A stretch of DNA of 64,000 bases, from assembly GCA_965243345.1 (NCBI GenBank), contig CBDEUR010000003.1, positions 3,987,607 through 4,051,606 of the forward strand, written 5' to 3'. How positions within the stretch are numbered: the stretch's first letter is position 1; every line of letters starts with the position of its first letter. Positions 1-64,000 of this stretch are shown here, in pieces. Below the pieces are notes generated by a model. That model saw only the letters and a list, made by a program, of their open reading frames with translations, made no database searches and was not told where the DNA came from. The translations under genes and the position numbers were made by a program. This DNA is from Thalassobaculaceae bacterium. GTDB lineage: Bacteria; Pseudomonadota; Alphaproteobacteria; Thalassobaculales; Thalassobaculaceae.

Positions 1-1075
1 CGATCGCGAGAGCGTGGGGATCATCGACCAGACGCGCCTGCCGCACGCGTTCGCGACCTGCCGGCTGGCGAGCCTTGGGGACGCGGCGACGGCCATCAGC
101 ACCATGCAGGTGCGCGGGGCACCGCTGATCGGTGCAACCGCCGCCTACGGAATGTGGCTCGCGATACGCGACGATCCCTCCGACGAGGGCGTGGCACGGG
201 CTCGGTCATGCCTGCTTGCGACCCGCCCGACGGCGGTCAACCTGCGCTGGGCGCTCGATCGGGTCGCCGGCGCCCTCGCCCGGTGCCCGGTGCAGGACCG
301 TGCCGATACCGCCCTTGCCCGTGCCGGCGAGATCGTGGAGGAGGACGTGACCATCAACCGGCGCATCGGCGAGGCGGCGCTGCCGCTCATCAGCCGCATT
401 GCCGAGCGGCGTGACGGCGGCCCGGTCAACGTGCTCACCCACTGCAACGCCGGGTGGCTCGCGACCGTGGACTGGGGGACGGCCACGGCTCCGATCTACA
501 TGGCGCACGACGCCGGGGTCCCGGTGCATGTCTGGGTCGACGAGACCCGCCCCCGCAACCAGGGGGCAGGCCTGACGGCGTGGGAACTCGCCAATCACGG
601 TGTGCCCCATACCGTGATCGTCGACAATGCAGCCGGTCACTACATGAGCCGCGGCGAGGTCGACCTGGTACTGACCGGCGTTGACCGGGCCACGGCGACG
701 GGCGATATCTGCAACAAGATCGGAACCTACCAGAAGGCGCTTGCCGCAAAGGATACCGGGGTGCCGTTCTACGCGGCGCTTCCATCGCCCACGATCGACT
801 GGACGATCCGCGATGCGATGACGGAGATTCCGATCGAGGAACGCGGCGCGGAAGAGGTGACGCGGTTGACAGGCAGGCTCGATGACGGGACCGTGGCAAC
901 GATCACCATCACCCCGCCCGGGACCAGGGCAGCGAACCCGGCGTTCGACGTCACGCCGGCCCGCCTGCTTGCCGGACTGGTTACCGAACGCGGGATTGCA
1001 CAGGCGTCGGAGCGGGGACTGCTGGCGCTGTTCCCGGAACGCCAGAACACCGGGGACCAGGAGGGAGCGACATGA
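1..1075 (+). CDS. mtnA: methylthioribose-1-phosphate isomerase (5' end outside window)
   Basis: The frame is open from the window edge. IIDQTRLPH...MQVRGAPLIGATAAYG...TGVDR...NKIGTY is typical of the MtnA/eIF-2B-related family. Confidence 0.8.
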   Translation, partial: DRESVGIIDQTRLPHAFATCRLASLGDAATAISTMQVRGAPLIGATAAYGMWLAIRDDPSDEGVARARSCLLATRPTAVNLRWALDRVAGALARCPVQDRADTALARAGEIVEEDVTINRRIGEAALPLISRIAERRDGGPVNVLTHCNAGWLATVDWGTATAPIYMAHDAGVPVHVWVDETRPRNQGAGLTAWELANHGVPHTVIVDNAAGHYMSRGEVDLVLTGVDRATATGDICNKIGTYQKALAAKDTGVPFYAALPSPTIDWTIRDAMTEIPIEERGAEEVTRLTGRLDDGTVATITITPPGTRAANPAFDVTPARLLAGLVTERGIAQASERGLLALFPERQNTGDQEGAT

Positions 1076-2394
1076 ACCGAGCCGGAGCAAACGCGGATCT
1101 CGAATCTGCCTACCGTGACGCCGAACAGCAGTTCCGGGCACGCAATCCGAACAGTGAGCGCATGCACGAGAACGCGGCCCGGGTCATGCCCGGCGGCAAC
1201 ACCAGGAGCGTCCTGCACTACGCCCCGTTTCCGCTGACCTTTGCGAAGGGCACCGGGGCACGGCTGGTCGACGTGGACGGGCACGAGCTTCTCGACTTCC
1301 TCGGCGAGTATACCGCCGGCATCTTCGGCCACGACGATCCGGTGATCCGCGGCGCCATCGAGACCGCGGTATCGGACGGGATCGTGCTCGGCGGTCCCAA
1401 CCTGATGGAGGCGCGGCTTGCCCGGGCGATTGTCGACCGGTTCCCGGCGATCGAGCTGGTCCGGTTCACCAATTCCGGCACCGAGGCCAACCTGATGGCG
1501 CTGGGCGCCGCCCGGGCCAGTACCGGGCGAACGCGGATCGTGGGCATGCAGGGCGGCTACCACGGCGGAGTGCTGTTCCTCGCGGCTCCCTCCCCGATCA
1601 ACGCCCCCTTCGAGTTCACCCTGCTGCCCTACAACGAGCCGGACGCCGCCCGCGACCTGCTGCGGCGGGAGGGCGACAGTATCGCCTGCGTGATCGTTGA
1701 ACCCATGATGGGATCGTCGGGATGCATCCCGGCGACGCGCGAGTTCCTCGAGGTCCTGCGCGAGGAGACCGCCGCGACCGGAACCCTGCTCATCCTCGAC
1801 GAGGTGATGACCTCGCGTCTCGGCCCGGGCGGACTGCATGGCGAACACGGGATCACGCCGGACCTGGTGACGCTGGGCAAGTACCTGGGCGGCGGGCTCA
1901 GCTTCGGTGCCTTCGGCGGGCGGGCGGACATCATGCAGGGGTTCGATCCGCGCTCGCCCGGCGCGTGGCCGCATGCCGGGACCTTCAACAACAACGTCGC
2001 GAGCATGTCGGCGGGACTTGCCGGGATTACCCAGCTGTTCACGCCCGAGCGGTGCAGGGCGCTGAACAGCCTTGGCGACGGGATGCGCGACAGGCTCAAT
2101 GCCGCCATCGGCGCCCGCGGCCTGCCGATGCAGGTGACGGGACGTGGCTCGATGAGCAGCATCCACTTCACCAGCGATCCGGTGCTGCGTCCGGTCGCCG
2201 ACCCACAGCTCGATCTCAAGCGCGGCCTGCTGCACCTCGACATGATTGCGTCGGGGGTCTACATCGCCAGGCGCGCCATGCTGAACATGTCGCTGCCCAT
2301 GACCGGGGCCGATGTCGATGCGGCGGTCACCGCCTTCGAGGAGTTCCTCGACAGCCGCCGCTCCGTGCTTGCCGACGCGGTGGCCGTGGCATGA
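1072..2394 (+). CDS. class-III PLP aminotransferase (glutamate-1-semialdehyde aminomutase-like)
   Basis: 440 aa. Contains VMPGGNTRS, FTNSGTEAN and the DEVMTSR...TLGKYLGGG lysine motif. ATGA overlap with the mtnA stop. Confidence 0.85.
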   Translation: MNRAGANADLESAYRDAEQQFRARNPNSERMHENAARVMPGGNTRSVLHYAPFPLTFAKGTGARLVDVDGHELLDFLGEYTAGIFGHDDPVIRGAIETAVSDGIVLGGPNLMEARLARAIVDRFPAIELVRFTNSGTEANLMALGAARASTGRTRIVGMQGGYHGGVLFLAAPSPINAPFEFTLLPYNEPDAARDLLRREGDSIACVIVEPMMGSSGCIPATREFLEVLREETAATGTLLILDEVMTSRLGPGGLHGEHGITPDLVTLGKYLGGGLSFGAFGGRADIMQGFDPRSPGAWPHAGTFNNNVASMSAGLAGITQLFTPERCRALNSLGDGMRDRLNAAIGARGLPMQVTGRGSMSSIHFTSDPVLRPVADPQLDLKRGLLHLDMIASGVYIARRAMLNMSLPMTGADVDAAVTAFEEFLDSRRSVLADAVAVA

Positions 2395-2633
2395 TCGGTC
2401 GCAGGCTGCTGATGCTGGCGGCGCGCCGGCTCGCGGAAGATCCCAGGGTGCGGCAGAAGGCGGCCGAGACCGCGGAAGCGGCCTGGAACTCCACGGCGCC
2501 GAAGGTCGAGAACGCCGGCCGCCACGTCGCCGAGACCTTCCGCGAGACCCGCGAGGAGGTTGACCTGCTTGACGACCCGGTCGGCTTTGCCCGGCGGTTC
2601 CGGTCGAGACTGCTGCCTCCCGAGAAGGAATAG
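2391..2633 (+). CDS. small hypothetical protein (80 aa)
   Basis: ATG at 2391 overlaps the upstream TGA (ATGA). It sits in-frame inside the 1722..2633 ORF. No recognisable domain. Confidence 0.35.
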   Translation: MIGRRLLMLAARRLAEDPRVRQKAAETAEAAWNSTAPKVENAGRHVAETFRETREEVDLLDDPVGFARRFRSRLLPPEKE

Positions 2634-2657
2634 GCCCGGACGGACACGGAGAACGAC

Positions 2658-3452
2658 ATGAACAGGCTTGACGGCAAGGTTGCACTGATTTCCGGTGGAG
2701 CGCGCGGGATCGGGGCGGCGACAGCCGCCCGGATGGTCGAGGCGGGTGCACGCGTGGTGATTGGCGACGTGCTCGAAAGCCGGGGTGCGGCCACTGCGGG
2801 AGACCTCGGCGAGGCGGCGGTGTTTGCCCGGCTTGACGTGACCTCGCAGGATGACTGGGCAAGCGCGGTGCAGCTGGCACGGGACCGGTTCGGGGGACTC
2901 GACATCCTGGTCAACAACGCCGGGATGTTCATCGGCCGCGACTTCGAGACCGTCTCGCTCGACGACTGGCACCGGCTGGTCGCGGTCAACATGACAGGCG
3001 TGTGGCTCGGGACGCGGATGGCGGCGGACGCGTTGCGCGAGCGCGGTGCAGACAGTGCCCACGGCAGCGTGATCGTCAACACCGCGTCAATCGCCGGCCT
3101 GGTCGGATCGGAACTGGATGCGCTCTATTCGATGACCAAGGGTGGTGTGACCCTGTTTACCAAGTCGACCGCGCTGAACTTCGCGCGCAAGGGTGACCGG
3201 ATCCGGGTCAACTCGATCCACCCGGGGGTGATCCAGACCGACATGGGCGACCAGACCTTTGTTTCCCGCGCCGACCAGTTCGGCACCAACGATGTCGGGA
3301 AGGCACGCGAGATCGCGCTTGCCACCCACCCGATCGGCAGGTTCGGCGTTCCCGACGACATCGCCCGCGGCATCGTCTTCCTGGCGTCGGACGACGCCGG
3401 GTTCATGACCGGGTCCGCCCTGGTCGTGGACGGCGGCCTGACCGCGCGCTGA
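2658..3452 (+). CDS. SDR family oxidoreductase
   Basis: 264 aa. TGGARGIG Rossmann motif, NNAG, and the YSMTK active-site Y-x3-K. GGAGA lies upstream of the ATG. Confidence 0.85.
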   Translation: MNRLDGKVALISGGARGIGAATAARMVEAGARVVIGDVLESRGAATAGDLGEAAVFARLDVTSQDDWASAVQLARDRFGGLDILVNNAGMFIGRDFETVSLDDWHRLVAVNMTGVWLGTRMAADALRERGADSAHGSVIVNTASIAGLVGSELDALYSMTKGGVTLFTKSTALNFARKGDRIRVNSIHPGVIQTDMGDQTFVSRADQFGTNDVGKAREIALATHPIGRFGVPDDIARGIVFLASDDAGFMTGSALVVDGGLTAR

Positions 3453-3456
3453 CCGG

Positions 3457-4533
3457 TCAGGCCGGCTCCAGCGGCGCGTGCAGCCGGGTGCCGGGAACGA
3501 TGATGCCGCCCCGGTCCCCCACGGTCACCTGGCCGTAGCGCTCGGCATAGATCTCCGGCAGCGGCCTGGCTCCCGGAACGGCGAGCCACAGCCTGAGCAG
3601 GTGACGCTTGCGTTCGGGTTCCTGCCAGTCCTCGTAAGAGGTCCGGTCGTGCAGAATGGTGTGGTTGTGGACCAGCTGCATGTCGCCGGGACGGAACTCC
3701 ATGGTCATGCCGATGTCCGGATCCTCGGCGAGCGAGTCGAACAGGTCGAGCGCCTCGCGCTGTGTGTCGGTCAATGGCGGTGCGTCATCGAAGCGGGCCG
3801 CCGAGTCGATGTAGCGCCTGGCATAGATCACCGACAGGTAACCGGCGTGGTAGTTGAACACCGGGATCGCGAACCACGGCCCCTTGCCCTTCGGCATCTC
3901 GCCGCGGCGGTCGGTGGCGATCGGCTCGAACAGGGTTGCGAGCAGGTCGGGACGGCGCCGGTACATCTCGTTGTAGATGGTCATGGAACTGACCAGGGCC
4001 GAGGCGCCGCCCCGCCGGGCGGTGGCAAGACACAGCAGTCCGACCAGGTCGCAGGAGTCGGTGTGGAAGGTCTGCCGTTCCCGCGTCTGGTAGATCCGCG
4101 CGGTCGGGTCCCTGCGGACATCGCGCCCGAGGTCACGGACGTGGCCGAGCAGGTGTCCCTTGGCGTTCTGGGAGCGCGCGTTGCCGAGATGGGTGCCGAT
4201 GCCGTAGTAGGCGGCGGCTCGCTGACGCTTCGACCAGCGCTCGACAGGCAGGCCGCGCAGCAACACGAATCCCCGGCCCTCGATGACCTCGTCCCGGATG
4301 CGCGCGAGTGTCGCCTCGAGACCCGGCAGCGGGAAGTCGCGCCGCGTGATGTCGGCGATATCCATCCCGTCGGTGGCCCGGACCGCGGCCTCGATCTCGG
4401 CGATGTCGGCGTCGGAGAACCGGGTGATCCATTCGCTGCTCGTGCGCATCTCGGCACCGTACCAGGCCTGGGGCCCCTCGATCGGAGGCGGCAGGTCGGA
4501 CGGGGTCTGTTCTCGCAGGGCGGGTGATGCCAT
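3457..4533 (-). CDS. TauD/TfdA family Fe(II)/2-oxoglutarate dioxygenase
   Basis: 358 aa. FHTDSCD (HxD) and a distal NHTILHDR are typical of the TauD-like fold. Confidence 0.75.
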   Translation of the reverse strand: MASPALREQTPSDLPPPIEGPQAWYGAEMRTSSEWITRFSDADIAEIEAAVRATDGMDIADITRRDFPLPGLEATLARIRDEVIEGRGFVLLRGLPVERWSKRQRAAAYYGIGTHLGNARSQNAKGHLLGHVRDLGRDVRRDPTARIYQTRERQTFHTDSCDLVGLLCLATARRGGASALVSSMTIYNEMYRRRPDLLATLFEPIATDRRGEMPKGKGPWFAIPVFNYHAGYLSVIYARRYIDSAARFDDAPPLTDTQREALDLFDSLAEDPDIGMTMEFRPGDMQLVHNHTILHDRTSYEDWQEPERKRHLLRLWLAVPGARPLPEIYAERYGQVTVGDRGGIIVPGTRLHAPLEPA

Positions 4534-4606
4534 CGCGTGGTCTCCACTGTAGCCGGGGGCGCACTATACCCCGGGTTTCGGGAAAGTGGCCTGCCATTCC
4601 GACCGG

Positions 4607-6031
4607 TCAGCCGGGAACCCCGGCCTTGAGCAGGACAGGCCGCCAGGAAGAGCGGTCGTCAAGGCCGCGCCTGCGGCGCTGCTCGATCCATGTTGCGAGG
4701 CTGAAGTCGGGATAGAGCCTGAGCAGCATGTCGATCCGCGCGCGGATTGCGTCGCTATCGCCCAGTTCCGCGAGCGCCAGGATCAGCATCAGGTGCGGTT
4801 CCGGATCGGCCGGACGCGTGGCCAGCACCCGGTCGAGATCCGCGCGCGCCCGCTCCGGCCGGCCGGCGAGAAGGCGCAGTTCCGCGAGCCGAAGGTCCAT
4901 TGCCACCGGGTGGCGCGGATGCAGCCGCAGGGCGCGGGCGAGCGCCGCCTCCGCCTCCGCGTGTCGCTCCAGTCCGGCCATCGTGTTGGCGAGATCGAAC
5001 TGTGCGCGAAACGAGTTGGGGCCAAGTCGTGCCGCGCGAGTGCGCCATTCGAGCACGTCGTCGTGCCGGCCGGCGAGTTTCAGCAGGTCGGCCCTGATCA
5101 CGGCCGCGGCAGGGTCTGCGGGATCGCGCGCGAGCGCCCGGTCGGCTGCTGCGAGTCCGGCATTGACCAGGCCGGCGCGGTCGGTGGTGCCGCCGAAGCC
5201 GATCCAGTCGCGCCGCGCTGCCTCGAACCAGATGCGTGCCGCCTCCACCGGGATGGCGCTCCAGCCGGGATCCGCCGCCTCCGCCCCGGCAAGCTGTTCC
5301 AGGCTTGACGCCATGCTTTCACGGTCGTCCGGCACCCGGTACCAGGTCGCTTCGGCGAGCGCGACCCAGGCAGCATGGTTCCCCGGACCCGGTGGCGGCC
5401 GGGTATCCTCGTCGCCATCAAGTTCGGAAACCAGGTCGTTCACCAGCTCCCGCGGCAGCTCATGAAGCCCCGCCTGCCCGAGTACAACGGTCCGGGCCCA
5501 GTCGGCCTCGCCGGTGAACGCGTCGATGATCTGCACGTGCGCCCGCATGCCGGTCTTGGACTGGGCCAGAATCGTTGTCACCAGGTTTGCCACGCCGAGT
5601 GCCTCCGCCGTGACCTTGATGCGGAACTGTCCGCCGCGAAGCCGACCGGCGGTCTCCGGTGCGATCACGAACAGGTCCGGGTTGCGGGCAAGCGTTGCCG
5701 TCAGCACGGCCGTGAGCTGGCGTGCGTCGATCACATCGGACGAACGGGTGCTGGCGGGGGCGACCGGCAGCACCACCACGGACGGGCGCTCGGGCAGCGG
5801 CAGCTGCAATGCGGCCCGGTCGGCCCGGTCCGGCGGGTGGTCGACGAAGTCCCGGTACCAGGTCCAGGTGATGGCTGCACCCAGCAACACGACGCCGATT
5901 CCGCTCAACAGGGTCAGCAGCGGCCAGCGGCGTTGCCAGCCGGTACGCGGCTGCTCGGGGGGCGGCGGTTCCCAGATCGCCATCAGTCCTGCCGGTTTCG
6001 ATCGCGGAGCATCGCCACCCCGCTCAGTCAA
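4607..6031 (-). CDS. membrane-anchored TPR-repeat protein
   Basis: One N-terminal TM helix (WPLLTLLSGIGVVLLGAAITW), then a periplasmic-type domain and Ala/Leu/Arg-rich TPR-like repeats. An alternative start is at 5983. Confidence 0.6.
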   Translation of the reverse strand: MTERGGDAPRSKPAGLMAIWEPPPPEQPRTGWQRRWPLLTLLSGIGVVLLGAAITWTWYRDFVDHPPDRADRAALQLPLPERPSVVVLPVAPASTRSSDVIDARQLTAVLTATLARNPDLFVIAPETAGRLRGGQFRIKVTAEALGVANLVTTILAQSKTGMRAHVQIIDAFTGEADWARTVVLGQAGLHELPRELVNDLVSELDGDEDTRPPPGPGNHAAWVALAEATWYRVPDDRESMASSLEQLAGAEAADPGWSAIPVEAARIWFEAARRDWIGFGGTTDRAGLVNAGLAAADRALARDPADPAAAVIRADLLKLAGRHDDVLEWRTRAARLGPNSFRAQFDLANTMAGLERHAEAEAALARALRLHPRHPVAMDLRLAELRLLAGRPERARADLDRVLATRPADPEPHLMLILALAELGDSDAIRARIDMLLRLYPDFSLATWIEQRRRRGLDDRSSWRPVLLKAGVPG

Positions 6032-7256
6032 TCAGCGACTGGTAGACCAGGACCCTGAGCTCCCGGCGGATCGGGTAGCTCGACGACGGGATCAGCTGGG
6101 TCAGGAACACCACGGTCAGTTCCTCCGCCGGGTCGATCCAGAATGCGGTACTCGCCATCCCGCCCCATGCGAACTCGCCGGGCGAGCCGGGTATCTGGGC
6201 GTGCACCGGATCGAGCAGCACCGCGCCGCCCAGCCCGAAGCCGATGCCGTTCATCGGCATCTCGCTGAAGACCGACTGTCCCATCGAGGCCATGTCACCG
6301 GGCAGGTGGTTCATCTGCATGAACTCGACCGTCTTGCGCCCCAGGATCCGGGCGTCGTCGAGCGTGCCGCCGCGGCGGAGCATCTCGAGGAAGCGGAGGT
6401 AGTCGGCCATCGACGAGACCAGTCCGCCGCCGCCGGAATACAGGCTGACCGGTTCGCGAAACCGGCTGTCCCCGGCGTCCTCCACCAGCTTGAGCGGGTC
6501 CTCCGCGGCCAGGGTGTAGAGCGAGCAGAACCGGTCCAGCCGGTCGTCGGGAACACCGAAGAAGGTGTCCGGCATGCCGAGGGGCTCAAAGATCCGTTCC
6601 CGGAACACCTGGTCCAGCGGGCGCCCGGCGACCACCTCGACGACCCGGCCGAGCACGTCGGTCGACACCCCGTAGTTCCAGCGGGTTCCGGGATGAAAGC
6701 ACAGCGGCACGGCGGCCAGTCGTGCGACCACGCTGGCCAGGCACTCGTCGGTCCCGGAGAAGTCGGCGCGGGCGCGCCGCATCGCCCGTCCGACCGGGGT
6801 CGGATCGAACAGCCCGTAGGTCAGGCCCGAGGTGTGGGTCATCAGCTGGCGCACCGTGACCGGTGTCTCGGCATCGACCAGTTCCATGTTCTCGAACGGT
6901 CCGCCGACGTAGACCTTGCGTTCGGCGAGTTCGGGGAGGATTTCCTCGACCGGCGCATCGAGCATGAGGCGGCCTTCCTCGAACAGCGTCATGGCTGCCA
7001 CCGTGGTCACCGGCTTGGTCATGGAATAGATGCGGTACAAGCCGTCCTGGAGCGCCGGCAGGCGGCGGGCGATGTCACGCTGGCCGTAGAGATCGGCATG
7101 GGCAAGCCTGCCGCGGCGCAGCACCGCGACGGCGGCGAACGGCAGCTTGCCCGCGTCGACGTAGCTGCGCATCCACGGGCCGATGCGGGCGAGCCGGTTC
7201 CTGCACAGGCCGAGTTCCTCGGGTCTGGCAACGGGATCGAGACTGTCGAGGGGCAT
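6024..7256 (-). CDS. serine hydrolase, beta-lactamase/esterase family
   Basis: S-x-x-K motif (YSMTKP) plus class-C beta-lactamase-like flanks. I chose the start at ATG 7256 (MPLDSL...); the ORF stays open to 7301. Confidence 0.8.
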   Translation of the reverse strand: MPLDSLDPVARPEELGLCRNRLARIGPWMRSYVDAGKLPFAAVAVLRRGRLAHADLYGQRDIARRLPALQDGLYRIYSMTKPVTTVAAMTLFEEGRLMLDAPVEEILPELAERKVYVGGPFENMELVDAETPVTVRQLMTHTSGLTYGLFDPTPVGRAMRRARADFSGTDECLASVVARLAAVPLCFHPGTRWNYGVSTDVLGRVVEVVAGRPLDQVFRERIFEPLGMPDTFFGVPDDRLDRFCSLYTLAAEDPLKLVEDAGDSRFREPVSLYSGGGGLVSSMADYLRFLEMLRRGGTLDDARILGRKTVEFMQMNHLPGDMASMGQSVFSEMPMNGIGFGLGGAVLLDPVHAQIPGSPGEFAWGGMASTAFWIDPAEELTVVFLTQLIPSSSYPIRRELRVLVYQSLID

Positions 7257-7331
7257 TGCCGCATCTCCTGGTGAGCGCATGGACCGGCAGTGCCGGGGCA
7301 CTTGCCTTCCGGTTCCGTCCTATGCCACAGC

Positions 7332-7892
7332 ATGCCGATGCGAGGCTATTTCGGAATCGGTGTCGAGGGTATCAGCAAGCCGATGAACTTCGGCGCGGTG
7401 ATGCGAACCGCGCACGCATTCGGCGCCAGTTTCGCGTTCACCGTCGGCGACGCCCTGCCGGCGCGCGAGATCGGACAGTCCGATACCTCGCACGCGGCCG
7501 GCAGCCTGCCGTTCTACGCGTTCCGGCAGGCCTGCGACCTCCTGCTGCCGCGCGGCTGCGCCCTGGTGGGAGTGGAAATCACCGAAGACGCGATCGAACT
7601 GCCGAGTTTCCGCCACCCGCGCCGCGCCGCGTACGTGCTCGGTCCGGAACGCGGCGCACTGTCGCGGGCCATGCTCGCACGCTGCGACCACGTGGTCCGC
7701 ATCCCGCTCGGCTTCGCGATCAACGTCGGGCTTGCCGGAGCCCTGGTCATGTACGACAGGATGATCACGCTGGGGCGGTTCGCGCCGCGGCCGGTCTCCG
7801 CCGGCGGTCCGGTCGAACCGCTGACGGCACCCGAGTTCGGACCGCCGGCCTGGGTGCGCAAGCAGGCTCGCTCCGGGGCCGTGGAGACATGA
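7332..7892 (+). CDS. SpoU/TrmH-family RNA 2'-O-methyltransferase
   Basis: MPMRGYFGIGVEGISKPMNFGAVMRTAHAFGA...LGPERGALS...VRIP is a SpoU methylase signature. Internal ATG of the 7290 ORF. Confidence 0.8.
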   Translation: MPMRGYFGIGVEGISKPMNFGAVMRTAHAFGASFAFTVGDALPAREIGQSDTSHAAGSLPFYAFRQACDLLLPRGCALVGVEITEDAIELPSFRHPRRAAYVLGPERGALSRAMLARCDHVVRIPLGFAINVGLAGALVMYDRMITLGRFAPRPVSAGGPVEPLTAPEFGPPAWVRKQARSGAVET

Positions 7893-8686
7893 ACCCGTTC
7901 GCCGAACTCTTCGCCGCCGAACGAGGAGCGGAGCGGATTGCGCGGCGGCTGGCGCGAAGCGGGCTCTGTTCGCGGCGCGACGCCGAGCGATGGATCGCGG
8001 CCGGACGGGTCAGGGTCGACGGCCGAACGCTCGATCATCCGGCGGTGACGGTCGATGCGTCGAGCCGCATCCTCGTCGACGGCAAGCCGGTTCCCCCGAT
8101 CGAGCGGCCGCGGCTGTGGCGTTACCACAAGCCCGCCGGCCGCATCACCAGCACCAGCGATCCGCAGGGGCGCCGCACCGTCTTTGCCGACCTTCCGGCG
8201 GACCTTCCCCGGGTGATGACGGTCGGCCGGCTCGACCTCGCGTCGGAAGGCCTGCTGCTGCTGACCAATGACGGCGGCCTGGCGCGGTTGCTCGAACTTC
8301 CCTCCACCGGCTGGGTGCGTCGCTACCGGGTCAGGGTGCACGGCCGGCCGGAGCCTGCGCGGCTTGACGCGATCGCGCGCGGGGTCACCATCGAGGGCAT
8401 CACCTACGGACCGGCCGACATCAGCCTCGATCACCAGGGACCGAGCAACGCCTGGCTCACCGTCGGACTGCGCGAGGGCAGGAACCGGGAGGTGCGCCGG
8501 CTGCTGGAGCATGCCGACCTTGCCGTGAACAGGCTGATCCGGATCTCCTACGGTCCGTTCCAGCTGGGGACCCTGCCGGCGGCGGCGGTGAGCGAGGTCA
8601 GGCAGCGGGTCCTTCGCGAACAGCTCGGTGCGGGCAGGCCGCAGGACCGGGATGCGGATCGTCGCCGGAAGCAGGCGCGGCGCTAG
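7889..8686 (+). CDS. pseudouridine synthase, RsuA/RluB family
   Basis: N-terminal S4 domain (RIARRLARSGLCSRRDAERWI), the catalytic VGRLD motif and a basic C-terminal tail. The ATG overlaps the upstream TGA. Confidence 0.85.
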   Translation: MNPFAELFAAERGAERIARRLARSGLCSRRDAERWIAAGRVRVDGRTLDHPAVTVDASSRILVDGKPVPPIERPRLWRYHKPAGRITSTSDPQGRRTVFADLPADLPRVMTVGRLDLASEGLLLLTNDGGLARLLELPSTGWVRRYRVRVHGRPEPARLDAIARGVTIEGITYGPADISLDHQGPSNAWLTVGLREGRNREVRRLLEHADLAVNRLIRISYGPFQLGTLPAAAVSEVRQRVLREQLGAGRPQDRDADRRRKQARR

Positions 8687-9248
8687 ACTGGCGTCGCTTG
8701 CCGGCCGCGGGACGCGGCCGACGGCGTCGCGAACCCGTACGGCGGCGTTCGACCTGCTGGACGGCGGACGGTTCGGCCAGCCCTATTCCGGGCGTCTCGT
8801 GGTGGACGGCTTTGCCGGGACCGGCGCCCTCGGCCTCGAGGCGCTCTCGCGCGGTGCCGCCCATGCGGTGTTCATCGAATCCGAACCGGCGGCGCGGCGC
8901 GTGCTTGCGCGCAACATCCGCAGCCTGGGGTTCGAGGAGCAGGCCACTGTCATTGCAGCGGATGCGACCCGGCTTGGCACCACGGCCGCCGGCGTTGCCG
9001 GGCTGGTGTTGCTCGATCCACCCTACGGCAGCGGCCTTGCAACACCCTGTCTCGCAGCACTGCGCCGCTGCGGCTGGATCGGTGCGGACACCGTCGTCGT
9101 GATCGAGACCGCGCGCCGACACCCGGTTGCATTGCCCGACTGGCTCGAACTGGTCGATGACCGGGCGCACGGAGCCGCCCGGCTGCAGGTCGCCCGGCCG
9201 CTACCCCAGGCTTGCCAGCCAGTCCTCGATCAGCCGGCGCGCGATTGA
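8652..9248 (+). CDS. rsmD: 16S rRNA (guanine966-N2)-methyltransferase
   Basis: MRIVAGSRRGARL start, SAM-binding FAGTGALGLEALSRGA, and the LLDPPY motif. Confidence 0.8.
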   Translation: MRIVAGSRRGARLASLAGRGTRPTASRTRTAAFDLLDGGRFGQPYSGRLVVDGFAGTGALGLEALSRGAAHAVFIESEPAARRVLARNIRSLGFEEQATVIAADATRLGTTAAGVAGLVLLDPPYGSGLATPCLAALRRCGWIGADTVVVIETARRHPVALPDWLELVDDRAHGAARLQVARPLPQACQPVLDQPARD

Positions 9249-10151
9249 ATCGTGCCGCGGCAGGCTGTTGCCGAGCTCGTGGAACCGGCAGAGCTCGTCA
9301 CGGGTGAACCACCGGGCGTCCTCGACCTCGTCGTCGTTGCGCGTAATCCGGGTTGTGCGGGCGCGGGCCTCGAACCCGAGCATGATCGAGGCCGGGAACG
9401 GCCAGGGTTGCGAGGAGTGGTAGCGCACGTCCTCGACCTCGATGTCGGTTTCCTCCCGGACCTCGCGGGCAACCGCTTCTTCCAGGGTCTCGCCCGGCTC
9501 GACGAACCCGGCGAGCGTGGAGTACATGCCGGGCTTCCAGACCCGCTGGCGGCCGAGCAGCGCTCTCTCCCCGTCATGCACCAGCATGATCACTGCCGGG
9601 TCGGTCCGCGGAAAGGTCGATGCGCCGCAGGCCGGGTCGGTGCAGTCGCGCTGGTGTCCGCCCTTGATCGAACGGGTCGGGGCGCCGCACACGCCGCAGT
9701 GACGGTGCCTCTGGTGCCAGTACATGAGCCCGCGGGCGTAGGCGAGCAGGGACCCGTCGAATCGACCGAGCAGCGGACCGACAGCCCGCAGGTCGGCGAA
9801 CTCGCCGTGCCCGGAGAACAGGGTCGAGGACTGCTCCTCGCCGAGACCGGATACGTCGAGCCCGATATGGGCGATGCCGTCCTTCTCACCGAGGAAGACC
9901 GCAACCTCGGCCCGGGCCACCAGGCCGGAGTGCGCGGCGGCCTCGAGCCATGCCGCGCGCAGGTCGCCGCCCGGACCGGCCTGGACCAGCGACCGTGACC
10001 GCCAGACCGGGACAAGCCGGGTACCGGCGCGCCCGAGCAGGGTCTCGAGCCAGTCCTCTCCCTCGCGCAGGTGTGCCGAACGCTCGAGCCCGCCGAACCC
10101 GTAGGCTGCAGGACGCCGCGAAATCAGGTGAAGCGGATAGCCGTCGGACAT
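9201..10151 (-). CDS. nudC: NAD(+) diphosphatase (Nudix)
   Basis: 316 aa. Zinc ribbon CGVCGAPT...C..PAC and Nudix box GFVEPGETLEEAVAREVREET. Confidence 0.85.
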   Translation of the reverse strand: MSDGYPLHLISRRPAAYGFGGLERSAHLREGEDWLETLLGRAGTRLVPVWRSRSLVQAGPGGDLRAAWLEAAAHSGLVARAEVAVFLGEKDGIAHIGLDVSGLGEEQSSTLFSGHGEFADLRAVGPLLGRFDGSLLAYARGLMYWHQRHRHCGVCGAPTRSIKGGHQRDCTDPACGASTFPRTDPAVIMLVHDGERALLGRQRVWKPGMYSTLAGFVEPGETLEEAVAREVREETDIEVEDVRYHSSQPWPFPASIMLGFEARARTTRITRNDDEVEDARWFTRDELCRFHELGNSLPRHDSIARRLIEDWLASLG

Positions 10152-10377
10152 GGCGGCAATGCTACACGCCGGTTCGCTGCCGGCCTAGAGCCACCCGTCC
10201 TCCGGGAACACGGGAAAACCTGGTGCGGGGCACCTGGCAGTGGTGTCTGGAATTTGGTGTACACTGTGCAGGCTCCCGGAACCCGATGGACCGTGTTCCC
10301 GGCGCGAGACCAACTGGACATGGGAGTGGCGGCCCGTGCCTGTTTGTCGCTTCTGCAGGTGACAATAGCGTGTCGAC

Positions 10378-11751
10378 ATGACGGTGAGCGGAAACGACGG
10401 CAGGCCGGAACTTGATGGACTGCGGGCCTTTGTGCGGGAGGGAGACCGCAATCGCGCCCGGTTCTTTGTCGGGCGCGCGGCGCAGCTGCGCGACATCGAG
10501 TCGGCGTGTGCCGATGCATTTGCGGGTTTCCGGGCGGGCCGGCCGCTGGCAGGAACCACGCGGCTCATCCAGGGGGCTCCCGGCGCGGGCAAGACGGCCC
10601 TTTTGCGCCACTTCGAGGATATCGCAACGCGCGCGCGGACGGAACGAGGCGGGGTCCTTCACCGGTTCTTCGCGGCGGCGGACCAGAAGCACCCACGGAC
10701 GGGGGTGGTGCTGCTTGATGTTGATGACCTCGGCCATCCCGAACGTCTGGTTCAACGCATCGCCGAATGGCTGGATCCGAAGAAGGCGCGAAGGCTGCGA
10801 CAGACCCGCAGTCACAGCGCTGGCGTGCGGGCGGGGACTCCTGGCATCGGGGCCAGGAGCAGCGAGACCGTTTCAACCGGGCCGCCACAGGGCGATCTTG
10901 CGGAACTGGGAAGGCTGTTTGCACCGAAGGACTGGCCGGGCCCCCTTTGCCTGATGGTGGACGAGATCCAGACCATGAGGGCGGAACAGGCGCCTGTCCT
11001 GCAGTCCCTGCACCTGGCGACGGTCGGCCTGCCCGTTGTCCCCGTTCTTGCCGGGTTGGCCAACGCCCGCGACGTACTGGCCCGGTGCGGGATATCCCGC
11101 CTGAGCGAGGATGGCGTGCACATGCTGGGCTGCCTTGATGCCGGAGAACCGGCCGAGGCCGTGCTCAGGATGCTGGCCGAGTTCAGGATACGGGCGGGCG
11201 GTGCCGACACCGGTCGCTGGGCGACGCGTCTGGAAGCGCATTCCGACGGCTGGCCCCAACACCTGCACAACGGACTGCGTTCGCTGGCGGAAGCGCTCGT
11301 CGGGACAGGCGGCGCACTGGGGGACGTCGACATGGAAGCGGTTCTCCTCCGGGCGCAGGAGCGCAGGCTGCAGGCATACCGCGCGAGGCGAAGCACGCAC
11401 ATGCAGGCGTCCATATTTCTGCTTGCTCGCGTCATGGCGGCGGTTCCGGATACCGGTCTTCGTCGGAACGAGGCGATCGCCGTGGTCAGAACACGTGCAC
11501 GAACCGGTGACGGGCACGGCTGGGACGTTCCGGAAGGGATGTCGGCCGGAGACTTCCTCGATCATCTGGTTCTCCGCGGCGCGTTGCAATCCGGCGAGGA
11601 CGACAGGCTGGTCTGCCCGATCTCGAGCTTCCGCCGCTTCCTGACCGAGGAGGCTGTCGACGCCTTTGGATACGACTTCGGAGGTCTGGCACCGGACGAT
11701 CCCGCCATCGTGGAGTTTGGCGACGAAATGTCAGCGGTACTGGACGGGTAG
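10378..11751 (+). CDS. P-loop NTPase (ORC/Cdc6- or archaeal-ATPase-like AAA, STAND-like), function unknown
   Basis: 457 aa. Walker A GAPGAGKT, Walker B LCLMVDEIQ, and a helical C-terminal half. No recognisable partner gene. Confidence 0.7.
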   Translation: MTVSGNDGRPELDGLRAFVREGDRNRARFFVGRAAQLRDIESACADAFAGFRAGRPLAGTTRLIQGAPGAGKTALLRHFEDIATRARTERGGVLHRFFAAADQKHPRTGVVLLDVDDLGHPERLVQRIAEWLDPKKARRLRQTRSHSAGVRAGTPGIGARSSETVSTGPPQGDLAELGRLFAPKDWPGPLCLMVDEIQTMRAEQAPVLQSLHLATVGLPVVPVLAGLANARDVLARCGISRLSEDGVHMLGCLDAGEPAEAVLRMLAEFRIRAGGADTGRWATRLEAHSDGWPQHLHNGLRSLAEALVGTGGALGDVDMEAVLLRAQERRLQAYRARRSTHMQASIFLLARVMAAVPDTGLRRNEAIAVVRTRARTGDGHGWDVPEGMSAGDFLDHLVLRGALQSGEDDRLVCPISSFRRFLTEEAVDAFGYDFGGLAPDDPAIVEFGDEMSAVLDG

Positions 11752-12254
11752 GACTGTCCACTCTCTTCGCGTTGGCACCACACCCGGGTTCCGCATCGAT
11801 CGACGTGCGTGCGCAGCCCATACCGCTGCGCAACCATGGAGGTTCGCCCCTGTCCCTGCAGGCCCTGGAGCCGGTCGAGGATCAGCCGATACGGTTGAGA
11901 CAGTGACGCGCCGTAGCCCATAGGTTGGAATGCCTGGCATCGTTGCCGGTGTTCCCTGTCTCATCTTCGGAAAGCCAGGCGGGAGACATGCCTGTCCCGC
12001 ATTCAACCAGGGTGCTCCGAGCCAGGACGCATTGTGAAACAGGCTTGAGGTGGTTCTTCGGCGCCACGCCGCTCATACTGCAACCCCACACCTGAAGTAC
12101 GTGGCATGTTCCGTGAAGACAAAGCTGCCGATCTCATACCGGCCGGCAAGTAATTCTCCAAGTCGACCCTGCATCCTTTACCCGGACAGGGGGTCGGTCT
12201 ACAACACCCGATCACGGAACGGGGAATTTCGGCACGCTACTGGAGAATTGCACC

Positions 12255-13967
12255 ATGCTTGCCAGGTCCACCGTGGGTGCGGCCGCGGTCATGGCGGTAC
12301 TGTTCGCCGCCACCGCCCATGCCGAGCGCGGCCGCGACGGTCTGTTGAAAATCCTGTACTGGAAGCCGGTCTCCATCATGAACCCGTACCTCTCCGGCGA
12401 TACCCAGGACATCGACGCGGCGTCGCTGGTATTGGAGCCGCTGGCTCGCTACGACGATACGGGAACGATGGTCCCCGTGCTCGCGGCCGACATTCCCACC
12501 GTGGAGAACGGCGGCGTCACGCCTGACCTCAAGTCGATCACCTGGACGATCAGGAAGGGCATCACCTGGTCAGACGGCACAGCGTTCAGCGCTCATGACG
12601 TGGTGTTTTCCGCCGAATACTGCATGAACGAGGAGACGGGCTGCAGCGCGACCTCCGGCTTTGCCGATGTCACCGGGGTCGAGGCGCTGGATGATCACAC
12701 TGCAAGAATCCATTTCGGCGTGGCCAAGCCCTTTCCTTACGGCCCCTTCGTCGGCTCCACCGCGCCGGTTCTGCAGAAGAGGCAGTTCGAGTATTGCACC
12801 GGCGTCATGGCGCAGACATGCATGGCGCAGAACCAGGCCCCCGTTGGCACCGGTCCATTCAAGGTGGAAGAGTTTCGTGCCGACGACCGGGTGATCTTTA
12901 CCGCCAACGAGCAGTACCGGGAGTCCCGCAAGCCCGCTTTCACAGGCGTCGTTTTCAAGGGCGGCGGCGACGCTGCCTCCGCAGCACGCGCCGTACTTGT
13001 CGCCGGCGAGTTCGACTACGCCTGGAATCTTCTGATCCAGCCCGAGAGGCTGGCGCAAATGGAGGCCGATGGCGGCAAGGGAAGCACCGTCACCGGCTTC
13101 GCCACGTGGGTAGAGAGCCTGGTCGTCAATCTGACCAACGACGACCCTGACCTCGGGCCGGAGAAACGCTCGCTTTATCTGGATGACGCCAACCCGCACC
13201 CCTTCCTCTCTGATCCTGCGGTTCGGCGCGCGTTGTCACTCGCAATCGACCGCCAGCTGCTTGTCGATTTCGGCGGCTTCGGCACCACCGGACAGGTTAC
13301 CTGCAACGTGCTTCCCGCGCCGCCGGTCTACGCATCCGCTGCCAACGATGCCTGCATGACCCAGGACATCGATGGGGCAAGACGCATTCTGGACGGAGCG
13401 GGTTGGCTGCCGGGCGAAGACGGCGTGCGCGAGAAGAACGGCATACGTCTCTCGATCCTGTACCAGACCCCGACCAGCTCGTGGCGCCAACGCGTCCAGG
13501 CGCTGGTCAAGCAGATGTGGCAGGACATCGGGGTCGAGACGGAACTGCGCGACATCGATGCGCCGGTGTTCTTCAGCGACGACCCGTACAGCCTCAACAC
13601 CTACAGGAAGTTCTACGCCGACATCCAGATGTATACGAACGGCTTCGGCGGCGTGGACCCGGAGCTCTATATGGCTGGCTGGACCTGCGCGGAGATTCCG
13701 GGACCCGCAAACCGGTGGCTGGGCCGCAACGTCCAGCGCTCCTGCAATGCTGACTACGACGCACTCGCCGCCGAGTTGGCCGTGACCGCTTCCCTGGAGC
13801 AACGCGCCGCCTTGGTGAGGCGAATGAATGACATCATCGTGCAGAACTACTACATGATTCCGCTGGTCTGGCGATCCGGGGTCTCGGCGCATGCAAGCAC
13901 GCTGAAAGGCGTGCGCATGAACCCGTGGGATTCGGAACTGTGGAATGTGGCGGACTGGCACCGCTGA
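12255..13967 (+). CDS. ABC transporter substrate-binding protein, family 5 (peptide/nickel type)
   Basis: 570 aa. Signal peptide MLARSTVGAAAVMAVLFAATAHA and DppA/OppA-like sequence throughout. No permease or ATPase gene is adjacent. Confidence 0.85.
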   Translation: MLARSTVGAAAVMAVLFAATAHAERGRDGLLKILYWKPVSIMNPYLSGDTQDIDAASLVLEPLARYDDTGTMVPVLAADIPTVENGGVTPDLKSITWTIRKGITWSDGTAFSAHDVVFSAEYCMNEETGCSATSGFADVTGVEALDDHTARIHFGVAKPFPYGPFVGSTAPVLQKRQFEYCTGVMAQTCMAQNQAPVGTGPFKVEEFRADDRVIFTANEQYRESRKPAFTGVVFKGGGDAASAARAVLVAGEFDYAWNLLIQPERLAQMEADGGKGSTVTGFATWVESLVVNLTNDDPDLGPEKRSLYLDDANPHPFLSDPAVRRALSLAIDRQLLVDFGGFGTTGQVTCNVLPAPPVYASAANDACMTQDIDGARRILDGAGWLPGEDGVREKNGIRLSILYQTPTSSWRQRVQALVKQMWQDIGVETELRDIDAPVFFSDDPYSLNTYRKFYADIQMYTNGFGGVDPELYMAGWTCAEIPGPANRWLGRNVQRSCNADYDALAAELAVTASLEQRAALVRRMNDIIVQNYYMIPLVWRSGVSAHASTLKGVRMNPWDSELWNVADWHR

Positions 13968-14041
13968 ACAGCCGGGCCAGCTGGCAGAAAGGGCTCGGGC
14001 GCTGCCGTGGCGATCATGCGAAACGCCGCAGATCCTTCGGC

Positions 14042-15361
14042 CTAGAGCTCGCGGGAGCCGTCCCGCGATATCCGGCCCAGGCGCCGGTTGACCAGCAGGC
14101 GCAGCAGCGGGTCGGGTGGAATCCGGGCGGCGGCGGGGACCGACAGCATCACCCGCAGCAGGTCGCTGTCGTGGCCGCAGACGAGTTCGGCCAGCAGCTT
14201 GCCCCCGATCGCTCCCCGTGTCATCGGCGCGGCGTCCGGCGAGACCAGCGCCCACAGCCCGTCGCGGAACTGCCCGAACACGGTGCCCTCGTTGCGGGTG
14301 AAGCCGAGAACGCCTCCCCAGGTTCCGGTGAATGCGACGTCGCCGAGGTCGGGCCAGCGCGCGGCGATGCTGCGGCGATGGACCGCCGCCATCTCCTCGA
14401 TCAGGGCTGCAGAATACCGGCCGGTGCGGGCGTAGCGCAGGGAATTGCGCATCAGGATCCGGCGGTCACGCGTCAACCGCACGGTGCTGCCATTGGGATG
14501 TGCCGGAAGCAGTCCGAACTCCGAACCGCTCCCCAGCATCGCGGCCTGGTGGTCGGACAGCGGTTCGGTCAGGCTGGCGAAGGTGGCGACCGGCACCACC
14601 CGGGCCGATGCGACCCCCATCCGCCCGGTGGCGACATGGGTGCACAGGATGACCGACCCCGCCGCGATGACACCGTCGGGGCAGACGAGCCGGTAGCCGC
14701 CACGGGCGTCGATCTCGTGCACCGGGCTGTCCTCGTAGAGATCGACATTCGCGGGCAGTGAGGTGCCCAGGCCGCGCATCAGGGCTGCCGGCTGGACCAG
14801 GGCGGACCCGCCGGTCCGGATCCCGGCGAGGTAGTAGCCGGACCCGGTCAGCTCCGTGACCGCGTCGCGCCCGAGACTCTGCCAGTCGACGGCGAGCGCG
14901 TCGAAACCCGACCCCACGCCGGCGAGGGCGTCGAGGCCGGCCGGGGTGGCGGCAACATAGACCCGCCCCCAGTCGCTCCACTGGCACCGGATCTGGTGGT
15001 CACGGACGAGCTCGCGCAGCCAGGCCGTGCCGGCCGCGGACAGCCGATCGTTCTTGCGGGCGGTCTCGAGGTGGTCCACGCCACCGTGACTGTGGTGATC
15101 GAGCAGGAACCCGGCGTTGCGCCCGGAGGTCCCGTGACCGAGACGCGAGGCGTCGACCAGCGCGATGGAGGCGTCGGGCCTGAGTTCGCCGAGGCGCCGG
15201 GCAACCGAACAGCCGCAGATGCCGGCGCCGACGACGGCGAAGTCGACGCGGATGTCGCCGGTGACCCGGCGTGCAGGCGGCGGTGCCGGCAGGCAGCGGT
15301 ACCAGCCGCTGCCGGGACCGTCATCGGGCAGGTCCCGGGCCCGGATACTGCGCCAAGCCAT
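14042..15361 (-). CDS. FAD-dependent oxidoreductase (DAO family)
   Basis: The dinucleotide motif DFAVVGAGICG lies near the N-terminus. I chose the start at ATG 15361 (MAWRS...); the ORF stays open to 15481. Confidence 0.8.
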   Translation of the reverse strand: MAWRSIRARDLPDDGPGSGWYRCLPAPPPARRVTGDIRVDFAVVGAGICGCSVARRLGELRPDASIALVDASRLGHGTSGRNAGFLLDHHSHGGVDHLETARKNDRLSAAGTAWLRELVRDHQIRCQWSDWGRVYVAATPAGLDALAGVGSGFDALAVDWQSLGRDAVTELTGSGYYLAGIRTGGSALVQPAALMRGLGTSLPANVDLYEDSPVHEIDARGGYRLVCPDGVIAAGSVILCTHVATGRMGVASARVVPVATFASLTEPLSDHQAAMLGSGSEFGLLPAHPNGSTVRLTRDRRILMRNSLRYARTGRYSAALIEEMAAVHRRSIAARWPDLGDVAFTGTWGGVLGFTRNEGTVFGQFRDGLWALVSPDAAPMTRGAIGGKLLAELVCGHDSDLLRVMLSVPAAARIPPDPLLRLLVNRRLGRISRDGSREL

Positions 15362-15498
15362 GCTGTCATCCGCTCCGCGTGCCGTCTTGCACGAGGCATG
15401 GTATGTGCTCCGGTTCCTGTCTTCAACGCGGGCCCGGCAGTGGAAATACCGGACGTCCTGTGCCACCATGCGTGCGCCCACCGGAAGGGAACGGACCT

Positions 15499-16767
15499 AT
15501 GGAACAACTGGATACCAGCACCGAATCCACGCAGGCTGGCAACGCATCCGCCTTCGTGCCGAGCTTCGAACTCACGAAGGGGCAGCCGACGCCGATCGCG
15601 GCAAACGGCGGCCTTTCCTACATGTCCTTCGACAGGAACGGGGATGCCGGGACAACGGCGGCGCTCGAGGCGGCCCTCGGGCAGATTGCCGAGGGCCACA
15701 GCCGTGCACTGGTTGACGAGATCGAGAATGCGCCTCCGGGTCCGGTTCCCACGAGGTGGGGCCCCGGGTTCCGTACCTACGGCGAGTGCATCGAGCACAT
15801 CCGCACGAGCGGCATGACCGCGCCGGAAGGCGGCGTGGTCCTCCCGTTGCGCTATACCGTCTATGAACATCCGTCCTACTCGGTGGTGCCGTCGAACGCG
15901 CTGTGGCGGGATCCGGCGCGCGCGGAAGAGGCCCGGTTGCTACGGGAAGCCGACAGCGAGGGCGGAAAGCGCAACCTCTACTTCCCGCATGTCCTGCGTG
16001 ATGCGCGCCGGATCGACGAGTACTACCCGGGACTGTCGGTGCGCAGCCCGGAGGCGATGGACCGGCTCGGGGTCTCGCTTGCCCACATGGAGTCGCGGTG
16101 CACGAACTTCTACGACGCCGCCGAGGTGGAGCGGGTGTTCTACCCGGAAATCGAGAAGCTGCTGCTCGACTTCTTCCCTGGTGCAACCGACGCGCTGGTC
16201 TACAACCACGACGTGTTCGACAAGGAGTACCAGGGTGACCGGACCGAGGACCAGGATGCGAAGAATCCTGGTGTGAATGCCCGGTATGTCAACCTGGTGC
16301 ACAATGACCTGAACGACAACAGCGGCCGGGTGCGCTGCCGCGAGTTGCTGACCCGCAACCTGCGGAACTTCGGGCGCAGGCAGCACTACACCGGGGCCGA
16401 GGCGGACGCGAAGATGTCGCGCCGGTTCATGTCGATCAACCTGGCCAAGCCGATGGAGACCGTGCAGCAGTTCCCGTTCGTGCTCTGTGCCTGGCCGTCG
16501 TTTGCCGACCAGCCCTACATCACCAACTACCGCATCTACGATGACCGTGTCGGCGAGACCACCCGGTTTACCTACCGGCCGGACCACGAGTGGTACTGGT
16601 TCCCGCGCCAGCAGCCCCACGAGGTCTCGATGCTGAAGTGCTACGACTCGGTCACCGACGGATCGGTCTCGCGCTGGTCGTTCCACACAGCCTGCATCGA
16701 TCCGACCACGCCCATCGATGCGCCGTGCCGCAAGAATGTCGTGGTCCGTTCCTACGTCTTCTTCTAG
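15499..16767 (+). CDS. CmcJ/NvfI-family oxygenase-like protein, copy 1 (long N-terminal extension)
   Basis: 422 aa. Family-like blocks: FYPEIEKLL..GA..LVYNHDV, VHNDLND (HxD), RFMSINLAKP, WYWFP...EV.MLKCYDS, SFHTA. SD-like GGAAGGGA lies upstream. Confidence 0.7.
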   Translation: MEQLDTSTESTQAGNASAFVPSFELTKGQPTPIAANGGLSYMSFDRNGDAGTTAALEAALGQIAEGHSRALVDEIENAPPGPVPTRWGPGFRTYGECIEHIRTSGMTAPEGGVVLPLRYTVYEHPSYSVVPSNALWRDPARAEEARLLREADSEGGKRNLYFPHVLRDARRIDEYYPGLSVRSPEAMDRLGVSLAHMESRCTNFYDAAEVERVFYPEIEKLLLDFFPGATDALVYNHDVFDKEYQGDRTEDQDAKNPGVNARYVNLVHNDLNDNSGRVRCRELLTRNLRNFGRRQHYTGAEADAKMSRRFMSINLAKPMETVQQFPFVLCAWPSFADQPYITNYRIYDDRVGETTRFTYRPDHEWYWFPRQQPHEVSMLKCYDSVTDGSVSRWSFHTACIDPTTPIDAPCRKNVVVRSYVFF

Positions 16768-16895
16768 TCATCTGGAACTGAAGTAGTCATCATTGTATGG
16801 TGACCGCCCGGGTATGAACTCGGAGGTCATCGCGATGACACGTGGTATGGGGCGGTCTTTGGCGGCGCTGGTCTTGAGCGACGAGGAGCGGCACG

Positions 16896-17332
16896 GGTGC
16901 ACAGGATGACCGTCTCCGCCGCGATGACACCGTCGGGGCAGATGAGGCGGCAGCCGCCGCGGGTATCGACCCCGTGCACCGAACTGTCCTCGCAGAGATC
17001 GACATTCTCGGGCAGTGAGGCGGCCGGTCCGCGTGTCATGGCTGCCGGCTGGACCAGGGCGGACCCGCTGGCCCGGATCCCGGCGAGGTAGTAACCGGAC
17101 CCTGTCAGCCGTGTGACCGCGTTGCGCTCGAGACGCTGCCGGTCGACGGCGAGTGAATCGAAACCGGACCCTGCTCCGGCGAGCACGTCGAGACCGGACG
17201 GGGTGGCGGCGGCGTAGACGCGCGCCCAGTCGTTCCACTGGCACCGGTTCCTGTCTTCAACGCAGGCCCGGCAGTGGAAATACCGGGCGTCCTGTGCCAC
17301 CATGCGTGCGCCCACCGGAAGGGAACGGACCT
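16896..17332 (-). pseudogene. FAD-dependent oxidoreductase fragment (5'-deleted, 3'-truncated copy of 14042..15361)
   Basis: Translation CQWNDWARVYAAATPSGLD...VIAAETVILCT aligns to residues about 166-281 of the 479-aa upstream ORF. The start codon and the GxGxxG motif are missing. Confidence 0.8.
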
Positions 17333-18601
17333 ATGGAACAACTGGATACCAGCACCGAATCCACACAGGCTGGCACGGCATCCGTCTTCGTGCCGAGCTT
17401 CGAGCTCACGAAGGGGCAGCCGACGCCGATCGCGGCAAACGGCGGCCTTTCCTACATGTCGCTCGACAAGAACGGGGATGCCGGGACAACGGCGGCGCTT
17501 GAGGCGGCGCTCAAGCAGATTGCCGAGGGCCACAGCCGTGCGCTGGTCAAGGAGATCGAGAATGCGCCTCCGGGACCGGTTCCCACGCAGTGGGGCCCCG
17601 GGTTCCGTACCTACGGCGAGTGTATCGAGCACATCCGCACGAGCGGCATGACCGCGCCGGAGGGCGGTGTGGTCCTCCCGTTGCGCTACACCGTCTACGA
17701 ACACCCGTCCTACTCGGTGGTGACGTCGAATGCCCTGTGGCGGGATCCGGCGCGCGCGGAAGAGGCCCGGCTGCTGCGGGAAGACGACAGCGAGGGCGGA
17801 AAGCGCAGCCTCTACTTCCCGCATGTCCTGCGTGATGCGCGCCGGATCGACGAGTACTACCCGGGACTGTCGGTACGCAGCCCGGAAGCGATGGACCGGC
17901 TCGGGGTCTCGCTTGCCCACATGGAGTCCCGGTGCACGAACTTCTACGACGCCGCCGAGGTGGAGCGGGTGTTCTACCCTGAAATCGAGAAGCTGCTGCT
18001 CGACTTCTTCCCTGGTGCAACCGACGCGCTGGTCTACAACCACGACGTGTTCGACAAGGAGTACCAGGGCGACCGGACCGAGGACCAGGATGCGAAGAAT
18101 CCCGGTGTGAACGCCCGGTATGCCAACCTGGTGCACAATGACCTGAACGACAACAGCGGCCGGGTGCGCTGCCGCGAGTTGCTGACCCGCAACCTGCGGA
18201 ACTTCGGGCGCAGGCAGCACTACACCGAGGCCGAGGCGGACGCGAAGATGTCGCGCCGCTTCATGTCGATCAACCTGGCCAAGCCGATGGAGACCGTGCA
18301 GCAGTTCCCGTTCGTGCTCTGTGCCTGGCCGTCGTTTGCCGACCAGCCCTACATCACCAACTACCGCATCTACGATGACCGTGTCGGCGAGACCACCCGG
18401 TTTACCTACCGGCCGGACCACGAGTGGTACTGGTTCCCGCGCCAGCAGGCCCACGAGGTCTCGATGCTGAAGTGCTACGACTCGGTCACCGACGGATCGG
18501 TCTCGCGCTGGTCGTTCCACACTGCCTGCATCGATCCGACCACGCCCATCGACGCGCCGTGCCGCAAGAACGTGGTGGTCCGTTCCTACGTTTTCTTCTA
18601 G
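17333..18601 (+). CDS. CmcJ/NvfI-family oxygenase-like protein, copy 2
   Basis: 422 aa, the same length as copy 1. It differs at 13 residues by my hand alignment, and the upstream 87 bp are nearly identical. Confidence 0.7.
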   Translation: MEQLDTSTESTQAGTASVFVPSFELTKGQPTPIAANGGLSYMSLDKNGDAGTTAALEAALKQIAEGHSRALVKEIENAPPGPVPTQWGPGFRTYGECIEHIRTSGMTAPEGGVVLPLRYTVYEHPSYSVVTSNALWRDPARAEEARLLREDDSEGGKRSLYFPHVLRDARRIDEYYPGLSVRSPEAMDRLGVSLAHMESRCTNFYDAAEVERVFYPEIEKLLLDFFPGATDALVYNHDVFDKEYQGDRTEDQDAKNPGVNARYANLVHNDLNDNSGRVRCRELLTRNLRNFGRRQHYTEAEADAKMSRRFMSINLAKPMETVQQFPFVLCAWPSFADQPYITNYRIYDDRVGETTRFTYRPDHEWYWFPRQQAHEVSMLKCYDSVTDGSVSRWSFHTACIDPTTPIDAPCRKNVVVRSYVFF

Positions 18602-18670
18602 TCCGCCCGATTCCGACGCCCTGTTCCGGGCCGGCCCGCGCCCCGCGTGAGGCCGGCCTCGGGGCATTGC

Positions 18671-18688
18671 GCCCGCCGTTCGGCGGGC
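18671..18688 (+). terminator. GC hairpin after CmcJ-like copy 2 (no U-tract; weak terminator candidate)
   Basis: gcccgcc-gttc-ggcgggc, followed by cgcgcgc and an A8 run (18696-18703) rather than a T-run. Confidence 0.25.
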
Positions 18689-18715
18689 CGCGCGCAAAAA
18701 AAATTTAGCGGCGGC

Positions 18716-18744
18716 CTTGACGCCGCGCGGCAATGGTCCCATAT
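18716..18744 (+). promoter_or_regulatory. sigma32-like promoter of groESL
   Basis: CTTGACG-N14-TCCCATAT compared with the remembered RpoH consensus CTTGAAA-N13/14-CCCCATNT. It lies immediately upstream of CIRCE. Confidence 0.5.
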
Positions 18745-18747
18745 GGC

Positions 18748-18774
18748 GTAGCACTCACCGGGACCGAGTGCTAA
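18748..18774 (+). promoter_or_regulatory. CIRCE operator (HrcA binding site)
   Basis: gTAGCACTC-N9-GAGTGCTAA matches TTAGCACTC-N9-GAGTGCTAA with one mismatch. It sits 77 nt upstream of groES. Confidence 0.9.
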
Positions 18775-18850
18775 CAGCCGCTGGCGTGGCCGTGCCTCTC
18801 CCGGTGTCCGGGTTCATTCTGAGTACCAGACTTCAACATGGAGGAACGGC

Positions 18851-20852
<2,002 letters not shown>

Positions 20853-20878
20853 CCTGTCCCCTCCACGACCCTGACGAC

Positions 20879-20913
20879 AACGCCCCCCGGATACCCGTCC
20901 GGGGGGCGTTTTC
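20879..20913 (+). terminator. rho-independent terminator between convergent groEL and the TerB-like gene
   Basis: Perfect 10-bp stem cgccccccgg / ccggggggcg (20881-20890 and 20899-20908), an 8-nt loop, then TTTT. Confidence 0.8.
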
Positions 20914-21330
20914 CTATTCGGGTGCCTGGTACCGGGCGTAGCGCGCCGCCGAGCCGCGCTCGATGGCCGCCGCGGTCAACCGGTCGACGTCGAGTGCGTG
21001 GCGCAGCATTTCGAGGAACCGCAGTTCCTCCTGGGTCGCCACCCCGTCCACCGCGATCACGTCGCAGGCGAGCGCGTAGGCGGTGGCGCGGAGTTCCGGA
21101 GGCAGCGACCCGCTGATCAGGTCGATCGCCACGTCGAGTCCGTCCGGTTCCGAGAGCAGTTCCATGCAGGCGGCGGCTGACCCGGCGAAGTTCTCCCGCG
21201 GATAGTCGGAGAACACAGGCAACCCAAGCATCATGTCGCCGATGGTGTCGAGTTCGCTGCCGGCAAGCTCGCTGTCCGCCGCGGCGGCGAGAATGACGGT
21301 GTGCACGAGGGCTCCGTGGTGACTCATCAT
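20914..21330 (-). CDS. TerB-family (tellurite-resistance-like) protein
   Basis: 138 aa from MMSHHGALVH. ...ELRATAYALACDVIAVDGVATQEELRFLEMLRHAL resembles the TerB fold. The rest of the 388-aa ORF is rejected as an upstream extension. Confidence 0.65.
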   Translation of the reverse strand: MMSHHGALVHTVILAAAADSELAGSELDTIGDMMLGLPVFSDYPRENFAGSAAACMELLSEPDGLDVAIDLISGSLPPELRATAYALACDVIAVDGVATQEELRFLEMLRHALDVDRLTAAAIERGSAARYARYQAPE

Positions 21331-21483
21331 GGTTCGGGGCGCTTCCTGTCGGTTCTGGGCGAGTCCGGTCGTCAACCGGAACGGACGAAGTGACGCAATG
21401 ACGGGGAACCTGTGAACGGAACTTGCAGGGAAGGCGGGATTGTAGGAGTTTCGACAACTTCGTTCAAACCATGGAGAGCGCCG

Positions 21484-22866
21484 ATGGCCTCCGTTGCACC
21501 CGATCCCCTGCAGGACTGCCAGATCACCGGTTTCGCCCGCGATCTGCGGGCCGGGAAAACCACCGCCACCGCGGTCACCCGCGCCTTCCTCGACCGTATC
21601 GAGGCACTTGACGACCGTCTTGGCTCCTACCAGCACGTCGCCCCCGAACAGGCGCTTGCCGCCGCGCAGGCGATCGACGGACTGGTTGCGGCGGGCACCG
21701 ATCTCGGCCCCCTCATGGGGGTTCCGGTCGCCGTCAAGGACATCTATGCCGTCGAGGGCATGCCGCTCACCAACGGGTCGCTGTACGACGCGTCGCACAT
21801 CACCGGGCCCGAGGGGCCCTATGTCCGGCGGTTGCGCAGCGCCGGTTGCGTGATCCTGGGCAAGACCCGGACGGTGGAGTTTGCGCTCGGTGCGAACGGT
21901 GTCAACGAGGCGCGGGGAACCCCGTGGAATCCGTGGGACATGCAGGTCCACCGCGCGCCTGGCGGATCCTCCAGCGGGTCGGGCGTGGCGACGGCTGCCG
22001 GTCTGTGCGCCTTTGCGATCGGATCCGATACCGGAGGATCGGTGCGGATCCCGGCCTGCTTCAACGGGATTTTCGGCCACAAGACGACGATCGGTCTGTA
22101 TCCGACCGACGGGGTGTTCCCGCTCTCACCGACGCTGGACACCATCGGCCCGCTGACCCGCAACGCACGCGACGCAGCCCTGGTTCACACCGCCATGACC
22201 GGCGAGCCGGTGCCAGACCCCCGGCCGCTGGCCGGGATCCGCCTCGGGCTGCCCACCGGCTACTTCTCCGAGGACTGCGAGCCGGAGGTGGCGGGCTGCA
22301 TGGAGGCGGCGGTCTCCTCGCTCCGGGCCGCCGGGGTGGAGATCGTCGATGTCGACATCCCGGATCCGAGCGAGCGTGAATGGATGTTCCCGGCAATCTG
22401 CCCGCCGGAGCTCCTGGCCGCACTTGGCGAGAACGGGTTCCGCCAGGCGCGTCCCAACATGGATCCGGTGACCGGTGCGCGGGCGGAGAAGGGCTTCGAG
22501 ATCACCGGTGTCCAGCATGCCGCGGCAATCCGGCGGCACCATGAACTCTCGGCCGACGCCGACCGGGCGATGGAGGGACTCGACGCCTGGATCGGCCCCA
22601 CCTGTCAGCTCCTGCCGATGGCGATCGCGGACCTTGCCGATCCGGCCGCGCTCACGCGCTCGTTCCTGGCCTCGCGCAACACCCAGCCGTCGAACCTGTT
22701 CAGGCAGTGTGCGGTGACGACGCCGATCCAGCAGTTCGGGTCCCACCTGCCGGTCGGGTTCCAGATCATGTGCCGCAACGGTGCGGATGCCCACGCGCTG
22801 TCGCTGGCCATGGCGATCGAGGCACATTTCGGACCATCGGGAAGCCCGGACCTGTCGATGCTGTAA
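21484..22866 (+). CDS. amidase (amidase-signature family)
   Basis: GGSSSGSGVATAAG signature and a conserved K...S-cis-S context. I chose the start at MASVAPDP; the ORF stays open from 21412. Confidence 0.85.
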   Translation: MASVAPDPLQDCQITGFARDLRAGKTTATAVTRAFLDRIEALDDRLGSYQHVAPEQALAAAQAIDGLVAAGTDLGPLMGVPVAVKDIYAVEGMPLTNGSLYDASHITGPEGPYVRRLRSAGCVILGKTRTVEFALGANGVNEARGTPWNPWDMQVHRAPGGSSSGSGVATAAGLCAFAIGSDTGGSVRIPACFNGIFGHKTTIGLYPTDGVFPLSPTLDTIGPLTRNARDAALVHTAMTGEPVPDPRPLAGIRLGLPTGYFSEDCEPEVAGCMEAAVSSLRAAGVEIVDVDIPDPSEREWMFPAICPPELLAALGENGFRQARPNMDPVTGARAEKGFEITGVQHAAAIRRHHELSADADRAMEGLDAWIGPTCQLLPMAIADLADPAALTRSFLASRNTQPSNLFRQCAVTTPIQQFGSHLPVGFQIMCRNGADAHALSLAMAIEAHFGPSGSPDLSML

Positions 22867-23457
22867 ACCGGCGCGAACGCGCCGGCGAGCACGACACCCG
22901 GGACGACGACGCGAAACCCGGTCTCTTCCCCCGTGCCGGAACGGGCGGGCACCGCGCGTTCCTCGCGCGCGGCAGGCTGCCTGTCCCGTTCAGGCAAGGA
23001 AGGCGCGGACGGCCCCATCACGACGCCGGTTCTTTTCGCCCGGCGTTTCTTCGGGTCGGGAAGAGCGGGGAAGAGCACAGCGGGGTGGAGCCCGGCGCTA
23101 CCGGCTGCTCTCCAGCCAATGGTCAGTGGCAGGGGAGACGCGAAGGACGGTCCGACCGGAACGTCCGCCACAGACTGGTCCCGCGGACTACGGTGACATC
23201 CTGTCATCGTAGTCCACCGCCCGGAATCCTGGCGCTGACCGTCGAGCAGCCGCAGCGCCTCACATTCTGAACGCCCTGTCTGCGAACAGGATCCAGCCGC
23301 ATCCCGAGGGAGCAGGGGTCATGCTGGTTTGGGTTCTGTCGAACCGGATCGCATGAGCCCGATCAGGACCTCCATTCATGGATCGGAATGCAGAATCGGT
23401 TCCGATTCCCCTCATCAGGATTGGTCAGTGTCTCTCCACCGATCCCGGTCAGCAGCC

Positions 23458-23491
23458 TTGAAAGTGGCTCGAATGTCCTATAATTGGGACA
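23458..23491 (+). promoter_or_regulatory. candidate hipBA promoter (TTGAAA-N15-TATAAT) overlapped by the palindrome TGTCC-N8-GGACA
   Basis: -35 box at 23458-23463 and -10 TATAAT at 23479-23484. The inverted repeat spans 23474-23491, about 40 nt upstream of the hipB ATG. Confidence 0.5.
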
Positions 23492-23531
23492 CGGTTCATC
23501 CTTGTGATCTATTTATGGAGCCAACAGAGCA

Positions 23532-23870
23532 ATGGCAAAGCCCGCACACAGGAGCTATTCCCGCTATTCCCGTGAAGCCGTGGCGCTGCTTGGGCTGATG
23601 ATCCATAACGCGCGCATCAAGCGCGACATGACAGCCGCCGATGTCGCCGAACGCGCCGGGACGTCGCGCGGCCTCGTGCACCGCATCGAAAAGGGCGAAA
23701 TGGGTTCCTCCATCGGTGCGGCCTTCGAGGTGGCCGCTATTGTCGGGTTGCGTCTGTTCGAAGCCGAACCGGCAACCCTGACACGCCATCTGTCGATGGA
23801 ACGCGACAAGCTCGCCCTGCTGCCGCAATCCGTGCGCACGGGAACGACCAGGGTGAAGGATGACTTCTGA
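23532..23870 (+). CDS. hipB: XRE-family HTH antitoxin HipB
   Basis: 112 aa. HTH MTAADVAERAGTSRGLVHRIEKGE. It overlaps the downstream HipA-family gene by 11 nt. Confidence 0.8.
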   Translation: MAKPAHRSYSRYSREAVALLGLMIHNARIKRDMTAADVAERAGTSRGLVHRIEKGEMGSSIGAAFEVAAIVGLRLFEAEPATLTRHLSMERDKLALLPQSVRTGTTRVKDDF

Positions 23871-25140
23871 TCGACCCGACTCGAATGCGCCGCAGGAAGC
23901 CTATGTCTGGATATGGCTGCCCGGCGCGACAGTGCCGGTCATCGCCGGTCGCATCACGCGTGACGGCGAGCGGCTGATCTTCAACTACGGTCAAAGCTAT
24001 CTGGGCCGGAATGACCGCATCCCGATCTACGAGCCGGAACTGCCGCTGCGCAGCGGAGCGATCGCACCGGAAGCCGGACTGGGCATGGCCGGATGCCTGC
24101 GCGACGCCTCGCCGGATGCGTGGGGCCGTCGCGTCATCCTGAACCGGGCTTTCGGACGCAAGGGCAAGGATGTCGACACCGCTGTGCTCGACGAGCTGAC
24201 CTGCCTGCTGCAATCCGGCTCCGACCGTGTCGGCGCTCTGGATTTCCAGCACTCCTCTTCGGAGTACGTATCGCGCGACGCGCAAGCCGCGACGCTGGAA
24301 GAGCTTCAGAGCGCTGCCGGGAAAGTCGAGAAAGGAGAACCGCTGACGCCCGATCTCGATCAGGCGCTGTTCCACGGCACGTCGCTCGGCGGCGCGCGCC
24401 CGAAGGCGATTGTCCAGGACGGCAACACAAGGATGATCGCCAAGTTCTCGTCTTCGACCGACACCTACAATGTGGTGAAGGCGGAATTTGTCGCCATGCG
24501 CCTTGCTGCCCGGGCGGGGCTTGACGTTGCCCCCGTACGTCTTGAGCACGTCGCTGGCAAGGACGTGCTGCTGGTCGAGCGTTTCGACCGTTCGAGGACG
24601 AAAGACGACTGGACACGGAAGGCGATTGTCTCGGCGCTGACGCTGTTCGGCCTCGATGAAATGATGGCGCGCTACGCCAGCTACGAGGACCTCGCGGAGA
24701 TCATCCGGCACCGCTTCACCTCGCCGAAGGCGACACTGCACGAGCTGTACGGACGCCTCGTGTTCAACGTCCTGTGCGGCAACACCGACGACCACGCCCG
24801 CAACCATGCGGCTTTCTGGGACGGCAAACACCTGACCCTGACCCCTGCCTACGACATCTGTCCACAAAGCCGTGCCGGCAATGTGGCCAGTCAGGCAATG
24901 CTGATCGTCGGAGACAATCGGACGAGCACACTTGCGGCCTGCCTCGAAGCCGCGCCCAATTTCCAGCTTAGCGAAAATGCATCGAAGGAAGTCATCGCCC
25001 GCCAGATCAGCACCATCCGGGACGGTTGGGACGATATCTGCGAGGAAGCGGCATTGACCGAAGTCGAACGCAACCTGTTCGATCAGCGCATGTTTCTGAA
25101 TGACTATATCTTCGAAGGCACGGCGGAGGGCCCGTGGTGA
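23860..25140 (+). CDS. hipA: type II toxin HipA-family serine/threonine kinase
   Basis: 426 aa. HipA N-terminal coupling domain, SLGGARPKA, and the catalytic GNTDDHARNHA motif. Confidence 0.9.
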   Translation: MTSDRPDSNAPQEAYVWIWLPGATVPVIAGRITRDGERLIFNYGQSYLGRNDRIPIYEPELPLRSGAIAPEAGLGMAGCLRDASPDAWGRRVILNRAFGRKGKDVDTAVLDELTCLLQSGSDRVGALDFQHSSSEYVSRDAQAATLEELQSAAGKVEKGEPLTPDLDQALFHGTSLGGARPKAIVQDGNTRMIAKFSSSTDTYNVVKAEFVAMRLAARAGLDVAPVRLEHVAGKDVLLVERFDRSRTKDDWTRKAIVSALTLFGLDEMMARYASYEDLAEIIRHRFTSPKATLHELYGRLVFNVLCGNTDDHARNHAAFWDGKHLTLTPAYDICPQSRAGNVASQAMLIVGDNRTSTLAACLEAAPNFQLSENASKEVIARQISTIRDGWDDICEEAALTEVERNLFDQRMFLNDYIFEGTAEGPW

Positions 25141-25542
25141 TGGAGACCCCATCGTGGCGGGAGTGGGAGCCGAAATGACAGGGACCAATAGTCCAAAATG
25201 GGCCGAGTACCGAAAGAAGAATGGTCCTGACTCACCATACCGCTTGTCGCGGACAGGAGAACCTCTCCACCTGTTCCAATACCCGCATGCTCTTGCGCCG
25301 TCAGTGCCGTCCCGCAGACAGGATCAGTGCACTGTTCGAATCCCTGTCAGCAAAGTCCCGGCAAACCATCTCTCCAGAGGGGGCGGCAGCCAAATTCGTC
25401 CCGCATTTCAACCGGGTGACCAGGACAGGCCACGTCTACGCCCTGGCAGAATCACTATTGTCACCGGTACGTGGCGTGTTGTTTGACAGGATGTGGGTAT
25501 ATGCACTCTCCACGAGAGACCATATATGCCTGCGTGCTTTTG

Positions 25543-25725
25543 TCAGTCACGCATCAGACTGATTTCGTACCATGGCACAGCCATGAGAACGACCGATATC
25601 ACGGCAAACACACCAGCAGCCAACACCTCGCCGTTGTTGAAATGCTCCACAGCGAACACTGCGTTAGTGATCGCGCCACAGGCGAACAGGGCGAGCATGA
25701 AGAAGTGAAAGAGTATGGGGAACAT
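25543..25725 (-). CDS. small two-TM membrane protein (60 aa), speculative
   Basis: MFPILFHFFMLALFACGAITNAVFAV...LAAGVFAVISVVLMAVPW gives two clear hydrophobic helices. Internal ATG of the 102-aa ORF, with GGAAGA upstream. Confidence 0.3.
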   Translation of the reverse strand: MFPILFHFFMLALFACGAITNAVFAVEHFNNGEVLAAGVFAVISVVLMAVPWYEISLMRD

Positions 25726-25753
25726 TGTTCTTCCACTCTTGCAAGAGTTTTCA

Positions 25754-25915
25754 TCAAATGGAATTGAGCAGATGGGTGGCGAGCCAGCGTGTGGATCGCA
25801 TGCCCAAATGGATATCGTGCTCGTCGGCAGCTGCCTGCATGACACCTGCAACCACCTGCTGTGGCGTTGCGAACCGAGGTTGCCGTGCGCCCGGATGCAC
25901 GTATCTGTTGCTCAT
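25754..25915 (-). CDS. small hypothetical protein (53 aa), speculative
   Basis: MSNRYVHPGARQPRF...; GAGGA lies upstream. It is in tandem with the next small ORF inside the reduced-GC tract. No homology recognised. Confidence 0.2.
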   Translation of the reverse strand: MSNRYVHPGARQPRFATPQQVVAGVMQAAADEHDIHLGMRSTRWLATHLLNSI

Positions 25916-26431
25916 CACGATTTTTTGTCCTCGACCTCTGCCATTCGCACAGACAGCGCGACGGAGTTCCGGCAGACATGTGGACCGCACCGTACACCGC
26001 CAGTCCTGCTGTCCCTCGACCGATACCCTCAGAATGCACACCGCATAGGGCCTGTCTGGGCATGATCCGTAATCGCCAATCCGCATGGCAGTCTCTGGAC
26101 CCTGCCCCGGAGATGGCCGCAGTGCTCGCGGATCAGCTGGAAGATACCTGTTGGACAATCACTTCCCACCTTGCCGCGATCGCGGCCATATGCCCCCTGC
26201 AACCTGGTTCTGCCGGGGGAACGGGCGTCGGTTCGGGTGCTGTCTCCGGGCGGTCGGGTCCTGTTTCGCGCGTGACGCTCGGGTTCCGCGTTCCCGGCCC
26301 GTGCGAGCTCGCGTTGCAGGGACCATCCGCATCCGGTCCCGGCTCGACTGCACGGGGTGGAGCGTGGTAGCGGACGGGCGACGGCGGGCCGGCGTGATCC
26401 GGCCGGCGCCCAGGTGAAGTCGGAGCGGAAC

Positions 26432-28066
26432 ATGGCAATGCAGGATCCTGTCTGGGACTACGTCATCGTCGGGGCCGGATCGGCCGGGTGCGCACTCGCA
26501 TACCGGCTGACGGAGGACCCGCAGGTCAGGGTGCTGCTGCTGGAGGCCGGGGGCCGGGACCGCAACATGTGGATCCACATCCCGGCGGGCTACATCAAGA
26601 CCCTGGACATGCCGGGGCTGAACTGGCGGTTCGAGACCGAACCGGAGGAGGGAACCGGCAACCGCAGGATCCCGATCCCCCGCGGCAGGGTGCTCGGCGG
26701 GTCGAGCTCGATCAACGGCATGGTCTACGTCCGTGGCCAGCCGCTCGACTACGACACCTGGGCGCAACGCGGCAACCGCGGGTGGTCGTACGAGGCGGTC
26801 CTGCCGTACTTTCGCAAGTCGGAACACTACGAGAGTTCCGACGATCCCTGGCGCGGCAAGGGCGGGCCGCTTCATACCGCCGATGGCCCGGAACGGGCCG
26901 AGGTGCTCGACGCGATCATGGATGCCGCCGAACAGTGCGGCTATCCGAAGAACCCGGACTACAACAGCGGCAACCAGGAAGGGTTCGGCTACTTCCAGGT
27001 GACCCAGAAGGACGGACGGCGCTGGTCGACGGCGAAGGCGTTCCTGGAACCGGCGCTGCACCGCCCGAACCTCGACCTCGAGATCAACGCCCACACCACG
27101 GCGGTGGTCCTGGAAGGGACCCGCGCGGTCGGCATCAGGTGGCGTCGCGACGGCACGGAGCACGAGGCACGGGCCGGGCGCGAGGTGATCCTGTGTGCGG
27201 GCGCGGTGCAGTCGCCGCAGCTGCTCGAGCTCTCGGGCATCGGGAACGCGTCCCGGATCAAGGATCTCGGGATCGGGGTCGCCCACCACCTGCCGGGTGT
27301 CGGCGAGAACTACCAGGACCACTACATCGTGCGGCAGACCTGGAAGGTGACACGTCCGGTCACGCTCAACGAGCAGACCCGGGGCCTGCACATGGCGGGG
27401 GAACTGCTGCGCTACGCGTTCCGCAGGCGCGGGATCCTGCGGTTTCCGGGCGGGATCCTCTCCGGCTACGTGCGAACCCGGCCGGAGCTCGCCGGACCCG
27501 ATGTCCAGTACACCATCGTGCATGCGAGTTTCAGGGACGTGAAGAAACGGATCTTCGACCGCCACCCGGGGCTCACCATCGCGCCGTGCCAGCTGCGCCC
27601 GGACTCGCGCGGATCGATCCATGCACACACCGCCGATCCCATGGCGGCGCCGACGATCCTCGGGAATTTCCTTGCCGACGAGAACGACTGCCGGACCATC
27701 GTTGACGGGATGAAGATCGCGCGCCGGATTTCCGAGGCACCGGCACTGGCGCCGTGGATTGCCAGCGAGACCTTCCCCGGGGACGGGGTGCAGTCGGACG
27801 ACGAGTGGCTCGACTTCGCACGCCGGAACGGCAACACGGTCTATCACCCGGTCGGAACCTGCAGGATGGGGTCCGATCCGCTGGCGGTGGTCGATGACCG
27901 GCTGCGGGTACACGGGATTGGCGGCCTGCGGGTGGTCGACGCGTCGATCATGCCAACCCTGGTTTCCGGCAACACCAATGCGCCGACGATCATGATCGCC
28001 GAGAAGGCCGCGGACATGATCGCGGAAGACGCCCGGTCTTGCCCGCCGGCTCCCGCCGCGCCATAA
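26432..28066 (+). CDS. GMC-family FAD oxidoreductase (choline dehydrogenase-like)
   Basis: [30 protein letters not shown], and C-terminal HPVGTCRMG...[10 protein letters not shown]. Confidence 0.9.
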
Positions 28067-28106
28067 GGTGGCGGACCCGACGGGCGAGAACTTCAGGAGG
28101 CTTCAG

Positions 28107-29000
28107 ATGCGGATCGGATTTATCGGGCTGGGGATCATGGGCGCGCCGATGGCGGGGCACCTGATTGCCGGCGGACATACGCTGGCAACCTCGCTCAATC
28201 GTTCACCCGCCGCTCCGGAGCTCCTGGACGCCGGTCTCGAGGTGCTGGAGAGCCCGCGCAAGGTGGCGGAAAGCGCCGAGGTCATCATCCTGATGGTCCC
28301 CGACACGCCGGACGTCGAGACCGTGCTGTTCGGCGCCGACGGCGTGGCGGACGGGCTTGCACCGGGCAAGCTGGTCATCGACATGAGCTCGATCTCGCCG
28401 ATTGCCACCCGGGAGTTTGCGGAGCGGATCCGCGCTGCCGGCTGCGGCTACCTGGACGCCCCGGTCTCCGGCGGCGAGGTGGGCGCCAAGGCGGCATCGC
28501 TCACCATCATGGTGGGTGGTTCGGAACAGGACTTCGAGCGGGCGCGTCCGCTGTTCGAGCTGATGGGCGGCAACATCACGCTTGTGGGCGAGAACGGTGT
28601 CGGCCAGACCACCAAGGTGGCCAACCAGATCGTGGTGGCGCTCACGATCGAGGCGGTGGGCGAGGCGCTGCTGTTCGCCTCGCGTGCCGGTGCCGACCCG
28701 GCGCGGGTCCGCCAGGCCCTGATGGGCGGGCTGGCGCAGTCGCGGATCCTCGAGGTCCACGGCGAGCGGATGATCACGCGCAGCTTCGCGCCGGGGTTCA
28801 GGATCGAACTGCACCAGAAGGACCTCAACCTGGCGCTGCAAGGCGCGCGTTCGCTCGGGATCAGCCTGCCGAACACCGCGACCGCGCAGGAACTGTTCAA
28901 TTCCTGCGCCGCCCACGGTGACCAGGTCCTCGACCACTCGGGCATGGTGACCGCGCTCGAGCGCATGGCCGGGCACGCGGTGGCCGGGGACGGGGATTAA
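28107..29000 (+). CDS. NAD(P)-dependent 3-hydroxyacid dehydrogenase (2-hydroxy-3-oxopropionate/3-hydroxyisobutyrate reductase family)
   Basis: MRIGFIGLGIMGAPMA Rossmann start, DAPVSGG, and the K..NQ catalytic block. Confidence 0.85.
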   Translation: MRIGFIGLGIMGAPMAGHLIAGGHTLATSLNRSPAAPELLDAGLEVLESPRKVAESAEVIILMVPDTPDVETVLFGADGVADGLAPGKLVIDMSSISPIATREFAERIRAAGCGYLDAPVSGGEVGAKAASLTIMVGGSEQDFERARPLFELMGGNITLVGENGVGQTTKVANQIVVALTIEAVGEALLFASRAGADPARVRQALMGGLAQSRILEVHGERMITRSFAPGFRIELHQKDLNLALQGARSLGISLPNTATAQELFNSCAAHGDQVLDHSGMVTALERMAGHAVAGDGD

Positions 29001-29224
29001 TCCGGCGGCAGTCCGCCGGCGCGCCAGACCACGAGGGTGGCAAACCCGTAGACGGCGAGAAACACCCCGCCAATGGCGCCGAACAGGGCGGCCGCGTTTG
29101 CATGTCCCTGGCTCAGGGCGACCAGGCTCGCCCCGAAACAGAGCACCATTCCCAGGACCGTGCGGAATGGCTGGCGGATGAACTTGCGCCGGACAAGCCG
29201 CCGGCAGGTCTCGCGCGAGAGCAT
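28997..29224 (-). CDS. small membrane protein (75 aa), hypothetical
   Basis: Two predicted TM helices (VLGMVLCFGASLVAL and ALFGAIGGVFLAVYGFATLVVW). No homology recognised. Confidence 0.3.
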   Translation of the reverse strand: MLSRETCRRLVRRKFIRQPFRTVLGMVLCFGASLVALSQGHANAAALFGAIGGVFLAVYGFATLVVWRAGGLPPD

Positions 29225-29401
29225 CAGTACGGATCCGGGTGTCGCGCCGCAGGCGGGCGGTACGCTGTGCGCATGACGGGTCCTGCCGAAGGCCGGGTCC
29301 GCACCCCGTTCGGGGTTGGCCGGACCACGGGGGCCGGCGGGAGCAGGTGTTCGGCCTGATGTCGGGGAGAAGGTCTCACCGGCGGGCGCGCCGACGGCGC
29401 C

Positions 29402-30223
29402 TCAGCCGAGCCAGCGCTTTCGGCGACGGTAGTGCTTCACGTCCTTGAAGCTCTTCTTGTCGCCCTGGGAAATACCCAGGTAGAATTCCTTGACGTCCTC
29501 GTTTTCCGACAGCGTCGCCGCGTCACCCTCCATGACCACGCGCCCGTTTTCGAGAATGTAGCCGCTGTCGGCGTAGCGCAACGCCATGGCCGCGTTCTGC
29601 TCGGCCAGCAGGATCGAGACCCCCTGCTCCTTGTTGAGCAGGGAAACGATCCCGAAGATCTCCTCGACCAGCTGCGGCGCCAGCCCCATCGAGGGTTCGT
29701 CGAGCAGCATCAGCCGCGGACGGGCCATCAGGGCGCGCCCGATGGCGGTCATCTGCTGTTCGCCGCCGGAGATGTACCCTGCGAGCGCCCGCGAGCGCTC
29801 CCTCAGACGCGGGAAATAGCCGTACACCATCTCCAGGTCCGAGGCGATGCCGCTCCGGTCGCCTCCGCGGGTGTAGGCCCCGGTCAGCAGGTTCTCCTCG
29901 ACCGTCAGATGTTCGAAGCAGTGGCGGCCCTCCATGACCTGGATGACACCGCGCTTGACCAGGTCGCTCGGCGTCAGGGCCTGGACCTGCTGGTCGCGAT
30001 AGATGATCGACCCCTTGGTGACCTCGCCCCGCTCGGTTCCGAGCAGGTTCGAGACCGCCTTCAGCGTCGTGGTCTTCCCGGCGCCGTTGGCGCCGAGGAG
30101 GGCGACGACGCCCCCCTCGGGCACCTCGAGCGAGACGCCTTTCAACACCAGGATCACGTGGTCGTAGATGACCTCGATGTTGTTGACCGTCAGCAGGCCC
30201 GCACTGTCGTTCACGTCTCGCAT
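29402..30223 (-). CDS. branched-chain-amino-acid-type ABC transporter ATP-binding protein (LivF-like)
   Basis: Walker A GANGAGKTT, signature ISGGEQQM, Walker B LMLLDEPS. Confidence 0.9.
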   Translation of the reverse strand: MRDVNDSAGLLTVNNIEVIYDHVILVLKGVSLEVPEGGVVALLGANGAGKTTTLKAVSNLLGTERGEVTKGSIIYRDQQVQALTPSDLVKRGVIQVMEGRHCFEHLTVEENLLTGAYTRGGDRSGIASDLEMVYGYFPRLRERSRALAGYISGGEQQMTAIGRALMARPRLMLLDEPSMGLAPQLVEEIFGIVSLLNKEQGVSILLAEQNAAMALRYADSGYILENGRVVMEGDAATLSENEDVKEFYLGISQGDKKSFKDVKHYRRRKRWLG

Positions 30224-30284
30224 CCCTGTGTTTCAATGCCGGGCGCGCTCGGCGCCCGGCATCATGAGCCTGCGTAACCCCCGG

Positions 30285-31595
30285 TCAGCAGGCGACGGGG
30301 GTTACGTTGTTCTCCTCCGCGAACTTCATCGCGTCGGCTTCCATCATCGGGCGAACCAGGTCGGTCATGACCGGGATCCAGTCGCTGATGACGTTCCACT
30401 CGTTCTTCATGGCGTCCCACTGCTGGAACAGCACCGGGTGCCCGCCCTCGTGGTCGTTGCACGACACCTTCATGTCCGGGAACCCGGCCAGTCCGATGCG
30501 TTCCCAGTCGGCCTGGGTCATGTTGGTGTTCTCCAGTGCCCAGCGCATCTGCTCGCCGTTCGGGACCTTGACACCGAAGTGATCCTGGGCCTTGCGGATC
30601 GCCTCGACCACCATGATGTGGTTGAACAGGCCGCGGATGTAGAGCACCTCGCCTGTCCTGTCGGCGTCACCTGCGCCGAGACCGGCGTCATAGACGTGCT
30701 TCTGGATGTCGCCATGCAGCTTGGTTCCGCCGCCCGGAGTGTGGAACGTGGCCGAGAGATAGCCGTTCGCACCTTCCGCGGACGGAAGCACGTCGTTCTC
30801 CGAACCCGACCACCAGTTGCCGATGAACCGGTCCATCGGATAGCCCTGGGCCGCCGCTTCCTTGATCGCGACCTGGTTCATCACGCCCCAGCCGGACATG
30901 AAGATCCAGTCGGGCTTCAGCCGGCGGATCTGCAGCCAGGTTGCCTTCTGTTCCTGGCCCGGATGGTCAACCGCGAGCAGGGTCAGTTCGAACCCGTACT
31001 TCTCGGCGAGTGCCTCGAGCGTCGGGTTGGCTTCCTTGCCATAGGCCGAGTTGTGATAGATGTGGGCGATCTTCTTGCCCTTCAGGGCATCCATGCCGCC
31101 TTCCTTGTCGCCGATGAAGCTGACAACGGCGGTCGCCTGCGACCAGTAGGTCGCCGGGAAGTTGAAGACCCACGGGAAAATCGATCCGACCGCGGCCGAG
31201 GTGCGGCCGTAGCCCATGGTCAGCAACGGAATGCCGTCGGCTGCCGTCTTGGGGATCAGCTGGTAGGTAATGCCCGTCGAGTTCGGAATGATGACGACCG
31301 GGTTCTTGGCCTTGAGCTTCTCGTAGCACTCGACCCCGACCTTGGTGTTGTAGCCGGTCTCGCATTCCTCGTAGACCAGCTTGACGCCGTTGACGCCACC
31401 GTCGCGCTCGTTGATCAGTGTGACATAGTCCTTGAAGCCATTGGCGAACGGGATGCCGTTCGGCGCATAGGCGCCGGTGCGGTAGACAAGACCCGGCAAG
31501 AAGATCTCGTCTGCCGCGATGGCCACCTCCGCGGCCACCATGCCGGCAAGGCCGGCCGTTGTGACGGCGGCCACTGCAAGATTCCTGAATTTCAT
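30285..31595 (-). CDS. ABC transporter substrate-binding protein (Leu/Ile/Val-binding family fold)
   Basis: I chose the start at MKFRNLAVAAVTTAGLAGMVAA (signal peptide) with GGAGGAGGGA upstream. Type-1 periplasmic binding protein features. Confidence 0.85.
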   Translation of the reverse strand: MKFRNLAVAAVTTAGLAGMVAAEVAIAADEIFLPGLVYRTGAYAPNGIPFANGFKDYVTLINERDGGVNGVKLVYEECETGYNTKVGVECYEKLKAKNPVVIIPNSTGITYQLIPKTAADGIPLLTMGYGRTSAAVGSIFPWVFNFPATYWSQATAVVSFIGDKEGGMDALKGKKIAHIYHNSAYGKEANPTLEALAEKYGFELTLLAVDHPGQEQKATWLQIRRLKPDWIFMSGWGVMNQVAIKEAAAQGYPMDRFIGNWWSGSENDVLPSAEGANGYLSATFHTPGGGTKLHGDIQKHVYDAGLGAGDADRTGEVLYIRGLFNHIMVVEAIRKAQDHFGVKVPNGEQMRWALENTNMTQADWERIGLAGFPDMKVSCNDHEGGHPVLFQQWDAMKNEWNVISDWIPVMTDLVRPMMEADAMKFAEENNVTPVAC

Positions 31596-31827
31596 GGTCT
31601 CCCTCCTCCTTCCATCAGGATTTCGGCCCGGGACGGGTCCCGGTGGACACCCGGACAGGAGCGGTGTTGGTCCGCGGGGTTGCGGCCGGTCACTGTGACT
31701 GGTGACATTGCGGCCCCCTGTGCCGGTTGGGCGTACCCGTTCCGGGTACCTGGTTGGACGACGCCGGGGCCACGGGGCTTCCCGCAGGGTCTTCCGGCAT
31801 CGCCGCGACGTCCGTTGTTTCTCCACG

Positions 31828-32904
31828 CTAGTGCGGGAACGGCCACATGCGCAGCTTCTCCTTGATGATCTGCCACAGCCGCGCCATTCCGTGCGGCTCG
31901 ACGATCAGGAAGAAGATGATCAAGCCGCCGAACAACATAAACTCAAAATGTTTCGCGGTCACGGCCTGCAGGCCCAGCCCGCCGACCATGACGTTGGTCA
32001 GCAGGATCGGTGTGAGCACGATGAAGGCGGCCCCGAGGAACGAGCCCAGCATGCTGCCCAGCCCGCCGATGATGATCATGAACAGGACCTGGAACGACAC
32101 GTTGATGTCGAAGGCCTCGGCGGTCTCGACGCTGCCCAGCCACAGCGACAGCGCCATGGCTCCGGCCACGCCGACGTAGAAGGAACTGACCGAGAACGCC
32201 AGCAGCTTGGTCTGGAACGGCCTGAACCCGATCAGTTCCGCGGCGATATCCATGTCGCGGATCGCCATCCATGACCTGCCGATCGGACCGCGCACGAGGT
32301 TCTTGGCCGCCATCGCGAGGATGGCGACGAACACGAGACAGAACACGTAGCGATGCATGGCGTCGGCCTCGGCACCCGTGATGGTGATGCCGAACACGTC
32401 GCGCGGAGGCATGGTGATGGTGCCCGACGGGGTGTAGTTCTGGAACCATGCCACCTTGTTGAACAGCCAGCTCAGGAAGAACTGGGCTGCGAGCGTGGCG
32501 ACTGCGAGATAGAACCCCTTGATGCGCAGCGAGGGCACGCCGAACAACAGGCCGACGAGGGCGGTGATCACGCCCGACAGCAGCAGGACGATGATGAAGT
32601 CGAGCTCCGGGAACCCGGTGGTGAGCTTGTAGCAGGCGACCGCTCCCACCGCCATGAACCCGCCGGTGCCCAGCGACAGCTGGCCGCAGTAGCCGGTGAG
32701 GATGTTGAGCCCGATCGCCGCCAGCGAGAAGATCATCACCGGGATCAGGATCGCCTGGAAGAAGTACTCGTTGCCGAATGCCGGGAACACCACCAGGGCA
32801 ACCAGCAGCATCAGGGCGACACCCCACTGGTCCTGGCGGAGCGGAAAGATGGCCTGGTCGGCAGCGTAGCTTGCCTTGAACTGGCCTGCTTCACGATAGA
32901 ACAT
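31828..32904 (-). CDS. branched-chain-type ABC transporter permease (LivM-like)
   Basis: 358 aa, polytopic, with the GQLSLG motif. Confidence 0.85.
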   Translation of the reverse strand: MFYREAGQFKASYAADQAIFPLRQDQWGVALMLLVALVVFPAFGNEYFFQAILIPVMIFSLAAIGLNILTGYCGQLSLGTGGFMAVGAVACYKLTTGFPELDFIIVLLLSGVITALVGLLFGVPSLRIKGFYLAVATLAAQFFLSWLFNKVAWFQNYTPSGTITMPPRDVFGITITGAEADAMHRYVFCLVFVAILAMAAKNLVRGPIGRSWMAIRDMDIAAELIGFRPFQTKLLAFSVSSFYVGVAGAMALSLWLGSVETAEAFDINVSFQVLFMIIIGGLGSMLGSFLGAAFIVLTPILLTNVMVGGLGLQAVTAKHFEFMLFGGLIIFFLIVEPHGMARLWQIIKEKLRMWPFPH

Positions 32905-32907
32905 GCG

Positions 32908-33879
32908 TCAGACCCTCTCGATAATCTTCTCGCCGAACAGGCCCTGTGGCCGGAACAGCAGGAACACCAGCGCCACCACGTAGGCAAACCAGTTCTCGAT
33001 CGCGCCGTTGACCAGCGGCCCCCAGTACACCTCCGCCACCTTCTCGCCGACACCGATGATCAGGCCGCCGACGATGGCGCCGGGGACCGAGGTGAACCCG
33101 CCGAGGATCAGCACCGGCAGCGCCTTCAGCGCGATCAGCGACAGGCTGAACTGCACGCCCGACTTCGAACCCCACATGATTCCGGCGACCAGTGCCACCA
33201 GGCCGGCAACGGACCAGACGATGATCCAGATGTTCTTCAGCGGGATGCCCACCGAGAGCGCCGCCTGGTGGTCGTCGGCAACCGCGCGCAGGGCCCGGCC
33301 GGTCCGGGTCCACTGGAAGAACAGGGCAAGCACCACGACAAGGACGGTGGCGACCGCCGCCGCGACCAGGTCGAAGACCTGGATCTGGATGTCGCCCAGC
33401 ATGAAGAAGCCGGTGGGAATGCCGACGTCCAGCGCCTTGACTTCGCTTCCCCAGATCGTGTCGCCGAGGCCCTCGAGAACGAAGGCCAGCCCGATGGTCG
33501 ACATGAACATGATGATCTGGTCCTGGTTGACCAGCGGGCGCAGCATGATCCGCTCGACCGCGATGGCCAGCAGCACCATCACCAGCAGGGTCAGCACGAT
33601 GGCGACCCACGCCGGCAGTTCCGGCAACGCCTTGTCGAGACTGAACGGCACGGTTCCGGTCATCAGCCCGACCAGGGTGAGGGCGGCGAACAGCGCAAAG
33701 ACACCCTGTGCGAAGTTGAACACCCCGGACGCCTTGAAGATCAGCACGAAACCAAGGGCGACCAGCGAGTACATCACGCCGGACATCAGACCGCCGAACA
33801 CCACCTCCATGAAGAAGGCCGGGTACTCGGCCATGTCGAGGATCGGTCGGAACACGACCAGGTCGATGAATTCCATCAT
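32908..33879 (-). CDS. branched-chain-type ABC transporter permease (LivH-like)
   Basis: 323 aa, polytopic. Begins with YSLVALGFVLIFKASGVFNFAQG. Confidence 0.85.
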   Translation of the reverse strand: MMEFIDLVVFRPILDMAEYPAFFMEVVFGGLMSGVMYSLVALGFVLIFKASGVFNFAQGVFALFAALTLVGLMTGTVPFSLDKALPELPAWVAIVLTLLVMVLLAIAVERIMLRPLVNQDQIIMFMSTIGLAFVLEGLGDTIWGSEVKALDVGIPTGFFMLGDIQIQVFDLVAAAVATVLVVVLALFFQWTRTGRALRAVADDHQAALSVGIPLKNIWIIVWSVAGLVALVAGIMWGSKSGVQFSLSLIALKALPVLILGGFTSVPGAIVGGLIIGVGEKVAEVYWGPLVNGAIENWFAYVVALVFLLFRPQGLFGEKIIERV

Positions 33880-33916
33880 GGTGTTGTCTCTTTCCCCGTC
33901 CGCCCTGCCGGCGTGT

Positions 33917-34723
33917 TCAGTGCGACACGCCGAGGTAGGCGTCGATCACGTTCTGGTCGCTCTTGACCTCGTCCGGTGTTCCGTCGGCGATCTTCTCGCC
34001 GTGGTCCAGCACCACCACCCGGTCCGACAGGTCCATGACCACGCCCATGTCATGCTCGATCAGGGCGATGGTGGTTCCGAACTCGTCGTTGACGTCGAGA
34101 ACGAACCGGCACATGTCCTGCTTTTCCTCGAGGTTCATGCCGGCCATCGGCTCGTCGAGCAGCAGCAGGTCTGGTTCGGCCGCGAGCGCCCGGCCGAGCT
34201 CGACACGCTTCTGCAGCCCGTAGGGCAGCCGTCCGACCGGGACCTTGCGGATCGCCTCGATCTCCAGGAAGTCGATGACGCGTTCCACGTGCTCGCGGTT
34301 GGCGATTTCCTCGCGCTGGGTCGGTCCGTAATAGATCATCGCGGGCACCAGGCTGGTCCACCAGTTCTTCATCTTCAGGTTCCGGCCGGTCATGATGTTG
34401 TCCAGCGTCGTCATGCCCTTGAACAGCGCGACGTTCTGGAAGGTCCGGGCAATGCCGCCGGCCGCCGCCTCGTGCGGCCGCATCTGCCTTCGCACCGCCC
34501 CGCGGAACAGGATCTGTCCCTGCTGCGGGTGGTAGAATCCGTTGATGACGTTGAGCATCGAGGTCTTGCCGGCCCCGTTCGGGCCGATGATGGCGCGGAT
34601 CTCGCCCTTCAGGATGTCGAAGCTCACGTCGCGGATGGCGCGGACCGCGCCGAACGACAGGGTGATGTTCTCGACCGACAGGATGACCTCCGGGTCGCCC
34701 CCGGTCCGTTCAGCGGCGCTCAT
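33917..34723 (-). CDS. branched-chain-type ABC transporter ATP-binding protein (LivG-like)
   Basis: Walker A GPNGAGKTS, LPYGLQKRVELGRAL, LLLLDEP. I chose the start at MSAAERTG; the ORF stays open to 34816. Confidence 0.85.
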   Translation of the reverse strand: MSAAERTGGDPEVILSVENITLSFGAVRAIRDVSFDILKGEIRAIIGPNGAGKTSMLNVINGFYHPQQGQILFRGAVRRQMRPHEAAAGGIARTFQNVALFKGMTTLDNIMTGRNLKMKNWWTSLVPAMIYYGPTQREEIANREHVERVIDFLEIEAIRKVPVGRLPYGLQKRVELGRALAAEPDLLLLDEPMAGMNLEEKQDMCRFVLDVNDEFGTTIALIEHDMGVVMDLSDRVVVLDHGEKIADGTPDEVKSDQNVIDAYLGVSH

Positions 34724-34763
34724 CGCGGCGTTCTCCTCCCTGGACTTGCCGGACGCGGCCCGG

Positions 34764-36713
34764 TCACGACGATCCGGCAGGCGCGGTGGCCACGTTGCGG
34801 ATCTTGACGTCGGCATTGAACTCGCCCACCCGGCCGTCCTCGAAGGTCACCCGCGCGCTGACCTGGATGTGGTCGCGGTTGGAGTAGAGCGCCTCGATCA
34901 GATCGTTGTAGCGGTCGCCGATGATCCGGCGCCTCAGCTTGCGGGTCCGGGTCAGCTCGCCGTCGTCGGCGTCAAGCTCCTTGTGCAGGATCAGGAAGCG
35001 CCGGATCTGCGACGACGCCAGGGTGCTGTCGCGGGCGAGGTCCCGGTTGACCTCCTCGATGTTGCCCTGGATCAGGTCGTAGACCTGGTCCTGCTGCGAG
35101 AGATCCGTGTAGCCGGAGTAACCGAGACCTTCCCGCTCGGCGAAGTTGCCGACCGCTTCCAGGTCGATGTTGATGAAGGCGGTGGCGTAGTCACGGCCGG
35201 TCCCGTGGGCGACGGCCTCGCGGATGAAGGGATAGAACTTCAGCTTGTTCTCGATGTACTGCGGCGCGAACACGGTACCGTCGGTCATGGTGCCCACGTC
35301 CTTGGCCCGGTCGATGATCTTGACGTGACCGCTGTCGGTGAGGATCCCGGCATCACCGGTGTGGACCCAGCCGTCGGCGTCCAGTGTTTCCGAGGTGGCC
35401 TCGTCGTTCCGGTAGTAGCCGAGGAAATTCCCCGGGCTGCGGTAGAGCAGCTCGCCCGCCTCGGTGATCCTGACCTCGACTTCCGGCGCGGGCGGTCCGA
35501 CCGTATCGAGCCGGGCGTCGCCATTGCGTTGCAGGCAGACGTAGGCGCAGCTCTCGGTCTGGCCGTACAGCTGCTTCAGGTTGACCCCGATCGAGCGGTA
35601 GAACGAGAACACTTCCTCCCCGAGCGGGGCACCGCCGGTGTAGGCGATCGAGGTGCGCGAAAACCCCAGCGTGTTCTTCAGCGGGCCGTAGATGCAGAAC
35701 TCGTAGAACCGGTACATGAGCCGGTCGCCGAGACCCACTGCCTCCCCGTTCAGGATTGGCTCCCCGACCCGGCGCGCCAGCGCGATTGCCCGGTTGTACA
35801 GCGCCTGCTTGATCCTCGCCGCGTCCGCGATCCGGATGCCGATCTGGGTCAGGAAGTTCTCGAATATTGCCGGCGGGGCGATGAACAGCGTCGGCCCGAT
35901 ATCGCGCAGGTCGGCGACCAGGGTGTCGGGGCTTTCCGGGCAGTTCACGGTAAACCCGGTCACGTGGTGCTGGGCGTGCGAGATGAAATGGTCACCGACC
36001 CAGGCCAGCGGCAGGTAGGCCAGCACCTCCTCGTCCTGGCCGAGGCCCTCGAGGTCGCGGGCGAGCCGCGCCGACCGGCACAGCGCGTCGTAGGAGAGCA
36101 TGACCCCCTTCGGATTGCCGGTGGTCCCGGAGGTGTAGACGATGATCGCCAGGTCGGACCCGGTTCCGAGCGCGACCTGCTCGTCGAAGAAGCCGGGGTT
36201 GGCGCGGTCGAATTCGCGACCCGCCTCGCGCAACGCGTCGATCGAGTGGATGTCCGGCTGCTCGTAGCGGCGCATGCCCTTGTGTTCCTCGTAGACCAGG
36301 TGCTCGATCTGCGGAACCCGGTCGCGCATGGTCTCGATCTTGTCGATCTGCTCCTGGTCCTGGCATACGGCAAACCGGACGCCGGCATGGTCAAGGACAT
36401 AGGTCATCTCCTCGGCAACGCTGTCGGCATACAGCGGGACCGGGATGCCGCCGACCGACTGGATGGCGTCGAAGGAGATGTACATCAGCGTCGTGTTCTG
36501 GCCGATCAGCGCGACCTTGTCGCCGCGCTTCATTCCGAGCGAGGCCAGTCCCAGCCCGATCTCCCGGGCGATATCGGCGGCCTCCTGCCAGGTGTGTGTC
36601 TGCCAGATCCCCAGGTACTTTTGCCGGTAGGCCGGCCGGGATCCCCGGGTCCGGGCATTGTCGAGCAGGAGCTTGGGAAAGGTGTCGGCCTGGCCGTGCC
36701 GGGGCTCGTTCAT
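34764..36713 (-). CDS. AMP-dependent acyl-CoA ligase (long-chain-fatty-acid-CoA-ligase-like), first gene of the Liv-type operon
   Basis: YTSGTTGNPKG AMP-binding motif and GWVHTGD. Start at MNEPRHG (36713); an alternative is 36728. The ORF stays open to 37082. Confidence 0.85.
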   Translation of the reverse strand: MNEPRHGQADTFPKLLLDNARTRGSRPAYRQKYLGIWQTHTWQEAADIAREIGLGLASLGMKRGDKVALIGQNTTLMYISFDAIQSVGGIPVPLYADSVAEEMTYVLDHAGVRFAVCQDQEQIDKIETMRDRVPQIEHLVYEEHKGMRRYEQPDIHSIDALREAGREFDRANPGFFDEQVALGTGSDLAIIVYTSGTTGNPKGVMLSYDALCRSARLARDLEGLGQDEEVLAYLPLAWVGDHFISHAQHHVTGFTVNCPESPDTLVADLRDIGPTLFIAPPAIFENFLTQIGIRIADAARIKQALYNRAIALARRVGEPILNGEAVGLGDRLMYRFYEFCIYGPLKNTLGFSRTSIAYTGGAPLGEEVFSFYRSIGVNLKQLYGQTESCAYVCLQRNGDARLDTVGPPAPEVEVRITEAGELLYRSPGNFLGYYRNDEATSETLDADGWVHTGDAGILTDSGHVKIIDRAKDVGTMTDGTVFAPQYIENKLKFYPFIREAVAHGTGRDYATAFINIDLEAVGNFAEREGLGYSGYTDLSQQDQVYDLIQGNIEEVNRDLARDSTLASSQIRRFLILHKELDADDGELTRTRKLRRRIIGDRYNDLIEALYSNRDHIQVSARVTFEDGRVGEFNADVKIRNVATAPAGSS

Positions 36714-36868
36714 GCGTCCGCCTCGCATCAGTGCCACGGACCCGGACGGCGGTCCCGGTCCGTCTAGCGCGGTTTGATGCGCGACTATAGTTAACCGACC
36801 GCAGCAAGAAAGAACTTTTTGCAGCGGGGATCGCGATTTTTCGTGCCCGGAGGCCGGGGGTCGACCCC

Positions 36869-36925
36869 TCAGCCGCGTTCGAACACGTGCGACGCTGTCC
36901 GGTTGACCTCGAATGAACCACCGGT
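36869..36925 (-). pseudogene. relic of the 3' end of an enolase-superfamily gene (paralogue of 37825..39006)
   Basis: It translates to ...GGSFEVNRTASHVFERG*, compared with ...DWEFIEANRTALHVFENG* at the end of the intact gene. About 80% nt identity over ~45 nt, counted by hand. Confidence 0.55.
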
Positions 36926-37232
36926 CGCGGGCCTCACCCGGTCCGCGGTCTCCTCCGCGCCGGGAGGGTATCGGGAAGACGCCGCGCGGCCGGTCGCCCG
37001 CACGATACGGTTCCGGGCGCCCCCTTCCCGTTTCGGGCCATGCCGAATATCGCATCGCCGCTCCCACGGTTCGCGTTGCCATGACGCCGACGGTTGCCTA
37101 CCGTGCCCCGGCCATGTCGGCCGGTCCTCGGACTGACCGGGCACGCCACGCCGCGCCCGGGCACAGTGGACGGGCGGCACCCGCACATGTCACCCGCTTC
37201 CGGTCACGATACGGAGCGAAGGAGGAAGACCA

Positions 37233-37757
37233 ATGCCGAATGAGTTCACCGTCGCCAATTTCCGTCACGTTGCCGACGGCCTGCAGGAAGGCCAGTTCGC
37301 CATCGGCGAACGCCGGCGGGTCACGGGCCTGGACGACCTGGACCCCATCTACCGCGAACTGCTTGACCGGCCGATCGTTGTCACCCTGGCCGTGATCGGA
37401 CCCGATGGCCGGCCGGGACTCACGCCGATGTGGTTCGACCACGAAAACGGAAAAATCCTGGTCAACACCGCGTCTCACCGTGCCAAGTGCGGCTGGATCC
37501 GCAAGCATCCGCAGATGACTGTCCTGCTGGTGAATCCCGACAATCCCTATCACTGGGTCAGCATCAAGTGCACCGTGGAGAACGAGTTGCACGAAGATGG
37601 GCCGGAAGGCGCGCGGGTGACGGCGCAACTCAACCGTATCTGGCAAAAATACACGGGTGATTCAGGTGAGTACGGCTTGCGCGACCCGGGGATCACCGAA
37701 CGTCGCGTGCTGTTCGAATGCCGGGTCGACCGGATCGCCACCTTCGGCAAGCCGTAG
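37233..37757 (+). CDS. pyridoxamine 5'-phosphate oxidase-family (PPOX/F420-type split-barrel) protein
   Basis: 174 aa. The pattern TLAVIGPDGRPGLTPMWF...NTASHRAKCGWIRKHPQMTVLL fits the family. AAGGAGGAAG SD. Confidence 0.7.
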   Translation: MPNEFTVANFRHVADGLQEGQFAIGERRRVTGLDDLDPIYRELLDRPIVVTLAVIGPDGRPGLTPMWFDHENGKILVNTASHRAKCGWIRKHPQMTVLLVNPDNPYHWVSIKCTVENELHEDGPEGARVTAQLNRIWQKYTGDSGEYGLRDPGITERRVLFECRVDRIATFGKP

Positions 37758-37824
37758 CCCGGATCGCCGCCGACAGGCCGACCCCAGGTGTGACCGGTGC
37801 CCAGGCCACGCGAGCGGTGGTCCG

Positions 37825-39006
37825 TCAGCCGTTCTCGAACACGTGCAATGCGGTCCGGTTGGCCTCGATGAACTCCCAGTCGTAGGTCACGCCCAGTCCG
37901 GGGCCGTCGGGAACCGGAACGCAGCCGTCGGACCCGACACAGTCGAGCTGGTCGCTGTATCCGCAGGCATACACGGGAGGCACCGCGTTCGGACAGTCCG
38001 GACCCACCAGCGCAACCTCGTAGTAGTTGGTGTTGCGCATGGCCGCCATCACGTGCCGGTGCGCCGGCCCGGAGGCATGCACCTCCACGTCGACCCCGAG
38101 CGCCTCGCCGAGGTGGGCGATCTTCATGGCGCCGGTGATCCCCATGTCGAACTCGGGGTCCGAGCGCAGCAGGTCGGTCCCGCCGGCAACCAGGAAGTCC
38201 GCCTTGGGTTCAAGGCCGCGCACGTGTTCGGTCTGCAGGATCGGGGTGCGGATCATCTCGCGCAGCTTGCGGTGGCCGAAGGCGGAGACACCGGAATCCC
38301 GGTAGGGATCCTCGAGCCAGAAATAGCCCGCGTCATCACACGCCCGCCCGACCCTGAGCGTGTCGGCGAAGGTCCGCAGCTCGCAGGCCGGGTCGATCAT
38401 CAGCGTCATGCGGTCGCCGACGGCGTGCGCCACGTGCAGCAGGTTGTCGACCTCCTCCCCGACGTTGCCGTCGTTCCAGCCGTGGATCTTGAACGCCCGG
38501 TAGCCAAGCTCGTGGCACTGTTCGGCAAATGCCGCGTAGGCCTCCTTGCAGTCGAGCCCGCCGGCCCTGTCGCCGTGGTAGGTGCTGGCGTAGGACGGGA
38601 GCCGCGAACGGTAGCCGCCGAGGAGCACAGAGACCGAACAGCCGTGGCGCCTTCCGGCCCAGTCCCACAGCGCGATGTCGAGCGGACCGTGGCCCATGTG
38701 ATCGAACTGGCGCAGTTCGCGCTTGAGGTCGTCATAGAGGCCCTCCCGGTGCTCGGCATGGCGCCCGAGCAGGTGCGGCGCCAGCATCCGGGACTGGGCG
38801 CATGCGGCCGCCGACCCCACCCAGTGGGTCACGTACTCGCCCCGGCAGCCGTCCTCGGTCTCGATCCGCACCGCGTACTTGCCGATGCGTGTCGTCGCCC
38901 CCTGACGGTAGCTGATGCCGCCGATGCCGCCGGCGCCGTGCGGGCTTCCGAGGTTGCGGGCGTCGAACCCGAACTCGTGGATCTCGACCCGGCAGATCCT
39001 GGTCAT
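37825..39006 (-). CDS. enolase-superfamily enzyme (mandelate racemase/muconate lactonizing family)
   Basis: FKIHGW...MIDPAC...LEDP metal-ligand blocks. The start ATG at 39006 overlaps the upstream amidase stop (ATGA). Confidence 0.8.
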   Translation of the reverse strand: MTRICRVEIHEFGFDARNLGSPHGAGGIGGISYRQGATTRIGKYAVRIETEDGCRGEYVTHWVGSAAACAQSRMLAPHLLGRHAEHREGLYDDLKRELRQFDHMGHGPLDIALWDWAGRRHGCSVSVLLGGYRSRLPSYASTYHGDRAGGLDCKEAYAAFAEQCHELGYRAFKIHGWNDGNVGEEVDNLLHVAHAVGDRMTLMIDPACELRTFADTLRVGRACDDAGYFWLEDPYRDSGVSAFGHRKLREMIRTPILQTEHVRGLEPKADFLVAGGTDLLRSDPEFDMGITGAMKIAHLGEALGVDVEVHASGPAHRHVMAAMRNTNYYEVALVGPDCPNAVPPVYACGYSDQLDCVGSDGCVPVPDGPGLGVTYDWEFIEANRTALHVFENG

Positions 39007-40472
39007 CAGGCGTAGCCCTCCGGAGGAACGAACCCGCCGAGTTCGCGTTCCATCATTCGCGCAAACGCGATGGTCCGCAGGTCGGCGAGGTGCGGGCCGA
39101 TGATCTGCAGGCCGCACGGCAGCCCGGAACGTGTGAGCCCGGCCGGCGCTGCCGTCGCCGGCAGGTACACCACGCCGGGGAACCCGGCCCAGAACAACTG
39201 GTCGACCGTCGGTTCGCTCGACCCGTTGATCGGGATCACCCGGTCGGCGCGTTCTCCCTCGTGGTCATGCGGAAACGCGGCCGAGGCGGCAACCGGGGTG
39301 AGCAGCAGGTCGCACGACTCGAAGAATCCTGCCCATTCGCGGCGTAGCAGCGCACGTTCGTCGTTCCACGCCTGCCACTCCTGGTGGCTCATGGTCACGG
39401 CGCGGTCGACGATGGTCCCGTAGCTCAGGTCGTCCGGGTCGCTGACCTCGGCCCGGGCCCGGTGTTCGGCGATCTGCGACGCCGGCAGCCGGGATCCCGT
39501 GGCCGCGCGCAGCAGCATCAGGTAGACGAGGTGGGCGCGCGCGGGATCCCGGACCGGGCCCGGGGTTTCCCTGATCCGCACCCCGGCCGCGGCCAGCCGG
39601 TCCACTGTGGCCTGCAGCTGGTCGGTGAGTTCGTTGTCCTGGGCGCAGGACGACGCCTCGAGCATGACGCCGACGGTAAAGTCCCCGGGTGCCGAGCGCG
39701 TCTCGGCCGGCAGGTCCAGCGTCCAGCCGGCGTTGTCCGGTGTGTCCGGCCCGGCCATGATCCGGGTCGCGGTCTCGAGATCGTCGGCGCTGCGCGCCAG
39801 GGGTCCGATGACGGAGATGTCGGGCGGAACCGGACTGTTCGGCAACGCATGTCCGGTGAGCGGCAGGATGGCGTAGGTCGGCTTGTGACCGAAGACCCCG
39901 CAGTAGTGCGCCGGGTTGCGGATCGAGGCTCCGATGTCGCTTCCCGCCTCGATGCCGGTCAGGCCCGCCGCGAGTGCCGCCGCGGACCCGCCCGAGGATC
40001 CGCCGGGGGAGAGCGCCGTGTTCCAGGGATTGCCGGTCGTCCCGTAGATCTCGTTGAAGCTCTGCCAGTCCGACAGCATCAGCGGCACGTTGGTCTTTCC
40101 GAACAGGGTGACACCGGCCTCCTTCATCCGCCTGACCGCCAGTGAGTCCTCCGAAGCGATGTTGTCGCGCAGTTCCGGCACGCCCCAGGTCGACGGGGTT
40201 CCGGCGACATCGAAACTCTCCTTGATGGTCATGGGTACGCCGTGCAGCGGTCCCCAGACGTCGCCGCGCGCGAGTGCGGCGTCCGCCTCGCGGGCGCGTT
40301 CGCGCGCCTGCTCGGCCATGAGCACGATGATCGCGTTGAGCGTCGGGTTGTGGCGCTGGACGCGGTCAAGGAAGTGGTCGAGCAGTTCGAGACATCCCAC
40401 CTTGCGAGAGCGCACAAGCTCGGCGAGCGCGGATGCGGAGAGGTAGTGCAGGTCGGTGCCGTCGTTGGTCAT
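39006..40472 (-). CDS. amidase (amidase-signature family), second paralogue
   Basis: 488 aa. GGSSGGSAAALAAG signature. Confidence 0.85.
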   Translation of the reverse strand: MTNDGTDLHYLSASALAELVRSRKVGCLELLDHFLDRVQRHNPTLNAIIVLMAEQARERAREADAALARGDVWGPLHGVPMTIKESFDVAGTPSTWGVPELRDNIASEDSLAVRRMKEAGVTLFGKTNVPLMLSDWQSFNEIYGTTGNPWNTALSPGGSSGGSAAALAAGLTGIEAGSDIGASIRNPAHYCGVFGHKPTYAILPLTGHALPNSPVPPDISVIGPLARSADDLETATRIMAGPDTPDNAGWTLDLPAETRSAPGDFTVGVMLEASSCAQDNELTDQLQATVDRLAAAGVRIRETPGPVRDPARAHLVYLMLLRAATGSRLPASQIAEHRARAEVSDPDDLSYGTIVDRAVTMSHQEWQAWNDERALLRREWAGFFESCDLLLTPVAASAAFPHDHEGERADRVIPINGSSEPTVDQLFWAGFPGVVYLPATAAPAGLTRSGLPCGLQIIGPHLADLRTIAFARMMERELGGFVPPEGYA

Positions 40473-40508
40473 CTGGTTTCTCCCGGGGCGAGGAAGCGGA
40501 AGCCTGCG

Positions 40509-41756
40509 TCAACCCGCCGGTCTGATCAAGCGCCCGTGGCGGATTTCCGGCACCAGCCAGAACAGCGCGATGCAGATCAGGGTGGCGACGATCGAGACCG
40601 CGAAGGCCGGCCCGTAGCTGCCGGTCAGGTCGTGCACCAGTCCCGCACCCCAGGCACTGAGCCCGGCTCCCACTCCCTGGCCCATGATGGTCGTTCCGTA
40701 GATCGCGCCGAGTCCGCGGCCTGCAAACAGCGTTGCCATGAGCGTGGTGATGATCGGTCCGCGGGCGCCCATGCTGAGGCCGTAGGGGATCATCCATGCA
40801 AAGACCAGCAAGGCGCTGTCGACGACCGGCATCAGCGCGAGCGCGCAGACCCCGGCGATGGTCAGAAGGTAGCTGACCGTGGCAACCAGGCTGCGCCCGA
40901 ACCGGTCGGCAGCCACCCCGGTCAGGAACATCCCGACGAACGACAGCACGCCGGCGGTTCCGAACGCGCCGGCAGCCTCGACCCCGGAGTACCCCTGTTC
41001 GACCAGGTAGGCTACCGAGTGCACGGTGACCGAGAACATCGCGAGCGAGGTGAGGAAGAAGATGGCGAACATGGCGTGGAACACGCGGGTACGAAGGGCC
41101 TCGGCAAGGCTGTAGCCGCCTTCGGCGCGTCCGGCCCTGGTCCGGCGCGGATTGCCGGGTGCGCCGCGTTCCAGCATTCGCCACGGCAACAGTGCGATCA
41201 GGGGCATCAGGCAGAGAAACGCGATGCCGAAATCCCGGTAGGTGAGGCGCCAGCCCTGGGCCTCGATCAGCCACTGGGCGAGCGGGGCGAACGCGAGCAG
41301 TCCGAATCCGTAGCCGGCGTAGGTCAGGGCCAGCGCGGTCGCGAGGTGCCGGTCGAACCAGCGGCTGATCAGGCTCTGGGCCGGGACCTGCCAGATGAGC
41401 GCCGCTCCCAGGCCGCCGAGGACGCCGAGACAGAGGTAGAATTGCCACAGCCCGTCGACCTCGCCGGCGATGACGTATCCGCTGCCGATGCATGCGAGGC
41501 CGGCGAGGTAGACCGCCCGCGAGCCGAACCGGTCGAACAGGTGGCCGGTGAGCGGCGAGAACACCCCCATCGCGGCAATGTAGACCGCGTAGATCGATGC
41601 CACGCCCGCGCGCTCGAGACCCAGGTCGGTCGACATGGGCAACAGGAACACCGCGTAGGCATCTCCCATGCCCCGCCCGATGGCCGACATCAGGACACAG
41701 AGGGCCAGGATGCCCACGGCGATCGCGGCGGTCCTGGCGGCTGAATGGCTGGTCAT
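40509..41756 (-). CDS. MFS transporter
   Basis: 415 aa from MTSHSAARTAAIAVGILAL, about 12 hydrophobic segments. The longer ORF to 42035 reads through the tRNA-Ser gene antisense and is rejected. Confidence 0.8.
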   Translation of the reverse strand: MTSHSAARTAAIAVGILALCVLMSAIGRGMGDAYAVFLLPMSTDLGLERAGVASIYAVYIAAMGVFSPLTGHLFDRFGSRAVYLAGLACIGSGYVIAGEVDGLWQFYLCLGVLGGLGAALIWQVPAQSLISRWFDRHLATALALTYAGYGFGLLAFAPLAQWLIEAQGWRLTYRDFGIAFLCLMPLIALLPWRMLERGAPGNPRRTRAGRAEGGYSLAEALRTRVFHAMFAIFFLTSLAMFSVTVHSVAYLVEQGYSGVEAAGAFGTAGVLSFVGMFLTGVAADRFGRSLVATVSYLLTIAGVCALALMPVVDSALLVFAWMIPYGLSMGARGPIITTLMATLFAGRGLGAIYGTTIMGQGVGAGLSAWGAGLVHDLTGSYGPAFAVSIVATLICIALFWLVPEIRHGRLIRPAG

Positions 41757-41900
41757 GGGAAATCCGATCCGGAAGAAGGCGCACGATCCTAGGGACCGGG
41801 AAGGGCGAGGGCCAGCAGGGCATCGCCGGCCGAGATTGACAGGCCACGGCCCCGCCCGTACATGATGCCGCCGGAGTTTCCGCCTGCGGTGGCGATCAAC

Positions 41901-41992
41901 GGAGGGGTGGCCGAGCGGCTGAAGGCGGCGGTTTGCTAAACCGTTATACTGGGAAACCGGTATCGTGGGTTCGAATCCCATCCCCTCCGCCA
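41901..41992 (+). tRNA. tRNA-Ser (anticodon GCU)
   Basis: Hand-folded: acceptor GGAGGGG/CCCCTCC, anticodon loop TTGCTAA, a long variable arm, T-loop GGTTCGAATCC, and an encoded CCA. Confidence 0.9.
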
Positions 41993-42025
41993 GTCCGGCC
42001 GGAGCATGCGACCGGGGAGTGGCAC

Positions 42026-42841
42026 GTGCGGGCATGCCTGACCATCACCGGCAGGACCCGGGTCTTCGGGGTCATCGCCGATCCCATCGGCCACGTGCAC
42101 GCACCATCGGTGTTCAATCCGCTGTTCGAGAAACACGGTGTCGACGCGGTCATGGTGCCGTTGCACGTGCGCCCGGACGACCTCGGGGCGACCATTGCCG
42201 GGCTGCGCGCGCTGCCGAACTTCGGCGGCATGGCGATCACCCTGCCGCACAAGGTCACCATGATGGAGCAGTGCCAGGAGATCGGCCGGCTCGGCCAGCT
42301 GATCGGGGCCGTCAACTTCGCGGCGTTCGACGAGGACCGCCGCCTGATCGGTGACAACTGCGACGGGCTGGGGTTCCTCGACGGGCTGCGCGCCGCCGGC
42401 CACGAGGTGCGCGACCGGGACATCCTGATGGTCGGAGCCGGCGGCGCGGCCCGCGCCATCGGATTCACCCTTGTCGATGCCGGGGCCGGACGGCTGGTGA
42501 TCGCGAACCGGACCCGCTCGAAGGCGGAGGAACTCGTCGAGGCGATCACCGTGGCGATCCCGGGGCGGCCCATCACGGTCGGGACCGCCGATCCGCGCGG
42601 GTTCGACCTGGTGATCAACACGACCTCGCTCGGGCTGGATGCGGGTGACGCACTGCCCGTCGATCCCGACCTGCTCGAGCCGGAGCAGCTGGTGGCCGAG
42701 ATCATCATGAACCCGGTCGAGACGCCGATCCTCGCCGCCGCGAGGGCCAGGGGCTGCGCCGTTCACTATGGCCGCCCCATGTTCCAGCATCAGGTCACCG
42801 CCATCGCGCGCCTGTTCGGCTACGACTTTCCCCTGCCGTAA
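42026..42841 (+). CDS. shikimate dehydrogenase-family protein (AroE-like)
   Basis: VFGVIADPIGHVHAPSVFN...ITLPHK...NCDG...GAGGAARAI. The GTG start at 42026 was chosen because the upstream part of the ORF overlaps the tRNA. Confidence 0.75.
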   Translation: MRACLTITGRTRVFGVIADPIGHVHAPSVFNPLFEKHGVDAVMVPLHVRPDDLGATIAGLRALPNFGGMAITLPHKVTMMEQCQEIGRLGQLIGAVNFAAFDEDRRLIGDNCDGLGFLDGLRAAGHEVRDRDILMVGAGGAARAIGFTLVDAGAGRLVIANRTRSKAEELVEAITVAIPGRPITVGTADPRGFDLVINTTSLGLDAGDALPVDPDLLEPEQLVAEIIMNPVETPILAAARARGCAVHYGRPMFQHQVTAIARLFGYDFPLP

Positions 42842-42938
42842 GACCCCGCCATTCCAGCCAGTTCACATATGGGATGGACTGATATATCTGTTGGCGGATA
42901 ACATCGGGACGGGTGTGAACACTGCGCAAGGGACAGTC

Positions 42939-43733
42939 ATGATCGAAGGCCAGGTAAAGTCGGCATCGCGGGTAATGGCGATCCTGGAGTGTTTCGAGGA
43001 CGTCAAGCGGCCGCTCAAGATCTCGGAACTGGTGCGCCTGGTCGGAATCCCCCAGTCGAGCATGTCAACGCTGATGAAGACCCTGCATGTCCAGGGATTC
43101 GTCGACTACGACGCAGAAGCGCGCACCTACCTGCCCAGCATCCGCATCGCGCTGCTGGGCAACTGGATGATGGACGGGGTCGGGACGCCGCACACGCTGC
43201 TTGCCATCATGCGGGACCTGAATGCTGCCACCGGTGACACCGTCATGCTGGGCACGCTGCTCGGTGTGCAGACCCAGTACATCCACGTGGTCAATTCCGC
43301 GCAGCGTCTCAGGTTCCACCTGCGGCCCGGCATGATGCGTCCGACATTCCGCACCGCGATCGGCCTGGTGCTGGCCAGCCTGCGGTCCGATGACGACATC
43401 GGGCGCATGGTGCGTCGCGTCAACACGGAAACGGATCGCCCGGAAGACATGGTGCGCCCGGGCGACGTGATGGCGCGTATCCGGGAGTACCGGGAGAAGG
43501 GCGTTCTCGTCACCTCGAACCTGGCGACGCCGGGCGCCGGTGTGGTCGCTGCCGTACTGAACGGTGAATCGTCGGCCCGCCCGATAGCGCTCGGAATCGG
43601 TGCACCGGTTCCGCGGCTCGTGTCCGGGCGCGACTTCCTGGTCGAGTCGCTCGCAGGCGCCGTTCACAGGTATGCCGAGGGACGCAAGGACCGCGCGGCC
43701 AGGATCCCGGCGCCGACATCGGCTACGCCCTGA
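42939..43733 (+). CDS. IclR-family transcriptional regulator
   Basis: The N-terminal wHTH SASRVMAILECFEDVKRPLKISELVRLVGIPQSSMSTLMKTL is followed by an effector domain. Confidence 0.85.
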   Translation: MIEGQVKSASRVMAILECFEDVKRPLKISELVRLVGIPQSSMSTLMKTLHVQGFVDYDAEARTYLPSIRIALLGNWMMDGVGTPHTLLAIMRDLNAATGDTVMLGTLLGVQTQYIHVVNSAQRLRFHLRPGMMRPTFRTAIGLVLASLRSDDDIGRMVRRVNTETDRPEDMVRPGDVMARIREYREKGVLVTSNLATPGAGVVAAVLNGESSARPIALGIGAPVPRLVSGRDFLVESLAGAVHRYAEGRKDRAARIPAPTSATP

Positions 43734-44475
43734 CGCGGGAACGGATCGGGCCCTCGGGGCGTCCCGCCAGCATCTGTTCGAGCCACGGGTTGGTGCTGTC
43801 TGCCGCCGCGGCGGCAGTGCCCGACCACCGGATGATGCCGTCGTGCAGCAGGGCGATGCGGTCGAACCGGTGTCGTGCGACCTTCATGTCCCCGGTAACG
43901 GCCAGCACCGTGGCACCGGTGCGCGCGCGGTGCGCATCGATCAGGTCCAGGATGGCGGTGGTCCGGACCGGGTCAAGCCCGGCGGTGGGATCATCGAGGA
44001 TCAGCAGCTCCGGATCGCCGACCAGCGCGCGGGCCAGTGCCGCCCGCTTCTGCATCCCGCCGGAGAGTTCCGAGGGAAACTGCGCCGCCACGGCACCGGG
44101 CAGTCCCACACCGGCCAGCAGGTCGCGCGCCAGGTCGCGGGCGCGGCGCCGCGGCCAGCCCTCGCACTCGACCAGGCGGAACGCGACGTTGTCGCACACC
44201 GTCATGCTGTCGAACAGCGCGTTGCGCTGGAACAGGACACCGATGCGGTCGCGGTGGCCGGCAAGGTTCGGCTCGCTGCGGCCCGCGACCTCGACATGCC
44301 CGCCATCGACGGGTGACAGCCCGAGCAGGCAGCGGACCAGCACCGACTTGCCGGCCGCCGACGGGCCGATCAGTGCCGTGGTGGCGCCGGAAGGAACCTC
44401 CAGGTCGATCGAGCGAAGAACCGGATGCTCGTTGAATGTCCGGGCGATCGAGCGGGCAACGAAACCGAATGACAT
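43723..44475 (-). CDS. ABC transporter ATP-binding protein (MlaF-like), orphan
   Basis: Walker A GPSAAGKSV, LSGGMQKRAALARAL, ILDDPTAGLDP. No permease or binding-protein gene lies on the same strand nearby. Confidence 0.75.
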   Translation of the reverse strand: MSFGFVARSIARTFNEHPVLRSIDLEVPSGATTALIGPSAAGKSVLVRCLLGLSPVDGGHVEVAGRSEPNLAGHRDRIGVLFQRNALFDSMTVCDNVAFRLVECEGWPRRRARDLARDLLAGVGLPGAVAAQFPSELSGGMQKRAALARALVGDPELLILDDPTAGLDPVRTTAILDLIDAHRARTGATVLAVTGDMKVARHRFDRIALLHDGIIRWSGTAAAAADSTNPWLEQMLAGRPEGPIRSRVRA

Positions 44476-44606
44476 GTGCACGGCCCTGGCATCGGGTTGC
44501 GTCGCGATCCGGGAGGCGGGAATTCGGTCCGGGTCTGCCCTTGTAGTATTCGCGATCCTCACCTACATCCCTCCTGCATCTGAAACCCTGGGTACTCTGG
44601 AAGTCA

Positions 44607-45563
44607 ATGGAGCCACTCATCCGGATTGACCGGCTGACCAAGCTGTTCGGGCCGATCGAGGCGGTGCGCGACGTCAGTTTCTCGGTCGACCGGGGCGAGG
44701 TCGTCGGACTTCTCGGGCCCAACGGGGCCGGCAAGTCGACCACGCTGAAACTGCTGGCCGGCTACCTCGTGCCCACCGCGGGGTCGGCCAGCGTGTGCGG
44801 CCACGATGTCGTCGCCAGTCCGCTCGCGGCGCGCCGGAGCCTCGGATACCTTCCCGAGGGGGCGCCGCTCTACGACGAGATGACACCGTCGGGTTTCCTC
44901 GACTTCGTGGCGCGGGTCCGCCGGCTCGACGGCCGGGCGCGGCGCGATGCGGTTGCGGCCGCCGCGCGGCGCCTGCAGCTCGACGGCGTGCTGCACCAGC
45001 CGATCGGCACGCTGTCGAAGGGGTTCAGGCGCCGGGTCGGCCTCGCCCAGGCCATCCTGCTCGATCCCGAGGTCCTGGTACTCGATGAACCCACCGACGG
45101 CCTCGACCCGAACCAGAAACACGAGGTTCGCGCGCTGCTGCGCGAGATGGCGGGCCGCAAGGCGGTGATCGTCTCGACCCACAACCTCGACGAGGTCGAG
45201 GCGGTGTGCTCGCGCGCGGTGGTGATCGCCGCCGGCAGGGTCGTCGCCGACGCCGCGCCCGCCGCGCTGGCGACACGTTCCGCCCGGCACAACGTGTTGT
45301 GCATCAGGGTTGCGCGCGAACATGCCACGAGAGCCATTGACGCGATCGGCACGGTGCCCGGACTGGTTGCCGTCGACAGGCCCGACCCGTCCGGTGACGA
45401 CAGCGAGATCAGGGTCATGGGGGGGGGTGACGCCGATCTCAGGGCGCCACTGCACCGGGCGCTCGTTGACCGGGACGTGGCGGTTCTCGAGTTCTGGCGC
45501 GAGCCCGGCCGCATGGAGGACGTGTTCCGGCAGCTGACGCGCCAGGCGGGAGAGGTGGCGTGA
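44607..45563 (+). CDS. ABC-2-type exporter ATP-binding protein (GldA-like)
   Basis: Walker A GPNGAGKST, LSKGFRRRVGLAQA, LVLDEPTDGLDP. Confidence 0.85.
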   Translation: MEPLIRIDRLTKLFGPIEAVRDVSFSVDRGEVVGLLGPNGAGKSTTLKLLAGYLVPTAGSASVCGHDVVASPLAARRSLGYLPEGAPLYDEMTPSGFLDFVARVRRLDGRARRDAVAAAARRLQLDGVLHQPIGTLSKGFRRRVGLAQAILLDPEVLVLDEPTDGLDPNQKHEVRALLREMAGRKAVIVSTHNLDEVEAVCSRAVVIAAGRVVADAAPAALATRSARHNVLCIRVAREHATRAIDAIGTVPGLVAVDRPDPSGDDSEIRVMGGGDADLRAPLHRALVDRDVAVLEFWREPGRMEDVFRQLTRQAGEVA

Positions 45564-46291
45564 GAACCCTGGCCGTGATCGCCCGGCGCGAGCTGGCCGC
45601 GTACTTCGGTGCGCCGCTCGCCTACGTGTTCATCGTCGTGTTCCTGGCGATGTCCGGTGCGCTGACCTTCAAGGTGGGCTACCTGCTCGAGACCGGCGTG
45701 GCCGAGCTCGGGGCCTTCTTCCGCTTCCACCCGTGGCTGTACCTGTTCCTGATGCCGGCGATCGGCATGCGGCTGTGGGCGGAGGAACGCAAGACCGGCA
45801 CGCTCGAATTCCTGATGACCCTGCCGGTTACCGTGGCCGAGGCGGTGATCGGCAAGTTCCTGGCCGCCTGGATCTTCGCCGGGGTGGCACTGGTGCTGAC
45901 CGCGCCGGTCTGGATCACGGTCAACTGGCTCGGCGACCCCGACAACGGCGTGATCGTTGCGTCCTACCTTGCAAGCTGGCTGCTTGCCGGCGGGTTCCTG
46001 GCGCTCAGCGCCTGTGCCTCGGCGATGACAGGCAACCAGGTGATCGCCTTCGTTGTCGGGGCGACCCTGTGTTTCCTGGCCATGATGAGCGGTGTCGACA
46101 TCGTACGCACCGCCTTCGAGGGGTGGGCGCCGGGCTGGGTGATCGACACCGTGGTCTCGCTGAGCGCGCTCAACAACTTCGAAACCATCAGCCAGGGCGT
46201 GATCGATGCGCGGACCCTGGTCTACTTCGTGTCGCTGATCGTGCTGGGCCTGGTGGCGAACTGCGCGATCCTCGAGTTCCGCAAGCCGTAG
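45560..46291 (+). CDS. ABC-2-type transporter permease (GldF-like)
   Basis: 243 aa with six hydrophobic segments. 4-nt overlap with the upstream gene. Confidence 0.8.
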   Translation: MRTLAVIARRELAAYFGAPLAYVFIVVFLAMSGALTFKVGYLLETGVAELGAFFRFHPWLYLFLMPAIGMRLWAEERKTGTLEFLMTLPVTVAEAVIGKFLAAWIFAGVALVLTAPVWITVNWLGDPDNGVIVASYLASWLLAGGFLALSACASAMTGNQVIAFVVGATLCFLAMMSGVDIVRTAFEGWAPGWVIDTVVSLSALNNFETISQGVIDARTLVYFVSLIVLGLVANCAILEFRKP

Positions 46292-46311
46292 GGGGCGGGC
46301 CGGTGATACCC

Positions 46312-48177
46312 ATGAACCGTCGGCTGCGTGCGCTGCTCGGGTGCGGACTGGCCCTGGTGCTCTTCGTCGCACTCAACATCTGGGCGGACCGGGAGCTGCG
46401 GTCGACCCGGCTCGACCTGACCGGGGACGGTCTCTTCACGATCTCGGAGGGAACCCGCAGCGTGCTGGCGTCGATCCGCGAGCCGATCACGGTGCGCGTC
46501 TACGCGAGTTCAGGCCTCGAGGCGCTCGGTCCGGACTACGTGGCGCTGGCGCGCCGGGTCGACGAACTGCTGGAACGCTACCAGCGCCTGTCCGGCGGGC
46601 TGCTCAGGGTCGAACGGTTCGATCCGCAGCCGTTCTCGCGCGAGGAAGACATGGCACTGGCCGACGGGATCGAGGGGTTTGCCGACGTGCTCGGCCAGGA
46701 CCGGTTCTTTCTCGGGATGGCAGCCAGCAACAGTACCAACGGCCGATACCATCTTCCCTTCCTCACGCCGGAACGCGCCGACCTGCTGGAATACGACCTC
46801 ACCCGCATGGTCCATGACCTTGCCCGGCCCCAGAAGGTCACCGTCGCCCTTCTCGGTGACCTGCCGCTCAACGGGAACCCGGCCGCACAGGCGGTCCCCT
46901 GGGCAGTGCTCGAGGCGGCCGAACGGTTCTTCGAGATCCGGACCCTGTTCGGGTCGGTCTCCACGATCGACGACGATGTCGACATCGTCTGGCTGGCCGA
47001 GCCCGGCGAGCTCGACGAGGCTACGGTCTACGCCGTCGACCAGTTCGTGATGCGGGGCGGGCGGGTGCTGGCGTTCCTCGACCCGTTTGCCGAATCACTG
47101 GTCCGGCCCCGCTCGCAGCCGCCGCGAACCGGCAGCCTCGAAACCCTGGCCCCGCTGCTGGCCGCCTGGGGTGTCGAGATCCCGGCGCGCCAGGTGATCG
47201 GCGACCGCCAGGGAGCGGTCAAGGTCCAGGTCGACCGCGGCGGGCGGACCACGGTCACCGACTACCCGGTCTGGTTTGCCGCCGGGCCGGAAGGCATGGC
47301 CGGCGGTGACCCGGTGACCGCGAACCTGTCGCTGGTACATTTCCGCTCGAGCGGGCACATCCTTGCGCGCGAGGGTGCTGCGACCCGGATCGAGCCGCTG
47401 GTCAGCAGCAGTGCCGACTCCCAGGTGATCGACCTCGCCCGTATCGAGTACGCGCCCGATCCGGTCGAGATCCTCGCGACCTTCGAGCCGGGCGGCAGCG
47501 GGCATGCGCTGGTCGCCCGCGTCTCGGGCCCGGTGCGGTCCGCCTTCCCGGACGGTCCGCCCGACGCGGTCACCGACGAGGCGGTGCGCGCGCGGCATCG
47601 TCCCGAGGCCGGGCACCCGCTCGCCATGTTGCTGGTCGCCGACTCCGACATGCTGCGCGACGATGTCTGGACCCGGGGCTCAGCGGTGTCGGGCGGCATC
47701 AGCGTGCCGTTTGCCCACAACGGCGACCTCGTGATCAATGCGCTCGAGCAGCTCGTCGGCTCCGATGCCATGATCGGGCTGCGCGGGCGCGGGATCTCGA
47801 ACCGTCCGTTCGAGGTTCTCGAGACCATGACGAGGCAGGCGGAGGCCCGCTACCGCTCGAAGGAGCGCACGCTGCTTCGTACCGTGACCGAGCTCGAGAA
47901 CCAGATCAGCATCACGCGCGGCGAGCGCGATGGCGAGGACCTGGTGCTGACCCCGGAGCAGCAGGACGAGATCCGCCGGACACGCGACAGGATGTTCGAG
48001 GTTCGCGGTGAACTGCGCGAGGTCCGGTTTGCGCTCGAGAAGGATGTCCGTGACCTGAAGGCGCTGCTCACCCTGCTCAACATCTGGGCGGTACCGGCAC
48101 TGATTGGCGTGTTTGCCGTCGCCTTCGCCCTGCTGCAGGCCCGGCGTGCCCGGCTCTTCCGCCGGACGGGATCATGA
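46312..48177 (+). CDS. GldG-family ABC-transporter auxiliary protein
   Basis: An N-terminal TM helix, a large soluble domain and a C-terminal TM helix (LNIWAVPALIGVFAVAFALL). I chose the start at MNRRLRALLG; a GTG at 46303 is possible. Confidence 0.75.
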   Translation: MNRRLRALLGCGLALVLFVALNIWADRELRSTRLDLTGDGLFTISEGTRSVLASIREPITVRVYASSGLEALGPDYVALARRVDELLERYQRLSGGLLRVERFDPQPFSREEDMALADGIEGFADVLGQDRFFLGMAASNSTNGRYHLPFLTPERADLLEYDLTRMVHDLARPQKVTVALLGDLPLNGNPAAQAVPWAVLEAAERFFEIRTLFGSVSTIDDDVDIVWLAEPGELDEATVYAVDQFVMRGGRVLAFLDPFAESLVRPRSQPPRTGSLETLAPLLAAWGVEIPARQVIGDRQGAVKVQVDRGGRTTVTDYPVWFAAGPEGMAGGDPVTANLSLVHFRSSGHILAREGAATRIEPLVSSSADSQVIDLARIEYAPDPVEILATFEPGGSGHALVARVSGPVRSAFPDGPPDAVTDEAVRARHRPEAGHPLAMLLVADSDMLRDDVWTRGSAVSGGISVPFAHNGDLVINALEQLVGSDAMIGLRGRGISNRPFEVLETMTRQAEARYRSKERTLLRTVTELENQISITRGERDGEDLVLTPEQQDEIRRTRDRMFEVRGELREVRFALEKDVRDLKALLTLLNIWAVPALIGVFAVAFALLQARRARLFRRTGS

Positions 48178-49160
48178 GCGCGCGGTTCTTCACGGCGCTG
48201 CTTGCCGCGACCGTCATCGCGGTGGCCGCAGCGGCATGGTCGGTCATGCACGGGCCGGTCACGGCGACGTCGGTCCGTGCCGGCCAGGTGGCGTTTCCCC
48301 TGCTGGCCGCCGGTCCGGACACGGTGCGTCGCATCGAGCTGCGGACGACAGAGGGCGCGATGTCCTTCGAGCGCACCGAAGCCGGGGGCTGGGTCACGCC
48401 GGAGAAGCACCGCTACCCGGTGTCGTCGCGCCGCATCCGGGAAGTGCTCACCGAGCTTGCCGACATGCGCCTGGTCGAGCCGAAGACCGCGATGGCGGAG
48501 CGCTACCCGCTGATCGGGGTGGAGCCGGTGGATGCGGCCGACGCCAATTCCGTCGAGCTGCGCCTCGAGGATGCGGGTGGAAAGGTGCTTGCCCATGCGC
48601 TGTTCGGGGTCAGGGTCTGGCACCGGACCGGGGACGCGCGCCACGGTATCTTCCTGCGCGAGCCCGGGGCGGACCGGGCCTGGCTGGCCAGTGGCGGCAC
48701 CGACCTGTCCTATGACATCCTGGACTGGCTCGACCGGGCCATCATCGATGTTGCCGCCGACGGGATTGCCGTGATCGCCGTGCAACCCGAAGCCGCGGAC
48801 GGCCTTGTCGTGTCACGCGGGTCCGACGGGTTGCTCACCGCGGACGGAAGCGAGGTCGATCCCGACCTGCTGCGCCGGCTGGCCTCGGGACTTGCGCGTC
48901 TCTCGCTGGTCGACGTGGCGCCGCGCGGGGAGGCGGGCGCTGCCGGTGCCGGCCTGTCCTACACCACCGGGGACGGACTGGTGATCGAGGTCACCGAGCG
49001 GGAGGACGGCTGGCTCACGTTCCAGGCAACGGCGACCGGTTCCGGTGCGCGCCAGCGCGCCGACGCGCTCAACGATCGGCTGGCGCCGTGGCGGTACCGG
49101 GTCGCCGACTGGCAGTACGAGAGGTTGTTCGGAGCCGCGCTTAAGGCGGCCGGCGGATGA
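48174..49160 (+). CDS. DUF4340-like protein (usual partner of GldG-family genes)
   Basis: 328 aa with an N-terminal anchor. ATGA overlap with the upstream gene. The assignment rests on context and remembered family features. Confidence 0.6.
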   Translation: MSARFFTALLAATVIAVAAAAWSVMHGPVTATSVRAGQVAFPLLAAGPDTVRRIELRTTEGAMSFERTEAGGWVTPEKHRYPVSSRRIREVLTELADMRLVEPKTAMAERYPLIGVEPVDAADANSVELRLEDAGGKVLAHALFGVRVWHRTGDARHGIFLREPGADRAWLASGGTDLSYDILDWLDRAIIDVAADGIAVIAVQPEAADGLVVSRGSDGLLTADGSEVDPDLLRRLASGLARLSLVDVAPRGEAGAAGAGLSYTTGDGLVIEVTEREDGWLTFQATATGSGARQRADALNDRLAPWRYRVADWQYERLFGAALKAAGG

Positions 49161-49636
49161 CGGGCACCGACCCGTCGTTCATGGACCTGGCGCTCGCCGA
49201 GGCACGGCGTGCGGCGGCGCGCGACGAAGTTCCGGTCGGGGCCGTGGTCACGGTGGCGGCAACGGGCGAGGTGCTGGCCGTCGCCGGCAACCGGGTCCGG
49301 GAACTCGCTGACCCGACGGCCCATGCCGAGATGCTGGCGATCCGGGAGGCGGCGGCAAGGCTGGGCCGGCCACGGCTCGATGACTGCGATCTCACCGTCA
49401 CGCTTGAGCCCTGCGCCATGTGCGCCCAGGCCATCGCGCTCGCGCGGATCCGCCGGCTGGTGTTCGCGGCCTACGACCCGAAGGGCGGGGCGGTCGAACA
49501 CGGTGCGCGGATCTTCCGCCAGCAGACCTGCCTGCATGCTCCCGAGGTGGTGGGCGGCGTGGACGAACGTGCTGCCGCGGCCCTGCTCAGCGGGTTCTTT
49601 CGCGCCCTGCGCCCGGAGACGGGCGGAACCGGCTGA
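49157..49636 (+). CDS. tadA: tRNA adenosine(34) deaminase
   Basis: CDA zinc motifs HAEMLAIREA and LEPCAMCAQA. ATGA overlap with the upstream gene. Confidence 0.9.
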   Translation: MTGTDPSFMDLALAEARRAAARDEVPVGAVVTVAATGEVLAVAGNRVRELADPTAHAEMLAIREAAARLGRPRLDDCDLTVTLEPCAMCAQAIALARIRRLVFAAYDPKGGAVEHGARIFRQQTCLHAPEVVGGVDERAAAALLSGFFRALRPETGGTG

Positions 49637-49646
49637 AGCCCGCCCG

Positions 49647-51662
49647 CTACCGGCGACGCCGGCGACGTGCGGTCGACTGGGCTGCCGGTGCGCGGGGCTC
49701 GGGCAGGTCGACCAGGCGGCGCAACCGGCGATAGGGGTCGGTCCGGTGCGGAAACGCCATCGCGTCAACGAAGTGCTCCTGGAACCTCGGCTCGGTGGCG
49801 GTCTCGATCTTCTCGACCCGGCGGACCACCTGTTCGATCTCGCGCCGCGCCTCGTGGTCCAGCAGGGCGATCCGCGCCCCGGTTCCGGCGGCGTTGCCGG
49901 CCGAGTACACGAGGTCGGGCCGGCAGTCCGGGATCATTCCGAGGACCATGGCATGGGTGGTGTCGATGTGGCTGCCGAAGGCGCCGGCCAGCACGACGCG
50001 GTCGACGGTGTCGATTTCGAGCCTGTCCATCAGCAGCCGGGATCCCGCGTACAGCGCCGCCTTGGCAAGCTGGATGGCGCGGACATCGGCCTGGGTGACG
50101 CAGATGTCCCCGGCGAGACGCCACGAGAAGGTCCGCCCGTCCGCGAACACCCTCTCCGTGCGCTCCCGGCAGGCCCCGTCGATGGTGCCGTCCGCCGTCA
50201 TGAGACCGGCGAGAAAGAGTTCCGCCAGCGCCTCGATGATGCCCGAGCCGCAGATGCCGGTGACCCGGGCGTCGGCCGGGAACTCCGGCTCGTTTGACCA
50301 GGCGTCGACACCGATGATGCGGAACCGCGGCTCGAGCGTCGTCCTGTCGATGCGCACCCGCTCGATGGCGCCCGGTGCCGCGCGCTGGCCCGAAGAGATC
50401 TGTGCTCCTTCGAAGGCCGGGCCGGTCGGGCTCGAACAGGCGAGCAGGCGATGCCGGTTGCCCAGCACGATCTCGGCGTTTGTCCCGACATCGATGATGA
50501 GCGTCATGTCGTCGCGCCGGTACGGTCCCTCGGACAGGATCACCGCCGCGGCATCGGCACCGACGTGACCGGCGATGCACGCCGGGGCGTAGACGCGGGT
50601 GCCCGGGTGCAGGGCGATGTCGAGCTCGGCTGCCCTCGTCTCGACCGCCCGGTCGACCGCGAGCGCGAAGGGGGCAAAACCGAGTTCCGACGGGTCGATG
50701 CCCAGCATCAGGTGGTGCATGACCGGGTTGCCGACCATGACCACCTCGAGGATGTCGTCCGGTTCGGCCCCGGCCTCGCGCGCCGTCTCCCCGGCCAGTC
50801 CGGTCGCGGCCTCGCGCACCACCCGGGTCATGTCCGCGGCACCGCCCGGGTTCATCATCGCCCAGGAGACCCGGCTCATCAGGTCCTCGCCGAACCGGAT
50901 CTGCGGGTTCATGGCTCCGGACGAGGCCAGGACCTCGCCGGTCGCGAGGTCACACAGGTGGGCCGACATGGTGGTGGAACCGATATCGAGGGCCAGTCCG
51001 AGCACCCGTTCGCGCAGGCCGGGCCACACGGCAACGATGCGGTCGCCACCGCGCAGTGCCACGGTGACTTTCCAGTCACCGTCGCGCAGGGTCTTCTGCA
51101 GTGTGCCGAGGACATGCGCATCGCAGGTCATGTCGTCACCTAGACCCGGCCACTGGTCGGCCAGGCTGGCGCACAGGCGGCGCAGGTCGCTTGCCGGCAC
51201 CTCGAGGTCGGGCCGCGCAACCTCGACATAGTGGAGCCGCGTGACCGGGCGCACCTCGATCTCGCGTGCCTCGGCCCGCTTGCGGATGACCTGGCGGTGG
51301 ACCTGGCTTTCCGGTGGAACGTCGATGACGGCGTCGGTCAGAAGCTGCGCGCTGCAGCCAAGCCGGCGGTCCGGCGCCAGGCGCCGGCGCCCGGCGTACC
51401 GCGTCTCCGCGGCTCCCGGGTTGGTGAGGGCCCCGGGCCCGGCGGAGACCTGGAACTTCGGGAAATCGCCCGGGGTGAAGACCACCTGGCAGCGTCCGCA
51501 CAGCGCCCGGCCGCCACACACCGAGTCGAGATCGACCCCGAGGTGACGGGCGGCCTCGAGCACGCTGGTTCCGGCCGGTACCAGTCCGCGCCTGCCGCTC
51601 GGGGAAAAAACCACGAAGACCTGGTCGGTTCCGCTCCCTTCGAGCGCGCGCGGTTGCGTCAT
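49647..51662 (-). CDS. 2Fe-2S ferredoxin / ASKHA-domain protein (RACo-like reductive activator of corrinoid proteins, DUF4445)
   Basis: N-terminal plant-type ferredoxin CGGRALCGRC, and a C-terminal actin-fold region (LALDIGSTT, IDVGTNAEIV, GNAAGTGA). I chose the start at MTQPRALEG. Confidence 0.75.
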   Translation of the reverse strand: MTQPRALEGSGTDQVFVVFSPSGRRGLVPAGTSVLEAARHLGVDLDSVCGGRALCGRCQVVFTPGDFPKFQVSAGPGALTNPGAAETRYAGRRRLAPDRRLGCSAQLLTDAVIDVPPESQVHRQVIRKRAEAREIEVRPVTRLHYVEVARPDLEVPASDLRRLCASLADQWPGLGDDMTCDAHVLGTLQKTLRDGDWKVTVALRGGDRIVAVWPGLRERVLGLALDIGSTTMSAHLCDLATGEVLASSGAMNPQIRFGEDLMSRVSWAMMNPGGAADMTRVVREAATGLAGETAREAGAEPDDILEVVMVGNPVMHHLMLGIDPSELGFAPFALAVDRAVETRAAELDIALHPGTRVYAPACIAGHVGADAAAVILSEGPYRRDDMTLIIDVGTNAEIVLGNRHRLLACSSPTGPAFEGAQISSGQRAAPGAIERVRIDRTTLEPRFRIIGVDAWSNEPEFPADARVTGICGSGIIEALAELFLAGLMTADGTIDGACRERTERVFADGRTFSWRLAGDICVTQADVRAIQLAKAALYAGSRLLMDRLEIDTVDRVVLAGAFGSHIDTTHAMVLGMIPDCRPDLVYSAGNAAGTGARIALLDHEARREIEQVVRRVEKIETATEPRFQEHFVDAMAFPHRTDPYRRLRRLVDLPEPRAPAAQSTARRRRRR

Positions 51663-51669
51663 TCGCCGC

Positions 51670-52575
51670 TCAGGCGGCCCGTCGGCGCCGTCGCGGCCGT
51701 GCCCGCGCTCCGACCAGAACCCCTTCCGGCACCGGTTCGCGGTACTTCGCGATCCAGCGGCGGCACTCCCTGTCATTGCCCATCATGACGTTGGCGCCGA
51801 AGACAGCCGTCATTTCCTCCCCGTGCAGCGGGTTCATGATGGCGGATGTCATGCCGGCACCGATGGCCATGGACAGGAAGGCGGCATTGAGCCCGTGCCG
51901 GTTCGGCAGGCCGAACGAGATGTTCGAGGCACCGCAGGTGGTGTTGACGCCAAGCTCGTCGCGCAGGCGGCGAATGAGCCGGAACGCGGACGAACCGGCG
52001 AGGTTGATGGCGCCGACCGGCATGATGAGGGGATCCACCACCACGTCAGCCGGGGGGATTCCGTGATCTCGGGCCCGCTCGACGATCTTGCGGGCAACCT
52101 CGAAGCGGACATCCGGGTCTTCCGAGATCCCGGTCTCGTCATTGGAGATCGCGACCACGGCAGCCCCGTAGCGGCGGACCAGCGGCAGGACGGACTCCAG
52201 CCGTTCCTCCTCGCCGGTGACCGAGTTGACCAGCGGCTTGCCCTCGTAGACCTCAAGTCCGGCCTCCAGCGCGTCGATGACGGAACTGTCGATGGACAAC
52301 GGCACATCGGTGACAGACTGGACCAGCCGGACACACTCGGCAAGGATGCGTGGCTCGTCGGCGAGCGGTATCCCGGCGTTGACGTCCAGCATCAGGGCCC
52401 CGGCCTGGACCTGGGCCAGGGCATCGGCGGTGACCCGGCTGTAGTTGCCGGTCGCCATCTCCGCGGCCAGCAGCCGGCGTCCCGTCGGATTGATCCGTTC
52501 GCCGATCACACAGAATGGCCGATCGAAACCGATCACCACTTCCCGGGTTGCGGAGCTGAGGACAGTCAGGGTCAT
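51670..52575 (-). CDS. methyltetrahydrofolate:corrinoid methyltransferase-like pterin-binding protein (MtrH/AcsE/MetH-domain type)
   Basis: 301 aa from MTLTVL. IGERINPTG..., LDVNAG, SIDSS, NSVTGEE, GASNISFGLP are pterin-binding TIM-barrel blocks. The 260-aa N-terminal extension of the ORF is rejected. Confidence 0.8.
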   Translation of the reverse strand: MTLTVLSSATREVVIGFDRPFCVIGERINPTGRRLLAAEMATGNYSRVTADALAQVQAGALMLDVNAGIPLADEPRILAECVRLVQSVTDVPLSIDSSVIDALEAGLEVYEGKPLVNSVTGEEERLESVLPLVRRYGAAVVAISNDETGISEDPDVRFEVARKIVERARDHGIPPADVVVDPLIMPVGAINLAGSSAFRLIRRLRDELGVNTTCGASNISFGLPNRHGLNAAFLSMAIGAGMTSAIMNPLHGEEMTAVFGANVMMGNDRECRRWIAKYREPVPEGVLVGARARPRRRRRAA

Positions 52576-52604
52576 GGTGGATATCTCCCCGGGACGTGAC
52601 CTGG

Positions 52605-53522
52605 TCAGGAAGCGGCAGGCAGGGCCTGCCCGCGGACGGTGAAGCCGTTTTCGCCGTCGGGCCGGAAGGCGCCGGCGCTGACCGCGTTGACCCACTCGGC
52701 GGTCTTTGCAAGGCCGCCGAAGGGATAAAAGTGCAGGCCGCGCACGAGCGAGCCGGGATCGGCGGCAACCAGTTCCGCGAGCCGGGCCACGAACCGGTCG
52801 GGCTGCTGCTGTGCCAGCAGGCGGGTCACCGAGCGGGCCTGGCGGGTCAGGAACAGCATCGAGGGGCCGACGCCGGAGACCTGCGCGAACCGGAGCAGGG
52901 TCTTCACGGTGGCCGGGCCCGGAACCCCGACGCGGATCGGCAGGCGGTTGCCGTCGGCGCGCAGGCGCCGTTCCCAGGCCGCGACCGTGTCGGCGTCGAA
53001 ACAGAACTGGGTCTCGATGTAGACGTCGAGGCCGGTGTCGCGGGCCCAGGCGTTCTTCCGGGCGAGTGCCCTGGCGAGCTCCGGCGCCGGGATGTCGGGC
53101 GACCCTTCCGGGTGTCCGGCAACCCCGACAGTCCGGATGCCCCGGCGCTCGAGCAGTCCGGTCTCGAGCAGATCCATCGAACTTGCGAACGGGCCCAGCG
53201 GCCGGTCGACACCGCCGGCGATGACCAGCACCTCGGTCACGGCGGCATGGGTCACCAGTTCGTCGAGCGTACGCTCGAGCTGGCTTCGGCCGGTGAGGCT
53301 GCGGGCGGCGAGATGCGGAACCGGATTGAACCCCTCTGCCCGCAGGCGCCGGCACACGCTCACGGTCCCGGCGATGTCCGAACCGGGAAGGAAGGTGACA
53401 TTGACGGTGGTGCCGGCCGGAAGGTGGTTGGCAAAGGAACCGATACGGGCGGCCCCGGCGGGCGTGATCTCCACCGAGTACCCGTCAACCAGGCTGCGGA
53501 TCTGTCGGCTGTTGAAGGTCAT
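52605..53522 (-). CDS. methylenetetrahydrofolate reductase-family protein (MetF-like)
   Basis: SVEITPAG..., PHLAARS, VLVIAGG, ETQFCFD, and a C-terminal LHFYPFGG. Start at MTFNSRQ; the ORF stays open to 53567. Confidence 0.75.
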   Translation of the reverse strand: MTFNSRQIRSLVDGYSVEITPAGAARIGSFANHLPAGTTVNVTFLPGSDIAGTVSVCRRLRAEGFNPVPHLAARSLTGRSQLERTLDELVTHAAVTEVLVIAGGVDRPLGPFASSMDLLETGLLERRGIRTVGVAGHPEGSPDIPAPELARALARKNAWARDTGLDVYIETQFCFDADTVAAWERRLRADGNRLPIRVGVPGPATVKTLLRFAQVSGVGPSMLFLTRQARSVTRLLAQQQPDRFVARLAELVAADPGSLVRGLHFYPFGGLAKTAEWVNAVSAGAFRPDGENGFTVRGQALPAAS

Positions 53523-53715
53523 CACCGCCGCTCCAGCCAGTCCGGAATTCCATTCCCTTTGCCTCATCTAGGTACTATCCGGGAAAACCAGTTTCGTATT
53601 GTCGTCACAAGCAGTTCAGAATCCGACACTTCCGCGACAGGTCGTGCCCGAGCGGCACCCGGGGCACGCCCGGCGGTTTGCAGCGTGCCGGGACACGGGG
53701 TAGCGTTCGGGCGCC

Positions 53716-55338
53716 ATGCAGACGAAGGACGGGGCGGACGGAGTGGACGCGGAATCCCGGGCGATTGACCCGCCGGTGCGGGAGACCCATTTCGGGGATC
53801 GGCGGGTGCTGTGTTTCCCGGACCGTCCGAACGACGTCGTGGCGATGTTCGCCGAGACGGTCCGCAGCCGGTCCGACCACGAGGCACTGGTCGCCGGGGA
53901 GCGCCGGATCAGCTACCGGGATCTCGACCGGCTGGTCCGGAGAGCCGCCGGACGGTTGCTCGCGGACGGACTGGGCGCGAAGGACCGGGTGTGCCTGCTG
54001 CTCGGCAACCGGCCGGATTTCCTCGTGCTCCTGCTGGCGATCCTGCGCATCGGCGCCATCGCCGTTCCGGTGAACCCGCGCGAACAGAGGGACGGGCTCG
54101 CCTTCATCCTCACCGACTGCCGGGCGGCGGCACTGGTCAGCGAGGCCGGGCTCGAGGACCGGATCCCGGATCCGGCCGCGGTCCCGTGGGTTCGCCGCTT
54201 CTACCGCATCGCGGACGCGAGAGGGCTCGAACCGGCCGGCGCGACGCATCACGCGCCGGCCGCGCGCCGCTGCGGCGAAGAGGACACCGCAATCCTCCTC
54301 TACACCTCGGGCACCACCGGCAGGCCGAAGGGCGCAATGCTGACCCACCTGAACCTGGTGCACTCGGTCATGCACTACCAGCAGGTGTTCGGCCTCGGAC
54401 CGCGTGACCGGTCAATGCTGGTCGTGCCTGCGAGCCACGTCACCGGTGTGGTGGCCATCCTCCTTGCCATGGTCAGGTGCGGCGGCTGCAGTGTCTTGAT
54501 GCGCGACTTCGAGGTGCATGGGTTCCTCGCGCGCGCCGCGGGCGAGCGGATCACCCATACGGTGATGGTGCCGGCGATGTACAACCTGTGCCTGCTGAGA
54601 GCCGATCTCGGCGAGCATGACCTCTCGGCATGGCGCATCGGCGCCTACGGCGGCGCGCCGATGCCGGAAGCGACCATCGCCGCCCTTTCCCGTGCCCTGC
54701 CCGGATTGCAGCTTGCAAACGCCTACGGTGCGACCGAGACCGCCTCGCCGGCGACCGTGATGCCGCCGGGCCGCACGCGGGAGAGGCCGGACAGCGTGGG
54801 CCTGGCGGTCGCCTGCGCCGAGCTCGCGATCGTGGACGAGACCGGGGTCGAGGTGGCTGCCGGAGAGGCCGGGGAGGTGCTGATCAGGGGACCGATGGTG
54901 GTCCCCGGCTACTGGAACCGCCCCGGAGAGACCGAAGCCAACTTCCGCGACGGCTGGTGGTGTTCCGGCGACATCGGTGCGCTCGACGGCGACGGGTTCC
55001 TTACCGTGTTCGATCGCAGGAAGGACATGATCAACCGGGGTGGCTACAAGGTCTACAGTGCCGAGCTCGAGAACACGCTGGCCCATCATCCCGCGGTCGG
55101 TGAAGTCGCCGCCGTCCCCAGGCCGGACCCGGTGCTGGGCGAACGGATTCACTGTTTCGTGGTGCCGGCCGGTGCCGAACCGGACCCCGGGGAGCTGCGG
55201 GACTTCTGCGGCGGCCGTCTTGCGGACTACAAGGTTCCGGACAGCTTCACCTTCCTCGTCGAACCGCTGCCGCGCAACGCCAACGGCAAGGTCATGAAGC
55301 TGGTCCTGAAGGAATGGCTCGAACGGAGACAGCCGTGA
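53716..55338 (+). CDS. AMP-dependent acyl-CoA synthetase/ligase
   Basis: 540 aa. LYTSGTTGRPKG, GDIG...DGF, and the C-terminal lysine block NGKVMK. Confidence 0.85.
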   Translation: MQTKDGADGVDAESRAIDPPVRETHFGDRRVLCFPDRPNDVVAMFAETVRSRSDHEALVAGERRISYRDLDRLVRRAAGRLLADGLGAKDRVCLLLGNRPDFLVLLLAILRIGAIAVPVNPREQRDGLAFILTDCRAAALVSEAGLEDRIPDPAAVPWVRRFYRIADARGLEPAGATHHAPAARRCGEEDTAILLYTSGTTGRPKGAMLTHLNLVHSVMHYQQVFGLGPRDRSMLVVPASHVTGVVAILLAMVRCGGCSVLMRDFEVHGFLARAAGERITHTVMVPAMYNLCLLRADLGEHDLSAWRIGAYGGAPMPEATIAALSRALPGLQLANAYGATETASPATVMPPGRTRERPDSVGLAVACAELAIVDETGVEVAAGEAGEVLIRGPMVVPGYWNRPGETEANFRDGWWCSGDIGALDGDGFLTVFDRRKDMINRGGYKVYSAELENTLAHHPAVGEVAAVPRPDPVLGERIHCFVVPAGAEPDPGELRDFCGGRLADYKVPDSFTFLVEPLPRNANGKVMKLVLKEWLERRQP

Positions 55339-56093
55339 CCGACCTGTACGACCTTGCCGGCCGGACCGCGCTGGTGACCGGTGCCTCGCAGGGGCTGGGA
55401 CAGAGATTTGCCCGTGTCCTGGCCCGCCACGGCGCCGGCGTCGGACTGGCGGCGCGCCAGACCGACCGTATCGCGGCCCTGCAGGAGGAAATCGGTGCCG
55501 GTGGCGGCCGCGCCCACGCGGTGACCATGGACGTGATGGACCGCTCCAGTATCGAGGCCGGGGTGAGCGAGGTGGAGAGCGTGCTGGGCCCGGTCGACAT
55601 CCTGGTCAACAATGCCGGCCTTGCGATCAACAGCGCCTTCCTGGACGTGACCGAGGAGGAGTACGACACGGTACTCGGGACCAACCTGAGGGGATGCTTC
55701 TTCTGCGCCCAGGAAGTGGCCCGGGGCATGGCCGAGCGCGGCGAGGGCTCGATCATCAACATCTCCTCGGTGCTGGGTGCGCGGCCGATCGGGACGCTGT
55801 CGACCTACTGTGCGTCGAAGGGGGGGCTGAACCAGCTGACAGCGGCCATGGCGCTCGAGCTGGCGCGCCACGGTGTCCGGGTCAATGCCATCGCGCCGGG
55901 CTACGTCGAAACCCCGATGAACAGCGATTTCTTCCGTTCGCTGCCCGGCCAGGCCCTGGTCCGCTCGGTACCGCAGCGCCGGCTCGGCCAGGTGTCCGAC
56001 CTCGACGGCGCCCTGCTGCTGCTGGCCTCCGGCGCATCGGGGTTCATGACCGGCACGGTGGTGACGGTCGATGGCGGGTTCACCATTCGCTGA
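55314..56093 (+). CDS. SDR family oxidoreductase
   Basis: TGASQGLG, NNAG, and the YCASKGG Y-x3-K motif. An alternative GTG start at 55335 would overlap the upstream stop (GTGA). Confidence 0.85.
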   Translation: MARTETAVTDLYDLAGRTALVTGASQGLGQRFARVLARHGAGVGLAARQTDRIAALQEEIGAGGGRAHAVTMDVMDRSSIEAGVSEVESVLGPVDILVNNAGLAINSAFLDVTEEEYDTVLGTNLRGCFFCAQEVARGMAERGEGSIINISSVLGARPIGTLSTYCASKGGLNQLTAAMALELARHGVRVNAIAPGYVETPMNSDFFRSLPGQALVRSVPQRRLGQVSDLDGALLLLASGASGFMTGTVVTVDGGFTIR

Positions 56094-56098
56094 TGCGA

Positions 56099-57010
56099 TC
56101 AGGCCGCGAAGTGGCGCTGCAGCCGGGCGGCGGTTTCCTCCGGCTTTTCCTCGTTGACGTAGTGGCCGGCATCGATCGGTCCACCGGTCACCTCGCCTGC
56201 GGCGTAGCGCCGCCACACGGACAGCACGTCCCCGAACACGGTGCCGGTGTGGCTGTCGCGGCCCCACAGGACCAGCAGCGGGCAGGCCACGCGCCTGTCC
56301 GCCTCGAAGTCCCCGGTGTCCATGGCAAGGTCCGAGTCGGCGCAGGCGCGGTAGTCCTCGCACGAGCCGCGTATTGTCTTCCAGGTGAAGCAGCGGACGT
56401 ATTCCTCGAATGCCTCGGGCGCGAACGGCGTCAGCCCCTTGCCCGGCTTTGATATCTTCTGCTCGATGAAGTAGCGGGCGGGAACGCCCGCCATCATCCG
56501 CTCCGGCATGTCGTGCGGCTGGATCATGAACAGCCAGTGCCAGGACGAGCGTGCCCACTCCGCCGACCCGTGGGTCCAGATGTGGTGGCTGGGCAGGATG
56601 TCGATCACGGCTGCCCGCCGGATCCGGTCGGGATGGTCGAGCGCCATCCGGTGGGTGACCCTGGCGCCCCGGTCGTGGCCGGCAACGTCGAACTCCCGGT
56701 AGCCGAAATGGGTCATCAGGTCGACGAGGTCCGCCGCCATGGCGCGAAACGAGTAGTTCACGCTCCCGGGACCGCCGTCTTCGAGACCGCGCGAGTCGCC
56801 GTAGCCCCGCAGGTCGGCCATGATCAGCCGGTGCCGGGATGCGAGCAGCGGTGCGACCTTGTGCCAGGAGACATGGGTAAGCGGATTGCCGTGCAGGAGC
56901 AGCAGCGGCGGTCCCGAGCCGCAGGTCCTGCCGACCAGCGTCGCCGACCCGTACCCGCGGTCCGGCGTGGTGACCTCGAAGCTGTCGCAGCCTTCCAGTC
57001 CGGGGATCAT
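56099..57010 (-). CDS. alpha/beta hydrolase, haloacetate-dehalogenase/epoxide-hydrolase-like
   Basis: LLLLHGNPLTH, and the nucleophile block VAGHDRGARV (Asp nucleophile type). 303 aa. Confidence 0.75.
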   Translation of the reverse strand: MIPGLEGCDSFEVTTPDRGYGSATLVGRTCGSGPPLLLLHGNPLTHVSWHKVAPLLASRHRLIMADLRGYGDSRGLEDGGPGSVNYSFRAMAADLVDLMTHFGYREFDVAGHDRGARVTHRMALDHPDRIRRAAVIDILPSHHIWTHGSAEWARSSWHWLFMIQPHDMPERMMAGVPARYFIEQKISKPGKGLTPFAPEAFEEYVRCFTWKTIRGSCEDYRACADSDLAMDTGDFEADRRVACPLLVLWGRDSHTGTVFGDVLSVWRRYAAGEVTGGPIDAGHYVNEEKPEETAARLQRHFAA

Positions 57011-57026
57011 TGACCGTTCCTCCGTC

Positions 57027-58010
57027 CTACCGCCTGCGCCGCATGCGCTTGGAGAGGTGCCGGGCGGAGGTGCTGCTCATGATGAACTCAGCAACCAGAC
57101 CCACCATGTCCTGGTCCTCCACCGGATAGCGGGTGTCGAAAAGCCGCGGCATGCCCGCGACCTGATCCTCGCCGAACTTGACCTGTGCCATCCGCCACAG
57201 CATCACCCGCTCGGCGGCCGCTTCTTCCATCAGCGCCTTGGCATATCCCTCGCGCTGTCCCTGTTCCCTGCCCTGCCGGTGAACCGGCCGCATCAGTTCG
57301 TCGGCGCGCCGGATGTCCTCCAGGGTGGGTTCCGCCTCGCCGAGGCTGCGTGTCATGTTGAACTCGAAACCGTGCTCCCGGCCGAGCAGGTTTCCCCATT
57401 CGAGGATCGCCTCCACCGCCCGGGCGTGCTCCGGTTCCGGAAGTCGCGACACGCAACCGGCCGGCAGGTTGAGGCCGATCCGGTCCGGCCGAACGGAGGT
57501 CTGTACCGCGATGATGTGGGAGACCACCGAGTCCGGATCGATATCCGTGGTGTCGAGGGCGCGGATGTCGAGGACACGCTGCTCCGCGGCGCGGTGCTGC
57601 GCGGTTGCCGGGGGCCACGGCCTGTCGCCGTCGTAGATCACCAGCTGCACCAGTCGCGGAACCGGCCCGCCTGCATCCGACAGCGCCGCGTGGCAGGCGG
57701 CGAGCCGGTCACTTGCTCCGGTATCGATCTCCGTGTGGATCTCGACCAGGAACAGGACCGTCTGGTCGGGACCATTGCCCCGCATTCCGACGCGCCAGAA
57801 CGCCGAGTGCGGGCAGGCCGGTCCCGGCATGTCTTCCGCGGCCACCGGGCGCAGGCGCTGCCAGTCCAGCCGTTCGCGCAGGTCGGTCCCGTCGTCGCAC
57901 ACGAGGCCCCGGGCATAGCCGGTCACCAGGTGCGTGAAGATGACCGGGTGTTCGAACAGCGCGCGATAGGCGTGCCAGTCGGGGCTGTCGTGCATCGGCA
58001 TCACTGTCAT
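57027..58010 (-). CDS. Rpn-family recombination-promoting nuclease / putative PD-(D/E)XK transposase with a DUF4351-like C-terminus
   Basis: N-terminal HDSPDWHAYRALFEHPVIFTHLV, the core strand LFLVEIHTE, and a C-terminal GREQGQREGYAKAL...MLWRMAQVKFGE. Possible starts are at 58010, 58001 and 57995. Confidence 0.6.
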   Translation of the reverse strand: MTVMPMHDSPDWHAYRALFEHPVIFTHLVTGYARGLVCDDGTDLRERLDWQRLRPVAAEDMPGPACPHSAFWRVGMRGNGPDQTVLFLVEIHTEIDTGASDRLAACHAALSDAGGPVPRLVQLVIYDGDRPWPPATAQHRAAEQRVLDIRALDTTDIDPDSVVSHIIAVQTSVRPDRIGLNLPAGCVSRLPEPEHARAVEAILEWGNLLGREHGFEFNMTRSLGEAEPTLEDIRRADELMRPVHRQGREQGQREGYAKALMEEAAAERVMLWRMAQVKFGEDQVAGMPRLFDTRYPVEDQDMVGLVAEFIMSSTSARHLSKRMRRRR

Positions 58011-58225
58011 CCGGACGGTGCGGAAGGAGGCGGAACATAAAGCGAACCCGGACTGCGGGTCAACAGGCCGGCCACCGCCGTGGTGAAACTTGCACGCCGC
58101 GTTCGGCGAAAGTGTCCCAACGGGCATCCGCGGGACAAAAGCACCCGTTCCGCGCAGGGGCCGCACCTGTCCCTAGCGTTCTAGTCCCGTACTTGCGATG
58201 CGCAAAGTGGAAAAATCCAGCTCGA

Positions 58226-58687
58226 TCAGTCCAGGCACTTCTTTCCTGCAGGGATCTCGCTCCAGCGATCAAGATAGAACGCAAACCTCTCGGCAAACCC
58301 ATCCCCGAATGGATGTACATCTGCCTTTGCAATTGTCTTGGAGAGGTTCAAAAAGTCAATGACGTGAAATTCTTCTATCCCGCAGAACTTGGCTTTTTCT
58401 TCATCATTGAGAGCACACGGCACTATCATGATCAAATCAATGTCGGCGTCACTCCATGCCTCGGCGACTTCGGTTTTATACAATTGTCCTTTCTTTCCCT
58501 TTAGTCCAGGTCGTGGGGCTCTCATATTCATTTTGCGGAAGCCGCACCTGTCGCAAAGGCTTATGCATCCGATTTCGTGAAGTTTCCATATCAAGTGTGC
58601 GTACTTTCGCGATTCCTTACTCGCACGTGCAACTTGAAGAACTCCACAGAGTATCTCGCATATTTTTTTATTCTTTGCACATTTCAT
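58226..58687 (-). CDS. Cys-rich hypothetical protein (153 aa), in the -1 frame relative to the upstream ORF; possibly made only as a frameshift fusion
   Basis: It lies in the AT-rich islet and has 8 Cys (C3, C10, C14, C41, C45, C48 and two more). There is no SD before its ATG, and its frame is open for 16 codons upstream. Confidence 0.5.
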   Translation of the reverse strand: MKCAKNKKICEILCGVLQVARASKESRKYAHLIWKLHEIGCISLCDRCGFRKMNMRAPRPGLKGKKGQLYKTEVAEAWSDADIDLIMIVPCALNDEEKAKFCGIEEFHVIDFLNLSKTIAKADVHPFGDGFAERFAFYLDRWSEIPAGKKCLD

Positions 58688-59004
58688 CGTCTTAATTTGC
58701 TCTTTTTTATCGATTTCTTGTCCGTCTTTAGTTCAAGCAAGCACAAGTGTTTCTTGCTTTTCTTTTCAAAAAACACGGCAAAGTCAACATTTGTGGATTG
58801 GTCATTTCCCGAAGGATTAAACAATTTCTTGTGCAAAGGAAATTCGGGAATCACCTTACAATTTTCGGGACGCACCCCAAACTTCGCTCCGACAACAGTC
58901 GGTAACAGCATGCCGAATAAAACGTCAACCCGTCTCTCTAGTTGGTATGCGGGGAGATGCCGCCAGTCGTCAAGCTGACCTAAAATCCTCGATAGTATGT
59001 CCAT
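58684..59004 (-). CDS. mini PD-(D/E)XK nuclease-like protein (106 aa)
   Basis: Strong SD AGGAG (59012-59016) lies 7 nt before the ATG. Motif set: E23 (YQLERR), D74 (VDFAVFF), E91-L-K93 (CLLELK). AT-rich codon usage, foreign to this genome. Confidence 0.6.
   Translation of the reverse strand: MDILSRILGQLDDWRHLPAYQLERRVDVLFGMLLPTVVGAKFGVRPENCKVIPEFPLHKKLFNPSGNDQSTNVDFAVFFEKKSKKHLCLLELKTDKKSIKKSKLRR
58702..58708 (-). other. A_AAA_AAG -1 slippery heptamer in the zero frame of the 106-aa ORF
   Basis: The coding strand reads ATA AAA AAG AGC. A -1 slip continues as GAG CAA ATT AAG ACG ATG..., which is the frame of the 153-aa ORF. Confidence 0.55.
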
Positions 59005-59243
59005 TTTCTGGCTCCTACATTTCTTGTCACTATTCGAGAACCAGTGGTCCGATGGCTACACTGATCTCCGCAGCAAGCCAGCGCAAGTCCCTCTTGTCCG
59101 GGCAATCACCGACCACGGCCGGAAAGCCACCAGTCATCCGGAACAGACACCGTTCAGGGGGCAGTTACGGCGCCTTTGCCTGCCGACAAACTGTCCCGCA
59201 TCTGAACAACCCGGCCGGAACACCACGAGCTGCTGCTACCCGT

Positions 59244-60272
59244 TCATCGACCGTTTGCCAATTCTGGGGCAGCGTCGGGCAGTCCCGGACGCCTTGCGGA
59301 TCCGTCATCGCGGCTGCCGGGAAACCGGGCCCCGAACCGGGTGATGATCTCTCCGGCCGCGGCACTGGCAATCTCTCCGCAGCGGCCGAGCCGTTCACCG
59401 TTGACCAGTCCGAACAGGAAGCCGGCCGCGTATATGTCCCCGGCTCCGGTGGAATCGACCACGGGACCGGCGGGCAGCGCAGGGACCTGGTGGCGTTCAC
59501 CCGGTCCGATCACTACCGATCCGTGTGCGCCCCTGGTCACCGCCAGGAGATCGCAGTCGCCGACGACGGCCGCGATCGCGTTCTCGAGGTCATCAACCCG
59601 GCAGAGCGCGCGAAGTTCGTCCTCGTTGCAGAACAGGATGTCGACGTGGTCCGCGAGGAGGCGGAGAATGTCGTCCCGGTGCCGCTCGACGCAGTATGGG
59701 TCCGACAGCGTCAACGCGACACGGGTACCGGCCTCCCTTGCCACCGCCGCGGCGGCCTTCAGGGCCTGGCGTCCGCCCGGAGGGTCCCAGAGGTAGCCCT
59801 CCAGGTAGATGACGGCGCTGTCGGCAATGAGAACCGGGTCAATGTCTGCGGCATCAAGTTCGGTACACGCGCCGAGGTAGGTGTTCATGGACCGCTGGGC
59901 ATCGGGCGTCACCAGGACCATGCAGCAGGCCGAATCCAGTCCGGCCGTTGACGGCGGCGTCTCGTACCGGACCCCGACCCGGGCGATGTCGGCACGGAAC
60001 ACGCTGCCCAGGTGATCGTTGCGGACCTTGCCGACGAACGCCGCGCGTCCGCCCATGGCGGCGAGGCCGGTGGCGGTATTGGCCGCCGACCCTCCGGACA
60101 CCTCGAGCCCCGGTCCCAGTAGCCGGTAGAGTTCCCGGGCGCGGTCGGCATCGATGAGCTGCATGGCTCCCTTGGTGATCGAATGCTCCTGAAGGAATGC
60201 ATCGTCGACCCGCGAGACCACGTCGACGATCGCGTTGCCGATGCAGGTGACATCGATGGTGCGTGTCCGCAT
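59244..60272 (-). CDS. PfkB-family carbohydrate kinase (adenosine kinase-like)
   Basis: CIGNAIVDV..., GGSAANTA, and the C-terminal TGAGDIYAAGFLFG. I chose the start at MRTRTIDV; the ORF stays open to 60512. Confidence 0.8.
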   Translation of the reverse strand: MRTRTIDVTCIGNAIVDVVSRVDDAFLQEHSITKGAMQLIDADRARELYRLLGPGLEVSGGSAANTATGLAAMGGRAAFVGKVRNDHLGSVFRADIARVGVRYETPPSTAGLDSACCMVLVTPDAQRSMNTYLGACTELDAADIDPVLIADSAVIYLEGYLWDPPGGRQALKAAAAVAREAGTRVALTLSDPYCVERHRDDILRLLADHVDILFCNEDELRALCRVDDLENAIAAVVGDCDLLAVTRGAHGSVVIGPGERHQVPALPAGPVVDSTGAGDIYAAGFLFGLVNGERLGRCGEIASAAAGEIITRFGARFPGSRDDGSARRPGLPDAAPELANGR

Positions 60273-60418
60273 GGGTCTCCCCGGGTATCTCAGCCGCGAG
60301 AGGCGGCCGCTCCAGCGGCGTTTATAGACCAACTTGGCGGCGTGCGGGCGCCGGGGCTTGCCTTGTCGGGTGCGAGGCCCGACAACAGGGGTGCGTGGTC
60401 TCGGGATGGAGTGATGAC

Positions 60419-61102
60419 ATGGTCGAATCCCTGCGACGGGCGTTCGCGCAGCTGCCGGACCCGGTGCTGCGCCGGGCCCTGGTCGGGAGTGTCCTCGGTG
60501 CGTGTCTTGCAACCGTGCTCGCGGTCGTTCTCAGCTGGTGGGTGGTTGCAAGCTTCGGCATGTTCGGAAACGGGATCGCCGATACCGTCGTGGCCGCGGG
60601 TGGGGCGGTCCTGGTGCTGATCGGAGCGCTGATCTTCTTTCCCTCGACCGTCATGGTCGTGGCCGGGTTCTTCCTTGATTCGGTTGCCGACGCCGTCGAT
60701 GCCCGGTACTGGCCGAACGCCGCGCCCCCGCGCCAGCGGGGACTGCGCGAGGTCATGGTTGCCGGACTGTCGCTGCTGGCCATTTCGCTGACGATGAACC
60801 TGATCCTCCTGCCGGTCTATGCCTTCGCGCTGTTCATTCCGGGCCTGGGCCTGGTGCTGTTCTATTGCCTGAACGGTTACCTGTTCGGGCGCGAGTTCTT
60901 CGATGCAGTCGCAACCCGCAGCCTCGAACCGGCTGACGCCCGCGCGATGCGACGGCGTTACCGGGGCCGGATCCTGCTTGCCGGAGTGATCATCACGGTG
61001 CTCACCACCGTTCCGATTCTCAACCTCGCGGCACCGATCCTTGCAACCGCGTTCATGACCAACCTGTTTCGGGGACTGGATATCTCTGCACGGACAGAGT
61101 AG
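60419..61102 (+). CDS. EI24/CysZ-like membrane protein
   Basis: 227 aa from MVESLRRAF, with four or more TM helices. The block LNGYLFGREFFD matches what I remember of this family. Confidence 0.55.
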   Translation: MVESLRRAFAQLPDPVLRRALVGSVLGACLATVLAVVLSWWVVASFGMFGNGIADTVVAAGGAVLVLIGALIFFPSTVMVVAGFFLDSVADAVDARYWPNAAPPRQRGLREVMVAGLSLLAISLTMNLILLPVYAFALFIPGLGLVLFYCLNGYLFGREFFDAVATRSLEPADARAMRRRYRGRILLAGVIITVLTTVPILNLAAPILATAFMTNLFRGLDISARTE

Positions 61103-61161
61103 ATTGCGGGTGCTTCCAAGTACCCGGATTCTCCGGCGGTGAGCTTCACTTTGACGAGAAG

Positions 61162-61770
61162 GTGACCGGGATGGCTTCGTTTCTCCGCAGGCCCCAGACC
61201 CAGGACAACACCGGGGGTGACGACAGGGACCGCACGGATGCCCTGTCGCAGCCGCGCAATGCGGGACGCACTCCGGAAGGACGGTCCTCCACTCCTCCGG
61301 TTCCGGGATTTATCGCGCCTGCGGAAGCGCGCGAAGGGGCAGGCCTGCGCCAGGGCTCGGGTGCGAATGAAACCGCGCGACGGGGATCCGACATCGCCCC
61401 GCGGCGCCCGCTGGAGCCCACGCCCCGCGGGAACCTCCAGAGCCGGGCGCTGACGATCGGTAGCCAGATAACCATGCAGGGCACCATTACCGACTGCGAC
61501 GTACTGGTCGTCGAAGGGACGGCCGAGGCTACGCTGGAGAACAGCAAGAGCCTCGAGGTGACCGAGAGCGGCGTGTTCCGGGGCACCATTACCATTGACG
61601 AGGCGACCATCGCCGGCGTGATGGAGGGCGAGCTCACGGTTCGCGAGAGGCTGAAGGTCCGGCCGACCGGACGGATCAGGGGAACCGTGAAGTGCAGCAA
61701 GCTCGAGGTCGAGTTCGGCGGCGAGATCGAAGGCCAGATCCAGGTGCTGCGGGACGGCCAGGGGGGATAG
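61162..61770 (+). CDS. bactofilin (polymer-forming cytoskeletal protein)
   Basis: A disordered Pro/Arg-rich N-terminus, then beta-helical repeats (ITMQGTITDCDVLVVEGTAEATL...FRGTITIDEATIAGVMEGELTV...GTVKCSKLEVEFGGEIEG). Confidence 0.8.
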   Translation: MTGMASFLRRPQTQDNTGGDDRDRTDALSQPRNAGRTPEGRSSTPPVPGFIAPAEAREGAGLRQGSGANETARRGSDIAPRRPLEPTPRGNLQSRALTIGSQITMQGTITDCDVLVVEGTAEATLENSKSLEVTESGVFRGTITIDEATIAGVMEGELTVRERLKVRPTGRIRGTVKCSKLEVEFGGEIEGQIQVLRDGQGG

Positions 61771-61801
61771 GCGACCCGGCACGATCGACCCCGCGAACGC
61801 G

Positions 61802-62326
61802 ATGGAATCGGCACCGGCCGGACACCTGTTCCGGGCGGTGGCCATCGCCCTGCTGGTCGGCGGCCTTTCGGCATGCCGGTTCGACCCGGAACTCGGTTTC
61901 GTGCTCGCGGAACCGGCGGTCGAGCAGCAGCAGGCGGCGCTCAGCACGGGTCAGAACGAACCAGCGGCGGATTCCCCTGCAGCCGCGTCCTCTCCCGTCG
62001 TGGCCGTGACGCTCGGCCCGCGCTGGCCGCTGGAGCGGACCGGGGAGGAAATCAGGCAGGTCCTCGGCAATCCGTTGTTCGTGCGCGACGACGCCCTGGC
62101 GCAGCTGTGGCGATATCGCACACAGGACTGCATCCTGAACCTGTTCCTGTTCCCGGACGCGGAACAGGTGCGTGCGACCCACGCCATGTACCTGCGTCCG
62201 TCGCTCGAACCGCTCCCGAACCGCGGCGCCAGGAACCGGTGCCTGTCGGATCTGGTGCGCCAGGCCCCTGACGATGCCGGGACCCCTCCCGATCAGCCCA
62301 CCGCCGGCGACTTGTCGGTGAACTGA
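61802..62326 (+). CDS. hypothetical lipoprotein
   Basis: Signal peptide with the lipobox LVGGLSAC. No other domain recognised. Confidence 0.5.
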   Translation: MESAPAGHLFRAVAIALLVGGLSACRFDPELGFVLAEPAVEQQQAALSTGQNEPAADSPAAASSPVVAVTLGPRWPLERTGEEIRQVLGNPLFVRDDALAQLWRYRTQDCILNLFLFPDAEQVRATHAMYLRPSLEPLPNRGARNRCLSDLVRQAPDDAGTPPDQPTAGDLSVN

Positions 62327-62934
62327 CACAGGTCGTGCACGGGGCACGACGGGCACGAGGGCTTCCGCGCCTTGCACAGGTATCGCCCGTGCAGGATCAG
62401 CCAGTGATGCGCATGGAGCTTCCATCGGTCCGGTACCCTGCGGTCCAGTCCGCGTTCCACCGCAAGCGGTGTGGCGCCGGCGGCAAGCCCGGTGCGGTTG
62501 GCGACCCGGAAGATGTGGGTATCAACGGCGATGACCGGCTCGCCGAAAGCGATGTTCATGACCACGTTCGCGGTCTTGCGTCCGACCCCGGGGAGGGCTT
62601 CAAGCGCCTCGCGGTCATTGGGTACCTGGCTGGAATGGTGTTCGATCAGCGCTTCGGACAGTGCGATCACGTTTTTTGCCTTGGCGTTGAAGAGCCCGAT
62701 GGTGCGGATGTGATTCTTCAGTCTCTCCTCGCCGAGCGCCACCATTGCCTCCGGTGTCGTGACCTCGCGGAACAATTCCCGGGTGGCCCGGTTGACACCG
62801 ACATCCGTAGCCTGGGCGGACAGCACCACCGCGACCAGCAAGGTGTAGGTATTGACCGAGTCGAGCTCGCCCCGGGGCTCGGGCATCTGTTCGGCCAGCC
62901 GTGCGAAGAAGCTGTCGATTTCAGTGGATCTCAT
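62293..62934 (-). CDS. nth: endonuclease III
   Basis: HhH-GPD (LPGVGRKTANVV), catalytic Lys/Asp context, and the 4Fe-4S C-x6-C-x2-C-x5-C motif (CKARKPSCPSCPVHDLC). The ORF stays open to 62979. Confidence 0.9.
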   Translation of the reverse strand: MRSTEIDSFFARLAEQMPEPRGELDSVNTYTLLVAVVLSAQATDVGVNRATRELFREVTTPEAMVALGEERLKNHIRTIGLFNAKAKNVIALSEALIEHHSSQVPNDREALEALPGVGRKTANVVMNIAFGEPVIAVDTHIFRVANRTGLAAGATPLAVERGLDRRVPDRWKLHAHHWLILHGRYLCKARKPSCPSCPVHDLCQFTDKSPAVG

Positions 62935-62993
62935 CCGCCGCGCGCTGAGCCGGCGCCCTTTACCGCTTCCAGAGGCCATACTATCGTTCCCCG

Positions 62994-63500
62994 ATGAACG
63001 GGCAGTCCGACAGCGAGGCGGCGAGCGAACCGGTGCTGTTCGACCGGGTGCTGCTGCCGCACCGCAGCCTGTCGCGGGCCGGCATGACGGTCCTGATCAC
63101 GGTCCTGGTCGGGGCCAGTGCGGCCATCGGGACCGGATTTGCGCTGATGGGCGCGTGGCCGGTGATCGGGTTCTGCGGTCTCGACATTCTCGTTATCTGC
63201 CTGGCTCTCAGATGGAGCGTGCTCTCGGCACGGCGGTCGGAACATATCAGGCTGACGCGACGCTCGCTCGAGATCCGTGCAAGCGACGGACGCGGCCCTG
63301 CGCGCCACACCGTCATGCACCCGTACTGGACCCGGGTCGAGTTCATCGCCCGGCGCCGTGCCCGGCTGTTGCTGCGCTCGCACGGTCGCTCGCTCGAACT
63401 CGGGAGTTTCCTCGCCTTCGCCGACAAGGAGGAGGTCGCCCGCTCGCTCGCCGGGGCGTTGCGCCAGGTTCGCGTGGTTCCATCCGCTACCGCCCGCTGA
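62994..63500 (+). CDS. DUF2244-like integral membrane protein
   Basis: 168 aa. A two-TM hairpin (MTVLITVLVGASAAIGTGFALMGAWPVIGFCGLDILVICLAL) is followed by a soluble tail. Family recalled from memory. Confidence 0.55.
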   Translation: MNGQSDSEAASEPVLFDRVLLPHRSLSRAGMTVLITVLVGASAAIGTGFALMGAWPVIGFCGLDILVICLALRWSVLSARRSEHIRLTRRSLEIRASDGRGPARHTVMHPYWTRVEFIARRRARLLLRSHGRSLELGSFLAFADKEEVARSLAGALRQVRVVPSATAR

Positions 63501-64000
63501 GGCCGAGCACGTCGATCATGCTGTAACGCCCGGCGGGCCGACCGAACGCCCACCGGGCCGCTGTGACGGCGCCGGCGGCGTAGATGTGCCGCCCCGCCGC
63601 CCTGTGCGCGATTTCCACCCGCTCGCCGGCGCCGGCGAAGATGACGGTGTGCTCTCCGACCACGTCTCCGCCGCGCAGCGCCGCAAATCCGATGTCACCG
63701 CGCCGGCGAGGGTCGGTACGGCCCTCGCGCGACAGCACGGCGGCACCCTCGAACCCGATCCCGCGTCCCCGGGCCGCGGCCTGGCCGAGCCCGAGGGCGG
63801 TGCCCGACGGGGCGTCGACCTTGCGGTTGTGGTGCATCTCCACGATCTCGATATCGAAGCTGTCATCAAGTGCGCCGGCGACCTGCTCGGCGAGCACGAA
63901 CAACAGGTTGACGCCGAGGCTCATGTTGGGGGCGAAGACCACCGGCGCGTGTGCGGCGGCTGCATCGAGCGCGGCTTCCTGTCCGGACTCCAGCCCGGTC
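63487..64000 (-). CDS. dapB: 4-hydroxy-tetrahydrodipicolinate reductase (5' end outside window)
   Basis: APNMSLGVNLL...EIVEMHHNRKVDAPSGTAL...HRA..R..YA.GA are DapB blocks. The frame is open to the window edge. Confidence 0.9.
   Translation of the reverse strand, partial: TGLESGQEAALDAAAAHAPVVFAPNMSLGVNLLFVLAEQVAGALDDSFDIEIVEMHHNRKVDAPSGTALGLGQAAARGRGIGFEGAAVLSREGRTDPRRRGDIGFAALRGGDVVGEHTVIFAGAGERVEIAHRAAGRHIYAAGAVTAARWAFGRPAGRYSMIDVLGLSGR

Follow-up and report, generated by a model that had tools for sequence, protein, structure and literature searches.

The AT-rich islet that lies between a pfkB-family kinase gene and a hypothetical gene in the 64,000-nt stretch of Thalassobaculaceae DNA analysed here (the window) probably contains a single gene for a predicted PD-(D/E)XK-type nuclease, which was broken by the loss of one A from an A-run (A7 to A6) and is now an orphan at a hotspot. 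The disrupted gene is located at 58226..59004 on the minus strand and corresponds to a 259-aa stand-alone nuclease of an uncharacterised family, based on the homologue search, colinear alignments and an AlphaFold2 model. FAM is the name used here for the family of the joined 259-aa protein. FAM is a widespread family, predicted to be of the PD-(D/E)XK type, that is included in no curated library and has neither a solved relative nor a name.

The split gene and its probable frameshift

Two minus-strand ORFs overlapping by ATGA, ORF1 (58684..59004, 106 aa) and ORF2 (58226..58687, 153 aa), are present in the islet as the initial annotation described. There they were taken for exactly two genes, a cassette of a mini-nuclease and a Cys-rich partner, but the homologues and the DNA alignment show that they are halves of one gene. 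With the joined ORF1 and ORF2 sequence as query, 947 protein matches were obtained, mostly single ORFs of 250-270 aa, and coverage of the query was 94-100% in most of these homologues. The alignments are colinear across the junction between the ORFs with no gap there, and single ORFs of about 260 aa extend over 100% of the joined sequence. In substance, the pair represents fragments of an ordinarily single-ORF family, the family itself not being well known.

The DNA alignment shows a 1-nt gap in an A-run of the window gene relative to the alleles at loci L001 and L003, and this gap is not shared by homologues. The frameshift site, A_AAA_AAG at 58702..58708 on the minus strand (the plus-strand T6 run 58703-58708), has one base fewer than the homologues, which read ATC AGC GGA AAG or ATC AGC GTA CCG at this position and have no A-run. 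Reading on from the A-run in the -1 frame gives EQIKTM, which fits the family motif EQIxxM and brings back Q103; among 78 homologues Q103 is invariant and M107 nearly so.

According to the alignments and the model, ORF1 on the minus strand is the N-terminal fragment, in which residues 1-101 are authentic and the last five (SKLRR) are out of frame, and it includes helix alpha-1, strands beta-1 to beta-3 and all catalytic residues. ORF2, on the same strand, is the C-terminal fragment beginning at the internal Met107, and in the AlphaFold2 model its helices and strands complete the domain begun by ORF1. The split falls just after strand beta-3 and cuts one predicted domain. Metal binding had been suggested from eight cysteines in ORF2; there are nine, of which only C147 is conserved (65/78), the others occurring in 1-11 of the 78 sequences.

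These features suggest a course of events in which one A was lost from the A7 run, converting ATA AAA AAA GAG into ATA AAA AAG AG. Translation would then end at 106 residues, just beyond the catalytic beta-3 strand, and the rest of the nuclease domain would be left behind in the -1 frame. Because the deletion strands the C-terminal half, the window copy is most likely an orphan that was inactivated recently; the two parts of the gene are still open and every invariant residue is retained. Some full-length protein could be produced by slippage on the in-phase A_AAA_AAG.

Three other explanations of the split were weighed. A genuine two-gene cassette, for example an ATGA-coupled toxin module formed by a mini PD-(D/E)XK nuclease and a Cys-rich metal-binding partner, is largely refuted and is the least probable of them: the overlap could permit termination-reinitiation, ORF1 has a strong Shine-Dalgarno sequence and ORF2 has its nine cysteines, but those cysteines are not conserved, Q103 is missing in the split form, a single predicted domain is cut, and the start of ORF2 at a conserved internal Met is a coincidence of frame. 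The homologues also yielded no conserved arrangement of two ORFs, the shorter ones being truncated at scattered positions. Programmed or leaky -1 frameshifting, which would yield the 106-aa product together with some full-length enzyme and so keep a toxic enzyme low, is also very improbable. A slippery heptamer of the X_XXY_YYZ type does occur at 58708-58702 in phase with ORF1, the -1 product is exactly of family length and the gene has no other damage, and in dnaX and orfAB of IS3/IS911 an in-phase A_AAA_AAG likewise joins overlapping frames to give a full-length -1 product. However, the loss of one A from ATA AAA AAA GAG generates the in-phase heptamer automatically, and it is therefore not independent evidence. 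In contrast to dnaX and IS3/IS911, the site in the window is not conserved, the L001 and L003 alleles being single ORFs without an A-run in a mostly single-ORF family, and no hairpin or upstream SD-like element (GGAG) accompanies it; the RNA of 58630-58720 shows no stimulatory structure (MFE -6.9 kcal/mol, z=+1.0; 172/200 shuffles fold as well). The breakpoints of other truncated members are scattered, and a 1-nt deletion is the simplest explanation.

The more serious competitor, still clearly less probable than a real deletion, is an assembly artefact, with the gene intact (A7) in the organism and the missing base being a homopolymer sequencing or assembly error. The gap sits exactly within a homopolymer, the two halves are fully open with all invariant residues kept, and the names of related contigs ('ctg..._3x_l') are typical of low-coverage long-read metagenome assemblies. 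Against this, all the syntenic flanking genes compared are full length relative to L001 and L086, and independent FAM members are frameshifted too. The deletion is also probably real because longer runs in the window, a G9 in the gene of an ABC ATPase (45419-45427) and a G7 in that of an SDR (55820-55826), leave their ORFs intact. As many frames are open in high-GC DNA, such a homopolymer census is only weakly informative on assembly error. A metagenome DNA scan with an allele-specific pattern across the A-run returned no second copy of the window allele, and one with a conserved pattern from the 3' part of pfkB returned nothing. Exact matching of the ORF2 and window pfkB kinase proteins gave no match either.

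The islet and its locus in sister genomes

The GC profile shows a trough of 0.37-0.48 at about 58200-59050 against 0.64-0.72 on either side; GC is 0.672 over the whole window and 0.448 in the disrupted gene. The sharp drop and the compositionally foreign character noted from the letters alone are thus confirmed as an AT-rich islet of about 1 kb with flanks of about 0.68. Its limits had been placed at 58170-59110 and are corrected to about 58182..59163 by blastn, the GC profile and junction alignments with the sister genome L086, where this strain-variable islet has no counterpart. Within it, the stretch common to the L001 allele (58218..59086, minus strand; blastn) extends from 82 bp upstream of the gene to 8 bp beyond its end. 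This stretch includes the Shine-Dalgarno sequence AGGAG (59012..59016, minus strand), which was correctly recognised as lying 7 nt 5' of the ORF1 start codon (ATG, 59002-59004).

On one side the islet is flanked by a conserved gene for an adenosine-kinase-like pfkB-family kinase (59244..60272, minus strand; Pfam PfkB, E=1.1e-47), which is syntenic in L001 and L086. On the other side is a conserved gene for a lineage-restricted hypothetical protein of 324-327 aa (57027..58010, minus strand), whose homologues form three clusters only and are at least 86% identical. The latter had been assigned to the Rpn family, but it has no Pfam or NCBIfam match at E<=1 and hence none of the PF04754/TIGR01784 type. 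Its AlphaFold2 model (pLDDT 56.8; best Foldseek E=0.11, no meaningful match) is too poor for judging the Rpn idea by fold.

The genes around the islet encode the pfkB kinase, EI24, bactofilin, the hypothetical protein, an alpha/beta hydrolase and an SDR. In agreement with the initial annotation, the disrupted gene has no methyltransferase, integrase or transposase next to it, and among the window ORFs, Pfam labels and syntenic L001 genes none adjoining it is a cognate DNA methyltransferase of a type II restriction-modification system. Of the hallmarks of an insertion sequence or transposon, only chance-level repeats of 10-14 nt were found, and no transposase or integrase ORF. The reported 9/10 inverted decamer is present and, as had been stated, at chance level, being one of several equally weak pairs. 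Terminal repeats, target-site duplications, tRNA genes, promoters and terminators were likewise sought around the islet, with nothing above chance.

In the sister genomes the same locus carries different contents. L001 has an intact allele, 60% identical in protein, inside a 4.16-kb island; its DNA is 68.7% identical over 876 columns (L001 7342-8211) and the flanks are 92-93% identical (blastn). In L086 the gene is absent, the flanks being 90-91% identical up to 59164 and from 58181 (blastn), and 405 bp of unrelated sequence lie between them. Yet other sequence is found at the locus in L087 and in 21 short-read contigs. The additional ORFs in the L001 island matched no Pfam family, and neither did the fillers of L086 and L087. 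The locus between the pfkB kinase and hypothetical genes is therefore an old strain-variable intergenic hotspot, at which relatives carry different foreign DNA or none. The proposal of a recent acquisition holds in part: the composition is foreign, but the hotspot is old and the L001 allele is only 60% identical.

Predicted fold and the FAM family

AlphaFold2 gave a confident model of the repaired protein as a single compact domain (pLDDT 93.1, pTM 0.90), with helices at 19-42 and 101-111, strands at 50-58, 70-81 and 84-92, and later strands at 188-195 and 214-217. The order of the core in this model, alpha-beta-beta-beta-alpha-beta, is that of PD-(D/E)XK enzymes. The restriction-endonuclease-fold motif set recognised in the initial annotation was upheld by the alignment of 78 homologues, in which E23, D74 and K93 are invariant and E91 of the E91-L-K93 motif nearly so. 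The codons of the catalytic core are at 58726..58785 on the minus strand (D74, 58783-58785; E91, 58732-58734; K93, 58726-58728) and that of the helix Glu, E23, at 58936-58938 on the same strand. In the model E23 is on helix alpha-1, and D74, E91 and K93 are on strands beta-2 and beta-3. Alignment and model thus agree with the proposed PD-(D/E)XK catalytic core in the N-terminal part, and the islet protein is predicted from them to be a single-domain Mg2+-dependent nuclease of the PD-(D/E)XK fold.

Database matches are weak and consistent with this fold. The weak Pfam matches that recur in at least three of the 78 sequences are all of the PD-(D/E)XK type, namely SduA_C (15/78), HSDR_N_2 (12/78), VRR_NUC (11/78), TnsA (6/78) and Mrr_cat (3/78); the best has E=0.0047 and all are under the gathering scores. 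With the fused 259 aa, the top Foldseek matches are mostly PD-(D/E)XK nucleases and are below significance (best E=0.028 in the PDB and 0.004 in BFVD, TM up to 0.35), so they support the fold class and name no relative. The sequence-profile search of the PDB gave no match. Shedu membership is not indicated, as PF14082 (SduA_C) scored 15 bits against a cut-off of 27 and PADLOC SduA matched just 2 sequences out of 78, at E>=0.02. Two other family assignments were rejected as marginal, PADLOC PDC-M47B (E about 0.002-0.007) and the PHROG Holliday-junction resolvase (6.5e-4). That the protein fits no described family was therefore borne out, in that no curated family matched.

FAM shares with the PD-(D/E)XK superfamily (Pfam clan PDDEXK) the core order, the helix Glu, the beta-2 Asp, the beta-3 E-x-K and a conserved Gln after it, and the nearest types are the nuclease domain of Shedu SduA, Mrr-type enzymes and the nuclease domains of Card1/Can2 and MspJI. 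It differs from known members in having an N-terminal signature of its own, WRHLPAYQLERRVD, as well as a PEFP strand, in reaching no curated threshold, with the closest solved structure at a TM of about 0.3, and in being one domain of about 260 aa without a sensor, helicase or DNA-modification-reading domain.

The family comprises 1,611 clusters at 50% identity (E<=1e-3), and 80 loci from many phyla were compared. In 56 of 71 loci the FAM gene has a higher AT content than the DNA flanking it, and the GC trough is gene-sized even within operons. Other members are truncated or frameshifted with scattered breakpoints, so that decay, judged from the sequences, is common in the family; intact relatives include those of the isolates Ornatilinea apprima P3M-1 and Segetibacter aerophilus NBRC 106135. 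Several copies per genome occur in places, such as L026 and L031 on one chromosome and two copies in L043. The C-terminal half is fast-evolving. An apparent 'hyper-divergence' between the FAM genes of L015 and L043 was discarded because paralogues had been compared; over the orthologous FAM-DUF2779 segment, identity is 95%. No FAM relatives were found by tblastn in phage and plasmid collections or by a scan of IMG/VR.

Gene neighbourhoods and possible roles of FAM

The neighbour survey confirmed the expectation that relatives occur in defence or mobile contexts. DUF2779 (9/84) and WYL (7/84) genes are immediate neighbours, along with integrases, GmrSD and a type IIG enzyme, and TIR and other defence genes are also found beside FAM genes. 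As with known stand-alone PD-(D/E)XK defence nucleases, whose profile and fold matches to FAM are weak but consistent, FAM occurs in defence islands, its genes often lying among defence genes. DUF2779 is the most frequent neighbour, being near a FAM gene in 17 loci of three phyla. The closest FAM relatives usually adjoin it, in some cases together with genes for a WYL regulator and an AAA ATPase, and a NERD-UvrD helicase is directly upstream of the FAM gene in L098 and L099. None of the DUF2779, WYL and AAA ATPase partners is in the window, and the alphaproteobacterial copies at L001, L003 and L005 likewise are without DUF2779.

DUF2779 (PF11074), in which a 'solo Cas4' nuclease is joined to a DEDDh exonuclease, is like FAM uncharacterised and PD-(D/E)XK-containing. 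It is nevertheless a different protein without detectable homology to FAM, of about 490-560 aa in two domains, and its GC is host-like, unlike that of the AT-rich FAM gene. The two genes move together, with the FAM-DUF2779 module 95% identical between two unrelated contexts.

From these neighbourhoods we infer that intact FAM members would be the DNA-cutting effectors of mobile defence-type modules, often acting under WYL regulation with the DUF2779 nuclease encoded beside them (a Cas4-like part and a DEDDh exonuclease), and that the C-terminal half may set target or partner specificity. Tentatively, FAM and DUF2779 might constitute an undescribed mobile two-nuclease defence module in which the AT-rich FAM gene is often exchanged and of which the window copy is an orphan. 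Such a module would often be accompanied by a WYL/WCX regulator together with either a double-AAA ATPase or a NERD-UvrD helicase, the hypervariable C-terminal half of FAM would determine specificity, and the window copy would perhaps be held at a very low level by A_AAA_AAG slippage.

A role of FAM in DNA repair, where it would excise damaged DNA with DUF2779 and a UvrD/NERD helicase under a PafBC-like WYL regulator, is unlikely. WYL regulators also control DNA-damage regulons, which is in its favour, as are the helicase immediately 5' of FAM in L098 and L099 and the weak PHROG 'Holliday junction resolvase' matches in 17/78 members. In addition, the C-terminal domain of DUF2779, in which an MrfB-like DEDDh exonuclease is fused to a Cas4-like nuclease, resembles the mitomycin-repair exonuclease MrfB (PMC13621843). 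A repair function is opposed by the patchy distribution and AT-rich composition of FAM, by its adjoining integrases, type IIG restriction-modification, GmrSD, TIR and other defence genes, and by the occurrence of the FAM-DUF2779 module in unrelated contexts, and frequent pseudogenisation suits accessory defence genes better than repair genes. Less probable again is a selfish gene resembling homing endonucleases, which would cut the empty site of relatives, be copied in by repair and then decay. The seg/mob homing endonuclease genes of phage T4 are likewise lone nuclease genes between conserved genes, with presence or absence among relatives, atypical composition and a cycle of decay. The islet is correspondingly minimal (the gene and about 80 bp, accompanied by neither an integrase nor terminal repeats nor a target-site duplication), the gene is absent from the same site in the close relative L086, the GC troughs are gene-sized even inside operons, decayed copies are frequent, and some genomes have multiple copies. 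Recent homing, however, predicts near-identical alleles, and those at this site are strongly diverged, with only 60% identity in protein and 69% in DNA; unlike seg/mob genes, the closest FAM relatives usually move in multi-gene FAM-DUF2779 modules with regulators, and no recognisable common target sequence was seen at the junctions.

For the window itself the result is corrective: what looked like a nuclease cassette of two genes is a single broken gene and is therefore not to be pursued as a toxin-partner pair, the gene probably being an orphan, inactivated copy of a new, predicted PD-(D/E)XK family. The wider value lies in FAM, which is widespread, unnamed, usually AT-richer than its hosts and recurrently located beside DUF2779 'solo Cas4' genes and WYL regulators. 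Should the FAM-DUF2779 module serve defence or repair, DUF2779 would gain a functional context and the catalogue of nuclease-based systems would grow by one, an incremental advance without conceptual surprise.

One predicted nuclease gene disrupted by a missing base

GC content in 200-nt windows was 0.64-0.72 on both sides of the islet and 0.37-0.48 from about 58200 to 59050, bearing out the sharp drop in base composition reported in the initial annotation; the gene itself has a GC content of 0.448 vs 0.672 for the whole window. ORF calling recovered the described pair of minus-strand ORFs overlapping by ATGA, ORF1 (106 aa, 58684..59004) and ORF2 (153 aa, 58226..58687), and the sequence confirmed an AGGAG Shine-Dalgarno motif (59012-59016, minus strand) 7 nt ahead of the first ATG. 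The pair had been interpreted as two genes, a mini nuclease and a Cys-rich partner, but this interpretation was wrong. The joined translation (259 aa; gene 58226..59004, minus strand) matched 947 proteins in a database search, most of them single ORFs of 250-270 aa covering 94-100% of the joined query, with 55-60% identity for the best matches, and the homologue alignments were colinear and gap-free across the ORF1/ORF2 junction. DNA alignment against two intact alleles located a one-base gap in the window within an A-run (T6 at 58703-58708 in plus-strand coordinates, A6 on the minus strand). On the minus strand, the ORF1 frame reads TCG ATA AAA AAG AGC AAA TTA AGA CGA TGA (S I K K S K L R R stop). 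In the -1 frame, the sequence reads ...AAA AAA GAG CAA ATT AAG ACG ATG AAA (K K E Q I K T M K), which fits the family consensus S-I-x-x-x-Q-L-x-x-M and regains the invariant Q103 and the nearly invariant M107. ORF2 appeared to start at this conserved internal Met107 solely because it is the first start codon in the ORF2 frame. The locus is one gene disrupted by a 1-nt gap, and the simplest history would be the loss of one A from ATA AAA AAA GAG (A7).

The break site is an in-phase A_AAA_AAG, a classic -1 slippery heptamer, and leaky or programmed -1 slippage is a rival explanation. The loss of one A from the presumed ancestral sequence automatically produces a heptamer in this phase, so the phase lends no independent support to a programmed shift. 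The A-run is absent at this site in the intact alleles (ATC AGC GGA AAG and ATC AGC GTA CCG), the downstream RNA (-6.9 kcal/mol, z=+1.0) folds no better than shuffled sequences, and an upstream SD-like stimulator is absent, all of which argue against programmed slippage. Breaks are scattered among other truncated or frameshifted family members (P0021, P0079, P0114, P0051, P0127, P0143 and P0148) and look like ordinary decay. In one further protein, P0201 (128 aa), the frameshift lies right behind Q-L-E of the same helix, at about residue 105 and near the break in the window; since the other truncated members break elsewhere, we treated this proximity as coincidence. The missing base is possibly an assembly error, because neither reads nor a second copy of the window allele, which was sought in databases, were found. 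Against such an error, all syntenic flanking genes are full length, and a G9 run and a G7 run leave their ORFs intact, the latter in the SDR gene and the former (45419-45427) encoding a Gly run inside the ABC-transporter ATPase ORF 44607..45563, a rough indication that the assembly has no general tendency to homopolymer errors. Within AT-rich DNA, each half of the gene remains an open reading frame and every invariant residue is kept; the break, if real, is recent, and the window copy is probably inactive.

Predicted fold and relation to named families

Structure prediction on the repaired protein, with an alignment of 78 homologues as input, yielded one compact domain at very high confidence (pLDDT 93.1, pTM 0.90), with the element order H19-42, E50-58, E70-81, E84-92, H101-111, further helices, and strands 188-195 and 214-217. 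The modelled topology is that of a PD-(D/E)XK alpha-beta-beta-beta-alpha-beta core with C-terminal extensions. The motif set noted initially, comprising a helix Glu, a strand Asp and E-x-K, held up as conserved catalytic residues at the expected positions of the fold: E23 (alpha-1), D74 (beta-2) and K93 (beta-3) are invariant in the alignment and E91 (beta-3) is nearly so, and W14, P18, Y20, D27, P53, E54, P56, Q103, K134, Y135, L138 and L142 are also invariant. The family has a PD-(D/E)XK-type core with conserved catalytic residues. The break cuts the domain directly behind beta-3 and leaves each fragment with an incomplete fold. A Cys-rich metal-binding partner found no support, as only C147 of the nine cysteines in ORF2 is conserved (65/78).

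No curated family in Pfam, NCBIfam or PADLOC claimed the repaired protein: SduA_C reached 15 bits against a Pfam cut-off of 27, the NCBIfam search returned no match, and the PADLOC match was PDC-M47B with E about 0.007. The sub-threshold Pfam matches common to more than two of the 78 members (SduA_C 15, HSDR_N_2 12, VRR_NUC 11, TnsA-like 6, Mrr_cat 3) are all PD-(D/E)XK-type nucleases. A profile search of PDB sequences gave 0 matches, and Foldseek gave no significant match (best E=0.028 in PDB and 0.004 in BFVD), its top matches being mostly PD-(D/E)XK nucleases (R2 endonuclease domain, Card1/Can2/Cdn1, PfoI, MspJI, AF1548, Bse634I, BamHI, and viral proteins of Cas4-like and UL24-like type). 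The topology, the motifs and these consistent weak matches together support the PD-(D/E)XK fold class. Membership of any named family was unsupported. NCBI names the relatives 'hypothetical protein'. The window gene is an orphan that belongs to an undescribed PD-(D/E)XK family and is probably inactivated.

The neighbouring gene (57027-58010, minus strand) encodes a lineage-restricted hypothetical protein of 324 aa, and its earlier label as 'Rpn-family' could not be upheld. The protein had no Pfam or NCBIfam match, and its homologues form only three clusters, in all of which identity is at least 86% and the proteins are called hypothetical. Its model was poor (pLDDT 56.8) and gave no significant match in a structural search; the better-modelled N-terminal residues 40-150 show, at low confidence, a nuclease-like order of helix-strand-strand-strand-helix-strand.

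A variable locus in sister genomes

The sister genomes share flanks of 90-93% nucleotide identity, consisting of DapB, HhH-GPD, bactofilin, EI24 and PfkB on one side and the hypothetical gene, a hydrolase, SDR and acyl-CoA ligase on the other, and diverge between PfkB and the hypothetical gene. One of them (L001) carries a 4.16-kb AT-rich island with an intact allele 60% (protein) and 69% (DNA) identical to that of the window. Around this allele lies a further 3.3 kb or so of AT-rich DNA (L001 6193-7341 and 8212-10350), containing only short ORFs of 94-179 aa with no recognisable gene and no Pfam family. A second sister genome (L086) has no copy at this locus but 405 bp of GC-normal filler instead, part of which is 67% identical to 310 bp of the island in the first (L001 8895-9204), and in L087 the left side is different. 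Another clade is represented by 21 short-read contigs from many samples, every one of which breaks off about 0.9-1.2 kb upstream of the hypothetical gene; this marks a repeat or strain-variable breakpoint at the hotspot of the islet. The contigs differ again in sequence there (first ~1 kb of each of L088-L097).

The differing content indicates that the islet lies in a long-standing variable hotspot, and the view of it as a unique recent insertion did not stand, as L001, L086, L087 and the short-read contigs all vary here. The segment common to the window and L001 alleles comprises the gene with 82 bp upstream and 8 bp downstream, and neither junction alignments nor a repeat search showed repeats at the islet junctions. 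Among the window ORFs and in the repeat and tRNA search, no tRNA, terminal repeat, target duplication, integrase or transposase was found at the islet. The 9/10 inverted decamer described previously is real, yet four further inverted pairs are equally weak. With no DUF2779 or WYL gene in the window, this copy is a solitary orphan at a variable locus.

A mobile family linked to DUF2779 and WYL genes

Exhaustive profile search, with clustering at 50% identity, recovered 1,611 clusters at E<=1e-3 and 539 at E<=1e-30, the best 150 of the 1,611 being mostly stand-alone proteins of 210-290 aa. Species-representative genomes contributed 80 loci, from Alpha- and Gammaproteobacteria, Myxococcota, Chloroflexota, Bacteroidota, Planctomycetota and other groups. 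Nearly all the genomes are uncultured MAGs, some with record names that we take to resemble sponge- or coral-associated MAG projects; the two isolates are Ornatilinea apprima and Segetibacter aerophilus. In several genomes the family is present in two or three copies. No relatives were found in phage, plasmid or IMG/VR collections.

Directly next to the gene were DUF2779 (9 of 84), WYL/WCX regulators (7), tyrosine recombinases (3) and GmrSD (2), as well as a type IIG enzyme of the MmeI kind and a number of PADLOC candidates, and one relative stands amid TIR, Eco57I-type and DEAD/MZB helicase genes. By tblastn, 17 loci in three phyla have DUF2779 close to the gene, and DUF2779 accompanies most of the closest relatives of the window protein, with the exception of three alphaproteobacterial loci. 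DUF2779 is itself uncharacterised, and has been described as a fusion of a Cas4-like nuclease with an MrfB-like exonuclease of the DEDDh type (PMC13621843, PMC3985635); PADLOC models matched 0/9 of the DUF2779 neighbours. The gene order in L084 is AAA, WYL, nuclease, DUF2779. In L098, whose protein is 57% identical, DUF2779 and WYL, on one strand, are followed in order by a NERD-UvrD helicase, the nuclease, a double-AAA ATPase and three tandem recombinases. These recombinases (L098 9368-12550) are tyrosine recombinases of the recombinase-in-trio type beside the AAA-nuclease-helicase-WYL-DUF2779 cluster.

A 2.2-kb segment with the nuclease and DUF2779 is 95% identical between L015 (7954-10180) and L043 (6687-8907), whose surrounding 8 kb have nothing else in common, which indicates that the pair moves as a unit. 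L043 has a second copy, 48% identical, on the other side of DUF2779. The tandem order in L026 (5145-10312) is WYL, nuclease, a truncated DUF2779 copy (284 aa), nuclease and DUF2779, an arrangement suggestive of a module duplication; a third nuclease copy (L031) is on the same chromosome (OY282455.1). This is a mobile family with links to DUF2779 and WYL.

In 56 of 71 loci the gene was more AT-rich than the DNA around it, by a mean of 7.9 points. In operons with DUF2779 it alone is AT-rich (GC 0.42-0.53, GC3 0.45-0.60), as in the WYL-containing loci L084 (8001-8765), L009 (7953-8762), L020 (7932-8669) and others, and the adjoining DUF2779 genes have host-like values (GC 0.61-0.67, GC3 0.70-0.81). 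This could reflect frequent replacement of the nuclease gene or selection for AT-rich sequence. The C-terminal half evolves much faster than the nuclease core, with mean pairwise identities of 34.5% vs 54%, and nucleotide homology between L084 and L007 ends within this half.

Intact members may be Mg2+-dependent DNA nucleases acting as effectors of mobile defence-type modules, in which the variable C-terminal half may supply specificity, WYL may supply control and DUF2779 may process DNA ends. A homing-like selfish gene, or a role in repair instead of defence, are rival explanations. The recurrent pairing of the family with DUF2779 deserves follow-up beyond the window.

Follow-up and report, generated by a model that had tools for sequence, protein, structure and literature searches.

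A_AAA_AAG is the best-known −1 frameshift site of bacteria. In dnaX and in the IS3 family (IS911, IS3 and IS150), the heptamer stands in the same register as at the locus described here, and a shift into the −1 frame gives a longer fusion protein. IS1 is organized in a similar way, with an A-run (A6C) near the end of the short upstream ORF, insA, and an overlapping −1 ORF, insB. Programmed −1 sites are stimulated by an internal Shine-Dalgarno (SD) motif ~10–14 nt upstream of the heptamer and/or by a stable hairpin or pseudoknot ~5–9 nt downstream of it. In E. coli, the bare A_AAA_AAG heptamer gives ~0.3% shift, and at most ~3.7% in its best 3' context, with a background of ~0.05% (PMC4066793). 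An indel-split gene or young pseudogene, too, presents itself as adjacent ORFs in frames 0 and −1. The two ORFs are then colinear with the single ORF of homologues, and the frame changes, in one lineage, at a mononucleotide run between two invariant residues, as it does here. Saviour-indel frameshifting, described for G-run mutants of the herpesvirus thymidine kinase, likewise starts from a homopolymer indel, at which slippage could restore the product (PMC5009743).

We analysed a 64,000-nt stretch of the genome of a Thalassobaculaceae bacterium (the window), in which two overlapping ORFs of the minus strand are linked by this heptamer. A sequence-only reading had proposed programmed −1 recoding in the style of IS1, IS3 or dnaX, with a homopolymer indel that split one gene as the alternative. 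The likeness to dnaX and IS3 extends to the heptamer, its register and the longer −1 fusion. In contrast to those cassettes, the locus has no internal SD and no supported downstream hairpin or pseudoknot, its layout is not conserved, and nothing in it corresponds to a transposase, to terminal inverted repeats or to the tau/gamma logic of DNA polymerase; moreover, the shift site lies inside one predicted domain rather than between two functional modules. Unlike IS1, its protein is not a transposase according to Pfam, the DNA islet around it has no inverted repeats or target duplication, and its relatives are single ORFs. We regard the finding as an ordinary one, that of an indel-split gene. It differs from the usual indel pseudogene in that a perfect A_AAA_AAG appears to have been left by accident, which may be slightly leaky, and in that no other decay is seen yet. 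A likeness to the saviour-indel cases is possible by analogy.

Reading frames and slippery heptamer

The interrupted gene occupies positions 58226..59004 of the minus strand and would encode a PD-(D/E)xK-like protein of ~259 aa, in frame 0 to 58702 and in frame −1 from 58702 onwards. ORF1 (106 aa; 58684–59004, minus strand) provides the N-terminal residues 1–101, followed by five out-of-frame residues, SKLRR. ORF2 (153 aa; 58226–58687, minus strand) provides the C-terminal part, and its ATG overlaps the stop codon of ORF1 as ATGA.

Re-reading the minus strand, we found the 3' end of ORF1 to be ...TCG ATA AAA AAG AGC AAA TTA AGA CGA TGA. The frames were re-derived, and the heptamer (58708–58702, minus strand) is indeed in the X_XXY_YYZ register, its first A being the third base of ATA, five codons ahead of the ORF1 stop. 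A −1 shift at this site joins ORF1 to ORF2 in a fusion of 259 aa, composed of residues 1–101, EQIKT and the 153 residues of ORF2. On all these points, the sequence-only reading was accurate, as it was in noting that no SD precedes the ATG of ORF2. The gene itself has an AGGAG SD (59016–59012, minus strand), with a 7-nt spacer to the ATG of ORF1. An upstream TGA (58735–58733, minus strand) closes the −1 frame, which is open over 58732–58226. This frame was rightly described as open ahead of the ORF2 ATG, over 15 codons (58732–58688) rather than the 16 that had been counted.

The window contains AAAAAAG once, for 0.66 occurrences expected, and at least one occurrence was found in 45 of 100 shuffles. 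The heptamer alone is therefore no more than chance would provide; what is not random is the colinearity of the two ORFs with the two halves of one conserved protein.

Comparison with homologous proteins

With the 259-aa fusion as a query, 946 protein homologues were found, nearly all of them single ORFs of 250–270 aa. The best ones are single ORFs of 259–269 aa that cover 100% of the query with 56–62% identity. In an alignment of 38 sequences (A1), the junction is crossed without a gap (window ...LLELKTDKKSIKKEQIKTMKCAK... as compared with ...LVELKTDQKSIKVEQIETMGQAR... in P0002). The frame change falls between conserved residues of this alignment: the codon of the invariant S98 is in frame 0, and those of the invariant Q103 and the nearly invariant M107 are in frame −1. 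The 'start' ATG of ORF2 corresponds to this internal Met107 of the family, and the ATGA overlap results from the fact that this conserved Met precedes a codon beginning with A. By the same alignment, the EQIKT peptide ahead of the ORF2 ATG is genuine family sequence.

We defined conserved columns as those in which at least 90% of the other 37 sequences of A1 agree. Of these 63 columns, 38 precede the break and 25 follow it, and the fusion keeps 62; the sole departure, V90L, is shared with P0001. As judged from this colinearity with a single homologous ORF, the two ORFs are one gene.

Predicted fold and protein family

The AlphaFold2 model of the fusion, computed with A1, is a confident single domain (pLDDT 88.4, pTM 0.88). 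It comprises a helix (19–42), three strands (50–58, 70–81 and 84–92), helices spanning residues 101–145 and two further strands (188–195 and 213–217). The first three strands precede the break, and the helix at 101–111 and the strands at 188–195 and 213–217 follow it.

In the core of PD-(D/E)xK nucleases, successive beta-strands carry the motif D...(D/E)xK; an acidic residue often comes before it, and a helix with Q or E after it. In the model, the motif E54...D74...E91-x-K93...Q103 is predicted to lie on such a succession of elements, strand, strand, strand and helix, including the strands at 70–81 and 84–92 and the helix at 101–111. Two of these residues, D74 and K93, do not vary in A1, and conservation is complete or at least 90% for E91, E54 and Q103. 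ORF1 holds E54, D74, E91 and K93, and the sequence-only reading had regarded its product as a short nuclease core. However, the break at residue 101 cuts the single predicted domain, and ORF1 is therefore not a self-contained core. According to the model, the 106-aa product would be devoid of the helix that carries the invariant Q103 and of the later strands, so that the zero-frame product and the fusion would not both be plausible units.

Scans of ORF1, ORF2 and the fusion with Pfam, NCBIfam and PADLOC yielded nothing above threshold, nor did scans of all 38 aligned members. Below threshold, there were matches to SduA_C (15 bits for a cut-off of 27), TnsA_N, VRR_NUC, Mrr_cat and PADLOC PDC-M47B. 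Among PDB sequences, a profile search found no match. The top Foldseek matches were not significant, with low TM-scores and with E-values no better than 0.14 in the PDB and 1.5e-3 in BFVD; the weak list consists mostly of PD-(D/E)xK nucleases, such as Cdn1/Card1/Can2, MspJI, PfoI, FokI and BamHI. Thus, the weak sequence and fold matches are almost exclusively to the PD-(D/E)xK superfamily, whose members (among them the C-terminal domain of Shedu SduA, Mrr_cat, VRR-NUC, the N-terminal domain of TnsA and type II restriction endonucleases) have the same E...D...ExK...Q pattern. Two features set the family apart from these named members: a conserved motif of its own in the N-terminal helix, WRHLPAYQLERRVD, and a C-terminal half without any named relative. 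Together, motif and model suggest that the protein is PD-(D/E)xK-like, a putative nuclease of a large, widespread and unnamed family.

Layout of homologous loci

Protein databases are biased toward intact ORFs, and we therefore examined homologous loci as DNA. The set comprised 63 loci, 21 from one-genome-per-species contigs and 42 from metagenomes, and was independent of gene calling. Using the fusion in tblastn searches, we determined whether residues 95–107 were crossed in one frame or in two. They were crossed in a single frame in 53 loci, and a two-frame split at the site was found in none of the 63. The other 10 loci, which do not span the site, contain distant or decayed copies whose breaks or truncations lie elsewhere. 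One locus (L007) has GAA AAA AAG, in register, at the homologous Lys-Lys position, and its frame is unchanged.

Several candidate split homologues were rejected. The short proteins P0018, P0021, P0048, P0049, P0084, P0106, P0112 and P0113 are truncated elsewhere, and the ORF of L051, which stops at 106 aa, is a truncated remnant with nothing recognisable downstream. A scan of viral contigs revealed no relatives and thus gave no indication that phages carry the family.

The contig of the best match, P0001 (L067), is syntenic with the window. The shared gene order is DapB, DUF2244, Nth, bactofilin, EI24 and PfkB on one side of the gene and a 324-aa ORF, an alpha/beta-hydrolase and an SDR on the other, and the two flanks have 94.6% and 94.1% DNA identity with those of the window. 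The L067 gene is an intact ORF of 259 aa with TCA ATC AGC GGA AAG CAG at the site, without an A-run. The sequence-only reading had proposed that homologues uniformly in a single frame, with A7 or A5 at this site, would indicate a simple mutation or sequencing error. Homologues are single in-frame ORFs, essentially as it envisaged; A7 or A5 is not what they have at the site, where the codons are unrelated. The heptamer together with the two-frame layout is conserved neither in the 63 loci nor in the orthologous L067, and conservation of the layout in homologues, the decisive test for recoding, is thus lacking here.

The low-GC islet and its neighbourhood

The gene is located in a variable islet (58182..59273) that contains no other gene and is flanked by DNA that is syntenic with, and 94–95% identical to, that of L067. 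It is the sole strongly low-GC islet of the window: its GC content is 39–59% in 300-nt windows, with a minimum of ~39% and a core of ~39–47%, and that of the window is 67%.

A DUF2779 (PF11074) gene adjoins the homologue in 18 of the 69 loci fetched, and in two loci, a NERD/UvrD-type helicase gene ends 52 bp upstream of it. Another copy of the homologue was found among helicase and defence-like genes. The alphaproteobacterial copies (those of the window, L067, L065/L001 and L002) have neither DUF2779 nor the NERD helicase beside them and are therefore orphans. We detected no remnants of the NERD helicase, DUF2779 or other neighbour genes in the islet of the window or in the larger island of L067.

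The islet has nothing that resembles an insertion sequence, which speaks against the IS-style layout put forward in the sequence-only reading. There are no IS-like or att-like repeats at its borders and no terminal inverted or flanking direct repeats around 58182–59273, and no transposase family was identified with Pfam or NCBIfam. Thus, the hallmarks of IS1 and IS3 elements, a DDE transposase, terminal inverted repeats and a target-site duplication, were not found.

Search for frameshift stimulators

No SD-like motif is present in the 37 nt upstream of the heptamer. The interrupted hairpin proposed in the sequence-only reading (58682–58625, minus strand) exists and starts 19 nt after the heptamer, as described. 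However, it is no more stable than shuffled sequences (minimum free energy −12.3 kcal/mol, z = +0.26), 120 of 200 of which fold at least as well, and it thus has no support as a frameshift stimulator. Over 35 combinations of spacer (0–9 nt) and length (30–120 nt), the lowest z was −1.22, and the first 30–50 nt past the heptamer are essentially unstructured (minimum free energy of −1.1 kcal/mol or higher). No match was obtained at E-values up to 10 in Rfam, whose families include curated frameshift elements. Neither an internal SD nor a stable downstream structure was therefore detected by the motif search, by pseudoknot-free folding or with Rfam.

Position and nature of the lesion

The interval between S98 and Q103 is 11 nt long in the window, ATAAAAAAGAG, and always four codons (12 nt) in homologues. 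As S98 is in frame 0 and Q103 in frame −1, the frame change is confined to these 11 nt; as Ile99 (ATA) is conserved, the base must have been lost within the 8 nt AAAAAGAG, which include the A-run. These observations, together with the gap-free alignment to single-ORF homologues, support the other option of the sequence-only reading, a homopolymer indel that split one gene.

The missing base is probably one A, most simply by shortening of an A7 run to the present A6 (58708–58703, minus strand). Insertion of an A in the run gives IKKE, which fits the family pattern I-K-x-E/x (SIKVEQ in P0002, SIKKEQ in P0051), and blastn comparison with the orthologous gene of L067 places a 1-nt gap of the window at 58708. 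Among 5.8 billion proteins, no relative with more than 62% full-length protein identity was found that could show the ancestral length of the run, the best partial match to this allele having 66% identity, and the window's own species was not recovered from the one-genome-per-species contigs. Because nothing above 62% protein identity to the allele was found, we infer the A7 state rather than observe it. Deletion of one A from ATA AAA AAA GAG gives ATA AAA AAG AGC, and the 'canonical register' of the heptamer would therefore be an automatic by-product. A −1 slip on A6 yields exactly the presumed ancestral protein (SIKKEQ).

As the gene has kept all but one of its conserved columns, the lesion either arose very recently, is tolerated or does not really exist. 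That no further decay is seen would be expected equally of an artefact and of a tolerated, compensated frameshift. To provide an internal control, we compared the 8.5 kb of flanks with those of L067. Only four single-base gaps were found, all intergenic by the L067 gene calls, and no homopolymer run of at least 5 nt differed in length, a control that is thin for A/T runs as it includes just seven runs. The window is filled with long uninterrupted ORFs. Inside the gene, the neighbouring A7 (58669–58663) and T6 runs leave the frame undisturbed. The absence of coding indels and of run-length differences in the flanks and the long ORFs favour a clean assembly and, hence, a genuine deletion.

Possible explanations

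The explanation that we favour, with slightly better than even confidence, is that of one recently transferred gene, split by the real loss of a single A and now a very young pseudogene, in which recoding has not evolved. A single-domain PD-(D/E)xK-like gene of ~259 codons would have arrived recently by horizontal transfer in the 1.1-kb low-GC islet. One A would then have been lost from the A-run in this lineage, turning ATA AAA AAA GAG into ATA AAA AAG AGC. The frame would shift 8 residues past the catalytic ExK motif and end after five junk codons, so that the gene would be a pseudogene of very recent origin. A_AAA_AAG in register would come from the deletion itself, and neither the heptamer nor the ATGA overlap would be an evolved signal. 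Given the inherent slipperiness of the heptamer, −1 slips by a minor fraction of the ribosomes may still give the exact ancestral protein, which would represent incidental leakiness and not a programme. By analogy with published cases (PMC4066793, PMC5009743), trace amounts of full-length protein could arise from such slippage. The principal competitor, which we regard as rather unlikely, is an error of assembly or basecalling, such that one A is missing from the consensus and the true gene, with A7, has an intact ORF of 259 aa. A deficit of exactly one base at a homopolymer is what such an error would leave, in a gene that is otherwise pristine, with its conserved columns, no stops and an intact SD; in addition, the AT-rich islet is atypical for this genome, and A/T runs of at least 6 nt are scarcely represented in the flanks. 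It is because the flank control is thin for such runs that we leave this explanation some weight, against the intergenic location of all four flank gaps, the seven unchanged runs, the long ORFs of the rest of the window and the undisturbed A7 and T6 runs of the same gene.

Evolved programmed −1 frameshifting would produce the 106-aa protein and, through a regulated fraction of slipping ribosomes, the 259-aa one. The canonical heptamer in the correct register five codons before the stop, the open −1 frame that yields a conserved protein, the absence of an SD before the downstream ATG and the undecayed state of both halves all fit that description. The register, however, is automatic when one A leaves xxA AAA AAA G, the layout is conserved in none of the 63 loci nor in the orthologous one, and the searches for an internal SD, for structure beyond that of shuffles and for an Rfam frameshift element were all negative. 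The break also falls within a single predicted domain, leaving the 106-aa product without the Q103 helix and the later strands. In high-GC alphaproteobacteria, AAG usually has its own cognate, tRNA-Lys(CUU), and this reduces slippage on the motif. In E. coli, the unstimulated heptamer shifts at just ~0.3% (PMC4066793). These data argue against the recoding put forward in the sequence-only reading, which we regard as highly improbable. Very unlikely, too, is a phase-variable switch or 'saviour indel', in which toggling between A7 and A6 by slipped-strand mispairing would silence a potentially toxic orphan nuclease, and small amounts of protein would come from occasional reversion or from compensatory frameshifting at a low level. 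It would account for a homopolymer lesion in an otherwise intact, nuclease-type and defence-associated gene that lacks its usual neighbours, DUF2779 and the NERD-UvrD helicase, and compensatory frameshifting at indels is documented (PMC5009743). The tract of the window has 6 nt, and no relative has a tract at this position; there is thus no conserved contingency tract. Contingency tracts are usually at least 8 nt long, length-polymorphic among strains and conserved in position, and one of 6–7 nt is short for high-frequency phase variation. Other family members have decayed at many different positions, which fits plain pseudogenisation, and the phase-switch or saviour-indel reading has no positive support. 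Finally, a newborn recoding site is conceivable, though we give it hardly any weight. A real A7-to-A6 deletion would have been kept because it throttles a toxic, partner-less nuclease to sub-percent levels via spontaneous slippage. If true, programmed frameshifting would here be seen at the very start of its evolution, in the form of a saviour indel with compensatory slippage.

Implications

The locus has cautionary value. A perfect-register A_AAA_AAG between overlapping ORFs is the expected product of a one-base deletion in a Lys-Lys A-run, and because a deletion in such an in-frame run gives the perfect register, the register alone is no evidence for recoding. As to annotation, positions 58226–59004 should be joined as one frameshifted gene. 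Of minor positive value is the family that the gene reveals, which is sizeable, unnamed, confidently foldable and probably PD-(D/E)xK-like. Its member in this bacterium lies in a chromosomal hot spot, where a close relative carries a very different allele.

Variability of the islet site and its flanking genes

Between pfkB and the 324-aa gene, the intergenic region is a hot spot of variation (window 58182-59273 versus positions 4770-8927 of L067, the syntenic contig that carries an intact 259-aa copy). In L067, this site is occupied by a 4.2-kb low-GC island, between flanks that are 94-95% identical to those of the window. The window gene and its L067 copy share only 68.7% identity at the DNA level and 60% at the protein level, and their similarity reaches from 59086, ~80 bp before the ATG, to just past the stop codon. 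The low identity of the genes between such conserved flanks, together with these similarity borders, suggests independent acquisition or allelic replacement rather than vertical descent. The larger island of the relative also harbours further low-GC ORFs devoid of counterparts in the window (7845-8594, minus strand), among them one of 142 aa (8169-8594, minus strand), with a hydrophobic stretch visible by eye, and one of 107 aa (7845-8165, minus strand). The sole other window segment below 55% GC is found at 25401-25800 (minimum 0.52), a dip much milder than that of the islet.

Next to the islet lies a 379-aa ORF (57027-58166, minus strand) without any Pfam match at E-values up to 0.001. As its L067 orthologue was called as 324 aa, its true start is probably the methionine of MPMHD near 58001. 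Three small indels relative to L067 (58149, 58093 and 58084) are all located upstream of that start. On the other side, the mechanically called 422-aa PfkB ORF (59244-60512, minus strand) is over-extended at its 5' end; the ORF called for its L067 orthologue has 336 residues, and the match to Pfam PfkB begins at residue 139.

Homologues and genomic neighbourhoods of the family

The homologous locus L007 harbours, at ~1600, an in-register A_AAA_AAG heptamer at the equivalent Lys-Lys position (junction codons TCC ATA GAA AAA AAG CAA), after which reading continues in frame. The motif in L007 comes simply from lysine codons.

Truncations or frameshifts at a variety of other sites affect many members of the family (loci L021, L051, L054, L061 and L062; proteins P0021, P0048, P0084, P0106, P0112 and P0113). 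Such common decay is consistent with a frequently lost accessory or defence gene. In a Pseudomonadales MAG (L004), a second, short N-terminal fragment belonging to the family (2900-2983; residues 2-29, 57% identity) is located ~2 kb upstream of the full-length copy.

No Pfam domain was found in the family, which has 946 matches and an AF2 model with a pLDDT of 88. A DUF2779 (PF11074) gene of ~500 codons recurrently adjoins the family gene (18 of 69 loci), and a NERD/UvrD_C_2 helicase gene is found exactly 52 bp upstream of it in two loci. The loci giving this neighbour-gene context include L064 (836-2431 and 4087-5949), L066 (2591-4285 and 5212-5949), L005, L008, L009, L023, L024 and L040. Both partners are absent beside the window copy. 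The family and its DUF2779 or NERD helicase neighbours may constitute an undescribed defence or mobile-element module.
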